The position numbers and the translations under genes were made by a program. DNA of 64,000 nucleotides from Lama glama. Taxonomy: Eukaryota. Location: positions 1,116,001 through 1,180,000 of the forward strand of contig CM052823.1 in assembly GCA_028534125.1 (NCBI GenBank), written 5' to 3'. The stretch's first letter is position 1, and every line of letters begins with the position of its first letter. The notes under the pieces are model-generated. The model saw nothing but the letters and a program-made list of their open reading frames with translations, made no database searches and was not told the DNA's origin. This document shows, piece after piece, positions 1 through 64,000 of the stretch.

Positions 1-3000
1 GCTACCGCCGGCGTTTTGCTTAACTCCTCTCATCTTTAATAGGAGTTGTCTTTTAAGAGACCCCAGGGACGGCTTCCCTCCTAGCGAGGTGTCATCATGG
101 AAAATAAAAGTAATCTATGGTGTGGGGCGGACCCTTAAGGGAGCAGTGGCGGCGGCTGGTGCGTGGCCAGCGGGGCGGGGGGCACAGAGAGGGCACAAGG
201 GTCCCATGAGTGGAACCCACAAGCTGCCCAGACCCCTGGAGCCGGGGACCCTAAGCCAGGATCATGGGTCCCCCGGCCACTAGCAGATGCTACCCTGGTT
301 CCTGCCTGAGCCCACCTGCCTGAGTGGACTTTGTAAACCTGAAACCTCCTTGCTCCCTGGCCCCAGGATCACACAGCAGGCAGGATGGGGCTGACAGCGT
401 CACCCAGCCACAGGGTGAAAGGTTTGGCCCAGGGAGCTCTGCCGCACCAAGTCGCAGCAAGGCCATCTTAGGGGCCTGGGGAGACTCAGGCTGGGGGCCG
501 GGGGAGCTGGGGCCGTTTTATCAGAGCCTCAGCTCCTGGGGCTCCCCCCACCCACCCCACCCCTAGCCTCGGCCTGCTGCCCTGGGTTACATCACAGCTT
601 CCTGCCAACCACCCCCATGGGAAGCAACTACAAGCAGACTTAGAGGACGTCAGAGTCCAGCAGGCAGCCGCAACCCCACTGCCCTGCACTGCCCAGGGCT
701 GGAGCCGCCAGGGAGGGCAGAGCGCCTCGGGGATAACCTGGCGGGGCGGGCTGTGGCGGGCACAACCAGGACAGCTGTGCCTGTGAAAGTGGAGGAGGTC
801 CTGTGGACGCTCCCATTTCTACGTGGTGCAGTGGTGCTGCTCCCAGGACTCGGAGAAGGACAGCACACTGGGCTGCCTCACACCAGCCTGCTCTGCAGAG
901 TGCAGGCCAGGCCCTCAGGGTGACCGGATAGTCAGCAGACAGTCATGGCCGAGGCGTGCCCCACCCCGGGGGGCTCCCTGCTCCTCCCTAGGCTGGGCGG
1001 GGCCACCCCGGGAGGTGGAGGCTGGGGGTGAGGGGACCTGAACCACAACCCCCAAGGCTCAAGAGGACTCAGAGGCCAAGAGGACCTGTGGCCAATGGAG
1101 AAGGAGTTGGGGGAGGCCAGGGGGACACCAGGCTGCAGAAGCCACAATCAGAGGGTCACACATGCAGCCGCAGACCCTCCCAGGAGCCAGTTTCCAGCAC
1201 AGTCCTCACCCCATCCTCCCGTCACCCTCAGGGCCCCAGCAGCGGAGTATGGGGAGGTGTCCTTCCCCCCAGACACGCCCAGGTCTAGCCTGGACAGGAG
1301 CTAGGACCAGAGCCTCTGAGGTCCCGCCAACCCAGGAGGCTGGAATGTTACTGGCCATGGTCTGACCTAACCCAGGGTGACCCCGCCTCCCTTCCTGGCC
1401 CAGGCTCAGCCCCTGTGGGACCCGGAGCTGAGAAGCTGCGCCCGGCCTGCCCAGCCCTCCAGGTCTCTGTGCTCACAGGCCTGCCTCACGGCATGACTCA
1501 AAGGCCCCAGGACAGTGCTCTGTCCTTTGATGAAATCCAGGCCCTCCAACACCAGGACCAGCCCATCAGCCACCCACCACTGCAGCTCAGCCCACACCGC
1601 CTGCAGGGGCGCTCCGGGCCGGCCCGCCCTGAAGGGCCCAGCCTTCTGGGAGCACAGACCTGGTTTCTGAGCAGTGGGGATGGGGAGGAAGTGACACCGG
1701 GCTTCACAGAGGCTCAGAGAACACACAGGCACCACCCTCAGGACCAGACACCCACTGCATTGTTGGGGAGCTGGCGGGGGGGGGGGTCAAGGCGGGACCT
1801 GCAGGGGGAGTGTGGGAGAATCTGAGTGCTCCGGCTCTGAAGGGAAGACTTGAAGAAGCAGGCACTTCACCTGCACACACAGCTCTCCTCACGCTCTGTG
1901 AACATCTCCCCTGGGAAGCCCGCCCGATGCCCCCACGCGGGGCTTCCCCAGACCCTGTGCCTCCCGCTACCACAGGAAGCACTCCCTGTCCTGAGACACA
2001 GGTTTACAAGGCTGTGCCCCCACCGGGCGGGGGCTCCAGAGGGCAGACGTTTGCCGAGCCCAGGCTCAGGACACAGGGGCACTCAGGAGGAGGCCGTGGG
2101 CGAATGAGTGACCGGCTCCCCCACCGGCCGCTCCCTGTCCTCCCAGGGGCCTCTCCCCGGCTCACTGGCCCTGGTCACTGATTCACAGAAACAGAAGGGG
2201 AAATATTTGCCATTTTACAAAGAAAGACGGCCTTTTCCAAACAAGATGGTCATTTCACAGGCAGTTGGCCTTGATGGTAAGGCCCTTAATTACCCCGAGG
2301 AGACACACAGGTCCGTTTGGATGTGTTGGGGGGTCAGTTACACCAACCCAGGGTTTCCTAACTGGGCGGCGATGAGGCTGGTGGACTGGGCCACAAGCCA
2401 CGCCCCTATCCCCACCCTGAGGAGCTGTAACCCCCAGGCCCTGAGATCCCCCAGGATCTGCCCATCAGGGTCCAGAAGGCAGGGCTGCTAAGGAGGCCTA
2501 GACCCCCAAGGCCAAGGCCCAAGGTCCCAGCAGCCCTGACCCTTGCCCCTTGCCCCTTGCCCCCTGCCATGGCCAGCATTTTCCACATCACCAGGGAACA
2601 GGCTATGCGGCTTCCTCGGCCCCACCCTGCCAGGGAGGGCCCCCTCTCCACAGAGCCCCCCTACCCATGTGCCTCTGGGCAGCACCCACTGTGGTTCTGG
2701 GCCTCTGCTGGGTGCCTGGCATCAGGGCAGATGGGGGGCAGGGGATCCACAGAGGCTGCAATGCAGCGGGCAGGTGGGGGGTGCCCACGAGTGCAGGGGG
2801 TATCCTGGCACCCAAAGGAAACCCCAGCGCTCCCCCGACCCTGTGCCTGCCGAGCAGACCCTCAACATTGCTCCGAGACCATGCAGATTCAGGGGTCCAG
2901 GAGGTGACCCCTCCGCAAAGAAAGGCCCAGAAGGGCAGGCAGGAGAGCGAGCTAATGGAGGCATCTGGGGGAGGGGAGAGGGGAGACTGCAGAAACAGGA

Positions 3001-5319
3001 AGGATGGGGGAGTGGGAGGACGCGGGAAGGGGGAGTCAAGGTCGCCAGAGCCTCCTGAGAAAACGTAATTACAGCAGCGGCCCGGCCTTTCCAGGACTCT
3101 GGTAGGGGCTGGCACACTGCTGCCGCTGCCACGCCCTAGCTGCCCACCCAGACCCAGCAAAAGGGCGCGGGGCGCTGGGCCTTACTCCCCTGCTCCACAC
3201 CCCATGAGCGTTAGCAAGACCTTGGCCACCAAACCACACATGGAATCACTCCCTGCCCGGGCTGCCCCACACAGGGTGAGGAGCCGGGGGGTGCAGAAGG
3301 CTCAGGAAGGCCCAGGAAGGCCCGAGGCCGGTGCCAGACCACAGGGAATGCTCGGGGACCAGTGGAGAACCCAGCTTCTAACCTCGTCCTATTCTGCCTC
3401 CATCTGGCAAACACCAGACTCCTCCTCAACTCTCAAAGCGCAACTCCGTGTCCCACGGCCCTGAGGACAACACTGTTCTCTGCCCCTTCACAGATTCCAC
3501 CCCCTTACACCCAGCTAACCAGAAACTTCTGAGGGGCAGGCATGGGCGAGGGACAGCTTTACCCCCGGGTCCCTGGCAAGGGGTGGATCTGGGGACACAG
3601 AACATACACTCAGCTCACGCCTGAGACCCTCCCCGCCCCGCACAGGATCCAGCAGCTCCACGTCTCTTGGGGACTCTGGACAAGCCCCTTCCCTCTCTGA
3701 GCCATAGCCTCTCCCCACAAAACACAGGAGTGGATGCACAGCTGAGAGCACCCAGATCCCACCCTGGTGGTTAAGGGTGCAACCGCCCCGAAGAGCAGAG
3801 GGTCTCGGGCCTAAATCAGGCACGTGCTCGGGACGGTGTTTCCGGCTGGAACACCCATCCCTCGAACGGCCTTTGACCCTTCAGGGAGCCGCTGTGATTC
3901 GGGGCGTCCAACAGGCTGGAAATAATGGCAGCTGGCAGTGCAGCCCCCGTAAAACCTGCCTCCGCCGTCCCGGCCCCCGGCCCCGGCCGAAGCGCCTGTT
4001 CCTATGGTAACTTCCCAAGGGCAGCCGGGGCGGCCTTGCTCAGCTGGAACAAAAGGCAGCCCAGCTCCGGGGCCGCGGGGTCGCTAATGAGCCAGCGTGG
4101 CCCCCACGCGGGACCACAGGAGCTGGTCTTCCTCCTTCTCAGACGGTCTCAGGCTTGAAATCCTCCTGCAAGCACCACCTGATGGAGGGTGGCCAAGGCC
4201 GAAAGCCCCGAGGGAGAGACTAGCTGGGGCAGGACACTCCCAGATGCCAGGTGTGCCTGCCCTGGTCTCTTACACGGGGGCCCCTAGGCCCACAAGGTAG
4301 GCTCCCACCCACCCCACAGCCAGAGAATCCCAGCCGGGCTCTCTGCGCCTAACTGGGGCAGTGAGCCCCCAGACAAGCTGACAAGGCACCGTGTCCCCAC
4401 AGGGGCCGCTAATGGGACAGCGACCCGCGCCAGGCCCACCATCACCGCTCATTAACCCCCGTCACACCCTGTGATCCTCACACCATGGTGGGGGGAGCCC
4501 CGCCTCAGGTCCCCAGTACCCAAGGGCACTACAGGGAGGGGCTTGAGCCGGGGAAGAGACCCCCCCCCACTTCCCACCTCTGCACCTTGCTCACAGAGTT
4601 CCCTGCCTGACAGGCCTCACCAGCCAACAGGTGCCTGCAGGGCCGTGGCTAGGCATCCCGGAGGCGTGGAGGGAGCAAACCCCAGGCTGCAGTCAGCCCC
4701 AGCCCCGGAGCTCCGGACTGAGACCAGGACCCACTCGGCCCCTGGCCGCCGGAGGAGCCAGATCTAACAGCCGTAAGGGTGGCCGTTAACAGGGAGTGTG
4801 CCCGCAGCACCCCCAGGGAGTGCAGCAGGTGGGCTCTGGGTGCAGCCTGCCCCCAGGACACCTTCCCTAGCTCACCCCCACCTCCTCAGGTGCCTAGGGA
4901 TGCTCCCTCAGGCCAGTTCCACCCCGTGCTCCCCAACTGCAGGGGCATCTGCCCCAAGGCCTGCCGGCATCAACCCACCACCCCCACCAACGCTGGGCCA
5001 GCTTGCTCTCAGGACTCGGTGCACCGCACAGCATCTCGGAGGAAAGCGTCATCAGGAAACTGAGGCACAGAGAGGTTGCACGACCTGTCCGAGGCTGCAC
5101 AGCTCCGAGGGGCAGATTCTGAGTTTGAACCCTATCCTCGACTGCACCTCCCTCTCAGGGCGAGCGGCCTTCCCTGGACAGTGCTGTGACGTGGTGCCCA
5201 GGGGAGGCCCGCCGCCACTGGGGCCAGGAGCTGAGGCCCGCAGGCCCCTCCTACTGTTCTTGTCCAAGCTGCCCCCGAGCCAGGCCCCACCCCGAGCCAC
5301 CCTGCGCCGGAGGACGTAC

Positions 5320-5510
5320 CTGAGGAAGAAGGAGGCTGCCGCCGACGGGCCCGAGGCGCCCCCCGCCGGGGCGCCGGGGGCTGGAGTGACCAGGGCTGCA
5401 GTGCAGGCCCCACCGCGGCCCCACGTCTTTGGCACACCATCAGGTCCCACGGAAGGGGGGCCATCCCGCACTGTGTCTGCCACCGCCACCGCGGCCACCG
5501 CTGCTTCAGC
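5320..5510 (-). CDS. KIF26A: KIF26A coding exon 4 ([19 protein letters not shown]...SAAASFFLR)
   Basis: Translation matches the recalled KIF26A N-terminal region. Acceptor ccag|GCT at 5511/5510, donor AG|GTACGT at 5320/5319; 191 nt, phase 0 to 2. Later exons are outside the window. Confidence 0.93.
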
Positions 5511-8500
5511 CTGGAGGGAAGGAGGGGGCCTGCCTGAGCATCAGGCCTCAGCCGGGAGCTGGGGAGCAGACCTGCGCACCCCAGAGCCCAGTGAGCTCCC
5601 AGGGGCCCCTACTCATGGGACCCAGCCAGCTCGGGGAGGGAGGGCAGTCTGCCCCACGGGGCCCCGTGGGGGAGAGGTAGACACAGATGTCCGCCCAGGG
5701 ACCTCACTTTCCAGCCCCTCCTCCTTCAACCTCCAGAAATGCAGTGACCCCAGTGACCCCAGTGGTTGGGACAGATGGACAGGGACCCCCACGCCCCTCA
5801 CCGCTGGGCCACCCGCCTGCGAGCACCCAGAGGCATGGTGACAGAAGGAACCAAAGCAAGTGTTTGCCACGAGCACTGACTGCCCCGTGCACGGTGATGT
5901 GTGATCCTCCCGCCAGCTGAAGTGCCCCACTGGCGTCTCCAGCTAGTCAGCTAAAGTAAGTTCCAGAGGGAGACAGCCTCGTAATGAAGCACAAACGTAA
6001 TTAAAGGCTCGCCCGGACGGCGCTGGCAAACTTGAGATCCGGCCACTGTGTATTTTATTTATGTGCACTTGTCAGGCCCTGGACCCCAAGGCCAGCCACA
6101 GCCCCAGGGGGGTGGGCATGGCCCCTGGCAGAGGAGGGAAGCAGCCTGCCTTAGCCCGGCCACCCCCAGCCCCATCCTCTTCCCCAAGCCGCCCAACCCC
6201 GGCCCCAGGCTTCAGGGCTCCCCAGGCACCTTGGCCCAGTCCCTGGGACTCCCAGCCCCACTCCACCCCGAGCACTGCTGACAACCACTGTCCAAGGTGT
6301 CCTCTGTGTCAGGCTGGATAAGGCCTGCGGTCCTCACGCTGACAGGACACGGGCCTCCAGTGACCCTGCAGGAGAGGAGCCCAGGAAGCAGCCACTCTGG
6401 AGGGCCCACCATCCTCAGGCTCTCCCAGGTGACACAGCCAGATGCCAGGGTGGCACTTCCACAGGCCCCAGGAGGAGCGTCTGGCAGGAGGCCTGCCAGC
6501 TCAGGGCAGCATCCCTCCCCACCGGGATGGAGTCCCATCCCGCCCAGACTGTGGTCAGCACCAGCTCCCAGGCTCCCCGAGGGTCACAGCAATACCACGT
6601 CTGCAAAGGAAGCTCAAAGAGAGTCCCAAATCTTAGGCTGGATGGTAGCCAAGGACCCCCTACCTGGCCCTCTCTGCACCAGCATCTCCCCCAGGGCTGT
6701 GAGGAGGACAGGTCAGTGGCAGAGAAGGGCAAACCTGGAACAATCCAGGCCCTCACCAGGCACTGTGCCAGCACACCACGCCCTGCCACCTGCCTTACAT
6801 TTGCCTATAGGGTAGGAACTCCTGTGCATCCCCCAGCACCCAGCCCAGCCAGGCCTCCCCTTCTCCAAGCCACTCCCTGGGCCTGCCCCAGGTGCCCTGC
6901 CCTGGCCTCCTCCAGCCCTGAGATCTCTCCCCGGCTTCACCTAGGCTACAACGTAGTGCTGCCCACCCCCAGAGTAACAGGGCCGTGCTTGACTTCTCAG
7001 CACCATATTCTCCTATCCCACCAGCTTGTGTGAGCACCTGGTGTGTGCCAGGAATCAGGAGGCCCCTGGCGGGTGCCTACCACACCTGCCTGGTCTCCCC
7101 ATGCCTGGCACCTTGCCTTGGCAATGGTAGGTGTTCAGTATATCTGTCCTCCAGGGGCACAGTCTGAGACACAGGCATGAGACACACAGAGCCCACAGCC
7201 AGGAGGCAGGCTCTGCACCCAAGAGAAAGGGAGCTGCAGGATCAGAGGGGGCACCTGGTCACAGGGGCACTCCAGAGGGGGGTCAGGCAGGCCTAGGCCC
7301 GCGTGACGGGAACCGGATGCTGCTTCTCCTCCAGGCAAATGTGAGGATGTGGAGCAGCCAAGGACCCTGACGTCAGCCTCCCGACGTGGCCTGCCGTGCA
7401 CAGGACCTGCGATGTTCCCTCACCTCAAACATCAACCCCTCTAACGCACATGCTCCCCAGGAGAGGTCTGACCTCCTTCGTTGAGCAGGGCAGTATAGGA
7501 CATTTTAAAGTTGCGTCATCTGCAGGGCCTGAACTCCTCGGAGCAGAGCTGGGTTTGGCAGAGCACCCACCAGGCGAGGAGCACGGGCAGGGGCTCCCTA
7601 GGACCGAAGCGGGCTCACACCGCAGTGCTGGCACCCGCGCTGCCCCACCCAGCCCGTGACGGCTCTGCCGTGGGGCCCACCGCCAGCCCAGGCCAGCCCG
7701 TGAGCCCGCCCAGTGAGGCACCTGGACAGCAGGGGACAGAGCTGGGGGCTCGCCCCACAGCCCCTCCGCCCACTCCCATGGGGCCTGAGCCATCCCACCG
7801 TCTCAGGCGGGCATCACTACCTCCAGCCAGAATGCTCCGGCACCACCAGCAACGGTGCAGGCCCCTCAGCACGCCTGCGGCCGGCCGCCCCCCGGGCACT
7901 GACCTGTCTCGGGGGTCCCGCACGCACCTCGGCTCCGCCGTCCCACGAGCTGCCGAGACACGGCTCCGGCCATCGGGACGGCCGCTGCCGATTCCTGCCA
8001 GAAGCAGAGCCCAGGCATGCCAAAAGAAGCCAGGGGGGCGGGGGGGACGGCGAGAGGGAAGACCACAACACGGGGACAGAAGAGAGGGGGCGAGGGGAGG
8101 GCAGGCGGGCGGCCAAACAGAAAACGTGATGGAGGTGCCAGAGCAGCAACGAAAGAAAAGCATGAAGAGAGGAGAGCGTGAGGTGGGCCGCGCCACCGTC
8201 CCCGGGGAAGCCCCTGCCAGAGGCTCCTGACCTCAGCCGGTGCCCGGGGGGCCCAGAGTGGGCGCCAGGGTTCCACAGAGCATGGTTTGGGAAACACCAG
8301 ACTAACCCATTTCTTAGGAACCCTCCGGGCCTGAATTCCATGTCTGAAAGATCCCGGCAGGTGAAGAACAGTGTCCACCTGCTCCTCGGGAGAAACACCT
8401 CACTGCGGGCTATTTCATGCCGAGAGGTGGGGGGGCCAGAAGGGGCAGGAGGCTGAGGGGTCTCACAGACACGGTCTCAGCCCTGCAGAGGGCATGGGGG

Positions 8501-11500
8501 GCATCGCTCAGGGGGCATGTGCCAGACACCAGGGTCTCCTCGAAGCTCCGCCTAGTCCCCCAGAGGCCCCCAGGCCAGGAATGTCCTTCCCCTGCAGGCG
8601 CCAGTCACAGGAACAGCACCCCAGCAGCTCCCCTGAAGTGTGGCCATCCTCTCCTGAGGCCCAGAGGGGGCACCAACAGCGGGTCGGGTCAGAGAGACAG
8701 GCCAGAATACAAAGCTCCCTCCACCCCTGCCACGTCCCTGAGGACGGGTGGACACCCACCAGGGCCCCCGCCAGTGCTCACAGGAAGTGGGGGGGGGGGG
8801 CAGCAGGAGCAACATCCCCAAGCTGGTGTCACCCAAACTCCATGGACAGACAGAAACCGTGGCTCCACCAAAATGACCTCACCTCCCACTCAAAGCAGCA
8901 TGCAGCACCTCCTCCAGGAAGCCCTCCATCCTCCCTGTCCAGGCCGAGCCTCTGCTGCCGCAGACCCCATGGCAGGCTGGGAACCCTCTGCTCCAGGTCC
9001 TCCTCCCTGGACTGTGAGCCCTGAGACCCTGGGCAGGGCCTGGCCTGTGTCTGCACGACTAGGGAAGGTTTGCACAAGTCTCCACTCACCCAGACCTGGG
9101 GCAGCTCCTTTCACTGTTTCCCGCAGTCCCATCCTCAGCTGCCCCAGGCTGTGCTACCTCTAGCCTACTGCGGGGTCAGGAGGACAAAGCCTTAATGTCA
9201 TCTGTAAAGTGAGTGCAGGTGTCCTACGGACATCTGACAGGCACCCTGTCGACCTGGGGGAGACACCACGGTTCACAGCTGTGTCCCCGTGAAGCAGGCG
9301 GAGGCAGAGCACCTGGGGTGGCCCCACGCTCTCAGGGCAGCCAGGGAGGGTGACAGGCCACAGTCCCACTCCCGTGGGCACCCATGTCCTCCATGGTGGC
9401 AGAGCCGCCTCTACCGGACAGTCTGGAAGGCAACCGCTCGACGGTCCCAGCTGGGACGCTTCCCCAGATACTCGGGAGGTGAATGACCCGGAAAGGGCCG
9501 AGCTCTGTGCTCCCGGACGGGGAAGTGGACTGCGGCCTGAATTAGGCCAGGGCAGGCCGAGGGCTGCTCCACCCAGACACCAGGCTCTCTAGCTGGCCAC
9601 GCCCACAGAAGGACCCACGGGGCCAGCTCCCAGCCAGAGCACCCGGAATGTTCCAGGCCCACGCCTCCCACCCCAGCAGCCCAGATCCACGCTCGCCTGG
9701 AAACAGTCACATGCCAGGCCCGCCAGGGGGCTGTGGTGGCGACTCGCAGCACGCCTCTCCAGAAGCGTGTCGTTCTAGGGCCTAACACGCAGTGTTCCCA
9801 CATTCCAGGCCCGCCTCTAATGATCAACGGCCTGGTTCAGGGGAAACCACCTCATGTGGGTCCAAAAGTTCTATTTATGGTTTAAGTAATGTCTCCATCA
9901 ATCGCCAGGACTGTTGTCTCATCATAGTCCATCACCACCCGCCCGAACGCGATCAGTGCACATAAAACCAGGAGGGAGCCTTGAATGCTCACGTGTTATG
10001 GTGAGCTGGCAGCCAGTAGGGCTGCCCAGCAAAAGGCCCGTGACCCCACCAGGCACACAGAGGCAGACAGGCCACCAGCCTGTCCTCTCCAGCTCATACC
10101 CCTCTTCTGCCTCCCGGGACCCTCAGGGCCAAGACCAACCCCTCTCTCTACCTGGTGTCTAAGGCCCCCTGGCTATTCCCAGTGGCCTCCTGTGCCCCCA
10201 TCACATCTCCCGCTGGGCCCACTGTCTCTGCCACTTCCCTCCAGGCCCGGCTCAATGCCACCTCCTCCAGGAAGCCACCCAGCTCTCTAGAGCTGCCTCC
10301 TCACCTCTGCTTTCCCCCTTCCACCGACCCCGCAGGCGCATTCTTCCCAGGCAGCCCAGCTCTCAGGCCAGGAGGCACCACAGGACTGGCACAGCAGAGG
10401 CTGGCCTCCCCCTTCTTGGCCTCGCCCTAGGACTTAGCAAACAGAGGAGCTGGAAGCAGAAAAGCCACCCATAGGGTGCATTGTCACACCAGGTGGAGGC
10501 CAGGTCAGATCCAGAAGTTCTTCCCAGGGGTGCCCTGGGCACCCCAAGCTACTGAGGGTCGGGGAGGCTCCAAAGACAGGGCACCCTCAGAGGGGCCAGC
10601 CCCAGCAAGGCCACACTTGAGATGGCAACATTCAGCCTGCAAACCACAGCCCCTTCAGAGGGGCCGGCAAGTCCAGAGGCGGGGGCGGGCCGGGGGACTC
10701 ATGGGACTTTGCCGCAGCAGCTGGGGGCCCTCGCCGTGCCTCCACCCCCACAGCCCTCGGGCACAGAGACCACAGGAGAGGACTGCTGAGGCTCTATTTC
10801 CGAGACACTCACCGGGCAAGTTTGTGCAGCTGACTCTGCAGTGACTAGAAAGGCTTCCACGGCCATCTACCTATCTCTCTGCCCCGGGGCCCCACGGGGG
10901 ACAGACGGCGCAGCAGGAGCTTCTCCAAGCAGCCACAAACGCCTGTGCAGCTCCACCGCTGGGTCCCACCTGGCCCAGTACCCTACCGCAGCTCTACCAC
11001 CAGGGTCACACCTCCAGGGAGACCTACAGGGTTCATACCTCCAGGCCTCCACACAGACCCTTCCCTCCGCTTGGAGGGTCCTTTCTATTTCATTTGCCTG
11101 GAGAACCCTATGCTGGGCACTGCTAGGCCCTCAGCAAGCAGATGGGGGCAGCCGGGGGCACGAAACCCCAGGAGAAGGCATCCCTCAATCGTGCAAGAGC
11201 TTCTGGGGAAAGGTCCTACTGGGACCACCCCAGCACAGCTACCCCCACGCACCACCAAGCCAGAACCAACGCCCTCCAGTGTCCCAGGAAACCCCGCTCC
11301 AAAAACCCGTCCTCTCCTGACCCCCGACCCTGGTGCCCCTTCTCCTGGATGGAAAACTGGGGGACACAGGGGACACCTGGGAGAGACCCCCACCAGCAGA
11401 ACTCTGTAAGCAGCAGGCACCGGGCGCCTGGCACCGGGCCCCAGCCCCACCCCCCAGAGCTCGTCTCAGACCGCCGGGCCCTGCCTGGGCACACCCAGCC

Positions 11501-12127
11501 CGGGTCCATGGCACCTCAGGACCCACCGGTGGCCAGAGCTGGCTCCACGGAGGCCATGCCACTGCTGTGGGTGACACTCTGGTAGGCCTGAGGAGGGGAG
11601 CCCTGGAGAGTGGGGAAGGCAGTCCGCAGTCACCTGGAAAGAGGTGGCTTCTGAGGGGCCAAGCCTGTGCAGGAGCGAGCACACAGTTCGCACCACCTGC
11701 GGGCCTCCCACTACATGCCAGGCTGTGTCACTTGTCCACAGGGCAGGGCCATGTCACCCAGGTCTGCCTGTGCTCCGGGCAAGAGAGCCTGGCCAGGGAG
11801 GGACCAGGAGGAGATGTTCCCTCTACTCCAACCCTGAGGATGAGGGTCTGATCTCATCCTGGGAGCCCACGGGGCCCTTGTGTCAGCCCACAGCACTTTC
11901 CGTGGTCTCCGAGTGGCCACAACCATCCTCACCCACGTGCCTGTGCTGCGTGGCAGCAACGCTCCCAGGGACACGAGAGGACCCTGCCCACCAGCGACCT
12001 GGCAGGTGGACTTGACCTGGGCCTTAGGAGTGTCTGCAGCCCCCTTGCTTTAAGGGGAGCCATGCTGCAGGGCACCCATTGAGCTCAGTGGGTGCAGACG
12101 TGGACTCAGCATGTCCAGGGCACTCAC

Positions 12128-12580
12128 CAGGCATGACGGCGGCAGGAAGCTGTTGACCCGCGAGACGCTCCACATGCCGTCCAGGCACTGCTGAGCCTGG
12201 ATGGTGACCGTGCTCAGGGCCCCGCCCAAGCCAGCAGGCGCCACCGACACCTGGACACTGGGCCCGGACGGCCAGGCCAGCCCCTTTCTCCGGTCTGGTC
12301 CCACTCGGCCCGGCTGCCTCCCCACCAGGCCCGCCGGCGCTGGTACCTCCCTCAGGCTGGTGGCAGCGCCAGGGCTGGGGGGCGCGAGGCCGGAGCCTCC
12401 ATGAGGGGCGTCCAGCTCTTCGCGGCTGGCAGGGGCCTGCAGCAGCCGCAGGGCCTCCCGCGTGAGCTGGTTCAGGTGTGTGGCACAGACGTCACAGCGG
12501 CGCTCAGCCTCCGGGTGACACGCAGGCAGAGCCCCAGGTGCCGGCAACTTGTCGAGAAGCAGAGCAGAGAGACACGGATC
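12128..12580 (-). CDS. KIF26A: KIF26A coding exon 3 ([13 protein letters not shown]...[11 protein letters not shown])
   Basis: Lies inside ORF 12050..13159(-). Acceptor cccag|GAT, donor CTG|GTGAGT; 453 nt, phase 0/0. Contains the KIF26-type segment [25 protein letters not shown]. Confidence 0.95.
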
Positions 12581-13924
12581 CTGGGAGGACAAGGGACAGA
12601 GGTGGTCAGTGCCCGGGCACCAGGACCCACCCCCCTCCCTGACGCTGGGCCGGCCCACACAGCGGCCACTACGTAATCCAGAACTGGTTAATATGCCCCA
12701 AACGGTGTCATCTGCAGGCACCCAGCAGGAAAAGAGCCACTGGGGCTTAACAGGGAGGCCCGCAGTGCCCTGGACAACTGCCCCCCTCCTCCAGCCACCA
12801 TTCCCGTGCTTGCCTGCGGCCAATAAGGCATCCATCTGCACGGCCCCCAGCAACTGGGCCACAGCAGCCAGGCCACATGGCCAAGCAGCAGCCCAGGAGC
12901 TGGCGGAAGGGGCCCATCTATGGTGGGCTGAGGGCCCCAGTTGAAAGCAACGTCGCTTCCAAAGCCCGTAATGGGGGGCTGGCGGGCTGGAGACCCTCTC
13001 CCTGCCTTTGCGGCGTCTCCAGCCCTGGTCGGGATTGGGAGGAAATGTAAACGGACCCCCAGGAGCCAGGCTGTGTGATAGGACTGCAGGGGTGAGCAGG
13101 TGGCCCAGGTCCACAGGAAGACGGAGGCCCGAGCACAGCTGGCGGGAGGCAGGAGGCAAGTCTCAATGGCCCCCACACTCCGCTGCAGACATGGAGTTGG
13201 CTGCTGGGGCCTATGCTGCCTGGTGGAGGCCCCTGCAGCCCACCCCCCTGCCCTGTACTGAGGGGGACACGGGGTCTCCGTAACCATGAGCCTGCTGTCT
13301 TAAGAGGGCTAAGAACAGAAGCCAAGAGGTCCAGGAGGGATTCCTGGAAGAGGGGACACCTCTAGAAAAAAAGGGGAGGCAGAGGGAACCAATCCTCAGA
13401 AGGAACCTCACTGGAGGGAAGCTATCAAAAGTCACATTCCCAGGGCCCATCCCCTACCCTCAACCCCAACAACAGGCTCTGCCTCAGCCCCTCCCCTGGC
13501 AGCCCCTCAGCATACTTGCCCTTTCCCGAGGGCAAGCCCAAACTACAGATGCTTGGCCAGGACACCCCCTTGACGGAGCAGCGGCCCATCCTGGACTTGC
13601 CACAAATCCTCCCTCCCCAGCCACAAAGCATCCCCTGCTCAATGGCTGGCCACACTGGCCCCAAAGGACACTGGGCACATCCAGATGCCCTGCTGGCCAC
13701 AAAAGGGACTGCAACCTCCCCAAACGCATCCCTCCTTCAGACTCGGAAGCCAAAGGCACCACTAAAAAGGGGCAGCCCATTCATCCCGCCCGGGCTCCCC
13801 GAGCCTGGCCTGTGGCCAGCCTGACCGGTGTCCACAGACGCCAAGGGAGAGCTCCAGTGGGTGCCGGCTGTGACAGGGAGGCCTGGCTGTGAGGGGACAC
13901 TGCTCAGCTCTTGTGTCCCCGGGA

Positions 13925-14233
13925 CAGGCAGACCCCGGAGATACTTCGGATTCAGTCCAGATCACCATGACAAAGCGAGTGTTGAAATAAAGTGAATCAC
14001 GTGAATTCTTTGGCGTCACAACTATAAAAGTTATGCTCACACAATACTGTAGTCTAGTAAGTGTGCAAGAACATCGCGTCTTAAAAAATTTTAACACTAA
14101 AAAACAGCATCGGTTGAAACATAACGCTGCTGGGAAAATGGCACCGACAGACCGGCTCAAAGCAGGGCTGCCCCAAATCCTCGGGCTGTGAGAAGCGCAC
14201 AGTAAAGCAAAGCACGGCGAAACAAGGGGCCCG
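13925..14233. mobile_element. Internally deleted Tigger1-type (TcMar) DNA transposon
   Basis: Starts CAGGCAGACCCCGGAGATA..., contains TATAAAAGTTATGCTCACACAATACTGTAGTCTAGTAAGTGTGCAA, and ends ...GGAAAATGGCACCGACAGAC...AAAGCAAAGCACGGCGAAACAAGGGGCCCG. Both ends resemble the Tigger1 termini. Confidence 0.8.
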
Positions 14234-17200
14234 GGCCGCCCCACGCGCCCCAGGCAGACCAGGTCGGATGAAAGCGTGGCCCGGCCAGGCCGCGCCTTGC
14301 CACTGCCTGATGTACGGGCTTTCCTCCGGTGGGGGCTGGGGGCCTCTGAAGTGCCCGGCGTGTCTGGTCCCAATTAGCGGACACCCCCACACCCTCCTGC
14401 TCCCCTGTGGGAAATTCACTGCGGACCCCAGGGAGCTCTGCGGAGGTGGGGGGCAGGCACGGGACACGCTGCGGGAACCCCACCCGGGTCGCCCACGGGC
14501 CACAGGTGGAATGCAGACGCCCTGCCCCCGCCACGCAGGGCTCAGACAGGCCTGCTGCCACTCCATCATCCCTGCCTGTTTTCCAGGCCCAGCTCTGATT
14601 ATCCTGGTTTTTCCACTCAGCGGGAGGCAGCTAATGGTGGGCTGGTGTGAGGGGAAGGAAGTGCTGCCTGCTACAGCCATTAACCCGACTTGAAAGGCGG
14701 CCCAGACCCCGCCCGGCCCCCAGGCCCCACAGCCCATTGTTCTGGGGCCTCTGCCTGTCTTGGGGACCTTGGGCCTCTGGGGAGCCACTCCCTCCAGGAA
14801 GCCGGGAGTGCAAGGGATGGGGGGGCTCCTGACTGACCTGGGCCCACACCAGAACCAGACCCCCACCACACCCCCAAAGATGTCCCTGCCCACCCCCCTC
14901 CCCCAGCTCGTCAGGCAGAGTTCAGGTGGCGGCTGTCAGGGAGGCCTCAGCCACCCGCCCGCCCACCACCCAGGCCTAGGGCTCTGAGCATCCAAGCCCC
15001 ATGTGGGAACAGCAGGGGTCTGCTCTGAGGAGGGGGAGCCCTCCAAGCTCAAGCACTCCTCTCACAGGGAGACAAGCCCAGGACCGCCTGATCACCAGCT
15101 CAGCAAGCCAGGTGCAGGGGCTTACAAGCCCGTGGGCCTCCAGGCCATGGTCTCCCCTGAGTCCCACTTCACAAGCTCCCAGAAGGTTCGGGGCCCCAAC
15201 ACACCCGGGCCCCACCCCACGGCCAAAGCCTACTTTGGGAGCCAAGCACCCCTCCCAGCACTGGCAGCCAAGCTCACCTCTCGGGGGACCCTCACCACCT
15301 TCACTGCGGAGGTGACGATGCTGCAGGCCCAGCAGATCCCCCAGGCCTAGGGGTCTCCGGGTGTGGCGGGGGCCACCTCTCCAATTTCTGCCTGGTATCA
15401 CACACCTGAGATGGCAGAGGCCGGCCAGGAGGAGAGACCCACCTGGGGTGACCACACAGAGACTGCAGTGGGCCCTGAGCCCCTCAGGCAGGCCAGGCAG
15501 CAGAGGCTGGGCCAGCTCAGGGGCCAGGAACAGGGCAGCGGCAAGGAACGCTCACTGTGGTCGTCCAGTCAGAACCCCGCCCCACAGCCTGCAGACCAGC
15601 AAGCCCTGGGCAAGACAGACCTAGAGTCAGGGTCCAGCACCCTGGCCCAGCATTCAGGGCTCCAGGGAGGGGGGCTTCTCCCAGGATGGGCACCCTGGGC
15701 CCCAGAAGGTAAGGGACGAGAGCATCTTCCACACCACCTGCTGCCCCTCCCCAAGCGCAAGCCAACAACCCTCAGACCCCAGCACAGAGGGCAGCTGGGG
15801 AAGGCCCAGGAGGAACAAGTCGCCCTTCCCTGAGGCCAGTGCCCTCTCCCAGCCGTGGGACAGCTCCTGGCAGCTGCAGGGAGGGCTCAAGCCCCCAAGA
15901 GGTCACGGCCCCAGTTTCCAGAATTTTAATCCCCGAAAGCCCCAGCCACCATGAGGCCTAGAGCCCACCCCTCCCGTCCAGAGCCCAGCGCCTTTAGACA
16001 GGAATCACCCTGCTGCAAAATAGTACTTTCAATTTCCTCTTTATGGTCTAATTAAACAGATATTTTACTTGCATTTGGAAAACGTTTTTCTTAATTTGAT
16101 TCAATTTAGCACTGCATACCCAGCACACCACCTGGGTTTTCGGGGGCCTTCCCCCACTTAAGAATGATGGCTTTTTATCTTCCGTCGTGTTTCTGGGATC
16201 TCTGAGTTACTTTAAGTAATCCTTCTATTTTCTCCTAAGAGGGAGCCCTAGAGGGGCTTCACCGGGGGAGCTGCCCCACCGTCACCACCAGGGGAGGCTT
16301 CCCCAGGGTCCAGGAAGGCCAGGCTCACCCCTGGGGCAGGGCGGGAGCTGACCAGACCCCCCGCAGAGGCTTCCATGGGAGAAAGTGAGAAGGGGGTCTA
16401 CTCCCCAATTCAGAAAAGCCCCCAGACCTCAGGGCTGTGAGAAGACCCTCTCTGAGCCCCCATCATCCTGTCTTTCAAAAGGGGGCCCCAGCACCCACTG
16501 GCAGGGTGGCTGGGAGAGCGCCCAGGACCAGAGCCCAGCCTGGAGGAGCGCGTGAGGCCAGCCACACTGTCAGGAGTGGCCTGCAGGCAGCTGAGCGCGT
16601 CCAGTCCTGCCTTCTCTCCACAAACAAAGCGCACTGGGCCCTGACCCCGGGCAGCCACGTTTCCGGAGTTGACAACAGGTCCAGGAAGGGACCCCGGCTG
16701 CCGGGCTGGGCGCTGCCCTCTCAGGCTGACATTCCGAGGTCGCGTGCAGCCTGGCAGGATGGAGCTGGGGGGCTCAGTTTTCCAGCCCCACCTTGGCTGC
16801 CCCAGGCCCTCCCACCTGCCAGGCTCCTCTCTGGGGGCGGAACCCCTAGCCCGAGGCCCCTCCCACCCACATCTGCTGGGTCCAGTGGGAAGACCTGGAG
16901 ACCCTCTTCCCCAGCCCAATCCTCCCTAGCCTGCCGGCCAGGGCACTGCAGACATCCCATCCTGCAGGCCTGCAGTTCTGAGGCCCCATAGCTGACCCAG
17001 GGGGAGGGGCAAGGGGATGGGGGCCACAGCCTGGCCACCCAGCACTGCCCGGCACCCGTCCCCAAGGCCCTGCGCCAGGCGCCAGCCAGCTGGGCAGCTT
17101 GGGGCACACACAAGTTCATTGAGACCTCTTCCCCTCAATGGCCTCCCTGTCCTCTGCCAATGCCACACAGAATGGGGGAGGGGGCCAGGGGGCTAAAGGC

Positions 17201-20200
17201 CAGCCAGACAGGATGGCCTCAGTGGAAGGGGCCAATAGACAAGCAGCTTCATCGGGACCTGAAGCTCACCCAGACACGGCGTTCAGTCCACTGTCCCATT
17301 CTGGGTCAGGGCACAGAATCTGTGGACCTCGGCTTCCTCATCTGAGCAACAGGGCAACAGCAGATTCTCACCACCAGGGCGGGGCACACCACACCCTGCA
17401 GGCCCAGCACCACTCCGGGGGCTGAGCCCAGCAAAGGGGCAGGTGCAGAAGCAGAATGGAGCCCCTGTCCCTCAGCTGGCCTCAGGCGTCCCAAGTTCTC
17501 CTGCTGGGAACCTCTGTACGCAGGTGGCCCCAGACCTGTCCCCGACTACCAACCCCTTCCAATGAGTCTTCCAGGAGAATCAAGACTACAGCTTTATATT
17601 AAAGGACTCTCCAGAACACCGCAGGCCCCAACCTCTGCTCCTGGGCTGGAGCACAACTGCTCTCTACCACACCTCCCCACCTATGACCGCATCCTAGCTT
17701 CCCCCTAGCCTGGCACCCCAAGACACAGTCTCCACAAGTGCTCAAAGCACCCCCATCCTGGAGCTCTCGATGCTCCCACCATCTCTGTGGGTCTAATTCT
17801 AGCCCGGATCAAATGCCATCTCCTCCAGGAGGCCCTCCTCGATTCCCCTTCCCAGAGCCTTCCCTCCCAGGATCCATAGCACTTTGGTTAAGAGCACAAA
17901 CTTTGGAGTGGGAGAAACCAGGGTGAGAGGCCTTGAGCAAGTCCCCCACACCCTTGTGTCTACTATTTCTGCCCTGCCACGCAGGGCGGTGGAGCTGAGG
18001 ACGTAATTGCCCAGAGGCCTGCTGACTGGCTGATGGCACTGTCTCTCCTGGGGAAGGCCGGCTCTGCCCACTTCCTGCAGCACAATCCCGCCAGCCAGGT
18101 AGGCCGGAGGAATGCAGGGATAAACATCGGGCCCAGCCTGGCCACCCTGGATGCCCACCCTGAAGCTCCTGTCCAGGCCTCAGAAGCATCCAGGGAGGGG
18201 AGAGGTTCCACTCCCCACAGCACAAACCCTGCTGATAATCCAGCAGAGGGGACAGATGGCAGGTGGGTTGGGCCCCTGGCATACCTCGAGATCCAACACC
18301 CAGGCACACCATGGCCCGGCAGCCCCAGGCCGCCTGCTGGCCGGCTGTACTGGCCCAAGTGCCCTTGGAGCGCCAGGCACCCAGCCCCTGGGAACTACCT
18401 CACTCGTTGGCTGCCGTGAGTGTGCTCCCTTTACAGACCAAGGCTCAGAGACACTAAGACACTTGGCTCAGGCCACACAGCTTGGGTGCAGAGCTGGGGC
18501 TTAAAGTGTAGGGGCATGGACCAAAGAAAGGGGCCTCAGGGATGAGACCGGGGGTCTGCGCTAAGCTACAGGCAGCCGCTGGGCGGGGCCAAGCCTAAAG
18601 GGCTCCCGACAACCCCTCAGGTTTCAGAGAGGCCACAGGTGTGGGGCTGGCAAGGGCTCCAGGAGGCAGAGCTGGGCTGTGGCCGTGCACCGAGGCTGTG
18701 GAGGACGGGGACGGGGAGCGTAGGCTCAGGCAGCTCAGAGGGAGCCGGCCCTGCAGACCACGACCCCGTGCAGGGCACGGGGCAGGGCCCACACCGGGCA
18801 TGCTCCACCCGGAAACAGGCAGTGGCCCAGGCCAGCATTCATCATGCAGGGTCAGACGTGAGTGCACACGGAGGTGTAATAACATCCACCCGAGGCTGGA
18901 TGCAGCAGGCGCAGAGCAGCCTAGCGCGGGGCCGTGCAGGACTATAAACCTGCCAGCCCTAGGCACCCAGCTGAGCCCACTCACCCCTGCCCCAGCCCAG
19001 CCCCCACCGCCTGAAATGCCACCAAGGGACAGGGACGGGACCAGATGAGGCCAGGGAACCCTCCCACAGAGCACCAGGAACCCTGACATCCACGTGGTCC
19101 CTCAACCACAAAACACAACACCAGCAGTGAAAGTGCCCTTTATCCGGAGGGAGCAATGACCCTGTTCCCAGATGGGGAAGCTGAGGGCCTACCAAGGAGT
19201 GACCACACCACAGGAGGTGGTGCCCCCTACTCCCATCCTAACCAGGAGAGTCTCATCAGCCACGGTGTTCATCCAGCGGGAAGGGGGAAGCCACAGCTTG
19301 GGGATCAGGGGACCACCAGGGTGTGGCTCCCAGAGACACGGCCACCCAGGCTGGCTGCTACCAGCAACTTGACAGGGGACAGTCCAGCCTCAAATGCCAC
19401 TCCCCACTGCACAGGCTCCCTGTTCTGATGAAGCAGATGAGCAGACGGAGGCCAGACACGCCGACGGGACATTCAGTCCATTTTCACTCTATTTAGTTAT
19501 TCATACCTCACACCTCCTCACATAAAAACTGTGCGATGGCTTCCAGGAACGACACGGCATAAACTGAAAACAAAATCACATGGCTAGAGAAACCCACATT
19601 AGAACAAATAGAAGTGATCAGTTCCCAGAGACATGCTAGAAAGAGCTCTTCTGGTCAGCAGAAGCTGAAAAGTACATGTGCCATGAGTTTCCTGGCAGGC
19701 AAAGGAAAAAGGAAACTAGACTTTCCTTGCTATTTAAGACAAGAACCAGTTCTTCTGACTCCCAAGTATAAGATTCCTTCAGGACACTCAAGCGAAACTT
19801 GAGAAGGCCCCAGACTCACTCCTTTAATCCATCCTAAACCGAGACAAGCCCCCAGCAAGGCTCTGACCAGCCCAAGGTGCAGGGGTAACTGGAGCCTCCC
19901 TCCCTCCCTGAACCTCCACCTCTCAGCAGAGGGGCAACAAGACCAGTCACCACAACTCACACCCCTGCTCGGCCCCACCTCTGACCGCAGCTGGACTCCC
20001 CACAGGCAAACTCTGTCCTGCAAAGAGGCAGAGCTCCATACCCTAGACCCACAGCACCTGCATCCCAGCCAGCCCCCGGTGCCCCGCCCTCGCCCCCTGA
20101 AACCCCAGACCTGCAAGGACATAGAACAGGCACCAGGAGTCTGTGATTCCATCACAGGACCGAAGGAAATCCCCAGGGACAGCAGGGAACACCAGCTAGA

Positions 20201-21367
20201 CCACCATCTATCTAGGGAGGGGGGAGCCAGGGGAGGGTGGAGAGGGGTCAGCCAAGGTCTCGCAGAGGCCAGGTGGTGAGGCTAGGCTTGGGGGGATTGC
20301 CTCCTCCCTCCCTCCCTCTGCCTGGGCTCCATCCCACAGAGTAGCCTGGGAGCCTCAAGCCCCACAGATGGATCCCTTCCCAGCTGAGTCATCCAGTTCC
20401 CCGCCAGCTGGGAGAGTGCCCGGCAGACAGCCCCAGGGAGCACCCGCCCCACTCACACCTCCCTGGCTGCCTCTGGAGCCTGCCAACACCTGGCTCAGCT
20501 GAGGAACACTGCTGACGCCAGGTGCCCCGCCCTGTGGAGCCCTGAGGCAGACAGATATTGTGGCCCTGACCACCCCCCAGAAGCTGGTGGAGTTCAGGTC
20601 AGGCTCCAAACAGCATGGGGGGAGCAGGGGTCCAGGGAGTCTGACCCCAAGTGGCAAATGGGCTCAGCCCCTGCCCCAGCCAGGCCCACAGCCTGGTGGA
20701 GATGACAGATCCAGGACCCCACCATTGTACACCAGTGCAGTCAGAGCTGGGGGCTCTGGGGACAAAGGACCCCCACATCACGCAGGCTTCCTGGAGGCGA
20801 GACAGAGGAATGGACCACCACTGATAGGATCCACACCCCCGAGTCAGGCCCCAGAGAGAGGCCAGAGGGTTCTCTAGAAGCCTGGTGACATCACCCCAAG
20901 CTGTGCACGGGAGGAGAGCCCTTGGCCTCCCCAGTAGCCTTCAGACTTGTTGCCCAGCTTGGTGAAAAATGTGAACCGATGCTGGGGTTGCATGGGTGGG
21001 CAGGGGCCATGAGCAGTGGTTCTGGAATTTGCAGGGTTGGGGAGGACAAAACCCCCTGCCTGAGTGAGCCCGAGATTCACAAGAGAGAAATAGATCTGAA
21101 ACTTTGCCCCATCAGAGTGCTAATCAGTTCAATGCCAGGATCGACACGTCAAAGTCACAGTCCCGGAGAAGTCACCACCTATTCATGATACATCTGGGCA
21201 GCAGCTGGGGCGAACCCCCAAGCAGCATCCCCACCCCACTGCTGCTAGGAGCCTGGGGATTGCCATCCTCCCGAGGGGCGTCATCGGGAGGTTGAGGTGG
21301 GGAGGAGAGAGCCAGAATCCAGCCCAGCAGCCCCCAGGGTGAACACAGCAGGCTGTGGGAGGAAAAG

Positions 21368-21480
21368 CCTAGTCATTCAGTCATTCAACAAACATTTCAG
21401 GGGCACCCAGACCTCGTGGTGCCCTGACAGAGCTCCTAGCCTGGGGGTGGCACACTGAACACAGAGACCACCCAATGACC
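21368..21480 (-). mobile_element. L2 LINE 3' end fragment
   Basis: TCATTCAGTCATTCAACAAACATTT is the reverse of the L2 3' terminus. Confidence 0.6.
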
Positions 21481-24400
21481 AAGGGGTGTGGGAAGAGCTG
21501 AGAAAAGGTGGGGTCAGGTGGCAGCAGAGGTGGCCTCCCTGAGAAGGTGGAGATGTGGGGGAGGGGAAGCTCTCTGCACACAGAGGGGCCCCAGAGCTCT
21601 GCGCCCTGAAGTCAAAGTGGGGTCGGTCACCATGATCCAGACACCACAGCTGGAGCCTCGGGCAGCTCAGGCTGTGTGGTTCTGCCAATGAGCCTGGGAG
21701 GGATGAGGGCTGGGGGTCTGCAAAAAGGGTGCTGCAGTGAACAACCATGGGATGAAGAGGACCCTTGTGCCCAGGGGCTGCACCTTTCAGGGGGCCTCGG
21801 TTTGGCAGGGCCAAGCTGGGACAGCAGGACCCAGAACCATCCAGAGACCCTCCTGATGGAGCCAAGGTCCGATGAGTCCCCTCTGGCTGCCCGAAGAGTG
21901 GGCAGCGGTGGGTGGGCAAGCACTGGGAGCGGGGCAGGGTTGTGGACAATGAAAGGGGTCTGCAGGGACCCAGTGACCAGCATGCCTGAGGGGTCTGGGG
22001 CCTCAGGTTCTGAGTCAGGGGACAAGAGGGGCAGAGTGGTCAGTGGTGGCAGAAGAGGAAGGCCTGGCTTTGGCCTCAGGTGGGAGGCGCTGGGAGCCCC
22101 AGGCAGAGACTTCTCAGAGGCAGGGGCACAGGGAGAGCAGAGAAAGGATTTGGCAGGATTGCAGGGGTGGGAGTGAGGGGGTGGGGCGGAGCAAGGCATC
22201 TGCAGCAGGCCCGAGGGGAGTGACCCAAGGAGGCCGCAGGAGGACATCTGGGGAGGGTAGCTCCAGGCCACGCAGGGGTCCAGAAGGGGTTCCCAGAAGA
22301 TGAGGCCAGGGCCCCTGGTGAGAACAGAGAGTGGCTCAGCGGGGGACCAGAGGCCCAGCCTGGTAGCCCCTCCACACCCAGGCCCAGCACCCTTCGCGGT
22401 TCAGGCAGGACAGTCTCCTGGCAACAACCCAGCGGCAGAGCACGGCCCCTCCCCCACACCCCCGGGCACTGGAAATCAAAGATGGGGGAGGGCACAGTCC
22501 TAATCCCTGGGTGGGAACCACGCTCACCCCCACTGCCCAGACAGGGACACCGAGGCAGCTGCAGCGAGAAGGTACCAAAGGCAGCCGGGAAGAGGCGGGC
22601 CTCCCGCCCAGGCCACCAGATGGCTGAGCAGGCCTCCGACCGCCTGGGCACAGCATGACCCCCGAGACCACGCCCCAGCAAAAGCAACACGGCCTGAGGT
22701 GTACAGGCCGGCCTGCGCCACTGCCAGCCCCACACACCTGTGGAAGGGGTACAAAGTGGTCCCCAGTACAGAAAGGGAAACTGAGGCCACAAGTTTTCAT
22801 AAGCCAGCACGGAGTCCCGCAGCCGGAGCTGTCTGCCCCGGGGGGACGGCAGGCATCAGGCGCCGGCAGAGTGCCTGGGGCTGGCTGAAGACCGCTGTCC
22901 TCCACCCTCTCAAGCCTCCCTCTACACCTGAGACCAGGAAGAGACCCGGGAGGCAGAGGCCCCTAGGCCATCCTCACCTTGAGCCGTGGAGCCCAGCGGG
23001 CCACCTCCCTTCCCAGCCTCCCCAGATGCCACAAGCAGGAGACCAAGTGAGGTGACAGCAGCAAAGTTCTCTGTAAACTGTGGGGTGCTGACCCCACGAA
23101 GCTCATCTCCTCATGGTAAGAAACAAGCAAGGGCCCCCGGGGAAAACTCTAGAACACAGACTCTACACTCCAGTGGCCTGTCAGCCTCAGAGCAGAGCCC
23201 AGTGCCCCTGGACCATGGGCCAGACTGCCGGGAGCACCCACTGGGGCTCACCCAGAGCCGGTCACACACGGGGGCCTCCTGGCTGCCTCAGCGAGCTCTC
23301 CCTCCCAAAGCAGAAGCAGCTGTGTGTGCACATCCTGGGTACCACCTCCCCAGCCTTCCTTGATAGGATCTATGGGGCAGGCCGGCAGGTGAGGCTGTAG
23401 GCTGTGTGCCAATCAGCCAGGATGCTGGCGAAAGCCTGGGTATCATAGAACAATGAGGCCCATCAAGGTCCCAGGATTGCAGGCCCAACCACTGATGATG
23501 TCCCGTGGCCCAGATGGCTCAGCCCAAGGGCCTGAAGCCCCCTGGGCCCATTTCCATTCTCTGGAGAAACAGTGGATGAAGGGGCCTTCCCTCCCTCCCT
23601 CAGGCACAGCACCCTACAGGTTGGACAGCGCCCCCTAGAGGCTACCCCCAACTGACAAAGGAGGAAACAGAGCCGGGGAGAGGGCCAAAGCAAGGAACAA
23701 CGCATGAGACCCTCGTCTGCTGGGTGAGCAGGCCACTGCGTGACAGGGATGGCTGGGCAGGGGGTGAGCCTTCACCTGGCACTGAGGGGTACCCAGTGTC
23801 AAACGTCAAATTCCGGGGAGGCCAGGAGAGGTGGGTGGTGAGCACCGCAGGTGGTCCCGGGGCTTCCCTGATGAGCTGTCTGCAGGCAGAGACCATTGAG
23901 GCCTCCCAGATGAGGGCCCCCGAATCCACCAGCGACTGGTGTGACCTGCAGCTCTCTCCACCCAGCTCCCCTGTCCACCTGGTGGCCAGCCGGCCACATG
24001 TCCAGCACCACCAGGCAAAGCCCAGCTCAGTCACTAAAGCCCTCCTCTCTGGCCTCACTTTCCCCCAGTGGGGTAGCAAAAGCTCTGAACCAAAACACCC
24101 TTTTCTGGGGCCCTCCTGGTGCCTTTTCAACCAGATTCAAGCCATCTGCGGCACAGAGCTAGGCAAAGCTGCCCCCTGCTCAGAGAGCAGATGTGGGAGG
24201 GTCCAGCCCCACCCCAGGACAGGCCACAGGTCCTCTCCCCTGAACGCAGAGAGGAGGTGCCCAGAACACAAACTGGACTCACATGACCTCCCCACACCCC
24301 GCCCTGCCAGACACAGGGAACACCGTGGGACCCCAGGAGGCCAGGGTCTGGCCCAGACCGCATGGCCTCCTTGGAGAACTATATTTAGATTCAATGGGGA

Positions 24401-25193
24401 TTATTCGGACTTCCCAGGAATGCTTTCAGAAAGACTGAAGGTCAGGCGGGAAGGGCTTCCTCTGGAGACCCCCACCTTCCCAGGCTTTGCAAACTTCCAG
24501 GGAGCATTGTTCCCGGAACAATGGTCCCAGCTCCTCCCAAGCCCAGGGCAAGCCCACTGGCTGGAGAGTTCAGCAGAGCCCCCTCCCCAGGCAAACACCT
24601 TGCTGCTGGTGCTTAGAGCCTGGGGAACCCAGAGGCCCAGTCACTCAGTTCCCAGATGGGCAGCCACTGCCAGAATGGCAAAGCTCCAAGCTGTATCCCA
24701 CACACAACTCTCATCTGTGAAGCAGGAGGTGGAGGGAAGGGGCTCCCCTCACAGTAGCTGGCCCACCCGCTGGCCTTTCCAGCCCTCCTGCCCCAGGTGT
24801 GCAGTCTCCAGACACTTGGCTGGGGACCCAGGTGCCCCAAGGGCGACATCGCACCAGGTAACCTCTTGCTGCTGGCAAAGCAGGAGCGGTCCCTCCCAGG
24901 GCGGGGTCCCTGCCCCCTCCCTCTCCCTTCCCTCCCAAAGCAGACAGTGGTTCCAGCTGTAGGACATCTGCAGCAGAAACACCCGCCCAACCCTGCTCCA
25001 ATCAGACCTTGGGACCCTCTTAGGGTAAAATGCCCCGATTCACACAAGGTGTCGCAAATGGGGAAACCGAGGCCCAGAGAAGGGAAGGGATTGGCCAGAA
25101 ATCCTTGGAACCTCGCCTCCTTCCAGATCCCAAGGTCTCCTAAGTTCCAGCATGGGCCTCTGTCCCACGGCTGCCTGAGGAAGGGTCACTTAC

Positions 25194-25439
25194 CCGGAGG
25201 GATGTCCCGGGCCCGCTGACCAGCTTCCACGCTTGTCGCTTGAGCTCGGCGAGCTTCGTGTGGCAGTGGCGGCACCAGCCGCCTCCACCGGCCGAATGGC
25301 CCTGCTCTGCGCCTGCCCCGGCGCCCTCGGGCGCAGGGCGGCTGCCGCAGGGGTCCTGTTCTGGCCCGGCGGTCAGCCTCTTGCGGGGTGACCCCTCCAG
25401 CAGCCGCAGCGGCTCGCGGGCCGGGCCGCCCTCGGCTAC
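25194..25439 (-). CDS. KIF26A: KIF26A coding exon 2 ([10 protein letters not shown]...[28 protein letters not shown])
   Basis: Acceptor gcag|GTA, donor CGG|GTAAGT; 246 nt, phase 0/0. Translation matches recalled KIF26A. Confidence 0.95.
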
Positions 25440-25777
25440 CTGCGGGGGGTGGGGCGGAAAGGGACCGTGAGCCTGAGCCACTGGGCGGCGCCACCCAGGG
25501 ACCCAGCACCGGTGCCTCCAGACCTCAGAGCGACCCAGCACCAGAGTGACGCAATCGACAAAGTTAAGAGCGCTGGGCGCGAACCAGCCGCCCACCTTCT
25601 TCTTCCATCCCAGGTCTCGATTAGGTCCCCTACCCCAGCAGGAGGCTCGGCGCCACCCGCGCTCCGCTACAGGACGGGCCCCCAGGGCTCTGTGCATCCT
25701 CTGTGTCCCGGGCTCTGTCCCGGGCGGCCCGGCGGCTCCCAGCCGCCCGCCTCCCTCTCGGGCCCGGCCGCGCGTAC

Positions 25778-25819
25778 CGCGGGTTGCGCCGCGCACAGGG
25801 TAGCGCCACGGCTGCCCAT
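25778..25819 (-). CDS. KIF26A: KIF26A canonical first coding exon ([14 protein letters not shown])
   Basis: Strong Kozak gccATGG at 25819; 42 nt, then donor GCG|GTACGC. Resembles the recalled human start MVGRGVPLCAAQPA. Confidence 0.88.
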
Positions 25820-26295
25820 GGCCAGGACGTGGGAAGGACTTGGCGGTCGCTTCGGGGCCACTCGGGCTCTCCGGGGCGCCGTGGCTACGTGATCCTGTCC
25901 GGGGACGCCCCCATGACCCGGCCGGCCACTCCGAAGTTCGCGGCCCGGACGAGCGGCAGAGACCGCGCGGCGGTGGCGGCGGCGGCGGCGGCGGTCGGTC
26001 GGTCGCGCTGGGAGGCGAGGGCGGGGCCGGGGCGGGGCCGGGGACTCCGGGGGCGGGGCGGGGGCGGGGCTCCGGAGGGCTGTCGGGACCCGCCCAAGCC
26101 CTCGCTCAGCAGTGCTTGGGGGAGGGTGTCCTGCTTTTCCCCGTGGCTCCACCCACTCCGAGGCCCCCAACCTGTTAGGCGAGTCCCAGCGCAAGAGAGG
26201 AGCGCTGGGGGCCACGGTGAGAGAACCGGTACACGCGCGCGCATGCGCTTTCCTGCTCCGCTCCTGGGACTCTGGGACCTCCCGGGACATACCAA

Positions 26296-26410
26296 CCCAC
26301 TCCTCACTTTACAGGAGAGAAAACTAAGACCGCAGAGTGGAAGGTCTTTCCCAAGGTCACACAACAAAGTGGAAGGAAGAAGGGGCTGAACCCCAGCCCC
26401 TAGACTCCCA
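26296..26410 (-). mobile_element. MIR SINE fragment inside the KIF26A CpG island
   Basis: CACTTTACAGGAGAGAAAACTAAGAC...TTTCCCAAGGTCACACAAC core. Confidence 0.7.
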
Positions 26411-28001
26411 GTCGCTTTTTCCTGCAAATCCAGCGCACTCTGCGTGTCGCTGGCCACCTTTTGGGTCTGTCCCGCGTGGGTGAGTGTCGCCATGGTCTGC
26501 GCCTCGGAACGTGCGGTGCCTGCTCCAGTGTTTCTGTGTCTAAGCGTGTCTGCAAACGGCACGCGTGTCTCTGTAGCCGCGCGTGTGCATGATGTTGGGT
26601 GTGCGCGCTGTGCGCGGGGGAAGCGGAAGGAGGTGGCCCTGAGGGTGTGCGGGGGACCTGTTGTCAGCCAACCTGGCAGATGGGAACTTAGCTTCGGAAT
26701 TAATTGCCTGTTTGTCTCAGGCTGGGAGGTCGCCTCCCTTCTCCGGCGACCAGTTGCTCCCGCTCCAGTCCAACTCTTAAGAGTTGCCGTTATCCAAGGC
26801 GGCAGGCGGCTCCCGGTCCCAGCTCTGGGTCAGCCTGAAACCCGAGGTTGGGCTCAGCGGGCGCGGCCGCCCGGCTTCTCGTGACGCGAGCGCCCCCTTC
26901 TGGCTGTCGCTCACCCGCGGCCGCGAGGCTCTGGAGAGACCCGGCACCGCCGTCCGGGGCGAACAGGCGCGCCCGAGAGACTTAGGAGGAGCGAAGCCAG
27001 AGCAGAGGCGGCTGGCGGGCGCAGTCCAGGCGGAGACCCGGGCCAGCGGATCCTCGGCCGCAGTGAGACCCTCACCCAGATTCGAGCAGCTCCCCGCCGC
27101 TCCTGAGCCCCTCAAAGCGATCCCTTCTTTATGTTTTGCCCACCCTCCCTTTCACTAGGAAGGTCCTCTCCACACACGCAGCACCTCTCCAAAAAGAGAG
27201 GACTGGGGGTGATCCTCCCGTCTTGGCTTTCCGAGTCGTTTATGGCATGCAGCGTGCGTCGGGGTAGCAAAAAGTGGGCAGAGGCTCCCCCCACTCTCAC
27301 TCCACGATCCCACATCTTCCAGACCCTTTCCACCCGGCCCGGGGGCCGGAAGCTCTTCGCCTTTCCTACCTCACCTCAGCTTCCTAAAGGAAAACGGGCG
27401 TCAGCCCCCATCTGGATCTCAGTACCGCGGGACACCACAGCCCCCGCCCTTCAACTGCTCTGGGACTCACCCACACAATTTCCCACTTGCACCCCTAGAA
27501 ACACATTGGCGCCAGGAGCCGGGGTCCTATGCCCCGGGCCGGCCACACCCGCAACTTCGTTGGTCCGCACCGCTGAGACACTACAGGAAGCACACGCTCA
27601 CACCCGACACCCCAATTCCTGGAGGCGGCCGGGACACAGCCCTGCAGAACCTAGAGGTGCAGGCGGGACTCGAACACCTCAGGACTCAGGATCAGCCAGG
27701 AGGCCCCAGACCCCCTGCCTCGCCCACCCCGGGAAGACGCGCGGTGGGACTCAGAGTCCCGGCGCTGCACTGTCCGCCCTAGCTGACGGTCCCCCGCTCA
27801 GGATGCAGCATTGAGGGGATAGCGAGATGGGGCAGCACTAACGGGGAAGTGCGGCAGCGAGTCCCCGACCCGGCCTGCGGGACGCGGCTCCGGACCTGCT
27901 GCCTCTTTTCCCGGCGCCGCACCCAGAGACGCAGGAGCCGCGCGGCAAAGTCGTGGGACAGCGCCTCTGTCGCCAGCCGGGTCTCGCCGCCCGGCCCTCA
28001 C

Positions 28002-28139
28002 CTTGGCTCGCCGCCGCAGGAGGTGGCTAGTGAAGCCCAGGATGATCTCCGAGTCCAAGCAGAGCGCCCCCATCTCCAGCAGGCTGGGCGCCTTGCGGGG
28101 CGCGCCGCGGGGCGGCTCGGGCGGCCCGGGCAGAGCCAT
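28002..28139 (-). CDS. KIF26A: Putative alternative first coding exon of KIF26A (MALPGPPEPPRGAPRKAPSLLEMGALCLDSEIILGFTSHLLRRRAK)
   Basis: ATG at 28139, 46 codons, ending at a consensus donor AAG|GTGAGG in phase 0, compatible with exon 2. The peptide is protein-like despite lying in a CpG island. Confidence 0.65.
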
Positions 28140-31069
28140 CGAGGAGCGGAGCGCGGGGAGCGGCGCCGAGCTCCTCCCGCCGCCGTCGCCGCCACCTCCC
28201 CGCCCGCGCGCTCACTGGCCGCGCGCCCGACGCCGCCGCGCCCCGCACGGCGCAGAGCCGCCCGCCAGGCCCCCAGTCCGCCGCGGCCCGCGCCCGCCGC
28301 CCCTGCGCTCGCTCTGCGCCGCGCGCCCCCGCGCTCCGGCCCCGCCCGCCCGCGCCGACAGCGCCCCCTCTGCCCGCGTGGCGAGCCAGACTCCCGGACA
28401 CGCGGACCTGAGGAGGAGGGGCGGGGGGCGAGGACCCCACCCGCCGTGGGGCGGAGGATGGGGGCCAGGACCTGACCTAGGTCCTCACCCGTCTGCCTCG
28501 CGCGCCTCCTACCGGGTGCTCCCTCCCGGAAGCACAGAGAGGGGGCTGCGACGCTGAGCGAGGTTCCGGGAAACCCCTGCAGATAGGGGACCTATCGCAG
28601 CATCTCCCCATCCAATCCGTCCTGGGGACTCTTGCGCCTTGGGGTCCCAGTCCCTGGAGAAGTATAGGCAGCCCAGTGACCTTGCGCTGCCCGCTCTGCT
28701 CATGCTCAGAGAGCCCCTGTCTGTAGCGCCTCCTTGGAAGCACCCCATCCCACACCCAGGCCTCGGCCTATCAACTCCCAGGGCCCACCCACCGGGACCC
28801 CAGAGCGCCTCCACTCAGGACCCGGATTCCACCGCCACCTGCAACCTTCTCTGCCTCTGACCCAGACCCCTCTAGCCGCTCCTGGAACTCCCTGCGGGCA
28901 GGAGGATCCCTGCTGTTCTCCAGACACGACCAAATTTCAGTGTCTGTGGCGCGGCGTTTGAGGAGGAGGGAGTGGGCTCTATCTGTATACAAACTCAGGC
29001 CTGGGCACCGCGCTCCTACTCGGCGCAGCCCCAGTCTTGCAGCCTAGCGGGCACCCTTTGGAGGCGCAGGCCCCGAGGTTGCACGACTGCCTGGGAAGGG
29101 TGGAGCCCAGAGACAGGATAGCCTAAATAGCCTAGGCCCAGGGGGAGGTCTTTGGTAATTAGGGGGGTGTATTAGGGACCACTGTGGGGGTGAGGGAGGA
29201 CCTTGAACAGCACCTGGAAAGTAAGCAAGCAAAGAAGGAAGACTGAAGCAGCGAGGACCTGGAGGTCACAGCGCTGGGCCCCTTCAGAGGTGCAGGCGCG
29301 CAGTTGCTATAACATCACAGCTGGGCTGGAGTCTAGGGCAGGACCAGCTCAGCAGGCCCCTCTGCCCCCTGGGAAGGACCATGGAATCTCCCTACGCCCC
29401 ACTCTTACGTGGGGTGGGTGACCCTCCTGCTCCCCAGGGTTCCTCCCCGGCACTCCAAGTGGCAGCTGGAAGACATTGTCTCCTCCTGCTTGCACCCAAC
29501 GGGCTCATCATAAACACCTTACCTGCAGGCCACAGGGCTGCCCATTCCCACCGCTCTGCCCCACCCAGAACTTCCGATCAAGAGGGACACCCTGGGAGGA
29601 GCTTCCTGCTTCCCTGTCCCCACATTCACCGCTGGCCTGGGTCAGCGATAAGGGCAAGCCATAAGGCGGGGTCAGAGTGCCCCCGCTGCACCCCCCAGAC
29701 CCCTTCTCTGGGCTCCAGGAAGCCACATTGGGAACGCCCGGCTCTCCTCCCTCCCCCATGGGCAGGCACTGGGGTGACTGTCCTGTCCCCCACCTCCTCC
29801 AAGACTCTGAGCCTGGGCAGGGGGGGCTCCCTCCAGTGGAGGAGGTCGCCGCCATCTCAGTGGATTGATTAAAGTCATCGTGCTTTTTTTTAACATTTAA
29901 TTTACCAAGCATGCCACGGCCAGTCAGAGCTGTCCCTGGGGAAATCTAGGCCAAGGGAGCAAAACAGAAAAACCCCGGCAATTGAGCAGGGCTGCGACAG
30001 GATTAATTGCTGGACTCAGCTTCCAATCAGACCCCATGTGGCCATATTTCAGGAAGGTAGGAGGACCCCCGGTGGAGTGGTCAGATTCCTGCATGAGGCA
30101 TGGGGAGCCCTGAGCCCCCATAACACCTCTCACCCTGACCCACTGGGGACATGGGAACATCCCCCCCCAGCTCCATATGCAGCCCACCTACAGCCAGGAA
30201 GGGGCCAAATCCTGTCAGCCAGCAATTTGAGACCTGAGAAGGCACCCTGACGTGCTCCCATGGTGCACTTTGGGGGAAATGAATACCTTGCAGCAGTCTC
30301 TGTGGTGATGGGAAACTGGAGCAGCAGGGAAATGAACAGCAAACCCTAACACCCGATCCTTGGCAACCGTGGACACAGGTGAAAAGCCAGGGCTCCTGGG
30401 AAGATACCCAGACACAGTGTGCAGCACGGTCAGGTTTGCATTTCTAAAGAACATTTATGCCCGTAAAGCCTGGATCTTTCCTGGGAGAGATGCAACAGAC
30501 AGGTAAGAGTTGTTATTTCTGGGGAGAGGAGAGAGTGGGTCCACTCTCTACCCCTCCATGTGGTTTTCACTTTTGCAGGGTTTTTAACCCCGAGTTTTCA
30601 CATTTCATAAAGACATCAGGAAGGGTTGGAATGCCTAAGTTGCCAGGGGTGAAATGTTCAAACTAGGACCACACTCAGCATGGAGCAGACCCTCCCTCCC
30701 CATCATGGGTGGAATGGGGGAGAGAAAGAAACATTACCCCTTCACCTTAAGGGGACTTGGGACCCTCCCAACTTCCCCAAGTGAGGTCAGCTCACCAAGC
30801 TTCTCGCTCAGCACCCCTCCAGGAGTCAGGGCTCATGTCTGGGGTGGAAGAAGGATGCTTTAGGAGGGAAGCCAGTGATGCCAGCCCAGCCATGTCCACG
30901 AGGAAAGCCCACCTCGGCTGAGGGCAGGGTCTCCTGGCCAGGCCACACCCCTCCTCCTCCTTACTTCTGAGAGCAGGTTTCAAGTGGAGAAAATATCGTA
31001 GTTAAGACAGTTCTCCCTCCTAGAGGGGCTGAGTGCTGGGGGAGGGCAGGTCCTATCTGTTGGGTTAGC

Positions 31070-31265
31070 AAACACTGGCATTTACCAGGGACAGGCTCTG
31101 CTTCTCCCACGCAAATATTTACTCCCTTAATTCTCACAACAACTCTAGGAGGCGGTGTGATTGTGATCCCCATCATACAGGTGAGGAAATGGTCCAGAAT
31201 GGTGAAGTAACTTGCCAGAATTCTTCCCAGGCAGTCTGGATCAAGAGTCTGGCTAGTAACCCCTT
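31070..31265 (-). mobile_element. MIR SINE
   Basis: TTAATTCTCACAACAACTCTAGGAGG...ATCCCCATCATACAGGTGAGGAAA...GTGAAGTAACTTGCC is the reverse MIR core. Confidence 0.85.
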
Positions 31266-32834
31266 CGCCCGCAGAGCCTGGCCTCAGTAGCGCAGCGGAG
31301 CTGGCGGGATGGGGCCTTGACCTGGGGTGCTCCCGGCCTGGGGTCAGAAGCAGGAGCAGAGGGTGATCAGCTCCTCCCACCCCCACAGTGGGCAGCAGGG
31401 TAAGAGTTTGTCAAGTAGAGAGAGGGAGAGAGGCCATCAGGGCCAGGGTAGAACAGAGACCCTCACTTGTCACTTGGCTAGCCCCTCCTGCCCTCTGCCC
31501 GGCACCCTCGCCCAGCACCCCACACTGGGAGGAGCCCCAAGGCCGGGAGCAAAGGGACCACCTCTGGCACCGTGGCTTCAGCACCTCGGCCAGCGCCAGT
31601 GCCGGTAGAGGGGCTTCTGAAGGGCAAGGGCCTGCCTTTCTGCCCTTTCTTCAAGTCAGGTAAGGATGGGACAGTGGATGAGGGGGGATCCTGGGTGTTG
31701 GGTCATCGCTCACTTGCTCATTCATTCACTCAATTCAATCACCCTGGAGTCATCCTGGACTCCTGCTTGCTCTCACCGCCCTTGCGTCCTATCCATCAAG
31801 ATTCCCTGTTCCCGTTCCCTTAACGGTATGTCCAGCCAGGCCACTGTTCATAGCCTGTGCTGCCCACACCCATCTCGCCCATCATGTTTATGGAAGTAAC
31901 CCCCAACTGGAGGCTCTGTGACCATTGCCACCCCTAGCATCTGGTCTCAACAGGCAGCCAAATGCTTTTTGTTGACAATTCCTGTGTGAATTCCCATTGC
32001 AGAAGGGCTCCTACCCTCCATCTCCTGCCTGGACACAGCCATCCTGGCCCCAGCCCGGATGTCTGCTCTGGTCTCCTCACTGGCTCCTAACTGTCTCCTC
32101 CCTCCCACCCTATCCAGAGCATGGCTGACTTGACCAGACCCACCCAGCCCAGCCCTGTGTCAGCTGGGTGGACCAGCCTGAGGATGCTTCCTGGCCCAGA
32201 TAGAAGAATTCCTGATCCATCTATGCCTTTCCAGCTCCTGAGAGGAAATGCACGTGGCACTGAGTGGCCTCCCCCAAACCCCATAACCAGTGCCCTCCCT
32301 GTGATGGGAGCACTCTGGCCCTCCAGCCCAACCTGCCTGAGTTCCCAGCCCTGGTAGAAATTCCAAGCCCTTCCGTGATGCCCCACTGAAAGTGGCAGTC
32401 CCTCAACCACTCTGCAAGGCCCCCACCTGAGTCTCCTCCTCTTTGGGCTCAGCTCCCGCTCCCACCCAAGGGGCCACCTGCCTTAACTTCATTTTCATCT
32501 TTGCCTTGACCTCTCCCTCATAGGCAGCCAACTCCAACTTCAGGTCACACTCGGATGCCACCTCTTCCAGGAAGGCAGGGTTAGTCCCCCAGTCCTGGTA
32601 CTCCGCCACACCTGACACATTCCTGTACCTCCGAGCACAGGCATCATTGACTACCGGGTATCAGTGAATGTTTAAGGAAGACAGGCAGCCAGTCAGGAAG
32701 GTTGACACGTAGCAGGAACAGAGCCCTCCTCCCTGACTCCCTGGGTTGACAAGGTCAGACAGGAGGAACAAGGGCTATGGCTAGCCAATCCCCTGCGTCC
32801 ACAGAGCCACATCTTGAATGGGGACACTCATTTG

Positions 32835-32851
32835 TGGCCACCAGATGGCGC
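32835..32851 (+). promoter_or_regulatory. Strong CTCF-like motif TGGCCACCAGATGGCGC
   Basis: Close match to the CTCF core TGGCCACCAG(G/A)(G/T)GGCGC, located intergenically. Confidence 0.7.
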
Positions 32852-33559
32852 AGCTTGGCCATAGTTTCTGCTAAAAGGAACACATGTAAGAGATGAGCTG
32901 TCTGGTTTCCATCTCATGCAGATGGGGAAACTGAGGCCCCGACAGGGCAGGGACTTGCCCTAGGCCCCTGAGAGTAAGAGGTGCACAAAGAGGTCTTGCT
33001 AGCCCCGAGGGCTCCCCAGCATCCCCATCACGTGTATCCCCATGTTGCCCCATCCCACCCCTGACTTCTTGCTCCCTCTCCCCATCCCTCGAAGGCCTTG
33101 GCTCAGCCTCCAGCTTCAGGGCAGGCAATGACCGGGGTGACGGGACACATGGTGGGCAAGGCCAGAAATGGGGCCCTGAGGGGCCCGTCTGGGTGAATCT
33201 CCCACATGAAACGGCCCCCTGCACCTCTCCAAGGCAGTGGCAGATTCCAGCTCAGCCCTGGATCACAGGGACCAGGGCTGGACATGAAGATGGCCTTATG
33301 AACACAGGCTCCGTGTGTGTGGCAGGGCGGATACAGCTCACACACGTGTGTATAGCATGATGTGTCACACAGAGTGAAGACAGCACGAGTGAATAAAGGT
33401 GGGGTGGTGGAGGGAGCCCGGGGTCCAGGCACAGCGCTGGCCACCTTGAGAGCAGCCGCACGCCTCCGGAGCGCCTCCCCTCAGCCCCACACTCCGCCTG
33501 GGCCTTGCTCTGGGCATTCCTCAGAGGGACAGGAGGCATGGAGCTCTATGAACTTAAGC

Positions 33560-33790
33560 AGAGCAGCAATTCAGATAACAGTATGTGAAGCACTGGGGAA
33601 ATAAAACAATGATAACAGAAATAAAATTCAAAAGAAGGACTGAAAGATAAAGTCAAGGAAATATCCCAGAAAGTGGAGGGAAAAGAAAGAGAAAAATTAG
33701 AGCAGGGAGAAAGCAAAAGTGACAGGATTAGAGCAGGAAGTTCAATGAACAACAGCAGTTCCAGGAAAAAAGAACAGAGAAGGTGCAGCT
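33560..33790 (+). mobile_element. Old L1/HAL1-like ORF1 fragment
   Basis: A-rich tract GAAAGATAAAGTCAAGGAAATATCCCAGAAAGT... typical of HAL1/L1M ORF1. Confidence 0.55.
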
Positions 33791-34390
33791 AAGGAAGGAA
33801 TGGGGAGGGGGGTATCCCAGAAGTAAGAGCTGGGGATTTAGTGCCTTCCACAGTGAAAGGAAGGACAGACGGGAGGAAGGAAGGGAGGGAGGGAGGGAAA
33901 CACCCATGGCCACAGCAGCATCACTCACAGCAGCTAAAGGTGGAAGCAACTCAAGTGCTCATCGACAGATGGATGGACAAGCAAACTGCGGCCCATTCAC
34001 ACAACGGAATATTGTCCAGCCTTAAAAAGGAAGGAAACTCTGACGCCTGCTACCCCACGGATGAACCCTGGAGACGTATAATCCATGAAATGAGCAAGTC
34101 ACAGAAGATGGAAGTACTTACTCCACTGACATGAGCTCGTTGGAGCAGACAAATTCCTAGAGACAGAAAGGACAGCGGCGGGTGTTGGGGAGCGGGGCGG
34201 GGTGGCGCTGTGTTTAATGCAGACAGAGTTTCAGGACTGCAAGACGGAAAAACGTTCTGGGAAAATGGTGCCGGGCACCACGACAGCAACAGAACTCTGC
34301 AGTCTTCTGGGGTTTGTTTTCTATCTTTTTTTTAAGGGAGTGTGCCGCTGTCTCTGCAACTTTGTTCAGGCGCCGGCAGAGCCCGGGGGA

Positions 34391-34440
<50 letters not shown>
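34391..34440. repeat. Perfect (CTG/CAG)16 trinucleotide microsatellite
   Basis: Uninterrupted gctgctgct... for 50 nt. Confidence 0.98.
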
Positions 34441-34509
34441 ATGACATACTGCCGGCGGTGTCTTTATATAAGTAAAAGAAGTTTATCCATATAGACAGAC
34501 AGATATATG

Positions 34510-34552
34510 ATCTATCTATCTATATTATATATATATATATATATACATACAT
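34510..34552. repeat. Compound (TCTA)n/(TA)n/(TACA)n microsatellite
   Basis: Directly visible in the sequence. Confidence 0.9.
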
Positions 34553-35149
34553 AATTTAAACCTTTGGAAGCTTTGTGCTGTCAACTTTGGAAAAAATACC
34601 CCCGTTGTACCATGTTGGGTGAGCAGTGTACAGAAATTAACAGCCATATTGGTCTAGACACATTAAGCAGGATTTTGTCCATTTGTACTGGGGTAATGCA
34701 CTGTATTAAATACGTAAGGTCTTATCTACATGGGTTTGATTACAGAAACTAGTAAAGTATTTTCTAAACAATGAAAAAAATGTTCTGGAGATGGATGGTG
34801 GTGATGGTTGCACAACACTGTGAGTATAATTAACACCACAGAACTGTATCCTTTAAAAGGGTTGAAATATTACATCTTATGTATTGTATATTTTCCCATA
34901 ATTAAAAAAAATGTTTTCAACATGCTGGGAGTGGTGTGTGTTCCCAACAACAAAAAAGGAATAAGCCTCATCATTGGCAAGGCAAAGGGTAAAGCACTCA
35001 CAAGGACTGCCTCATTTTGGGGGAAATAGAATACAACAGAATAAATGTTGAGCTGGTCCAGCCTAACAAGGCTACAAGCAATCCTCAGAAGGATCATGTG
35101 CTCTGTAAGTAGCTCCACCGTTCCTAGAACAAGGCTTACAACATCGGTA

Positions 35150-36550
35150 AGATACGAAATTACCCAGCACCCAAGAACGTGAAAGCCACAATGTTTGGCA
35201 GCCAATCGAAAATTACCAGGCACCCAAAGAAACAGAAAACTACATAACGAGGAGAAAAAGCAACCAATAGAAACAGACCCAGAAATGATGCAGATGATAA
35301 AATTAGTTGACAAGCACATGAACGTGATTGTTTCAAGTATATTTCAGCATATTCAAGAAGGTCTAGGAAATTGAATCACTGTGCTGTACACCAGAAACTA
35401 ACAACATTGTAAATAAAAATGTCTTTTAAATCTAAAGATGCTCAAATACATTAAGCAGAGATATGGACACTATAAAACAGACCCGATCAAACTTCCATAG
35501 ATGGAAGATCTGCCCAGGATGACAATTACATTGACAGAATTCGTAGCAAATTAGACCCTGCAGAAGAGGCAAGTCTTTAGCTAGAAACAGACACTTTCCA
35601 AAATGAAACAGAGGAAACAGGTCAGCAAACCACAAACAGAGCTCCAGGGAGCTTGGGGTCAACCTCAGATGGCCTAGTAGACACCACCTTCGGAAGCCGG
35701 AGAAGCAGAACAAACAAAACCTAAAGCAAACAGAAGAGAAACAACAGAGGTAAGAGGAGCAACAATGACACAGGAAAGAGTAGAGCATCAGGGACATTCA
35801 GGAGACCACAGGCTGGCTCTCGCAGAAGATCGGCAACAACGTCAATCTCTAGTCAGGCTCAGGAAACAGAAACCATCAACATTAAGAATGGGAGGTAGGA
35901 CAGACTCACAGACACAGTCAACAAACTCATGGTTACCAGCAGGGGAAGGGGGTGGGAAGGGACAAACTGGGAGTTCCAGGTTTGAGCATACTGACTACTG
36001 TATAGAAAATAGGTAAACGACAAGTTTCTACTGTACAGCTCAGGGAACTATATTCAGTACCTTGCAGAAACCTATACTGAAAAAGAATATGCAAACCAAT
36101 ACATGTTTTAAAAAAGTGGGAAGTGGGACACTGCTCTAGTTTCTACAGACACTAAAAGGATAACAATGGAGTGTTACGCATAACTTCATACCAACAAATC
36201 TGACAACTTAGGTTAAATAAACAAATTCCTTGAGAGACACAAACGGATAAAAGTCACCTGGGAAGAAATAGGTAACTTGAACAGTCCTATATCCGTGAAA
36301 GAGCATGCAGCTGAAAACCTCCCAACAAAGAAGACTTTGGGGGTGGGGAGGGCGGGGCTGGGGGAAGGGTGGAAGAAATCACGAAGAGCCAGGTCCGCCC
36401 TGTTGGCTGGTGGATTTACTTGGTACCTTGAGCACGGTGATGGTTTCACAGATGTATGTGTACGTCGAAAGTCATCAGAGTGTACACTGTAGATAAACTT
36501 TGAACAACTTACAGTATGTTCATTATACCTCTATAAACTGAAACAAATAA
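35150..36550 (+). mobile_element. Fragmented old L1M element (ORF1, ORF2 and 3' pieces) with nested younger L1 3' fragments
   Basis: L1-like tracts AAAATTACCAGGCAC, CAATAGAAACAGACCCAGAAATGA, AAACAAATTCCTTGAGAGACACAAAC, AACCTCCCAACAAAGAA and GGTGATGGTTTCACAGATGTA. Confidence 0.8.
35903..36111 (+). mobile_element. Younger laurasiatherian/cetartiodactyl-type L1 3'UTR fragment
   Basis: GACTCACAGACAC...AACAAACTCATGGTTACCAG...CTGTACAGCTCAGGGAACTATATTCAGTACCTTG...GAAAAAGAATATG; degenerate direct repeats at 35884-35902 and 36112-36130. Confidence 0.8.
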
Positions 36551-37271
36551 AGAAATAAGGAGAAGGGTGGTCCCTAGCAAACAGAGGGCTCAAGGGAAGC
36601 CTGCTGGGACACACGCCCTCCCGTCAGGGTCCCCACGGCCTCTAAGAGCCACAGCAGGTGTTCAGAGATCCAGTCCCAGCCGGCCCCGGAGCCCTCGGAG
36701 CGGACAGACCTGTTCTCCTACACGGGTCCCCAAGTCACCGAGAGTGTGAAGAGCATAGGGAACTGTCATCTGTCCCTCCTTTTCTCTGTGATGATTCTCA
36801 ACTGCAGAAGCACTTGGAATTAGACTCGCGGTAGCCTGGTGAGAGCCCTCAGCGGGGACTTGGGCAGGGGTGCTGGGGATGGAGGGTCTGTTCTGGGCTC
36901 ATGCTCCCCTGCGGATCGGAGGCTCAGGACATCGCCAAAAGCCACAGGTGCAGGGGTCTGTTTTCCCTCTCTTCCTCTAATTCCTTCTTCTTGCTGGGGT
37001 CTACTACGGAAGACACTAACAGCTTTCAGCCTCAGGCCCCAATCAGAGCCACTCAGGAACTCAGCAGAGGGGCAGACTCCCTGCCCATCCTGCGCCACGA
37101 AGCCTGGGCCTCAGTGATCTTCACTGACTCAGAACGCTGCTTTAGTTACTTTAATAGAGACCAAAATAACAGTGGCTTTAAACAGACAGAAGGTTCATTT
37201 CTCTTGTGGAAAAGACAAGCTGGTAAATGGTCCAAGGAGCTAAGGTGGCAGGACCCGCTAGCTGATCCAGG

Positions 37272-37386
37272 TAAGGTAAAACCAGCTGTCCCAGTCTGCC
37301 CAGGACAGAGAGGGTTCCCAGGACACAAGCCTTCTGGTGTGAAAACTGGGAAGTCCCAGGAAAACCTCAATGAGCTGGTCAGCCTC
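37272..37386. mobile_element. MER81-like hAT MITE, probably inserted in an MLT1-type LTR remnant (~37140-37620)
   Basis: TAAGGTAAAACCAGCTGTCCCAGTCTGCCCAGGAC...GAAAACTGGGAAGTCCCAGGAAAAC...GCTGGTCAGCCT matches the recalled MER81 layout. The flank AATAACAGTGGCTTTAAACAGACAGAAGGTTCATTTCTCT is MLT1-like. Confidence 0.65.
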
Positions 37387-37879
37387 ATCTAGGGATGTTC
37401 TGCCATGCCCGGGTGGCCCTCTATCTGCTTGGGCAGGCTGGGCTCAGCACCATGGTGGCCCGGTTCCACCCAGAAAGGGGACAGAGGACTAGGGGCCAGT
37501 GAGAAGTTGAAGCCACCTCTTCCATTCACCTCACAATGGCCAGAGCCCCACAGAAGCAGCCGAGGGGGCCACGGCCCAGCTGACACTATGGACCTTCAAG
37601 AGAAGGGATACTGGGACACTCACTGAGCCAGCAGAGGGGAGAGGTGGGGGAGGTGGGGAGGGGGCAGTGCGTGTCAGGAAAGACACCCAAAAGTAGGAGC
37701 TGTCTGTCCTTCAGGAAGCCCCAGGGACTGGGGGAGCCTGCAGTGAGACCCCACTCCATTGCTACCTGGGGTTTCCCCCCACCAGCCTCCCCACAAGGTA
37801 TGACAGGGTCCCTGGACAAGCTCCACCTCTGCTCCACGTCAGCGCTCCGGGAGTTTGGCTGCATCGTCTCCATGGCCCC

Positions 37880-38010
37880 TCCAGTGAACCCCATGAGGTG
37901 GGCATCACATCCCTCTTTGTAAGAGGGAGAAATCTGCTCTGAGAGGAAGAGGGACTTGCTAAGATCACTTGCTTTTGGGCAGCAGAGCTGAGAATTGTAG
38001 TCATGGCTGA
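37880..38010 (-). mobile_element. MIR SINE fragment
   Basis: AACCCCATGAGGTGGGC...GCTCTGAGAGGAAGAGGGACTTGCTAAGATCAC core. Confidence 0.6.
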
Positions 38011-39620
38011 CTCAGTCTGTGCCAGAAATGGGGGTGGGGATGTGGCCGAGGACGGTCCTCCAACACTTCAGCCCCTAAGCTCTCCAACCTTGCCCCTGAC
38101 CAATGACTAGAGCCTGACCAGGCTGGGCATGGTAGCAGCCAACCAGGGGCCCAGTACGGGGGGAGGCTGGAAGCAGGCTGGAGCTGCCTGAAACTGGGGC
38201 CCTGGGGACCAAGTCCTTTCCCCAGCCTGGCTCCTCGAGGCAGTAGTAGCTCAAAGCAGAAAGGAGGGTGTGTGGCCCAGGGGTCTGGTTCAAGGAGGTG
38301 GGAGGTTTGCTGGATCCTGGAGGCATCCCTTCATCAGCTAAGAGAAGGCTGGTTGCAGGGACCGGGGGCTCGCTGGGAGACCACAGTGCCAAAGGCAAGG
38401 CTGAGGCTGGAAGCCAGGTCCAGGGTGAGGACCTGGTCATCCCTCCCATAACCACCCTCATTTCTGTCCCTCTGGGGTGGGAAGGAAGGGTGAGGTCTGG
38501 AAGAGAAAGGACAGCTCCTCCAGGACACGGTAATGCTTTAGAACATACGTTTATTTTCATCAATCTGTAGTACATATGTTCGCTTCTTACAAAATGATGC
38601 TAAGCTGCAGACTAGGGAACACCCTGTGATTCCTCACCTGAGCCCCAGCAGGGGAGCCCCTCTCACTGAGCTGTGGGAGGGAGGGTGGGGCAGATATCAC
38701 AGGGAGGACACGCTGCACGATGAAATCACCACCCAGAGGCACTGGGTGCAGGGGCAGCATAGCCAAGACCCTCCGGGGCCCTCGCAGCACCACGGGCCTG
38801 GCCTGGCACTGTGTCCCACCGAGAGATGGCTGTAGTGGAGTCTGCTGGGACACCCCACCACACACCAGCACATTCACAGGCAGGCGACTGGCCCAAGGCC
38901 ACTCAGCCGGTCCATGCACTGATGGACCTCAAACCCAGGTGGGTCTGACCCACCAGCTCCCCCAAACGCTGAGCCAAGGAGGAAGGGACCTTTCCTCCCC
39001 AGAGGGTGTGGCCAAGCCAGCGGGCCAGGCGGGCTCCGGGACAGGTTAGTCTCATCCCGCAGGCAGAAGTGACCTCGCCCCTGGCGGGAGGTGGGAGTGG
39101 AATGACACTTGGCTGAGCCCCTCCCAGAGCCAGCTCCTCCCAGGGATTACGCCAGGCTCTCGCCGCTCCCACAAGACCTCTGGGGCCGGGGCGCAAGATC
39201 CACTTCAGCAGGGAGCCGTAGGCGGCAGGAGTGACAGCCTGCGGGCCTGTCCCCCTCCCTGGGGCGTGGTCTCCCAGTTTCCTCCCCACCCTCAGTTTCT
39301 GTCCCTCGGGGTCCTCCATTCATTCCGCGCTCGCCCTGCCCGGGCCCTCTGAAGTGAAGGCTCAGACGGCACGACTCCCAGCTCTCTCCCAGCGAGCCCG
39401 CGACGGACTACGGCTCTGGGGGACGCGGTGGCCGCATCCCCAGCTCCCAGGAAGCCGGGAAACAGGAGCGCTCCTTCACCCCACGGGGCCCACCCCTAGG
39501 TCCCGGCTGGGAATTCGGTGCAGTTTCGAGAAGGGTGGGGACCCTCAAGGCCCAAGAGGGCGGTGGCGGCGTCTCCAGGCCGGCAACGCGCCAGGAGCGT
39601 GGGCCTGGCGCGCCCGAACC

Positions 39621-39686
39621 CCAGCCGTTCCCAGCCGTCGCCAGCAGTCCCCAGCGGTCCCCAGCCGTTCCCAGCGGTTCCCAGCG
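39621..39686. repeat. 10-bp minisatellite CCAGC(C/G/A)GT(T/C)C, about 6.6 copies
   Basis: Units start at 39621, 39631, 39641, 39651, 39661, 39671 and 39681 (partial). Confidence 0.9.
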
Positions 39687-39879
39687 CTCGGCGCCACCAC
39701 GCCCGGCCGCTTCCGGCTGTGCCCGGCCCCGAGGTCTGCCGGCGCGGTGCGCAGGTCTCAGGCCGGCCTGGGGCGCGCGGAGCCGGGTCCGCGAGCTCCT
39801 TCCCGACGGCTCCGGTGCACGTCTGCCCCCGCCCCTGCTCCCGGGCCGCGCGGGGGCCGCCCCGTCGTGTCGCCGCCGT

Positions 39880-39970
39880 CGCCGGGCCCGCCGGGTCTAG
39901 TGGTCCTAAACATTTCACAATTGCGCTACAGAACTGTTGAACTGTTAAGAACCACTGCACCCAGCGCGCC
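39880..39970 (-). ncRNA. MIR203A: pre-miR-203 (miR-203a) hairpin; mature 3p at 39897-39918, 5p at 39932-39956
   Basis: Minus strand reads GTGAAATGTTTAGGACCACTAG (miR-203-3p) and AGTGGTTCTTAACAGTTCAACAGTT (5p arm). The position between ASPG and KIF26A is the known synteny. Confidence 0.98.
39885..39968 (+). ncRNA. MIR203B: Antisense hairpin equivalent to miR-203b (5p 39898-39919, 3p 39937-39959)
   Basis: Plus strand gives TAGTGGTCCTAAACATTTCACA and TTGAACTGTTAAGAACCACTGCA, matching the antisense miR-203b annotated in human. Expression in this species cannot be seen from sequence. Confidence 0.55.
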
Positions 39971-41319
39971 AGTCCGGGCCCGCCGCGCTGTGGGGAGAAG
40001 AGCCCTTCCGCCCCGCGCCCTGCTGGCCGTCCGCCCCGGCGCCCCCGGCGCCCCGACGCCCCGACGCCGCGACGCCGGGCGCAGGGGCAGCGCGGCCGCC
40101 GAGCCCCCGCGAGCCCAGCCGTCCAGGCGGCGCGTCCCCTGCGCCCGCGGCCCCGCGCGGCCCGGCGGCTGCGTCCGAACGGCGGCGGCCAGCGCCGCGG
40201 CGCCTTTTAAGCGGGGCGGCCGCCCTCCCCCGCCGCCAGAATGTGCCCGCGCTGCGCCGGCCCGACCGGTTTTTCCAGGCGGGGCGGCTCCCGGGCCGGC
40301 AGGTCGCGCGGCGGGTCGTCCGCGGCCCGGGTACCTGCTCGTCGCGCCCACGCAGGGGTGGCCCTGACTCACCGGCCTCGCGGCCCCGCCCGGCGCCCCC
40401 GCCGCCAGCGCCCAGCTTGGGCGCACCTGGAGTCGCCGGGGTCCTCGCCCCAGGCCCGGGGGCCACACCCACCCCGGCTCGCCCCGGACCCGGGGACGGG
40501 GGGACCCAGGCTCCCGGCGGTGAGGTGCGGGTGACGCCGGCCACGTCGGTGCCCAGGTGATAACCGGAGCCGGCGGGAGCCGGGGCCCGGGTTGGGTCAG
40601 CGGTGAGGGTGCGGGCCGGCTGGACACGCCCATCCCTCTCCCTCTCACTTCAAAGGAACTTCATGGGAGGGGGAAGGAGGGGGACAAAGAGAAAGTGAAA
40701 CTAGAGGGAGGGCGAGAACGGGCCGGGCAGGTTTCTGGTCCTCAGACCCTGCCTTTTCCCAGCGGGTAAGGAGGGCGGCTGGGACCCCTGTCAGAGCCCA
40801 CACGGGGAGTCCCATCCTACCCCTTACTCCTCGTACGGGGCGGGGGCACAGCTCTGCTCTGCGCCACACGGGGGCAAGAGCCCCCAACACTCCCCACCAA
40901 CACACACACACATATGCACACACACACAGCACACGGCTCTGGCCTGCCCACTTCAGTCACCTGGAGATGTTGGGGCCCGACCAGCCAGCCTCAGGGCACT
41001 CTGCCTTACCGCAGAGCTGCCTGTGGGGGGCTAATGGGGGGGGGGCGCAGCTTTAGGAAGGAGAAAATTTGGAGGGAGGTGGGCCCTAAAATCCTCAGCA
41101 CACATCTTGAGCCACCAGTGCTGCTGCATGACGATGGGCGGCCGGCAGTGGTCACCATCATTCAGCTGAGCCCCGGGCAGTTACATGCCCGCACGACCAG
41201 CCTGAGACCAGTGTCCTTTGGGCTCAGGAGCCCCGGGTTAGTCCCAGGCCAGGGATGCAGCCATCAAGTTGTGATGGGCCCTCGAGAGGTTTCCACCTAT
41301 GTTAGGGGCAGTTTACCTA

Positions 41320-41460
41320 TCACCACCAGCCTGGAAAGTGAGTAGCAACGGTTTTATTGTTTCCATTTTGCACTCAGGGAAACTGAGGCTCAGAGAGAGG
41401 CAGTGACTTCTCAAAGGTTCAACAGCTCTCTGTGGTGGAACTGGGACTCCGCAGCCGGCA
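41320..41460 (-). mobile_element. MIR SINE fragment
   Basis: CCATTTTGCACTCAGGGAAACTGAGGCTCAGAGAGAGGCAGTGACTTCTCAAAGGT core. Confidence 0.8.
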
Positions 41461-44145
41461 CCTCTGCTGAGTCGGCTGCCTGAGTGTCAGTGAGGGGGTC
41501 AGGCACTAGGAGAGGGAGGGAGCAGTGGGAGGGGACACAGAGGTGTGTTACCGGGAAGAGAGCTTGGGAATTCCTCCCCCAACTGCCACCACCGCCACCA
41601 CTGCGTGGGTGGAAAGCACCCACCTCTCCTGTCCCCAGCCTTAAGCCCTGGTACAGCCCAGCCCAGGGCAGACCCTCCCTGCACACCGTCACTGTCTCCA
41701 GCACTAGAGGGGACAGGTAAGAGCCGGGAGGAAGAGGGAACAGAGCAAACGTCAGTGGTTCCCACTTGCAGCAGGAGGTACTGAGATGTGACCAGAAAGG
41801 GAACTTCCCCAGGTGACCTATAGCTGGGGTGAGACTGGCCCCGACCGAGAAGTCTGATTTTATGGTGGAGTACACGTGGACAGTGGCCTGAGTGAGAGAG
41901 AGAAGTTTCCCAGAGGTGATGCCGGGCTCCCAGGGACCTGAGACGGGCTGCTGGGAGCCAGCGCCTCGCCCAAGTGAAACCACTGGGTGTAAGCAATGCG
42001 GCTCTCATCCATCCAGGGAGTCTGGTCCCTGCGAGACCCTGCGGGGCTCAGGGGGCCTCCCACGTTGCCCCAGCCCTTCCCATGCCAAGCCTTGCTCCAC
42101 ATCTCATGCCAGCCCCTTGCCATGTCCCCGGGTGGCTACCTGCAGAGGTGATGCGGCTGGGGCAGGTGCCAGTGTGGACCCTGCGCACAGGACTGGGCCT
42201 GAGTTTCTCAGAGCCCTCTCTGGGCAGGATGGGATGGACGGAAGAGGCTGGCCGGCGGCGTGAGCCTCCAATACTGTCCCCCGTGCAGCTGCCCCCTCAC
42301 ACGGTGCTGGGACCACAGAGGACAGACCCTTAGTCCCCCTGCTGCTGTTCGGAGACCCTCTGAGGAGCTCCACAGAGAATGGCCCTGGGGAACTTTCCAG
42401 ACATGTGCATGAGACTTTCCAGAACTTTCTGAGACACTTGTCCAGTCCAAGAGCTGCTCACTGTGGGGCTCTGCGTCCCACGAGCATGTGGAGGGGCCGA
42501 GAACAGGGGCCTGGCCGCCCATCCCTGATGGGGAGTTCCCTGCAACTGCTGGGCTGGCAGAAGCTTCTCCCGGCCGTCAGTGACCCTCTTGGGGAAAAGC
42601 CAGCTCAGCAAGTGCTCTCTCCGTGGGCACCCAGGACACGGGGGCACCTCTGCACTGGCGGGTCGGCACCTGCTCTGTGAGGGAGGTGCCCTGTGGGGTA
42701 ACAGGAGGCACTGGCAGCTGTCACAACCCCAGGCTCTGAGGAGGCCTGGGGAAGGGCTGGGAGCAGTGGGCTCTGCCTTGTCCCCCGTCCGTCCCTGGGG
42801 GTGGGTGTTTCTGGTGAGCTGCTGCGTGCCAGGCACCAGAGGGGATGTCCCACCGCCCTCTGGCCTTCTGAAGATCCCAGTCCACCAGCAATAGCAAGGG
42901 CTCCTGGCTCTGGACCCCCAGGGCCCCTCCCTCCCCCCATGTCCCCCCCACGCCCCCATCCCTCGGGCCTTCATCAGGGGGTGGGGCAAAGGCTCCCCAT
43001 CATCCACTGCGCTTATGTGGTGTTACCTGGTTGTGCAAGGCCAGGCACACCCGTGTCTGGGCGAGATCTGGAAGGCTGCCAGTCACGGTGCCAGCCCGGG
43101 CCTGGGAACTGGGCTGAGAAGCCCGGGGGTGCGGGTGGAGCCGCCCCAGGCCAAGCCCCTCTGGGAGAGGCTGCGTGGGAGGTGCCAAGGGAGAGCTCTT
43201 TGGGGTCACACTTTGGCCCAGTATCTACGGGGAGCATGCCCTCAGGCTGGGCCCAGCGTCTTCCTGAGACCTCAGTCCAGGGGCCAGATGGCCAGATAGA
43301 AGGCAGCCCTCCTGTGGGCAGTTAGTCACCGAAGTGCAGGCGGTACCCAGAGCGGGGCGGTCTGCACAGCTCCTCACGCCCAGCCTGAGGGTCGGACACT
43401 GTGTGCGGGGGAAGTGGGGAGCCCAGGCCCTGGCCCCACCGGACTGCTTATGGTTCGCCTAGAGAACAGGCCTGGGGTCCAAACGCCTCAGCCCCAACTG
43501 GGTCTCTGAGCAGGAACAGCAGCAACCTCAGAGCGCCACGCCCACCAGGCCTGGGCCTGCCCCGCCCATCCCACAACTGCCCACAGCTGGGCTGCTTCCA
43601 CCTGCTGTCCACCCGGGCTGCTGCAACCAAGGCCAGTGCGGGCCGCCCCTTCTCTGCCTCCCCAAGGCGGGCCCAGCTCATAAAAGGTAGTGGGTCAGGG
43701 GCTACAGGCAGTTCAGGGGCTGGAGTGAACCATGCCAAGGGGCCAGCACACCAGAGACCCTGTGAAAAGCAGCCAGTAGGGACCAGGACAAGAGAGATGG
43801 TCTCTGCCAGGAGTTAAGCAGGAGGAGATATGGGGGGGGGGGGCACTGCCTGGAGGAGGTGACTCCAAGCCCCAAGAATGACTGGGATGAAAGGGGATGG
43901 GGCAGAGGCTGTCTGGAGGAGGGAAAGTCCGCCCACCCCCACTCAGCCAGGCTCACATCCACACTCACTCATGCTGCGCAAGGATTAGCAGAGCATCCCT
44001 TGCCCCCAGAGTGCTGGAGACACCGCCCTCTGACCCAGAGCCTGGGGCCGGACACCCCACACACACCCCCACAGTCCTGGGACACAGACAGACCCACTGG
44101 AGCCGGGCTTTGGGGATCTGGAGAGCAAATGGTCCCCAGAGAGAC

Positions 44146-44151
44146 TTTATT
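44146..44151 (-). terminator. ASPG: ASPG polyadenylation signal AATAAA
   Basis: tttatt on the plus strand, ~185 nt after the stop codon, followed on the minus strand by a GT-rich tract (~44040-44100). Confidence 0.8.
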
Positions 44152-44290
44152 GCCAGTCTACCCAACAGAGACCTTTAGGCTGCAACTTAGAAACAGAATG
44201 GGAAGCAGTTCCACAGAGGAAGGGGGCGGAGGGGTGGACACATCAGTCAGAGCCCCAGGGGTGGGGTGACTGCGATCCCTCCAGCAGGTC

Positions 44291-44360
44291 ACAACAGGAA
44301 GGAATGGCTTGCACTGCAGCAGGACAGCTTCAGGTTAGACACCAGGCAGAACTTCCTGGA
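44291..44360 (+). mobile_element. CR1/L3 LINE 3' fragment overlapping ASPG exon 16 in antisense
   Basis: Plus strand GGAATGGCTTGCACTGCAGCAGGACAGCTTCAGGTTAGACACCAGGCAGAACTTCCTG translates as LQQDSFRLDTRQNFL, resembling the CR1 ORF2 C-terminal motif LQQGRFRLDIRKNFL. Confidence 0.7.
44335..44355 (-). CDS. ASPG: ASPG terminal coding exon 16 (EVLPGV*)
   Basis: Reads tttccag|GAA GTT CTG CCT GGT GTC TAA; same as the recalled human C-terminus EVLPGV. Confidence 0.85.
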   Translation of the reverse strand, partial: EVLPGV

Positions 44361-44928
44361 AATGGGAGGTCTCCAGAAAACAAGTGGAGGCCCAGGTACT
44401 GAAAGGGGGCAGGGCAGACAAGCCCGGGCACGTGTCAGTGGGGCCCAGCCTTTCACAGAAGAGGGACCAAAGGACCTGAGCAAACCCAACCAGCCTGGAG
44501 AGTTCCAGAGAGCCAGCTGATGGGGCAGGGATGGGGAGTTAGCTCAGGACCTGGCCTACCCAGCCTGGGAGGCAGGAGGGAGCACCCAGCCCAGTGGGTG
44601 CTGGTCCCAGTGAGGAGGAGGTGCAGGGTGGGCAGGTCCCCTGAAGGCTTCATGAGCTTCTTGGCCATGGCTGGGGCCTCTGGTGCTGTGTTGGGTGCGC
44701 TATGAAGCAGCCTGACATGACAGAACACAGCGGGTCTGAAGTTGGCCCTTCCTCCGGGGAGCCTTCCCTCTGGGCACTTTGCAGCTCTGGACAGTGTACG
44801 CCCCGCCCACAGGAGGGGCAGACCTGACTGGTTTGACCTTCTCAGCCTCCTCCGGCTCTGTCCCCAGGACCTGCCCTTGGACACATTCCCCAAGCCAGGG
44901 TCCAGCCATGGAGCGTGGGGAGACTTAC

Positions 44929-45009
44929 CGGGCCCAGGGCCTCGACACCAGCCCCATGCCGGAGGCTCTGCAGAAAGGTCACCACGTCCAGGTTCCCAAC
45001 TGCCTCTGC
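44929..45009 (-). CDS. ASPG: ASPG exon 15 (AEAVGNLDVVTFLQSLRHGAGVEALGP)
   Basis: cccag|GCA ... CCG|GTAAGT, 81 nt, end of the last ankyrin repeat. Confidence 0.9.
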
Positions 45010-45333
45010 CTGGGGCAGGTGGGACGTGGGAGGGGCTGCCTAAGGGACTCTGACCAGCAGTCTGGCCCCTAATCCCCAGCCACCAGGATGCCCTCTCGCC
45101 CATGCATGAAGGACCCCACATCTCCTCCATTCCCCTTGTCCCCAAAGCTCTGGTCCCTGGGAGGGACCTGGGACAGGAAAAGGGACAGCACCCACCCCCT
45201 ATCCTCGTGGTTCCAGCACACCAGGAGAGCAGGAGTCGGGCATTTGGGAAGGGGGAGCCAGTGGAGCTGTCAGGGAGGGCTTCCGGGAGGACGAGGCCTT
45301 GGAGAGGGCAGCAGGGGCACTGGGGGCACTCAC

Positions 45334-45433
45334 GGTGAGCTGGGCGCTGCGCCCATCATACCCCGGCTGCCTCAGGTCGGCCCCCGCCTGCCACCATGCC
45401 CGCAGGCCTTCTAGGTCGGCCCTGGATGCCAGC
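45334..45433 (-). CDS. ASPG: ASPG exon 14 ([33 protein letters not shown])
   Basis: cccag|G ... ACC|GTGAGT, 100 nt, phase 2 to 0, ankyrin-like. Confidence 0.92.
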
Positions 45434-47547
45434 CTGGGAGGGGGGCGGAGGAGGGGGAGCAGTCAGGGACTGCTGGGAGCCCGTCATCTGCCCAGGGGCA
45501 CCTTTACAACACCAGCCCCAAACAGCTGACCCAGCAGCGGTGAGACCGGGGAAGGCATGCAGGAGGCGCTGGAAGCCAGCAGGAGGCCTGGCGCCTGGTT
45601 TCACCATGCGGGGGTGACTGTGACTCAGGTCAAGGGCGCACACAGGAAAGCACACGCACGAGAAAGCACACACACACACACGGGTGTACCGCACACACAC
45701 GCAAGTGCACACACTCCCCCGCTGCGAGCCGCACGCCAGTTTCACATTTCACAACACAGGTCTCCCTGGGTGGGGTCCACGGAGGCAGGAGGAAAGTCTG
45801 AGGTGGCCCCATTGTTCAAAGAGGAACACACAGGAGGGCGGGGTGGGGGGTTGTGTGGCCCTGGGTCCAGCAGGCCGCCTGGGGGGTCCGGGCTGGGAGG
45901 GGGCCTGGGCCAGCCTGCCCCAGAGAGGTGAGGGGGGCAGAGAGGTCCTCCCAGGCCCTCATCGGGCCCTCCACACCTCCTGCTGCTCTCAGAGGAGCCC
46001 ACTCCTCACCCTGGGAAGGGGCAAGGAGGGGTCCATGCCAGGTGCACTGGCCAGGGCTGGGGGGAGGGAAGGGCCACCCCCCAGCCCCCTAAGGGGGCCT
46101 TAGTGACAGTGCTGCTGGGTCATTTCTAGGGTGTTGCGTAGGGGGCCTGGTGCCACAGGCCCCTCCCAGACCTGCTCCCTGGGCCGCTCGGAAGGGCAGG
46201 CTAAGGGCCTCCCAAATCCAGCCAAGCAGTGGGGTTGGACGAGCCACTCCCGTGGGACCTGCCTGTCACCTCCCCACTCTGCCCCAGTTTCCCTATCTGT
46301 GGGTGGGGACATCAAAGCTCACCAGGGTACAGCCCTGAACCAAGTCACCCCAGAAGCCCCTTCAGTGCCAAGACCAGTAGCTGTGGGCAGGCCCCTCCCT
46401 GCCTGGGCCCCACCTCCCCACACACATCAGAGAGCCCCCTTAGCCCTGTCCTTGCTGGGGAGCCGGGGCCGGTCAGCTAGCAGGATTCATCCCAGGGGAC
46501 ACTGAACTCCAGGGAGAGGCAGCTAAGGCTGGGACCCGTGAGGTGTCCCCACCCCTTCCATACCTAGGATGGAGGTCCCTGGCACCAGGTGAGGCCCCGC
46601 TGACACCAAGGCATGGGGGTAGGGGAGACGCTGTGGGCGGGACACGGGGCCAGAACTTCAGGCCCTCTCCCTGGTGAGCAGGCAGCTCACCTGCTCCTCA
46701 CACCAGCCAGTCAGCCTGAGACGTCACCCTTGTCACCCACTCCCCACACCTGGGGGCTCAGACTTTCAGGGACCCAGGCCCAGGCCACTTCCAGGCCTCC
46801 GCCCCCAGCCTGGCTACCACTGGTGCCCCAGCCTGGCCTCTGGGACAGGCCTCCCCTACCACTGCCTCCCTTTCTCCACAGCCGCCCCGGTCCCTCCCCT
46901 CCTTCCCAGCCCTCAGACCCCAGGGGGACACAAGAGGAGCTAGCGGGCCCAGGGGAGGCAGTGACAGTTTTAGCAGCACCATGGGGAGGGGTCCCGGGGA
47001 CAGAGGAAGGAGCTGAGCTGGGCAGCCCGGGGCCTGCCTTCTGCCCAGCCCACCACCACCACCTCCCCGGGGACCTTTGGGTGCGGCACCGCCCTGGGCT
47101 TCAAGTCTTCCCAGGCCTGCCCTGGGGCCAGGCTGTTGGCTGCTGCCACGCACCAGGGCAGGGCAGCCGCTGGCCTGTGGTCAGTTTTCCCCAGGACGGG
47201 GACCAGGCCCAGCACCAGGGGACCACACTGGAGCTCACCCCGCTGGGGAGCATGGGAACTGCTGACACCTGACAAGCCCTCCCCCCCCCACCTCCCAGAT
47301 GCAGCCCAGGCCTTCCCCAGGCCTCCCTGCAGCCCAGGCCCCTCTCCCGCCCACCCCTGCATGGCGCCCCCCCAGGCCCCTCCCTGCCTCCTTTGCTGGA
47401 CTGTCCTCTCTGCCCAGAACAACCTCCACCCTTCGAGAGTACAGGGTGGCCTCTCCCTCCTCTGAAGCCCCCACCCAGCCGACTGCCCCTCCCTGCAAGC
47501 CTTGGCCTCACGCCCCCGGGGAGCACAAGAGTGCCTGCGGCCCTCAC

Positions 47548-47634
47548 CTGCACAACTCCGTCCCCAAGTCCTCCCGGTCCTGGGTTGACAGGCAGGCCCC
47601 AGCTGCCCGCAGCAGCCCAATGACATCCTGATGC
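47548..47634 (-). CDS. ASPG: ASPG exon 13 ([29 protein letters not shown])
   Basis: gtcag|G ... AG|GTGAGG, 87 nt, phase 2/2. Confidence 0.92.
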
Positions 47635-49320
47635 CTGACACGAGAGGCCCGTGGTGACCATCTGCCCCAGGCAGCCCTTGCTCGACGCCAGCGAAGGACC
47701 AGCAAAGGTGTCCTGTGCACAGGGCCAGACCAGGCCACCCCCAGCCCCTCAGTCCCCCTCACTTGGCCCCATGGAGAGGCAGTGAGTCAGCCCTCTGCCC
47801 AGGGACCCAAGGCACAGCTGTGGGTCCCTGGGGACAGCCCACTGTGGAGAAGCTTCCACACTGAGCTGGCCAGCCCCACAGCTCACACACAGCGGGTGGC
47901 TCCCATCCAGGGCTGGATTGGGGGAAACTGAGGCCACCAGGCCCATGCTCTGCCCTTGGGGTGGAGGGGTAGGGATGAGACCCCGATGGACAAACGTGGG
48001 GGTTCGGCTGGCCCAGAGCAGGGCCTGATATCCGAGGGTGCCCAGAGGCACCTGGCCTGAGCCAAGCCTGGAGCCCCCATTGGGGTAAGCGTCTGTCCGT
48101 AGGGGCTCACAGAGTGGGGAGGGGGTTCGGGCAAGGCCGAGGCACAGAGGGAGCAGAGGCCTGAGGCCGCGCAGGCTGTCTTGGTGGGCAGACACTGACC
48201 TGCAGCACAACTGCACCTGCCTTCCCCGGTGTTGGGGGTATACCATAAACTGCATGGTCACCCCACTTGTAGGGAGCCTGGGGAGGGTGGGGCCCCCCAG
48301 GCCTTGCCCCTACCCCCAGCCCCCAAGAGGCCTCCAGGGTGGGGCAGCACCTCTGTGCCACTCCAGGGCACAGTAGGGCCCCGTGAGGGGTGAGCCGGGA
48401 GACCGGTTTGGGAGGTGGGGGAGGTGCTGGGATAACCAGCTGGGGGTGAGGGGGGTGGGACCAGGACAGGGTGAGCTCACCAAGGCACCCACCCACGCCC
48501 AAGGACACGTGGCCTGGATGCTCCAGCCAGATGGCGGTGGCCTGGGTGCATGTCTCACCAGCACCCTCACCCTCTATCTGCAGCCAGGCCTGTCCTGAGA
48601 AGCCTTTGATGCTCATGGGAGCCTGGGGAGGAGGGTGCTATGCCACCCCAGGGCTCTGAGATGGGGAAGGTGCCCAGGACTTGACCCGAACAGTCTGGTG
48701 ACCAGGGCTTAGACACTCACAGCCTCTCTCCCTCTCTGCATAAGACTCACAAAACCCCTCAAAATAACCCAGGGTCCTGCGGGCCAAGAGCCCCCTGGGG
48801 AGGGACCCTGGGGCCTACTGCAAGCGCTAAACAGAGATCAGCCCTGCTGACGTCCGGCACTATGTAACCTGCTTTGCACCTGCTCCATTCCAGGGCTGGG
48901 CCGGGGGCTTCTCCCTTGGCCCCACTCCAAGTCCCTCAGGTGGATGACGTGGGAAACACATGAGACCCTTGTGCTTTGTCTGTTTGTCTTTTCTAGAAAT
49001 TCCAGGCCAAGGTCTTGCTGTCCCTGCCTGGCTCAGCTAGGAGGTCACCTCCAGGAAGCCCTCCCTGACTATGCCACCAGAGTCAATCCTCCCACGGTGG
49101 GCTCTGTTCACACTCAGCATGGTCACTGCTAGTACCCAGGGCCCAGGCTGAGGGTGGGTTAGGCAAGGCGGCAGGCATCCCTGGTCCCGCCCAGCTCTGT
49201 CTGAGGAAGCTGTGTGGCCACAGGCAAACTGAGAGCCCTCTCTGAGGCAGCTCTGTCCAGGCCCTGCCCCACGCAGCTCCCCTGCCCACACATGCCCTGC
49301 AGTGCCCGGCCCCTGAGTAC

Positions 49321-49484
49321 CTGCCCCTCACGGCCAGCAGCAACGGGCTAAGGCCGTCCTGGTCTCGTGCGTTCACGTCCACCCCGCTCTGCAGCAGCGT
49401 GGTCACCACCCCAGTCTGGCCCCTCCGGGCGGCCGCGTGCAGCGGAGTTCGACCACTGAAGTCCTCCAGGCTCAGGTCACCTCC
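49321..49484 (-). CDS. ASPG: ASPG exon 12, ankyrin repeats ([22 protein letters not shown]...[12 protein letters not shown])
   Basis: Ankyrin motifs GRTPLHAAA and [15 protein letters not shown]; cccag|GGA ... AG|GTACTC, 164 nt. Confidence 0.95.
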
Positions 49485-49743
49485 CTGGGGTGAGGCAGGG
49501 GCCCGTCACTCTCTGAGGGAGGGCCAGGCGGGGCCAGGGAAGGGACGGGGGGTCGGGGTGCACCCTGCGGGGGCCCCGGCACAGCCGTGTGCTCCCTTGG
49601 CTGCAGGGAGGCCTGAGCGGCTGGCCACAAATCCCGGGGGACTGGGGTGCACAGGGTGAGTGGGCCCAGGAAGGGCCGTGCTGCCCAGAGCTGGCCAGCG
49701 CCCCCACCCACGGGCAGATCCCCAAGGGTAGGCAGGGGCTCAC

Positions 49744-49839
49744 CAGCTCCGCAAGCACCTGCAGGGCCTCCAGGTCCCCGGCATGGGCCGCAGCACAGGC
49801 CAGGCTGGGCGCCAGCATGTCCCGCACAGCATCGGCCTC
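49744..49839 (-). CDS. ASPG: ASPG exon 11 (EADAVRDMLAPSLACAAAHAGDLEALQVLAEL)
   Basis: cccag|GAG ... CTG|GTGAGC, 96 nt. Confidence 0.93.
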
Positions 49840-51210
49840 CTGGGTGGGGCAGCAACACCTTGGGACCCGTGCCTTTTCCTGGTGTCCTCAGCACCCTCAC
49901 AGGTCAGAAGGGCGAGGAGCAGCAGGGGGAAGGGTGGGCCAAGCAGGTGGGGCCCAGGAACCACAGGAATGCTGCTGGCCCCCACACCGCACTGGCAGTT
50001 GGTCCCAGGATGGGGTCCAGCCACCTCCTTAAGTGATCGCATGGGAAAAGAAAGAGCCTGAGTGCCACGCTGAGGCCCACCCAGGACCCCCACCCCTCAG
50101 AGCAAATTCCAGGCAGGAGATGAAGCCACGATCAGGCTCCAGCCTCACCAGCAGTGTGACCTGCCACCCACCCTCTGCGATGCGTCTCCACCACCATCGA
50201 GGATGTGGGGAGAGATCTAACAAGGCGCCCACCTGGGGCGGTGGGGAGGGGTCAGGAAGGGGTGCCTGGCCCCTTTCTGGAAGGAAGGGCCTGCTCCCCA
50301 CATCTGCACAAGTCCCCGCAGGGCCTCCTGCCCCAGCACTGGGAATTCCACGGGTTGTCTAAGAGCTCCCCAAGAGGCCAGAAGGCTGGGGGTCCCATCA
50401 GAGACCCCTGCCGGCAGCCTGCCACCAGGCACTGCGGCCAGCCCCGAGCACAAGACTGCTGCTGGCCGGCCTGCATCACTCAAGTCCCAACGGCCCAATG
50501 CTTCCCCCTTATGACAGGCCACACGCGCCTGACCACTGCCCACCCCTGGCAAGCAGGTTAACCTACCACAGCTCCCCAGGACAGGCTCGCCCCTACCCTC
50601 ACTCTTCAGGGGAAACAGGCAGGCAGCGTGACCCAGGGCAGCAGGGGACCAACAGCTCCTGCACTAGGTCCGGATGCTTTGCCCAAATGCCTGGTGCAGT
50701 GGGGGGAGGAGGGCACTGGGAGGCCTGATCCCCCTTGTGGGCCTGGCCCAGCTTGAATCCTAGACCCCTTCCTGGGCCGAGGCACCTTGGTCGAGGAGGT
50801 GAAGGAGGGCTCCTCGCCGTTCAGAGACTAGGAGACCCCAAAGCAGACACCCCTCTTCCTCTAGCACCCAGGATGGGCAGGGCACCCACGCCGCCTGAGA
50901 GCTCCCCTGTCACGAGGCAGCCCTGCACCACTGGGTGACCAGGCCACATTCTGTCCACCGTGAACCCACCACAAGGGCTCCTCTAAACCCACCCCCCCAC
51001 CCCTTTCCACATGCCGGGCCACCAATCCTTGCAAATCCTCCCTGCTGTGGCCTTGAGCCCTCCACCGGGGCCCAGGGCCAGGCCATGCCTGGTGCGTTTC
51101 TGCTCCTGCACCAGAATGTCCATGGCAGGGGCTAGCACCTAGCCTGTCCCTCAGGGGTCCACCGCCCAGGCCTCCTGCCACACCAGTACCCCTCACTGGA
51201 CCGTAAGTAC

Positions 51211-51327
51211 CTGGCTCAGACTGAGGAGCTGGGCAACCCCGCGGCTCAGTGCATTGCCCTGCACAGAGGACCAGAGCTCGTCCACTGCAGGCGGTGTCAT
51301 CTCCCCCCGAAGGTCCCTGACCAACAG
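51211..51327 (-). CDS. ASPG: ASPG exon 10 (LLVRDLRGEMTPPAVDELWSSVQGNALSRGVAQLLSLSQ)
   Basis: DLRGEMT motif marks the end of the asparaginase domain; cccag|CTG ... CAG|GTACTT, 117 nt. Confidence 0.92.
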
Positions 51328-51746
51328 CTGGGGACAAGTACACAGGGTACCAGGTCAGCTCTGCCAGGGCCAGGCCCAGCAGCCCAGGCACAGGGTGAGG
51401 GCTGCCCTGGGCCTGAACCTTCTCCATCCAGCTCCCTCCCTTGGGCCTGAGTGTGATCCCAGCCCGGCTCCCACACCAGCCCAGTCCTACCCTCCAGTCC
51501 TCCAGCTCAGGGTGTCCCAAGGCCCCAGTGGCCTCTGCTCAGCCCAAGGGTCCGGGGACAGCTGAGTCTGAGGCCAGCCTGGGAAATGTGGGGAGGGGAT
51601 ACCTGGGAGCAGCTTGGGGAGTCGCAGCCCGAGCCAGGCCCGGGCATGGGGCCAGCAATGGGCAGGGGGTGCCCACCATCCCTGCCCTCCTTCAAACCCA
51701 GGCTCACACCCCTAGGAATGGCCTCACCCTCTGCCAGGTCACGCAC

Positions 51747-51860
51747 CTCCTTCCTGCGGCTCAGGCCCAGCCCCGGCAGGCCCAGCACATAGGACAGCTT
51801 GGCCAAGGCCGCCTCTGAGGTCATGTCGAAGCCTGAGACAGTGCCAGCCCCCGCCATGGC
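51747..51860 (-). CDS. ASPG: ASPG exon 9 ([38 protein letters not shown])
   Basis: Asparaginase C-terminal motif [11 protein letters not shown]; cccag|GCC ... GAG|GTGCGT, 114 nt. Confidence 0.95.
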
Positions 51861-51955
51861 CTGGGGGAAGGAGGCACAGGTGGAAAGTGGGGCGAGGGGT
51901 CCCGGCCCAGGCCGCCCCTGCCCTCCCTCTCCAGGTCTGGGGGCCCCGCCCCCAC

Positions 51956-52138
51956 CACGCCAGCGCAGTAGTCTGAGGTGACGGCACCCTGAAGGCAATG
52001 GGTGCAGTTGACGATGACCAGGCCTCTCTCAGCCGCCGCCCGCAGCTCCCGAAGCAGGTCAGGCTTGGTGGGCCCGTTCCCTGAGCCGAAGGTCTCCAAG
52101 ACCACGCCCTTCAGAGGGGGCTGCAGGAAGGCCCTGAC
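51956..52138 (-). CDS. ASPG: ASPG exon 8 ([23 protein letters not shown]...DYCAGV)
   Basis: ETFGSGN motif; cacag|GTC ... GTG|GTGGGG, 183 nt. The donor could alternatively be 3 nt earlier. Confidence 0.93.
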
Positions 52139-54250
52139 CTGTGGGGGCCGGGAGGTGCCGGTGAGGCCTCTGCTTCCTGCTCTAGCAACAGAGACCAGCG
52201 GGCCACCCGCCAGGCTCCCCACCACATCCTCCCAAGGAGACACCCCATCCCCTTTGAAGCGTTCAGGCCGTGACAGGCAGGTAGTAATGAAAACACTGCG
52301 CAAATGCATCAGGGGCGGTCGCAGGGAGCCGCTGGAGATGAGAAAGGGCCATCAGAGGGTCCGGGCTGCTCCACCACTCCTCCCAGCCCCGTGGCCCTTC
52401 CACCCTGCCCCGACTGACGCACAACAGGTGATGCTTCGGGGAAAGGGCCTTGCAGCCAAACATGCATGCGGGGCTCTGTGCGCATCCCCAAGGTTCCAAG
52501 GCTGCACTCAGAAGAGAGAGGCCGGGGCCTGGGGTCCACCTCAAATGCCCCTGTGAGGACACCTGTTCCCCAGCTCAGCCGTGCCCTGTGTGGGCACTAG
52601 TGGGCACAGCCCAGAGGCCCCAGGGCCAATCGCTCTGTCTGTCCCTGAACCTGCTACACAGGTGGGAGCCCAGAGGCTAAGCCGCTGGCCTGGGGATGAC
52701 GCTTCTGTGCAGGCAGGAGCGTCCGCCTGTCTGGCTGTCCCCCTCGGAGCCCTCATCCCTCATCAGAACTGCCATCAGCTCCCTCTGTTTCTCCAGGTAG
52801 AAGCCAAAGTGAAAGCACACCTGTTCCTGGCAGGCCCCAGGGAACAGGGAGGCTGGACACAAGGACCACGGCTGGCCAACTCGCCACCAGCAGGCCCTGT
52901 CCCAACGGCCCAGGAGCCTCGGAGACCAGCAACTGCTAGCCCGCTAGCCCCCATTAAGTGAACCCCCCAGGGGCCGGACAGCTCCAGGATGTTCTAGAAA
53001 GACTTCACAGACCAGCATGATTTTTCCAGACAGATCCTGTACATCTCAGCCCCGCTTAACATGGCGGCCTCATGCAGTGGCCTCTGGCTGCTACACCTCA
53101 TGAGACCCTGCATGTGGGCTCCCTGTCTAGCAGCTCCTGGGACAGCTCTCCTCTGCAAGGCCAGTCCTCACCAGGGCACACCTCCAACACACCCCTTCCT
53201 GTCCCATTGCAGCTCCAGCCAGGAGCTGTCCTCACAAGGCTGCTGTGACCCAGGGGGACCAGGCAACCCAGCCTCGGCACCCTCCACAGCCCGCCTCCCA
53301 CTCTGCGGGTCTCTGGCCATCACAGGCCCCCAGCCACGGCAGGAAGGCCATGTGCCCAGTCGTGCCTCTGCCTGTCTGTGGGGGGCTGGGGTCCCAGGAG
53401 CATGTGGCCCCCACCATGGCTCCCAGAACAGTGTCCAGGACCATCTCTGGGCTGGTCCCGGGCCCTGTTAAGGCTGTGTTTGCCGGAACAATACAGCCCC
53501 AGCCCTTCCTACCTGGCCTCCCACAGCACGTGGTCACCTCTCTCACTCCCCCAAACACTGCAGAAGGCCTGTCCTGTGAGGCCCCAAGGGACGTGTGGAG
53601 GACAGCCCACCCCGTCTGTTCCCAGCGCCTGGGGAGGGGAGCTGGCACCAGTTCATAGACTACGGCCCAGGGGTTAAGGGCAGCTTGGTGCCAGGTTCTG
53701 GTGGGGCCAGGCCACCCTGTCTGTGGGGACGCGCCTGGGAAGCCACGTCTGTCCAACTAGAAGAGGGAGCTGCAGGGCCCGCTGGTCACACCCTGAGGCC
53801 AGCGTGCTGAGCTGTGGTGCCCGCCGCCCCATCTCCCTGCAGCCCGGCACTGCCTCTGAGCCCAGCGCCCACAGCCTGCTCTCAGCTCCGGCGCCGCGCT
53901 CACCTGGGAGCCGCTATCCAGCGGGCAGCATAGTGTCTGAGCCCAACTCACAAGGCAGGACGGAAGCAGGTGCTATGTCTGCCCCAGGGACAGCTGGTGG
54001 CTGAAGGGCTGAGAGGGACCACCAGAGCAGCCCCGAGAAGCAGCAGGGACTGGGGCCTCACTCCATCGGCCTCAGAGGAACTGCCAGACCAGGCGTCCTG
54101 AGCCCACGGACGTCACCGGGACAAGCCCGTGTCACAAATGAGTGAGATGGCCCCGAAGCCTTGGCTGAGGCCGGGGAGGGGGTGTAGGGCTCAGCCTCGT
54201 GGGCGGGGAGGGGACATGAAGGGGCAGGAAGGGAGGGGCCGAGGGCCTAC

Positions 54251-54363
54251 CAGAGGGGCGGGGATCCCAGGGTACAGGCGCAGCAAGCCCACGTCGTGCT
54301 CCACGCTGCTGTGGACCATCAGCCGGCCCTTCCCGCCGGCCCTGCGCACCAGCTCCCGGTTGA
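54251..54363 (-). CDS. ASPG: ASPG exon 7 ([37 protein letters not shown])
   Basis: cacag|TC ... CTG|GTAGGC, 113 nt, phase 1 to 0. Confidence 0.94.
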
Positions 54364-57300
54364 CTGTGTGGACACAGGGACAGAGGGACTGAGGGCGATC
54401 CTTCACGCCCTCTGCCAGCAACCCCCCAGCCAGTTCCACCAGCCCTCTCTGAGCCACTTGGCCCGGCCTCCCACTGGCATCTCCGGAGCCCCAAGCCCTC
54501 ACACGGTCCCTGGCCCTCCTCCAGCCTGAGCCCATCTCCATGGTGGGCGTGGGCTTCAGGGGAAAAGGACCCTGCAGGGACAGGACAGAGGCCGCCTGGG
54601 CCTCGCAGGCTGCACGGGTGTGGGGAGAGGGGAGGTGGAGGAAGGGCATTCCGGGCAGAGGGAACAGCATGCCCAAAGGCTCGGAAGCACAGCAGACGTG
54701 GCAGAGCTGTGGAACGGCAGGCTGCTGTCCTGGACGCCAGCAGCCGTCAGGGCGGCATTCTCTGACCACTTGGCCTCACATACCTCTGACTAGGCACTTC
54801 CCACGGTCACAACCCAGAGAGTCAATGAATGAGTGAGTTACCCGGATCCCTCCTCTTGGGGAAAGAAAGCCTCCATTTCATTCACCCCGAAGTCTGAGGC
54901 TTAACGTGAGTGCAGCCCTCTCCCCAGGGTGGCTCCCAGGCCCCATGGAAAGTAGAAAGGGGACATCACTTGAGGTCAGGGCCCACCACGCAGAGAGCTG
55001 CCCTGAGGGGCAGGCTGCCCAGGAGTCTGTGGGCGCCTGGCTACCAGAGGCCTCCCCACCCTCGTGTCCCACTCTTGGGCAGGGGACAGCGGGCTAGGCA
55101 GCGGGCCTGGCTTTGACCCTCAGGAGCCGGGAGCTCTCAGCCCCTCGCACTCGGCAGCCTTGAGCGGGCAGAGGCTGTCGTGGGGTCTATGGACCCCCTG
55201 GTCCAGCCCAGGGGAACCGAGGCCAAGAGAGAGAAAGAGCTTTGCCCGAGGCTGCCCAGAGGTGGGTGCAGAGCCCGGAGGAGGCGGGGGCTCCAGGACC
55301 CCAGCTCAGGGCTTCTCCACCCCCACCCAGCCCTGCGGGAGGCATGAGCCTGCGGGCCTCCTGCTATTCCCACCGGAGAAACACTTGTGTGACGATAAGC
55401 AGAGGGACGTTCTGGACACAGGCCGCCCTCACCCGGGGAGCTGGACAAGTGGAGCTGCGGGGTGCTGGGGGATGGGCCTCGGGGGCGGGTGGCCTCAGCA
55501 TAGGTCAGCAGTGAGGCACCCTTCAGTTTAGGGCCCTGTGTCCCAGCTGGGCGAGCAGATGAGACAGCAGTGGTGGGAGCGCTGTCACCAGCCAGGAGTT
55601 ACGGCCGCAGAGGGGCTCAGAGACAAAGAGGGCCTGCGCCCCCCACATGGCCAGCCCATCCCCCTGAGAGCCCATGGAATCCCGTGCTCCTGCCTGGGCC
55701 TGGGGACATCAGGGAACCGCTGTCCCCGTGCAGACAGGCCAAGGGAGGAGAGAGGGCAGCAGGAGGCACGCGGTGGCCAGGAGAGCTCCCTGCCCCGAAG
55801 TCAGTGCTGCAGGAGGCAGCAGACTGGCTTCAGGGCCATGCGGCCGAACCCACGCACCAGGGACCTGGGTCCCCTGAGGCCTGTGTGACTGCACACACCT
55901 CGGTTACCCGGGGAAGGGCAAGGCCAAGGGGCCAGGTTCCCAACACAACCACGCACCCCTCCTCGCCCGGCTCAGCTCCCCCTCCTGAGCCCGAGCCCCT
56001 GGCCTGTAAAGGCGTCACGGAAGGCAGTAAAAATGCAACAGAAAGTGGTGAGAGGGCCCCCGACTGCCCCAGAGGCGGTGCCATCGCCAGCTGCCCATGA
56101 GGGCGGGGGTACATCCGCGACCTCAGGTGGCCCCGCAGCCCCTGTAGCCCCTCTCCAGAGGCCCCCCGGCCACACCCTGGGCTGAGCCTGGTATTTCTCA
56201 ACACCAGGTGTCCTAACTGGCCTGGCGCCTGACAGCAGAGCTGGGGAGGGCGGGGCTGAAGGTTCCCACACACCGCTCAGGCACCCTGGCCAGGGGGAAC
56301 AGCCCTGGGGGGCCGTGGGCCAGGGGTCCCAGGGTGGCCTCTCCCCTGGGGGCCAGCCTCAGCCCCTCACCCACCCGGCTGCCGGGCCGGCCTGCACAGG
56401 CATGCTCTGGGCCTCGAGGCCTGCCTGGGCATGGCACCGGCAGAGGCCTGGGGATCCAGGGGGAACTCCTCCGCACCTGCCAGCAGGCTGCGTCCCTGGA
56501 AGCTCCACTCTGAGCTCCAGATAAGGCATGTCTCAGTCCCCACAGGGGAGGCGGGCCTGCAGAGCAGTGTCTCCTTCCTCGGCTGGCTGGCCCCCGGGAA
56601 GGAAGCTGACACCCTCTGCCAGCACCAGCACACGTGCCACCTCTGCTGGGAAGCCCTCCTGACTGCTCTGGCCTTCATAAAACAAGTGGACCCCTGCCTG
56701 GTCCCCAGAACCCTAGGCCTCTGGGCGTGCCACACATGCTTTAGATGCATTGATGTGTTCAAGGCCTTACAACCACCCCCCCCGGGAGTACTGGGCAAGC
56801 AGGGTGTGTGAGTAGGGGCGGTCAGTGCAGGGCAAGACCCCCAGGATGACGGCAGGGCTCAGGACCGCAACACCGCCCTGTGTGGTCCTTCCACTCTATG
56901 CCTCAGTTTCCCACCCTGTGGTCTCCTCCTGCCCTGGCCAGCTATGGCCGCACTACCACCTGGCAGAAGGTCCCACCTGCCACCATTCCCACATCCGTGT
57001 GTCCTACTGGGACCCGAAGGCACGAGAGGCTTTCAAGTTACATGACCACCCCACCTGACCCTGGAAAGGGCCGGCTGCACGGACAGCTCTGGCCCTCCCG
57101 CCAGAGCCCCTCAGCGCTCCCCGTCCTCACTGACGCCTTCCAGAAAGGTCCCGCCCTGTAGTCCCTTCCCACCCTGGTCCTGGAGAACCTGAGAGTCCCT
57201 GCCTCCATGAGGACATCCCAGGAAGCCGCGCTTCTAAAAGGTCAAGGCCCTGGCGGCCCACAGCCCACCCCCCCCCCAGGTCCCGCTGTGTCCCCTGGTC

Positions 57301-58232
57301 TCCTGCTGCACCTGAAGACCCCAAAGGGCTGTTCTCGTGCTGGCCCCCAGAACTACACCTTGGGCTCCCACGGGCCCTGACGGGCTCTGCCAGGACCTGG
57401 AGCCCCCCAGAAGGGTCCCTGGGACAGGGTCTCACAGCTGGAGGGGAGGGGACAGACGCCCAGGCCCAGCAACACCAGCCCCAGGACCCCCGGCTCTGTC
57501 AGGAGGAGACACAGGGCAGGTGTGGGGGTGGCGCTGAGACAGCAGGGCCACTGCAGCGAACATGTCCATCACAGAAAGAGCCTCCTGCCTGCCCTGGGGA
57601 GGGAGGCCAGGTGCCAAGTGGGGGTCACAGGGGCTGACTGTGCCCACCGTGGGGCCGGAGACACACAGGAGAGCAGATATCCTGGGTGGAGTGACTCCCC
57701 ATGGCCACGAGGGCAGACTGAGTCAGACGAGGCCGGAGGCAGGTCCTGTGCATGGGCCAGTGCAGGGTGGAAGGGTCTCTCCAGGGGTACCCACCACCCA
57801 CTGGAGACCTCGGTCAGCCCCACGATGGGGGCTGGGCTACCTGCCAGGCCCGGGGGACAGAGACTTCCCCCGGGAATTCCCAGGGACAAGGCTGCACCAC
57901 AGGAACCACATCCCAGGGAGACCAAGGTGAGTGGCAGAGCCATGGATGGTCACTGAGAGGGGCTAGTGGGCCCGGGGCCACATGGCCTGGGAGGGGACAC
58001 TCGAGAGAGAGAGGCTGATCCCCCAAACGTGCTCCTCACCGAGCACGATTCCCTGGCTCTGAGCTGAGCCTCCCACCTCTGAGGCCCATGCAGCCCACCC
58101 TTTCTGAGCAGCGGCCCCACTCTGGCTTCTCCACAGCCCAGGGCAGTGCCCATCCCAGCGCAGCACCCACAGCCCCTGAACACCTACATGACCCGGGGCA
58201 GGCACCCTCGTCGGCTGGCCCTGCTCACTCAC

Positions 58233-58359
58233 TCGTGACGTCAGCACCCACGATGGCCAGAGGGGGCAGGTTGGGGGAGCAGAAGGCTGCGAACCTGCGC
58301 GTGTCCACCTTGGTCACTCGGTTGCCCCGAAACAGCTGATTCTGGAAGAACAGGCAGAC
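58233..58359 (-). CDS. ASPG: ASPG exon 6 ([42 protein letters not shown])
   Basis: RGNRxTK and AFxSPN asparaginase motifs; cacag|GTC ... A|GTGAGT, 127 nt. Confidence 0.95.
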
Positions 58360-59073
58360 CTGTGGGAGGGGAGGGTGGCTCAGCGCTGGGGAGCCCCTGC
58401 CCCCTGCGGCTTCCTCCTTATGGACCAGGCAGCGCCCGCAGCTGGAGCCCTCACTACCCTGCGGCCCGTCTCTGAGCTGCTCCCCTGGGGAGGAGCAGCT
58501 CCTGGCCCACGGCAGGGAGACAGGACCTGAGCTGCACTCCAGCGAAGCCCCGTCCCCAGGGCGGCTCCTCTCCCTGTCCCCTGCGACGGGAGGGGGACCT
58601 TCTAAACGGCTTCCTGGGCCACCACGTGACGGAAAGACGGTGAAAAGGGAAAAAGCCCACCCCAGACGATGCTCCGCGCAGCCTGTTTATGGAAACTTAC
58701 ACACACGTGTACACGACATAAATAAACACGTGCCACATCACGTCTGCAACCTCACTTAAGTAAGTGCGCATGCATCACGCGCACGCGTGGTCCGGAAGGA
58801 GCGCCCCACTGGCAGCAGCGCGCTCTCTGGGGCGGGAGAGGCAGTGGCGTCCTCGCCACTCCCCTGTTTTCTCCGGCGATGGTGTCTCTCACTCTCAAGG
58901 TGAAAGACGAGTCTTTAAACCCTGCCAGACCCCTCACCTGCAGGCCCTACCTGAGCACCACACCCTCGGGCCCCCCCCCAGGTTCTTGGGAGCATGCAGG
59001 CGCCCCTACCCACCGCTGGACCCAGGACACAGGCCAGGCCCACCCACTCGGCCAGAGGGGAGGAGGGTGGTAC

Positions 59074-59157
59074 CTCGGGGATCACGTACTGGCCGGCCAG
59101 GAGCAGAGCACCCAGAAGGTTCTCACGGCCATCGTTCCAAAGGGCATGGATGGGCAC
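59074..59157 (-). CDS. ASPG: ASPG exon 5 ([28 protein letters not shown])
   Basis: cccag|GTG ... GAG|GTACCA, 84 nt. Confidence 0.95.
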
Positions 59158-60667
59158 CTGGGGAGAGGCCACGGAGAGGGGCTGAGGCTCAGGCAGCAGG
59201 GAGGGACCCAGCGGTGGAGCCCAGGCAGGGGTCCGGGAGGGGGGCGGGGCAGGCCCAGGCTCGTGGGCGGCCTGGGAGACGGGGGTCTCCAGGGACCTCC
59301 GCTCAGGGGGCAGCTCCTGCTGGCCAGACCAGCCTGGCCCAGCCCAGCCCCTCTGCTCCCTGTGCGGGCCCCAGTGCCTAGTGCTGGAGGCCATGCCCCT
59401 CACTGGGGGGAGCACACATTGGGCCTCACTGCTGCCCAGCCCACCTCCCCAGCCCCAAGGGCACTGAGGCCCACCCGTGGGCACGGCCAGGCAGAGGGCG
59501 GCCAAGGAGTGACGGCGGGTGGGTGTGACAGTCAGAAGTCCCATCCAGGGCATCCAAGCAGCAGTCACAGACCTACCCCCATGTCCACCATGGGGGCCGA
59601 TGTCCAGGGTGAATGACCAGTACCCAGCTCCCCACCACCCTGCCCAGGATGGTGGAAACTGGCTGGACTGCCGTGGGGTGTGCGGAGGGGCTGGCAGATC
59701 AGCAGACAACGGTCAGCACAAGGCCCCAGAGAGGAGGCCATGCCTCAGCATCCCCCAGGGTGTAACCGGGGTGAGGCTGCTCCGTCAGGCCAGGGCGAGG
59801 GTTCGAAAAACATGACCACGACCCTTCCTGAGGCCGGCCGTGCTCCCAGACCTGCCCTTCGTCCCTTGATAGAGGCCAGAAAGGTGACCTGCGCCCAGGG
59901 GCTCGGGAGGGTCTAGGAAGAGCCAGGGTCAGCCTGGCTTGAGCCCTCCACCTGAGCTCCGAGCAACTGGGTGTGTGTGGTGAGCCCCGGGCCTTCCCTG
60001 AGTGGGGACAGCCCCGCTGTGACACCCACTGGGGGACCAGGCACAGAGCAGGGCAGGCTGCTGGGTCGGCACCCAACAGAACTTCCCAGAGCCTCTACCA
60101 GAACTTTTCAAAGGGACACGGGCACTGGCTTCTCATGCAAAGGCCTCAGCCTCTGGGCACTGGGGAAGGCTTTCCAGGGGCCCAGGTGGGGCTGGCCCAG
60201 TGGTGTGGGGTTTGCATGTCTGCAGCTGCAGGCAATGGGGACTCCAAGGCAGCCTCTGATACAGGCCCTGACGGGGGTCCAGACTTCCCCTGCCACCTCA
60301 CCCCAAATCCAGCAGTTTTCTAGAACATTCCACCTGCTGGCTTTGGGGATTGTGCTGGGTCAGGGTGAGAGGGGACGGGGTGGCATGTGCCCAGGTCGGT
60401 GGGAACCACAGTGGAAAGATGAAGAGAGGGTCAAAGGCCAGGCCCTGCACAAGGCCGACAGCAGCCTGCGGGCCAGCGCCCAGGGTGGCGGGGCTGGCAC
60501 CAGGCAGGACCAAGGCGCTGCCAGCACCGGCCAGCTCAGGCGAAGCAGGAACCACCTCGTGGAGCCGCAGGACTAAGGAAGAGCCCAGGGTCCTGCCTGC
60601 ACCAGCAGCTGTGCTGACCGGCCCTACGGCGCCAGGAGGCCCTGCCTACATGGGCCTGGGACGTTAC

Positions 60668-60793
60668 CTGGGCACCAGTGAGGATAATGGTTTTCTGCAG
60701 GTTTTCCAGCACGAAGGAGAGCACAGAGGCGGCGAAGGCCATGGTGTCGGTGCCGTGGATGACCACAAAGCCGTCGTACTGCGCATAGTGTCT
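60668..60793 (-). CDS. ASPG: ASPG exon 4 with catalytic HGTDT motif ([23 protein letters not shown]...ILTGAQ)
   Basis: L-asparaginase active-site signature [11 protein letters not shown]; tgcag|AGA ... CAG|GTAACG, 126 nt. Confidence 0.97.
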
Positions 60794-62488
60794 CTGCAGG
60801 AGATGGCAGGCTCAGGCAGGTCCAGCCTGCCCCACTGCTGGCCTCCTCCTGGGCAGACACTGGTCCCCTCCACCACCAAGAAGAGGAAGGAAGGGCCCCA
60901 CACCCAGCTGGAGGGACTCGAGGAGGTGCCAGAGGGCCCCTGGTCACTGGTGGCCGGTAAGGGCCTCTGGAAACGGAGCCCCTGCCTGGGGTCCCCGTCC
61001 CCATGCTCTCTCTGACCCCTCGTGTGAGCCTGAGGTCTCCCCACGACACCCCTCACCTACGGAAGAACTCAGGTCGGGGTCTCTGGATGGTCTTAACCCG
61101 AGGATGGGAAGGTCTCCCCCAGGATGCCCACTCTGGGCTCCCGAGCACACTGGTCAGCTGGAGGACTGTGCTGGGACTCAGCTCCGTGCTCCAGGAGGGC
61201 CCCTTGCAGAGTGACTGCTGCCTCCAGGACAGCAGGGGCTGCGGGGAGAGCAAGCCCACCAGCCTCTCTCTCGGTCCAGTGGGAGGGCCAGGCGTGGAAA
61301 CAGCACCGGCACGAGGTGCAGCCAGCGCTGGGAGGCGGCCAGGATGCTGGCAGGCAAACACAAGGAAGGGTCCCTCCAAGCACGGCCAGAAGGCCTCCCA
61401 GCCAGCTCTGCATAGGCATCCTCCGGCCACCGCCTCCTAGAGGGCAGCTGGCTTGGGCCGTCATTTCGGGGGCACAGTTCTGGGAGCCAAGGGGACCTGA
61501 GGAGACCAATTCTTATGGTCCATTGAAAGGCCAAGCCAGGCAGGCTGGAACTGCAGGGTAGCGGAGCCAAGCGGCGGGCTGGGGCGCCCTCTGCTGGCCA
61601 CACATGGCACAGGAGCAGTCAGGGCCGCCCAGGCTGCAGGGACCCTTTGTGAGTCTGCAGGTGGCGGGACCCTGCCCCCAGGACCCTTTGGGATCAGGCC
61701 CCACCCAGGGGATGCTGCTGGCCACAAGCCAGGGAGACTGCCCCAGAGGATGGCTGGACATGCCCACTGGCACCCAGTGGCCCCACTCTGAGACATAAGG
61801 GCCAGGCCCCAGGCCACAGGTTGTCCTGGGTGATCACAGTGAGAGGGGATGATGCCCAGGAAGCTGTTCTCCCCCAGGCAGAAGGAGACAAGCGTGTGAC
61901 TGGGGCCAGCCCCCAGCTGCCAGGAAGGGAGGCTTGTGTGACCAGCCTCTGGGGCACAGGGTTTCTTAAGGGAGGAAGGTGGGAAGTGGGCCTGGAGGGG
62001 GTGGGAGAGCCCCCACCTCTGGGAGGCAGTCGAGGTAACTCGAGCACAGGGCCAGGCTCGTGCAGGTTGGGGTGCAGCGGGGATGAGAGAGAAAAGCTGA
62101 TGGTAAGGGGGTGGCTTTGGCCTCAGGTAAGGCAGCCACATTGTAAACCACGAGACCTTCCCGGGCTTCTGTGCCCCAAATCTACCAAGGCTGCAGCTTT
62201 AGGGTGGGCGTGGGGTGGACAGAGCAGGGGTGGGCCAGGCACAGAGCTCGTCCGTCTGCAGGGACGCACTGCACACTCAGCCTGGGATACTCACTGGGAC
62301 AAACTAACTGTTTAAACACATCAAGACAGTCGTCCGGGCCCTTCCCTCGCCGGAAAAGGGGACATGGCCCTCGCTGCCCTGCCTCCACTCCACTGGCACG
62401 GGAGAAAGGGCCTCGGGAGCCTTGCTGCTGAGGTGAGACCCGCCCACCTCCTAGCCACCCCCATGCTGCGCCCACACCCCCCAGCTAC

Positions 62489-62600
62489 CTCGATGGTCTG
62501 GGCAATCTGAACCCACTCAGCGATGGTCATGTCACTGGAGTCGAAGAGGGGCTGGCACTCCAGCACTGTGTAGACGACCCTCTGGCCGGGGCTGGCAGGT
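62489..62600 (-). CDS. ASPG: ASPG exon 3 ([37 protein letters not shown])
   Basis: DSSDM substrate-binding motif; cgcag|A ... GAG|GTAGCT, 112 nt. Confidence 0.95.
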
Positions 62601-63272
62601 CTGCGGGAGGCAGAACGGCAGGCCCCCAGTCTGTGGCCTCCTCCTCTGGCAGCTCTGCCCAGCCCGGACCCCGCACCTGCACCCTGGGATGTGTGCAAGG
62701 CCTCTGCACACCCACCAGGCATCCCAACCTCCCCTCCACCCGAGTCCCCAGGAACAAGGCCCGTGGTCCCCAGGAGGAGCCAAGGACAGGCCAGGACGGA
62801 CTGCTCCAGGGCAGGGTCCCCTCCCACAACCAGCCAAGAAGGGGGCTGGGCCATGGCAGGGAGCCAGGATGGCCCTGGGAGGACAACTGTGGGCAGGAGG
62901 GAGGTTGGTGACCAGCCTGCTAGCAGCCTGGGCCAGGAACTGGGAAACAGAAGGACCTTCACATGGGGGCTGGGGAGCCTGGGGCCACCCCTGCCTCTCT
63001 GCATGGGCTTAGGTCCCTGCATGGCCAGGGCGGAGGCCTGCAGCCCCGCAAGGTGGTAGGAGTCTGAGGCTTCTTTGAAAGGGGGCAGCTCTAAAGCCAT
63101 GAAAATGTGAGGATGCCGGGGAAAGCCTCCTGCAAATGGCTCGCATGGACGCACTGAGAAACCGCAGCCTGTTCCACGGACCTGGCAGGTGCCACCCAGT
63201 CTGGGGATGGCCCTCCCCCGACAACCGCTGGCTGTCAACTCCACCCGGGGCCCCAGGGGAGCCCCTACTCAC

Positions 63273-63381
63273 GGCAGCACCAGGGTGTCCTCAGGGAGAC
63301 CCCGGGCCCGGGCGTGCTCCTCGTCATGGAACATAGGCAGCGTCCTCAGCACAGCGGCCAGGCCCCTCCCAGGGACGAGCA
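63273..63381 (-). CDS. ASPG: ASPG (asparaginase / 60-kDa lysophospholipase) exon 2 ([36 protein letters not shown])
   Basis: tgcag|TG ... CC|GTGAGT, 109 nt, phase 1 to 2. Exon 1 (TGGTI motif) is not in the window. Confidence 0.94.
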
Positions 63382-64000
63382 CTGCAGGCAGAGTCCCGGG
63401 GGGGGTGGAGGGTGCCGTCAGCCTCCGTAGACGCCAGCTCCGGCCTCCGCGTGGGGACCAGGCCCAGAGCAGGGGTGGGAGCCAGGGCCAGGACAGGGGT
63501 GCTGGGCCGGGCGGGCTCTGCCCTCAGGGAAGCCAGGCACGGGCGGACGGGCATGCGGCTGCCCCAGAGCTCCGGCCAGAGCGGGCAGCCGGCTGCTGTC
63601 TGGATGGTATGTCTTCCTTCCTTGGAGCCCAGGTCAACTGCTGCTCTCACCCAGACAGCCCCAGCGGCTCTGTAACACCCCCATCTCCGGGTCGGCCCCA
63701 ACCGCCTACCGAGGCTCAGGGGGCCCTGGCCCTGCCACAACTCGGCCACAAGTGCCCACTTTTCTTCCCCCACTTCCCAGAGCGCACACACTCGCTCCAC
63801 CCACGGACATACCGTTGGCTCTGCCTGGAAGTCCTCTGCTTCTCACCCTAGAGATTCTTCACCTCAGCTCAGGGCACCACCTCCAGGAAGCCCTCCTTGA
63901 GGTCCAGGCCCTGGTGCTCTTCCCATACGTTCCCTAGTTGCCCTTGCTCCCTCCCTGGACTGTGTGTAACCCTCCAGAGTCCAGCCGAGGCCTTCTGCCT

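Follow-up and report, generated by a model that had tools for sequence, protein, structure and literature searches.

KIF26A exon 1a in Lama glama: a probable ancestral first coding exon encoding a conserved N-terminal motif

KIF26A is a non-motile kinesin, and two reports describe brain malformation and intestinal pseudo-obstruction as the result of its loss (PMC10585591, PMC11608842). PMC7832431 maps one KIF26A promoter relative to one transcription start site, and no isoforms are mentioned in the passages searched of a 2026 bioRxiv mouse allele paper or of PMC11608842. In the passages searched, KIF26A papers that name a cDNA cite NM_015656, and none refers to an alternative start. Judged by Pfam family name, KIF26A and its paralogue KIF26B have two domains in common, the motor and the tri-helical PF23081.

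Most mammalian database entries of KIF26A start with a 14-residue leader, MG[GS]RGAPLCAAQPA. Predicted eutherian isoforms that start with MALPGPPEPP... have a leader of 46 residues, of which 41-46 are identical to the one encoded in the window (here and throughout, the whole stretch of 64,000 nucleotides analysed, which contains 0 runs of N), and exon 2 follows directly after K46; examples are Mustela lutreola X1 (P0123), Saccopteryx leptura X1 (P0122), Panthera onca X3 (P0125), Meriones unguiculatus X2 (P0129) and Sorex araneus X2 (P0023). The 14-residue leader has no sequence similarity to the 46-residue one; both are spliced in one phase to a common exon 2 acceptor, but the donor of the 14-residue leader is weaker and this leader is devoid of the conserved motif described below. 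In non-mammals (Emys P0189, Struthio P0201, Xenopus tropicalis P0213, Protopterus P0202, Cetorhinus P0203) the N-terminus of KIF26A resembles that of the window in its motif, in its exon 2 boundary (...RR[RK]xK/V...) and in the invariant GFTSHLL core, whereas the first 18 residues diverge with small indels and position 34 is occupied by Phe, not Leu. Several of the non-mammalian species have the leader start in their only listed model. Set against the eutherian predicted isoforms, the exon of the window shows no substantive difference and represents this exon in one more species.

Two first coding exons at one locus

In the window, KIF26A lies on the minus strand, with the following elements:

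28140 to 28500, minus strand: presumed 5'UTR and putative distal CpG-island promoter, from composition and a scan for stop codons and ATGs
28002 to 28139, minus strand: coding part of exon 1a, 46 codons from the ATG at 28139, matching KIF26A N-termini
28000 to 28001, minus strand: splice donor GT of exon 1a (AAG/GTGAGG), phase 0; gene models switch to exon 2 after K46
25778 to 25819, minus strand: exon 1b coding sequence for the "canonical" mammalian leader of 14 residues, with its ATG at 25819-25817 and donor GCG/GTACGC
25194 to 25439, minus strand: exon 2, 82 codons (246 nt), phase 0-0, with an acceptor common to exons 1a and 1b
12128 to 12580, minus strand: exon 3, 151 codons, phase 0-0

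The preliminary description of this DNA had reported an ATG-initiated open reading frame of 46 codons, roughly 2.2 kb upstream of the canonical ATG, that ends at a consensus donor in the phase of the exon 2 acceptor, and our analysis bears this out. The frame of exon 1a opens at 28139-28137, encodes the peptide MALPGPPEPPRGAPRKAPSLLEMGALCLDSEIILGFTSHLLRRRAK and has its last base at 28002, approximately 2.2 kb from the canonical ATG; its donor, AAG/GTGAGG, is stronger than the GCG/GTACGC of exon 1b. Both ATG 28139 and ATG 25819 run in phase 0 into the acceptor of exon 2 (ccccgcag/GTAGCC, first base 25439), and the frame is also kept when exon 1a is joined to exon 3 at 12580. Exons 2 and 3, as well as the motor and large exons, are located downstream of exon 1a on the same minus strand. 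The exons of the window were compared individually, each on its own; exon 2 shows 96% identity to its pig counterpart. By codon position the GC content of exon 1a is 0.72/0.57/0.93, a periodicity like that of coding sequence.

A GC-rich, promoter-like core had been proposed upstream of the frame, and such a core is present: GC content is 0.87 and the CpG observed/expected ratio 1.24 at 28201-28400. An in-frame TGA lies at 28214-28212, 75 nt upstream of ATG 28139, and a scan for ATGs found none in the 464 nt upstream of 28139, that is, none before 28603. The two first exons are located within one CpG-rich block of approximately 3.3 kb (25200-28500) and not in two cleanly separate islands; the CpG observed/expected ratio is mostly 0.6-1.2 across this block, with peaks at 25800-26000 and 28200-28400.

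We also looked up a 259-nt stretch, 28002-28260, in public sequencing runs by means of 22 sampled words. Five RNA-labelled runs from two studies (X1, X3, X4, X5 and X6) contain 0.27-0.55 of these words and four runs of unknown kind contain 0.86-1.00 of them; because the matches are assembled contigs, they indicate presence only and carry no information on splicing or strand.

Two other features of the window were observed outside KIF26A. A mir-203 precursor (Rfam RF00696) at 39886-39969 matches on both strands, best on the minus strand (98.7 bits), and is embedded in a GC-rich block with long spurious open reading frames (~39200-40650), upstream of KIF26A and on the same strand. An open reading frame of 307 residues at 62321-63244, minus strand, contains a stretch of 30 residues that may be asparaginase/lysophospholipase-like (ASPG).

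The 46-residue leader in KIF26A proteins

Proteins were searched with three queries, the first of which was the large exon downstream in KIF26A (L004:4038-7067, minus strand, an open frame of 1009 aa). Of the 120 proteins listed for this query, two carry the leader at residues 1-46 according to BLASTP. In Pteropus vampyrus (P0015) it is identical at 45 of 46 positions and is fused directly to exon 3 sequence (DPCLSALL...), and in Sorex araneus isoform X2 (P0023) it is identical at 43 of 46 positions and is joined to exon 2 sequence. Residues 1-46 of P0023, used as the second query, returned 12 clusters with the leader at residues 1-46 (E 5e-19 to 2e-14), from Sorex, Pteropus, Mustela erminea, M. 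lutreola, Saccopteryx, Nyctereutes, Panthera onca, Smutsia, Ovis ammon, Octodon, Meriones and Vulpes. A hedgehog cluster (P0131), obtained with residues 1-128 of Mustela lutreola, is the thirteenth from eutherians, and together the 13 span six orders (Carnivora, Chiroptera, Pholidota, Artiodactyla, Rodentia and Eulipotyphla). The leaders of P0121-P0124, which come from carnivore or bat lineages, are identical to that of the window at all 46 positions, and those of rodents, sheep, pangolin and shrew at 41-45 of 46; among eutherians an indel occurs only in hedgehog.

The surmise of the preliminary description that the leader may exist in predicted isoforms thus proved correct: it is present in 13 eutherian clusters, joined to exon 2 after K46 in all except Pteropus, where exon 3 follows, and Vulpes, where the model exits early. 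The latter model (Vulpes vulpes P0130) quits the leader four residues before its end and continues into a stretch similar to what lies upstream of exon 1b, probably an artefact of the model. Mammalian predicted isoforms may rest partly on protein homology instead of RNA and are not independent proof of use. Exon 1a is already present in public gene models and, as a discovery, is ordinary in kind.

The third query, residues 1-128 of Mustela lutreola P0123, extended the comparison beyond eutherians. Sorted by N-terminus, the 120 proteins listed for it fall into these groups:

Long leader: 30 clusters of the 120 listed, 13 eutherian and 17 non-mammalian
14-residue type: 72 clusters of the 120 listed, 71 eutherian and one from echidna (P0216)
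Other or partial N-terminus: 18 clusters of the 120 listed, among them read-through or ab initio starts and short alternative leaders (snakes, lizard, sharks)

The non-mammalian leader clusters comprise one turtle, one lizard, two birds, one lungfish, two sharks, seven frogs and three salamanders, and the boundary between leader and exon 2 keeps its position throughout the leader-bearing models, with P0015 and P0130 as the two exceptions. Because the same leader starts KIF26A in turtle, lizard, birds, frogs, salamanders, lungfish and sharks, exon 1a appears to be the ancestral first coding exon. The preliminary description had presented it as an alternative exon; a 46-residue leader does replace the 14-residue one, but the exon is not a side variant, since it encodes what appears to be the ancestral vertebrate N-terminus.

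Among the 120 proteins listed, the 14-residue leader is confined to eutherians and echidna. Short alternative leaders of other kinds (MPPVLG..., MPGSKS...) occur in snakes, a lizard and sharks. Considering these varied short leaders together with that of eutherians and echidna, alternative first exons of KIF26A seem to have arisen more than once.

Primate, afrotherian, xenarthran, lagomorph and perissodactyl representatives among the matches listed do not carry the long leader, which is not evidence of its absence in these groups because clustering at 90% identity can hide isoforms. The matches listed include no marsupial or teleost entry with the N-terminal region. A leader profile run against 130 proteins revealed no diverged leader in the N-terminally short entries of birds, reptiles and fish, which are entries without the N-terminal region.

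A second copy of the leader was not found in the genome of the window with either the leader peptide or a 10-sequence profile, including the vicinity of KIF26B on contig C25, where no leader-like exon is detectable at the paralogue's locus. The best other genomic match (C13:6459341-6459442, minus strand; E 1.43 with the peptide and 0.145 with the profile) contains two stop codons and is probably due to chance; it is not near KIF26B.

A conserved motif at residues 19-46

The conserved motif occupies the second portion of the leader:

28002 to 28085, minus strand: conserved 28-residue motif SLLEMGALCLDSEIILGFTSHLLRRRAK, residues 19-46, defined by alignment and predicted to form a helix-turn-helix

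We aligned the leader of the window with those of 29 full-length leader-bearing proteins (30 rows, Vulpes P0130 being left out). The residues M1, L21, G24, L28, D29, G35-F-T-S-H-L-L41 and R43 are invariant in the 30 sequences, so that the peptide of the window carries every invariant column; R15 and K16 are nearly invariant. The motif has the form LLE-x-GALCLDS-[ED]-II-x-GFTSHLLRR, spanning 27-28 residues, and its replacements are conservative (E/D, I/V, L/F, R/K). The peptide of the window also agrees with the looser pattern LLE-x-G-x-x-C-LD-...-GFTSHLL-[RK]-R expected of the KIF26A N-terminal end. Conservation was measured at the protein level, and for non-mammals against a mustelid reference it amounts to:

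Residues 19-46 (motif): 18-25 of 28 identical, no gaps
Residues 1-18: 4-9 of 18 identical, small indels
Exon 2: 34-52 of 82 identical, some gaps
Motor domain: 206-217 of 297 identical, few gaps

By these identity ranges the 28-residue motif is roughly on a par with the motor domain in its conservation and far surpasses its neighbours. Conservation of the peptide across vertebrates had been named in the preliminary description as a point to check, and it is found in all 17 non-mammalian clusters.

AlphaFold2, run with the 30-row alignment, gave a mean pLDDT of 80.4, with values of at least 90 for 24 of the 46 residues. It predicts helices at residues 20-28 and 30-45 and no regular structure for residues 1-19; the first 18-19 residues, which are variable and Pro-rich, are probably disordered. 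The idea that the predicted helices are amphipathic and bind membranes was dropped because their hydrophobic moments are low (0.25 and 0.18).

No Pfam family matches residues 1-46 of the three leader-bearing proteins that were searched; the KIF26A/B tri-helical domain PF23081 matches residues 99-174, 103-188 and 99-179 in them, leaving the leader outside, and the Pfam match to the motor domain begins near residue 456. A leader profile built from ten sequences has no match among solved structures (the best hit, a ribosomal protein, has an E value of 2.1). Searches of the open full-text literature for KIF26A isoforms or promoters and for motif strings, which covered main texts, found no description of the motif. 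Exon 1a is therefore known from public models, while its motif is undescribed in Pfam and in the open literature searched.

Use of exon 1a and the role of its motif

Taken together, we consider it highly probable that the reading frame at 28139-28002 is KIF26A exon 1a, the gene's ancestral first coding exon in jawed vertebrates, which is spliced in phase 0 to exon 2, and that the proximal exon 1b gives rise to an isoform devoid of the motif. Transcription of exon 1a would most likely begin in the putative distal CpG-island promoter that adjoins it, and translation at ATG 28139 (Met1), which has no other ATG ahead of it for more than 460 nt. In Lama glama the transcript would then most likely be spliced at AAG/GTGAGG to exon 2 (25439), and a skip to exon 3 at 12580 would also keep the frame. 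The resulting leader would consist of a variable stretch of 18-19 residues followed by a helix-turn-helix motif. Exon 1b, seen only in mammals, would yield the motif-less isoform that dominates mammalian database entries.

Could translation start mainly at an internal ATG, which the preliminary description had pointed out as lying in a strong context and as a source of a 24-residue leader?

28074 to 28076, minus strand: internal ATG (Met22) in the strong context CTGGAGATGG; present in 12 of 13 eutherian clusters, not ancestral

The context is indeed strong, although a leader starting at Met22 has 25 residues and not 24. It would begin with MGALC and might be lipid-modified. At -3 there is a purine for Met22 and T for Met1, and Met22 is in addition followed by G at +4, which makes some leaky scanning plausible, and Met22 is followed by Gly, giving the Met-Gly that is the first requirement of N-myristoylation. 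However, position 22 is Ile or Leu in all 17 non-mammalian clusters and Val in hedgehog (P0131), so the internal ATG is a change that belongs to eutherians and does not represent a conserved start, the motif works in these species without a start at position 22, and the shorter leader as an isoform of its own finds no support in the comparison. The residues upstream of Met22 stay in frame as well, including the nearly invariant R15 and K16. Myristoylation prefers a small or hydroxyl residue at position 6, and the sixth residue counted from Met22 is Leu. The candidate of an N-myristoylated Met-Gly start was itself rejected: Gly24 is invariant, but a Met in the preceding position is not conserved, being replaced by Ile, Leu or Val outside most eutherians. 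Translation mainly from ATG 28076 therefore appears very improbable to us.

If Met1 is the start, exon 1a might still be a relic, an ancestral start unused in mammals that persists in gene models only because annotation copies it by homology. The numbers of database entries point in that direction, with 72 of the 120 listed clusters showing the 14-residue start and 13 eutherian clusters the long leader, as does the fact that the cDNA in KIF26A papers, where one is named, is NM_015656 and that no other start is mentioned in the passages searched. Against this, the leader is identical at 46 of 46 positions in three carnivore or bat lineages and at 41-45 in rodents, sheep, pangolin and shrew, with hedgehog providing the only indel, and an exon out of use would not have been preserved across such a span. 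ATG, donor and phase are all intact in the window, and the RNA-labelled runs contain part of 28002-28260. We hence regard a relic as very improbable. An accidental frame, open by chance in a non-coding 5' exon or in ordinary CpG-island DNA and reaching a GT by coincidence, would be understandable in GC-rich sequence, where stop codons are few, and many overlapping frames of similar length occur in the same island. The peptide is nevertheless conserved from sharks to mammals, always at the N-terminus of KIF26A, with a GFTSHLL core that is invariant in 30 of 30 aligned sequences; the codon-position GC periodicity is coding-like and the AlphaFold2 prediction is confident. On the basis of these sequence comparisons, a chance frame can be considered already refuted.

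What the motif of exon 1a does is a matter for a more tentative proposal. It may be an undescribed ancient module, with a docking or autoregulatory role, that is older than the divergence of cartilaginous from bony vertebrates. Mammals would have gained a further promoter with its own first exon, which lets them make a version without the motif as well; we hold this as a possibility somewhat short of probable. Our best guess, which is speculative, is that a partner, or the tri-helical domain next to it, could dock on the module. Since there are two first exons and only exon 1a has the motif, promoter choice would decide whether KIF26A carries the ancient N-terminal module.

The combination of the best-conserved N-terminal element with a putative switch by promoter choice offers a testable lead for an isoform-specific function and for variants upstream of the reference start. 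If the motif is indeed such a module, the NM_015656 cDNA, which we take to be an isoform of the 14-residue type, would miss one of the most conserved parts of KIF26A, and the choice of isoform would have consequences for signalling by KIF26A in neurons and in the gut.
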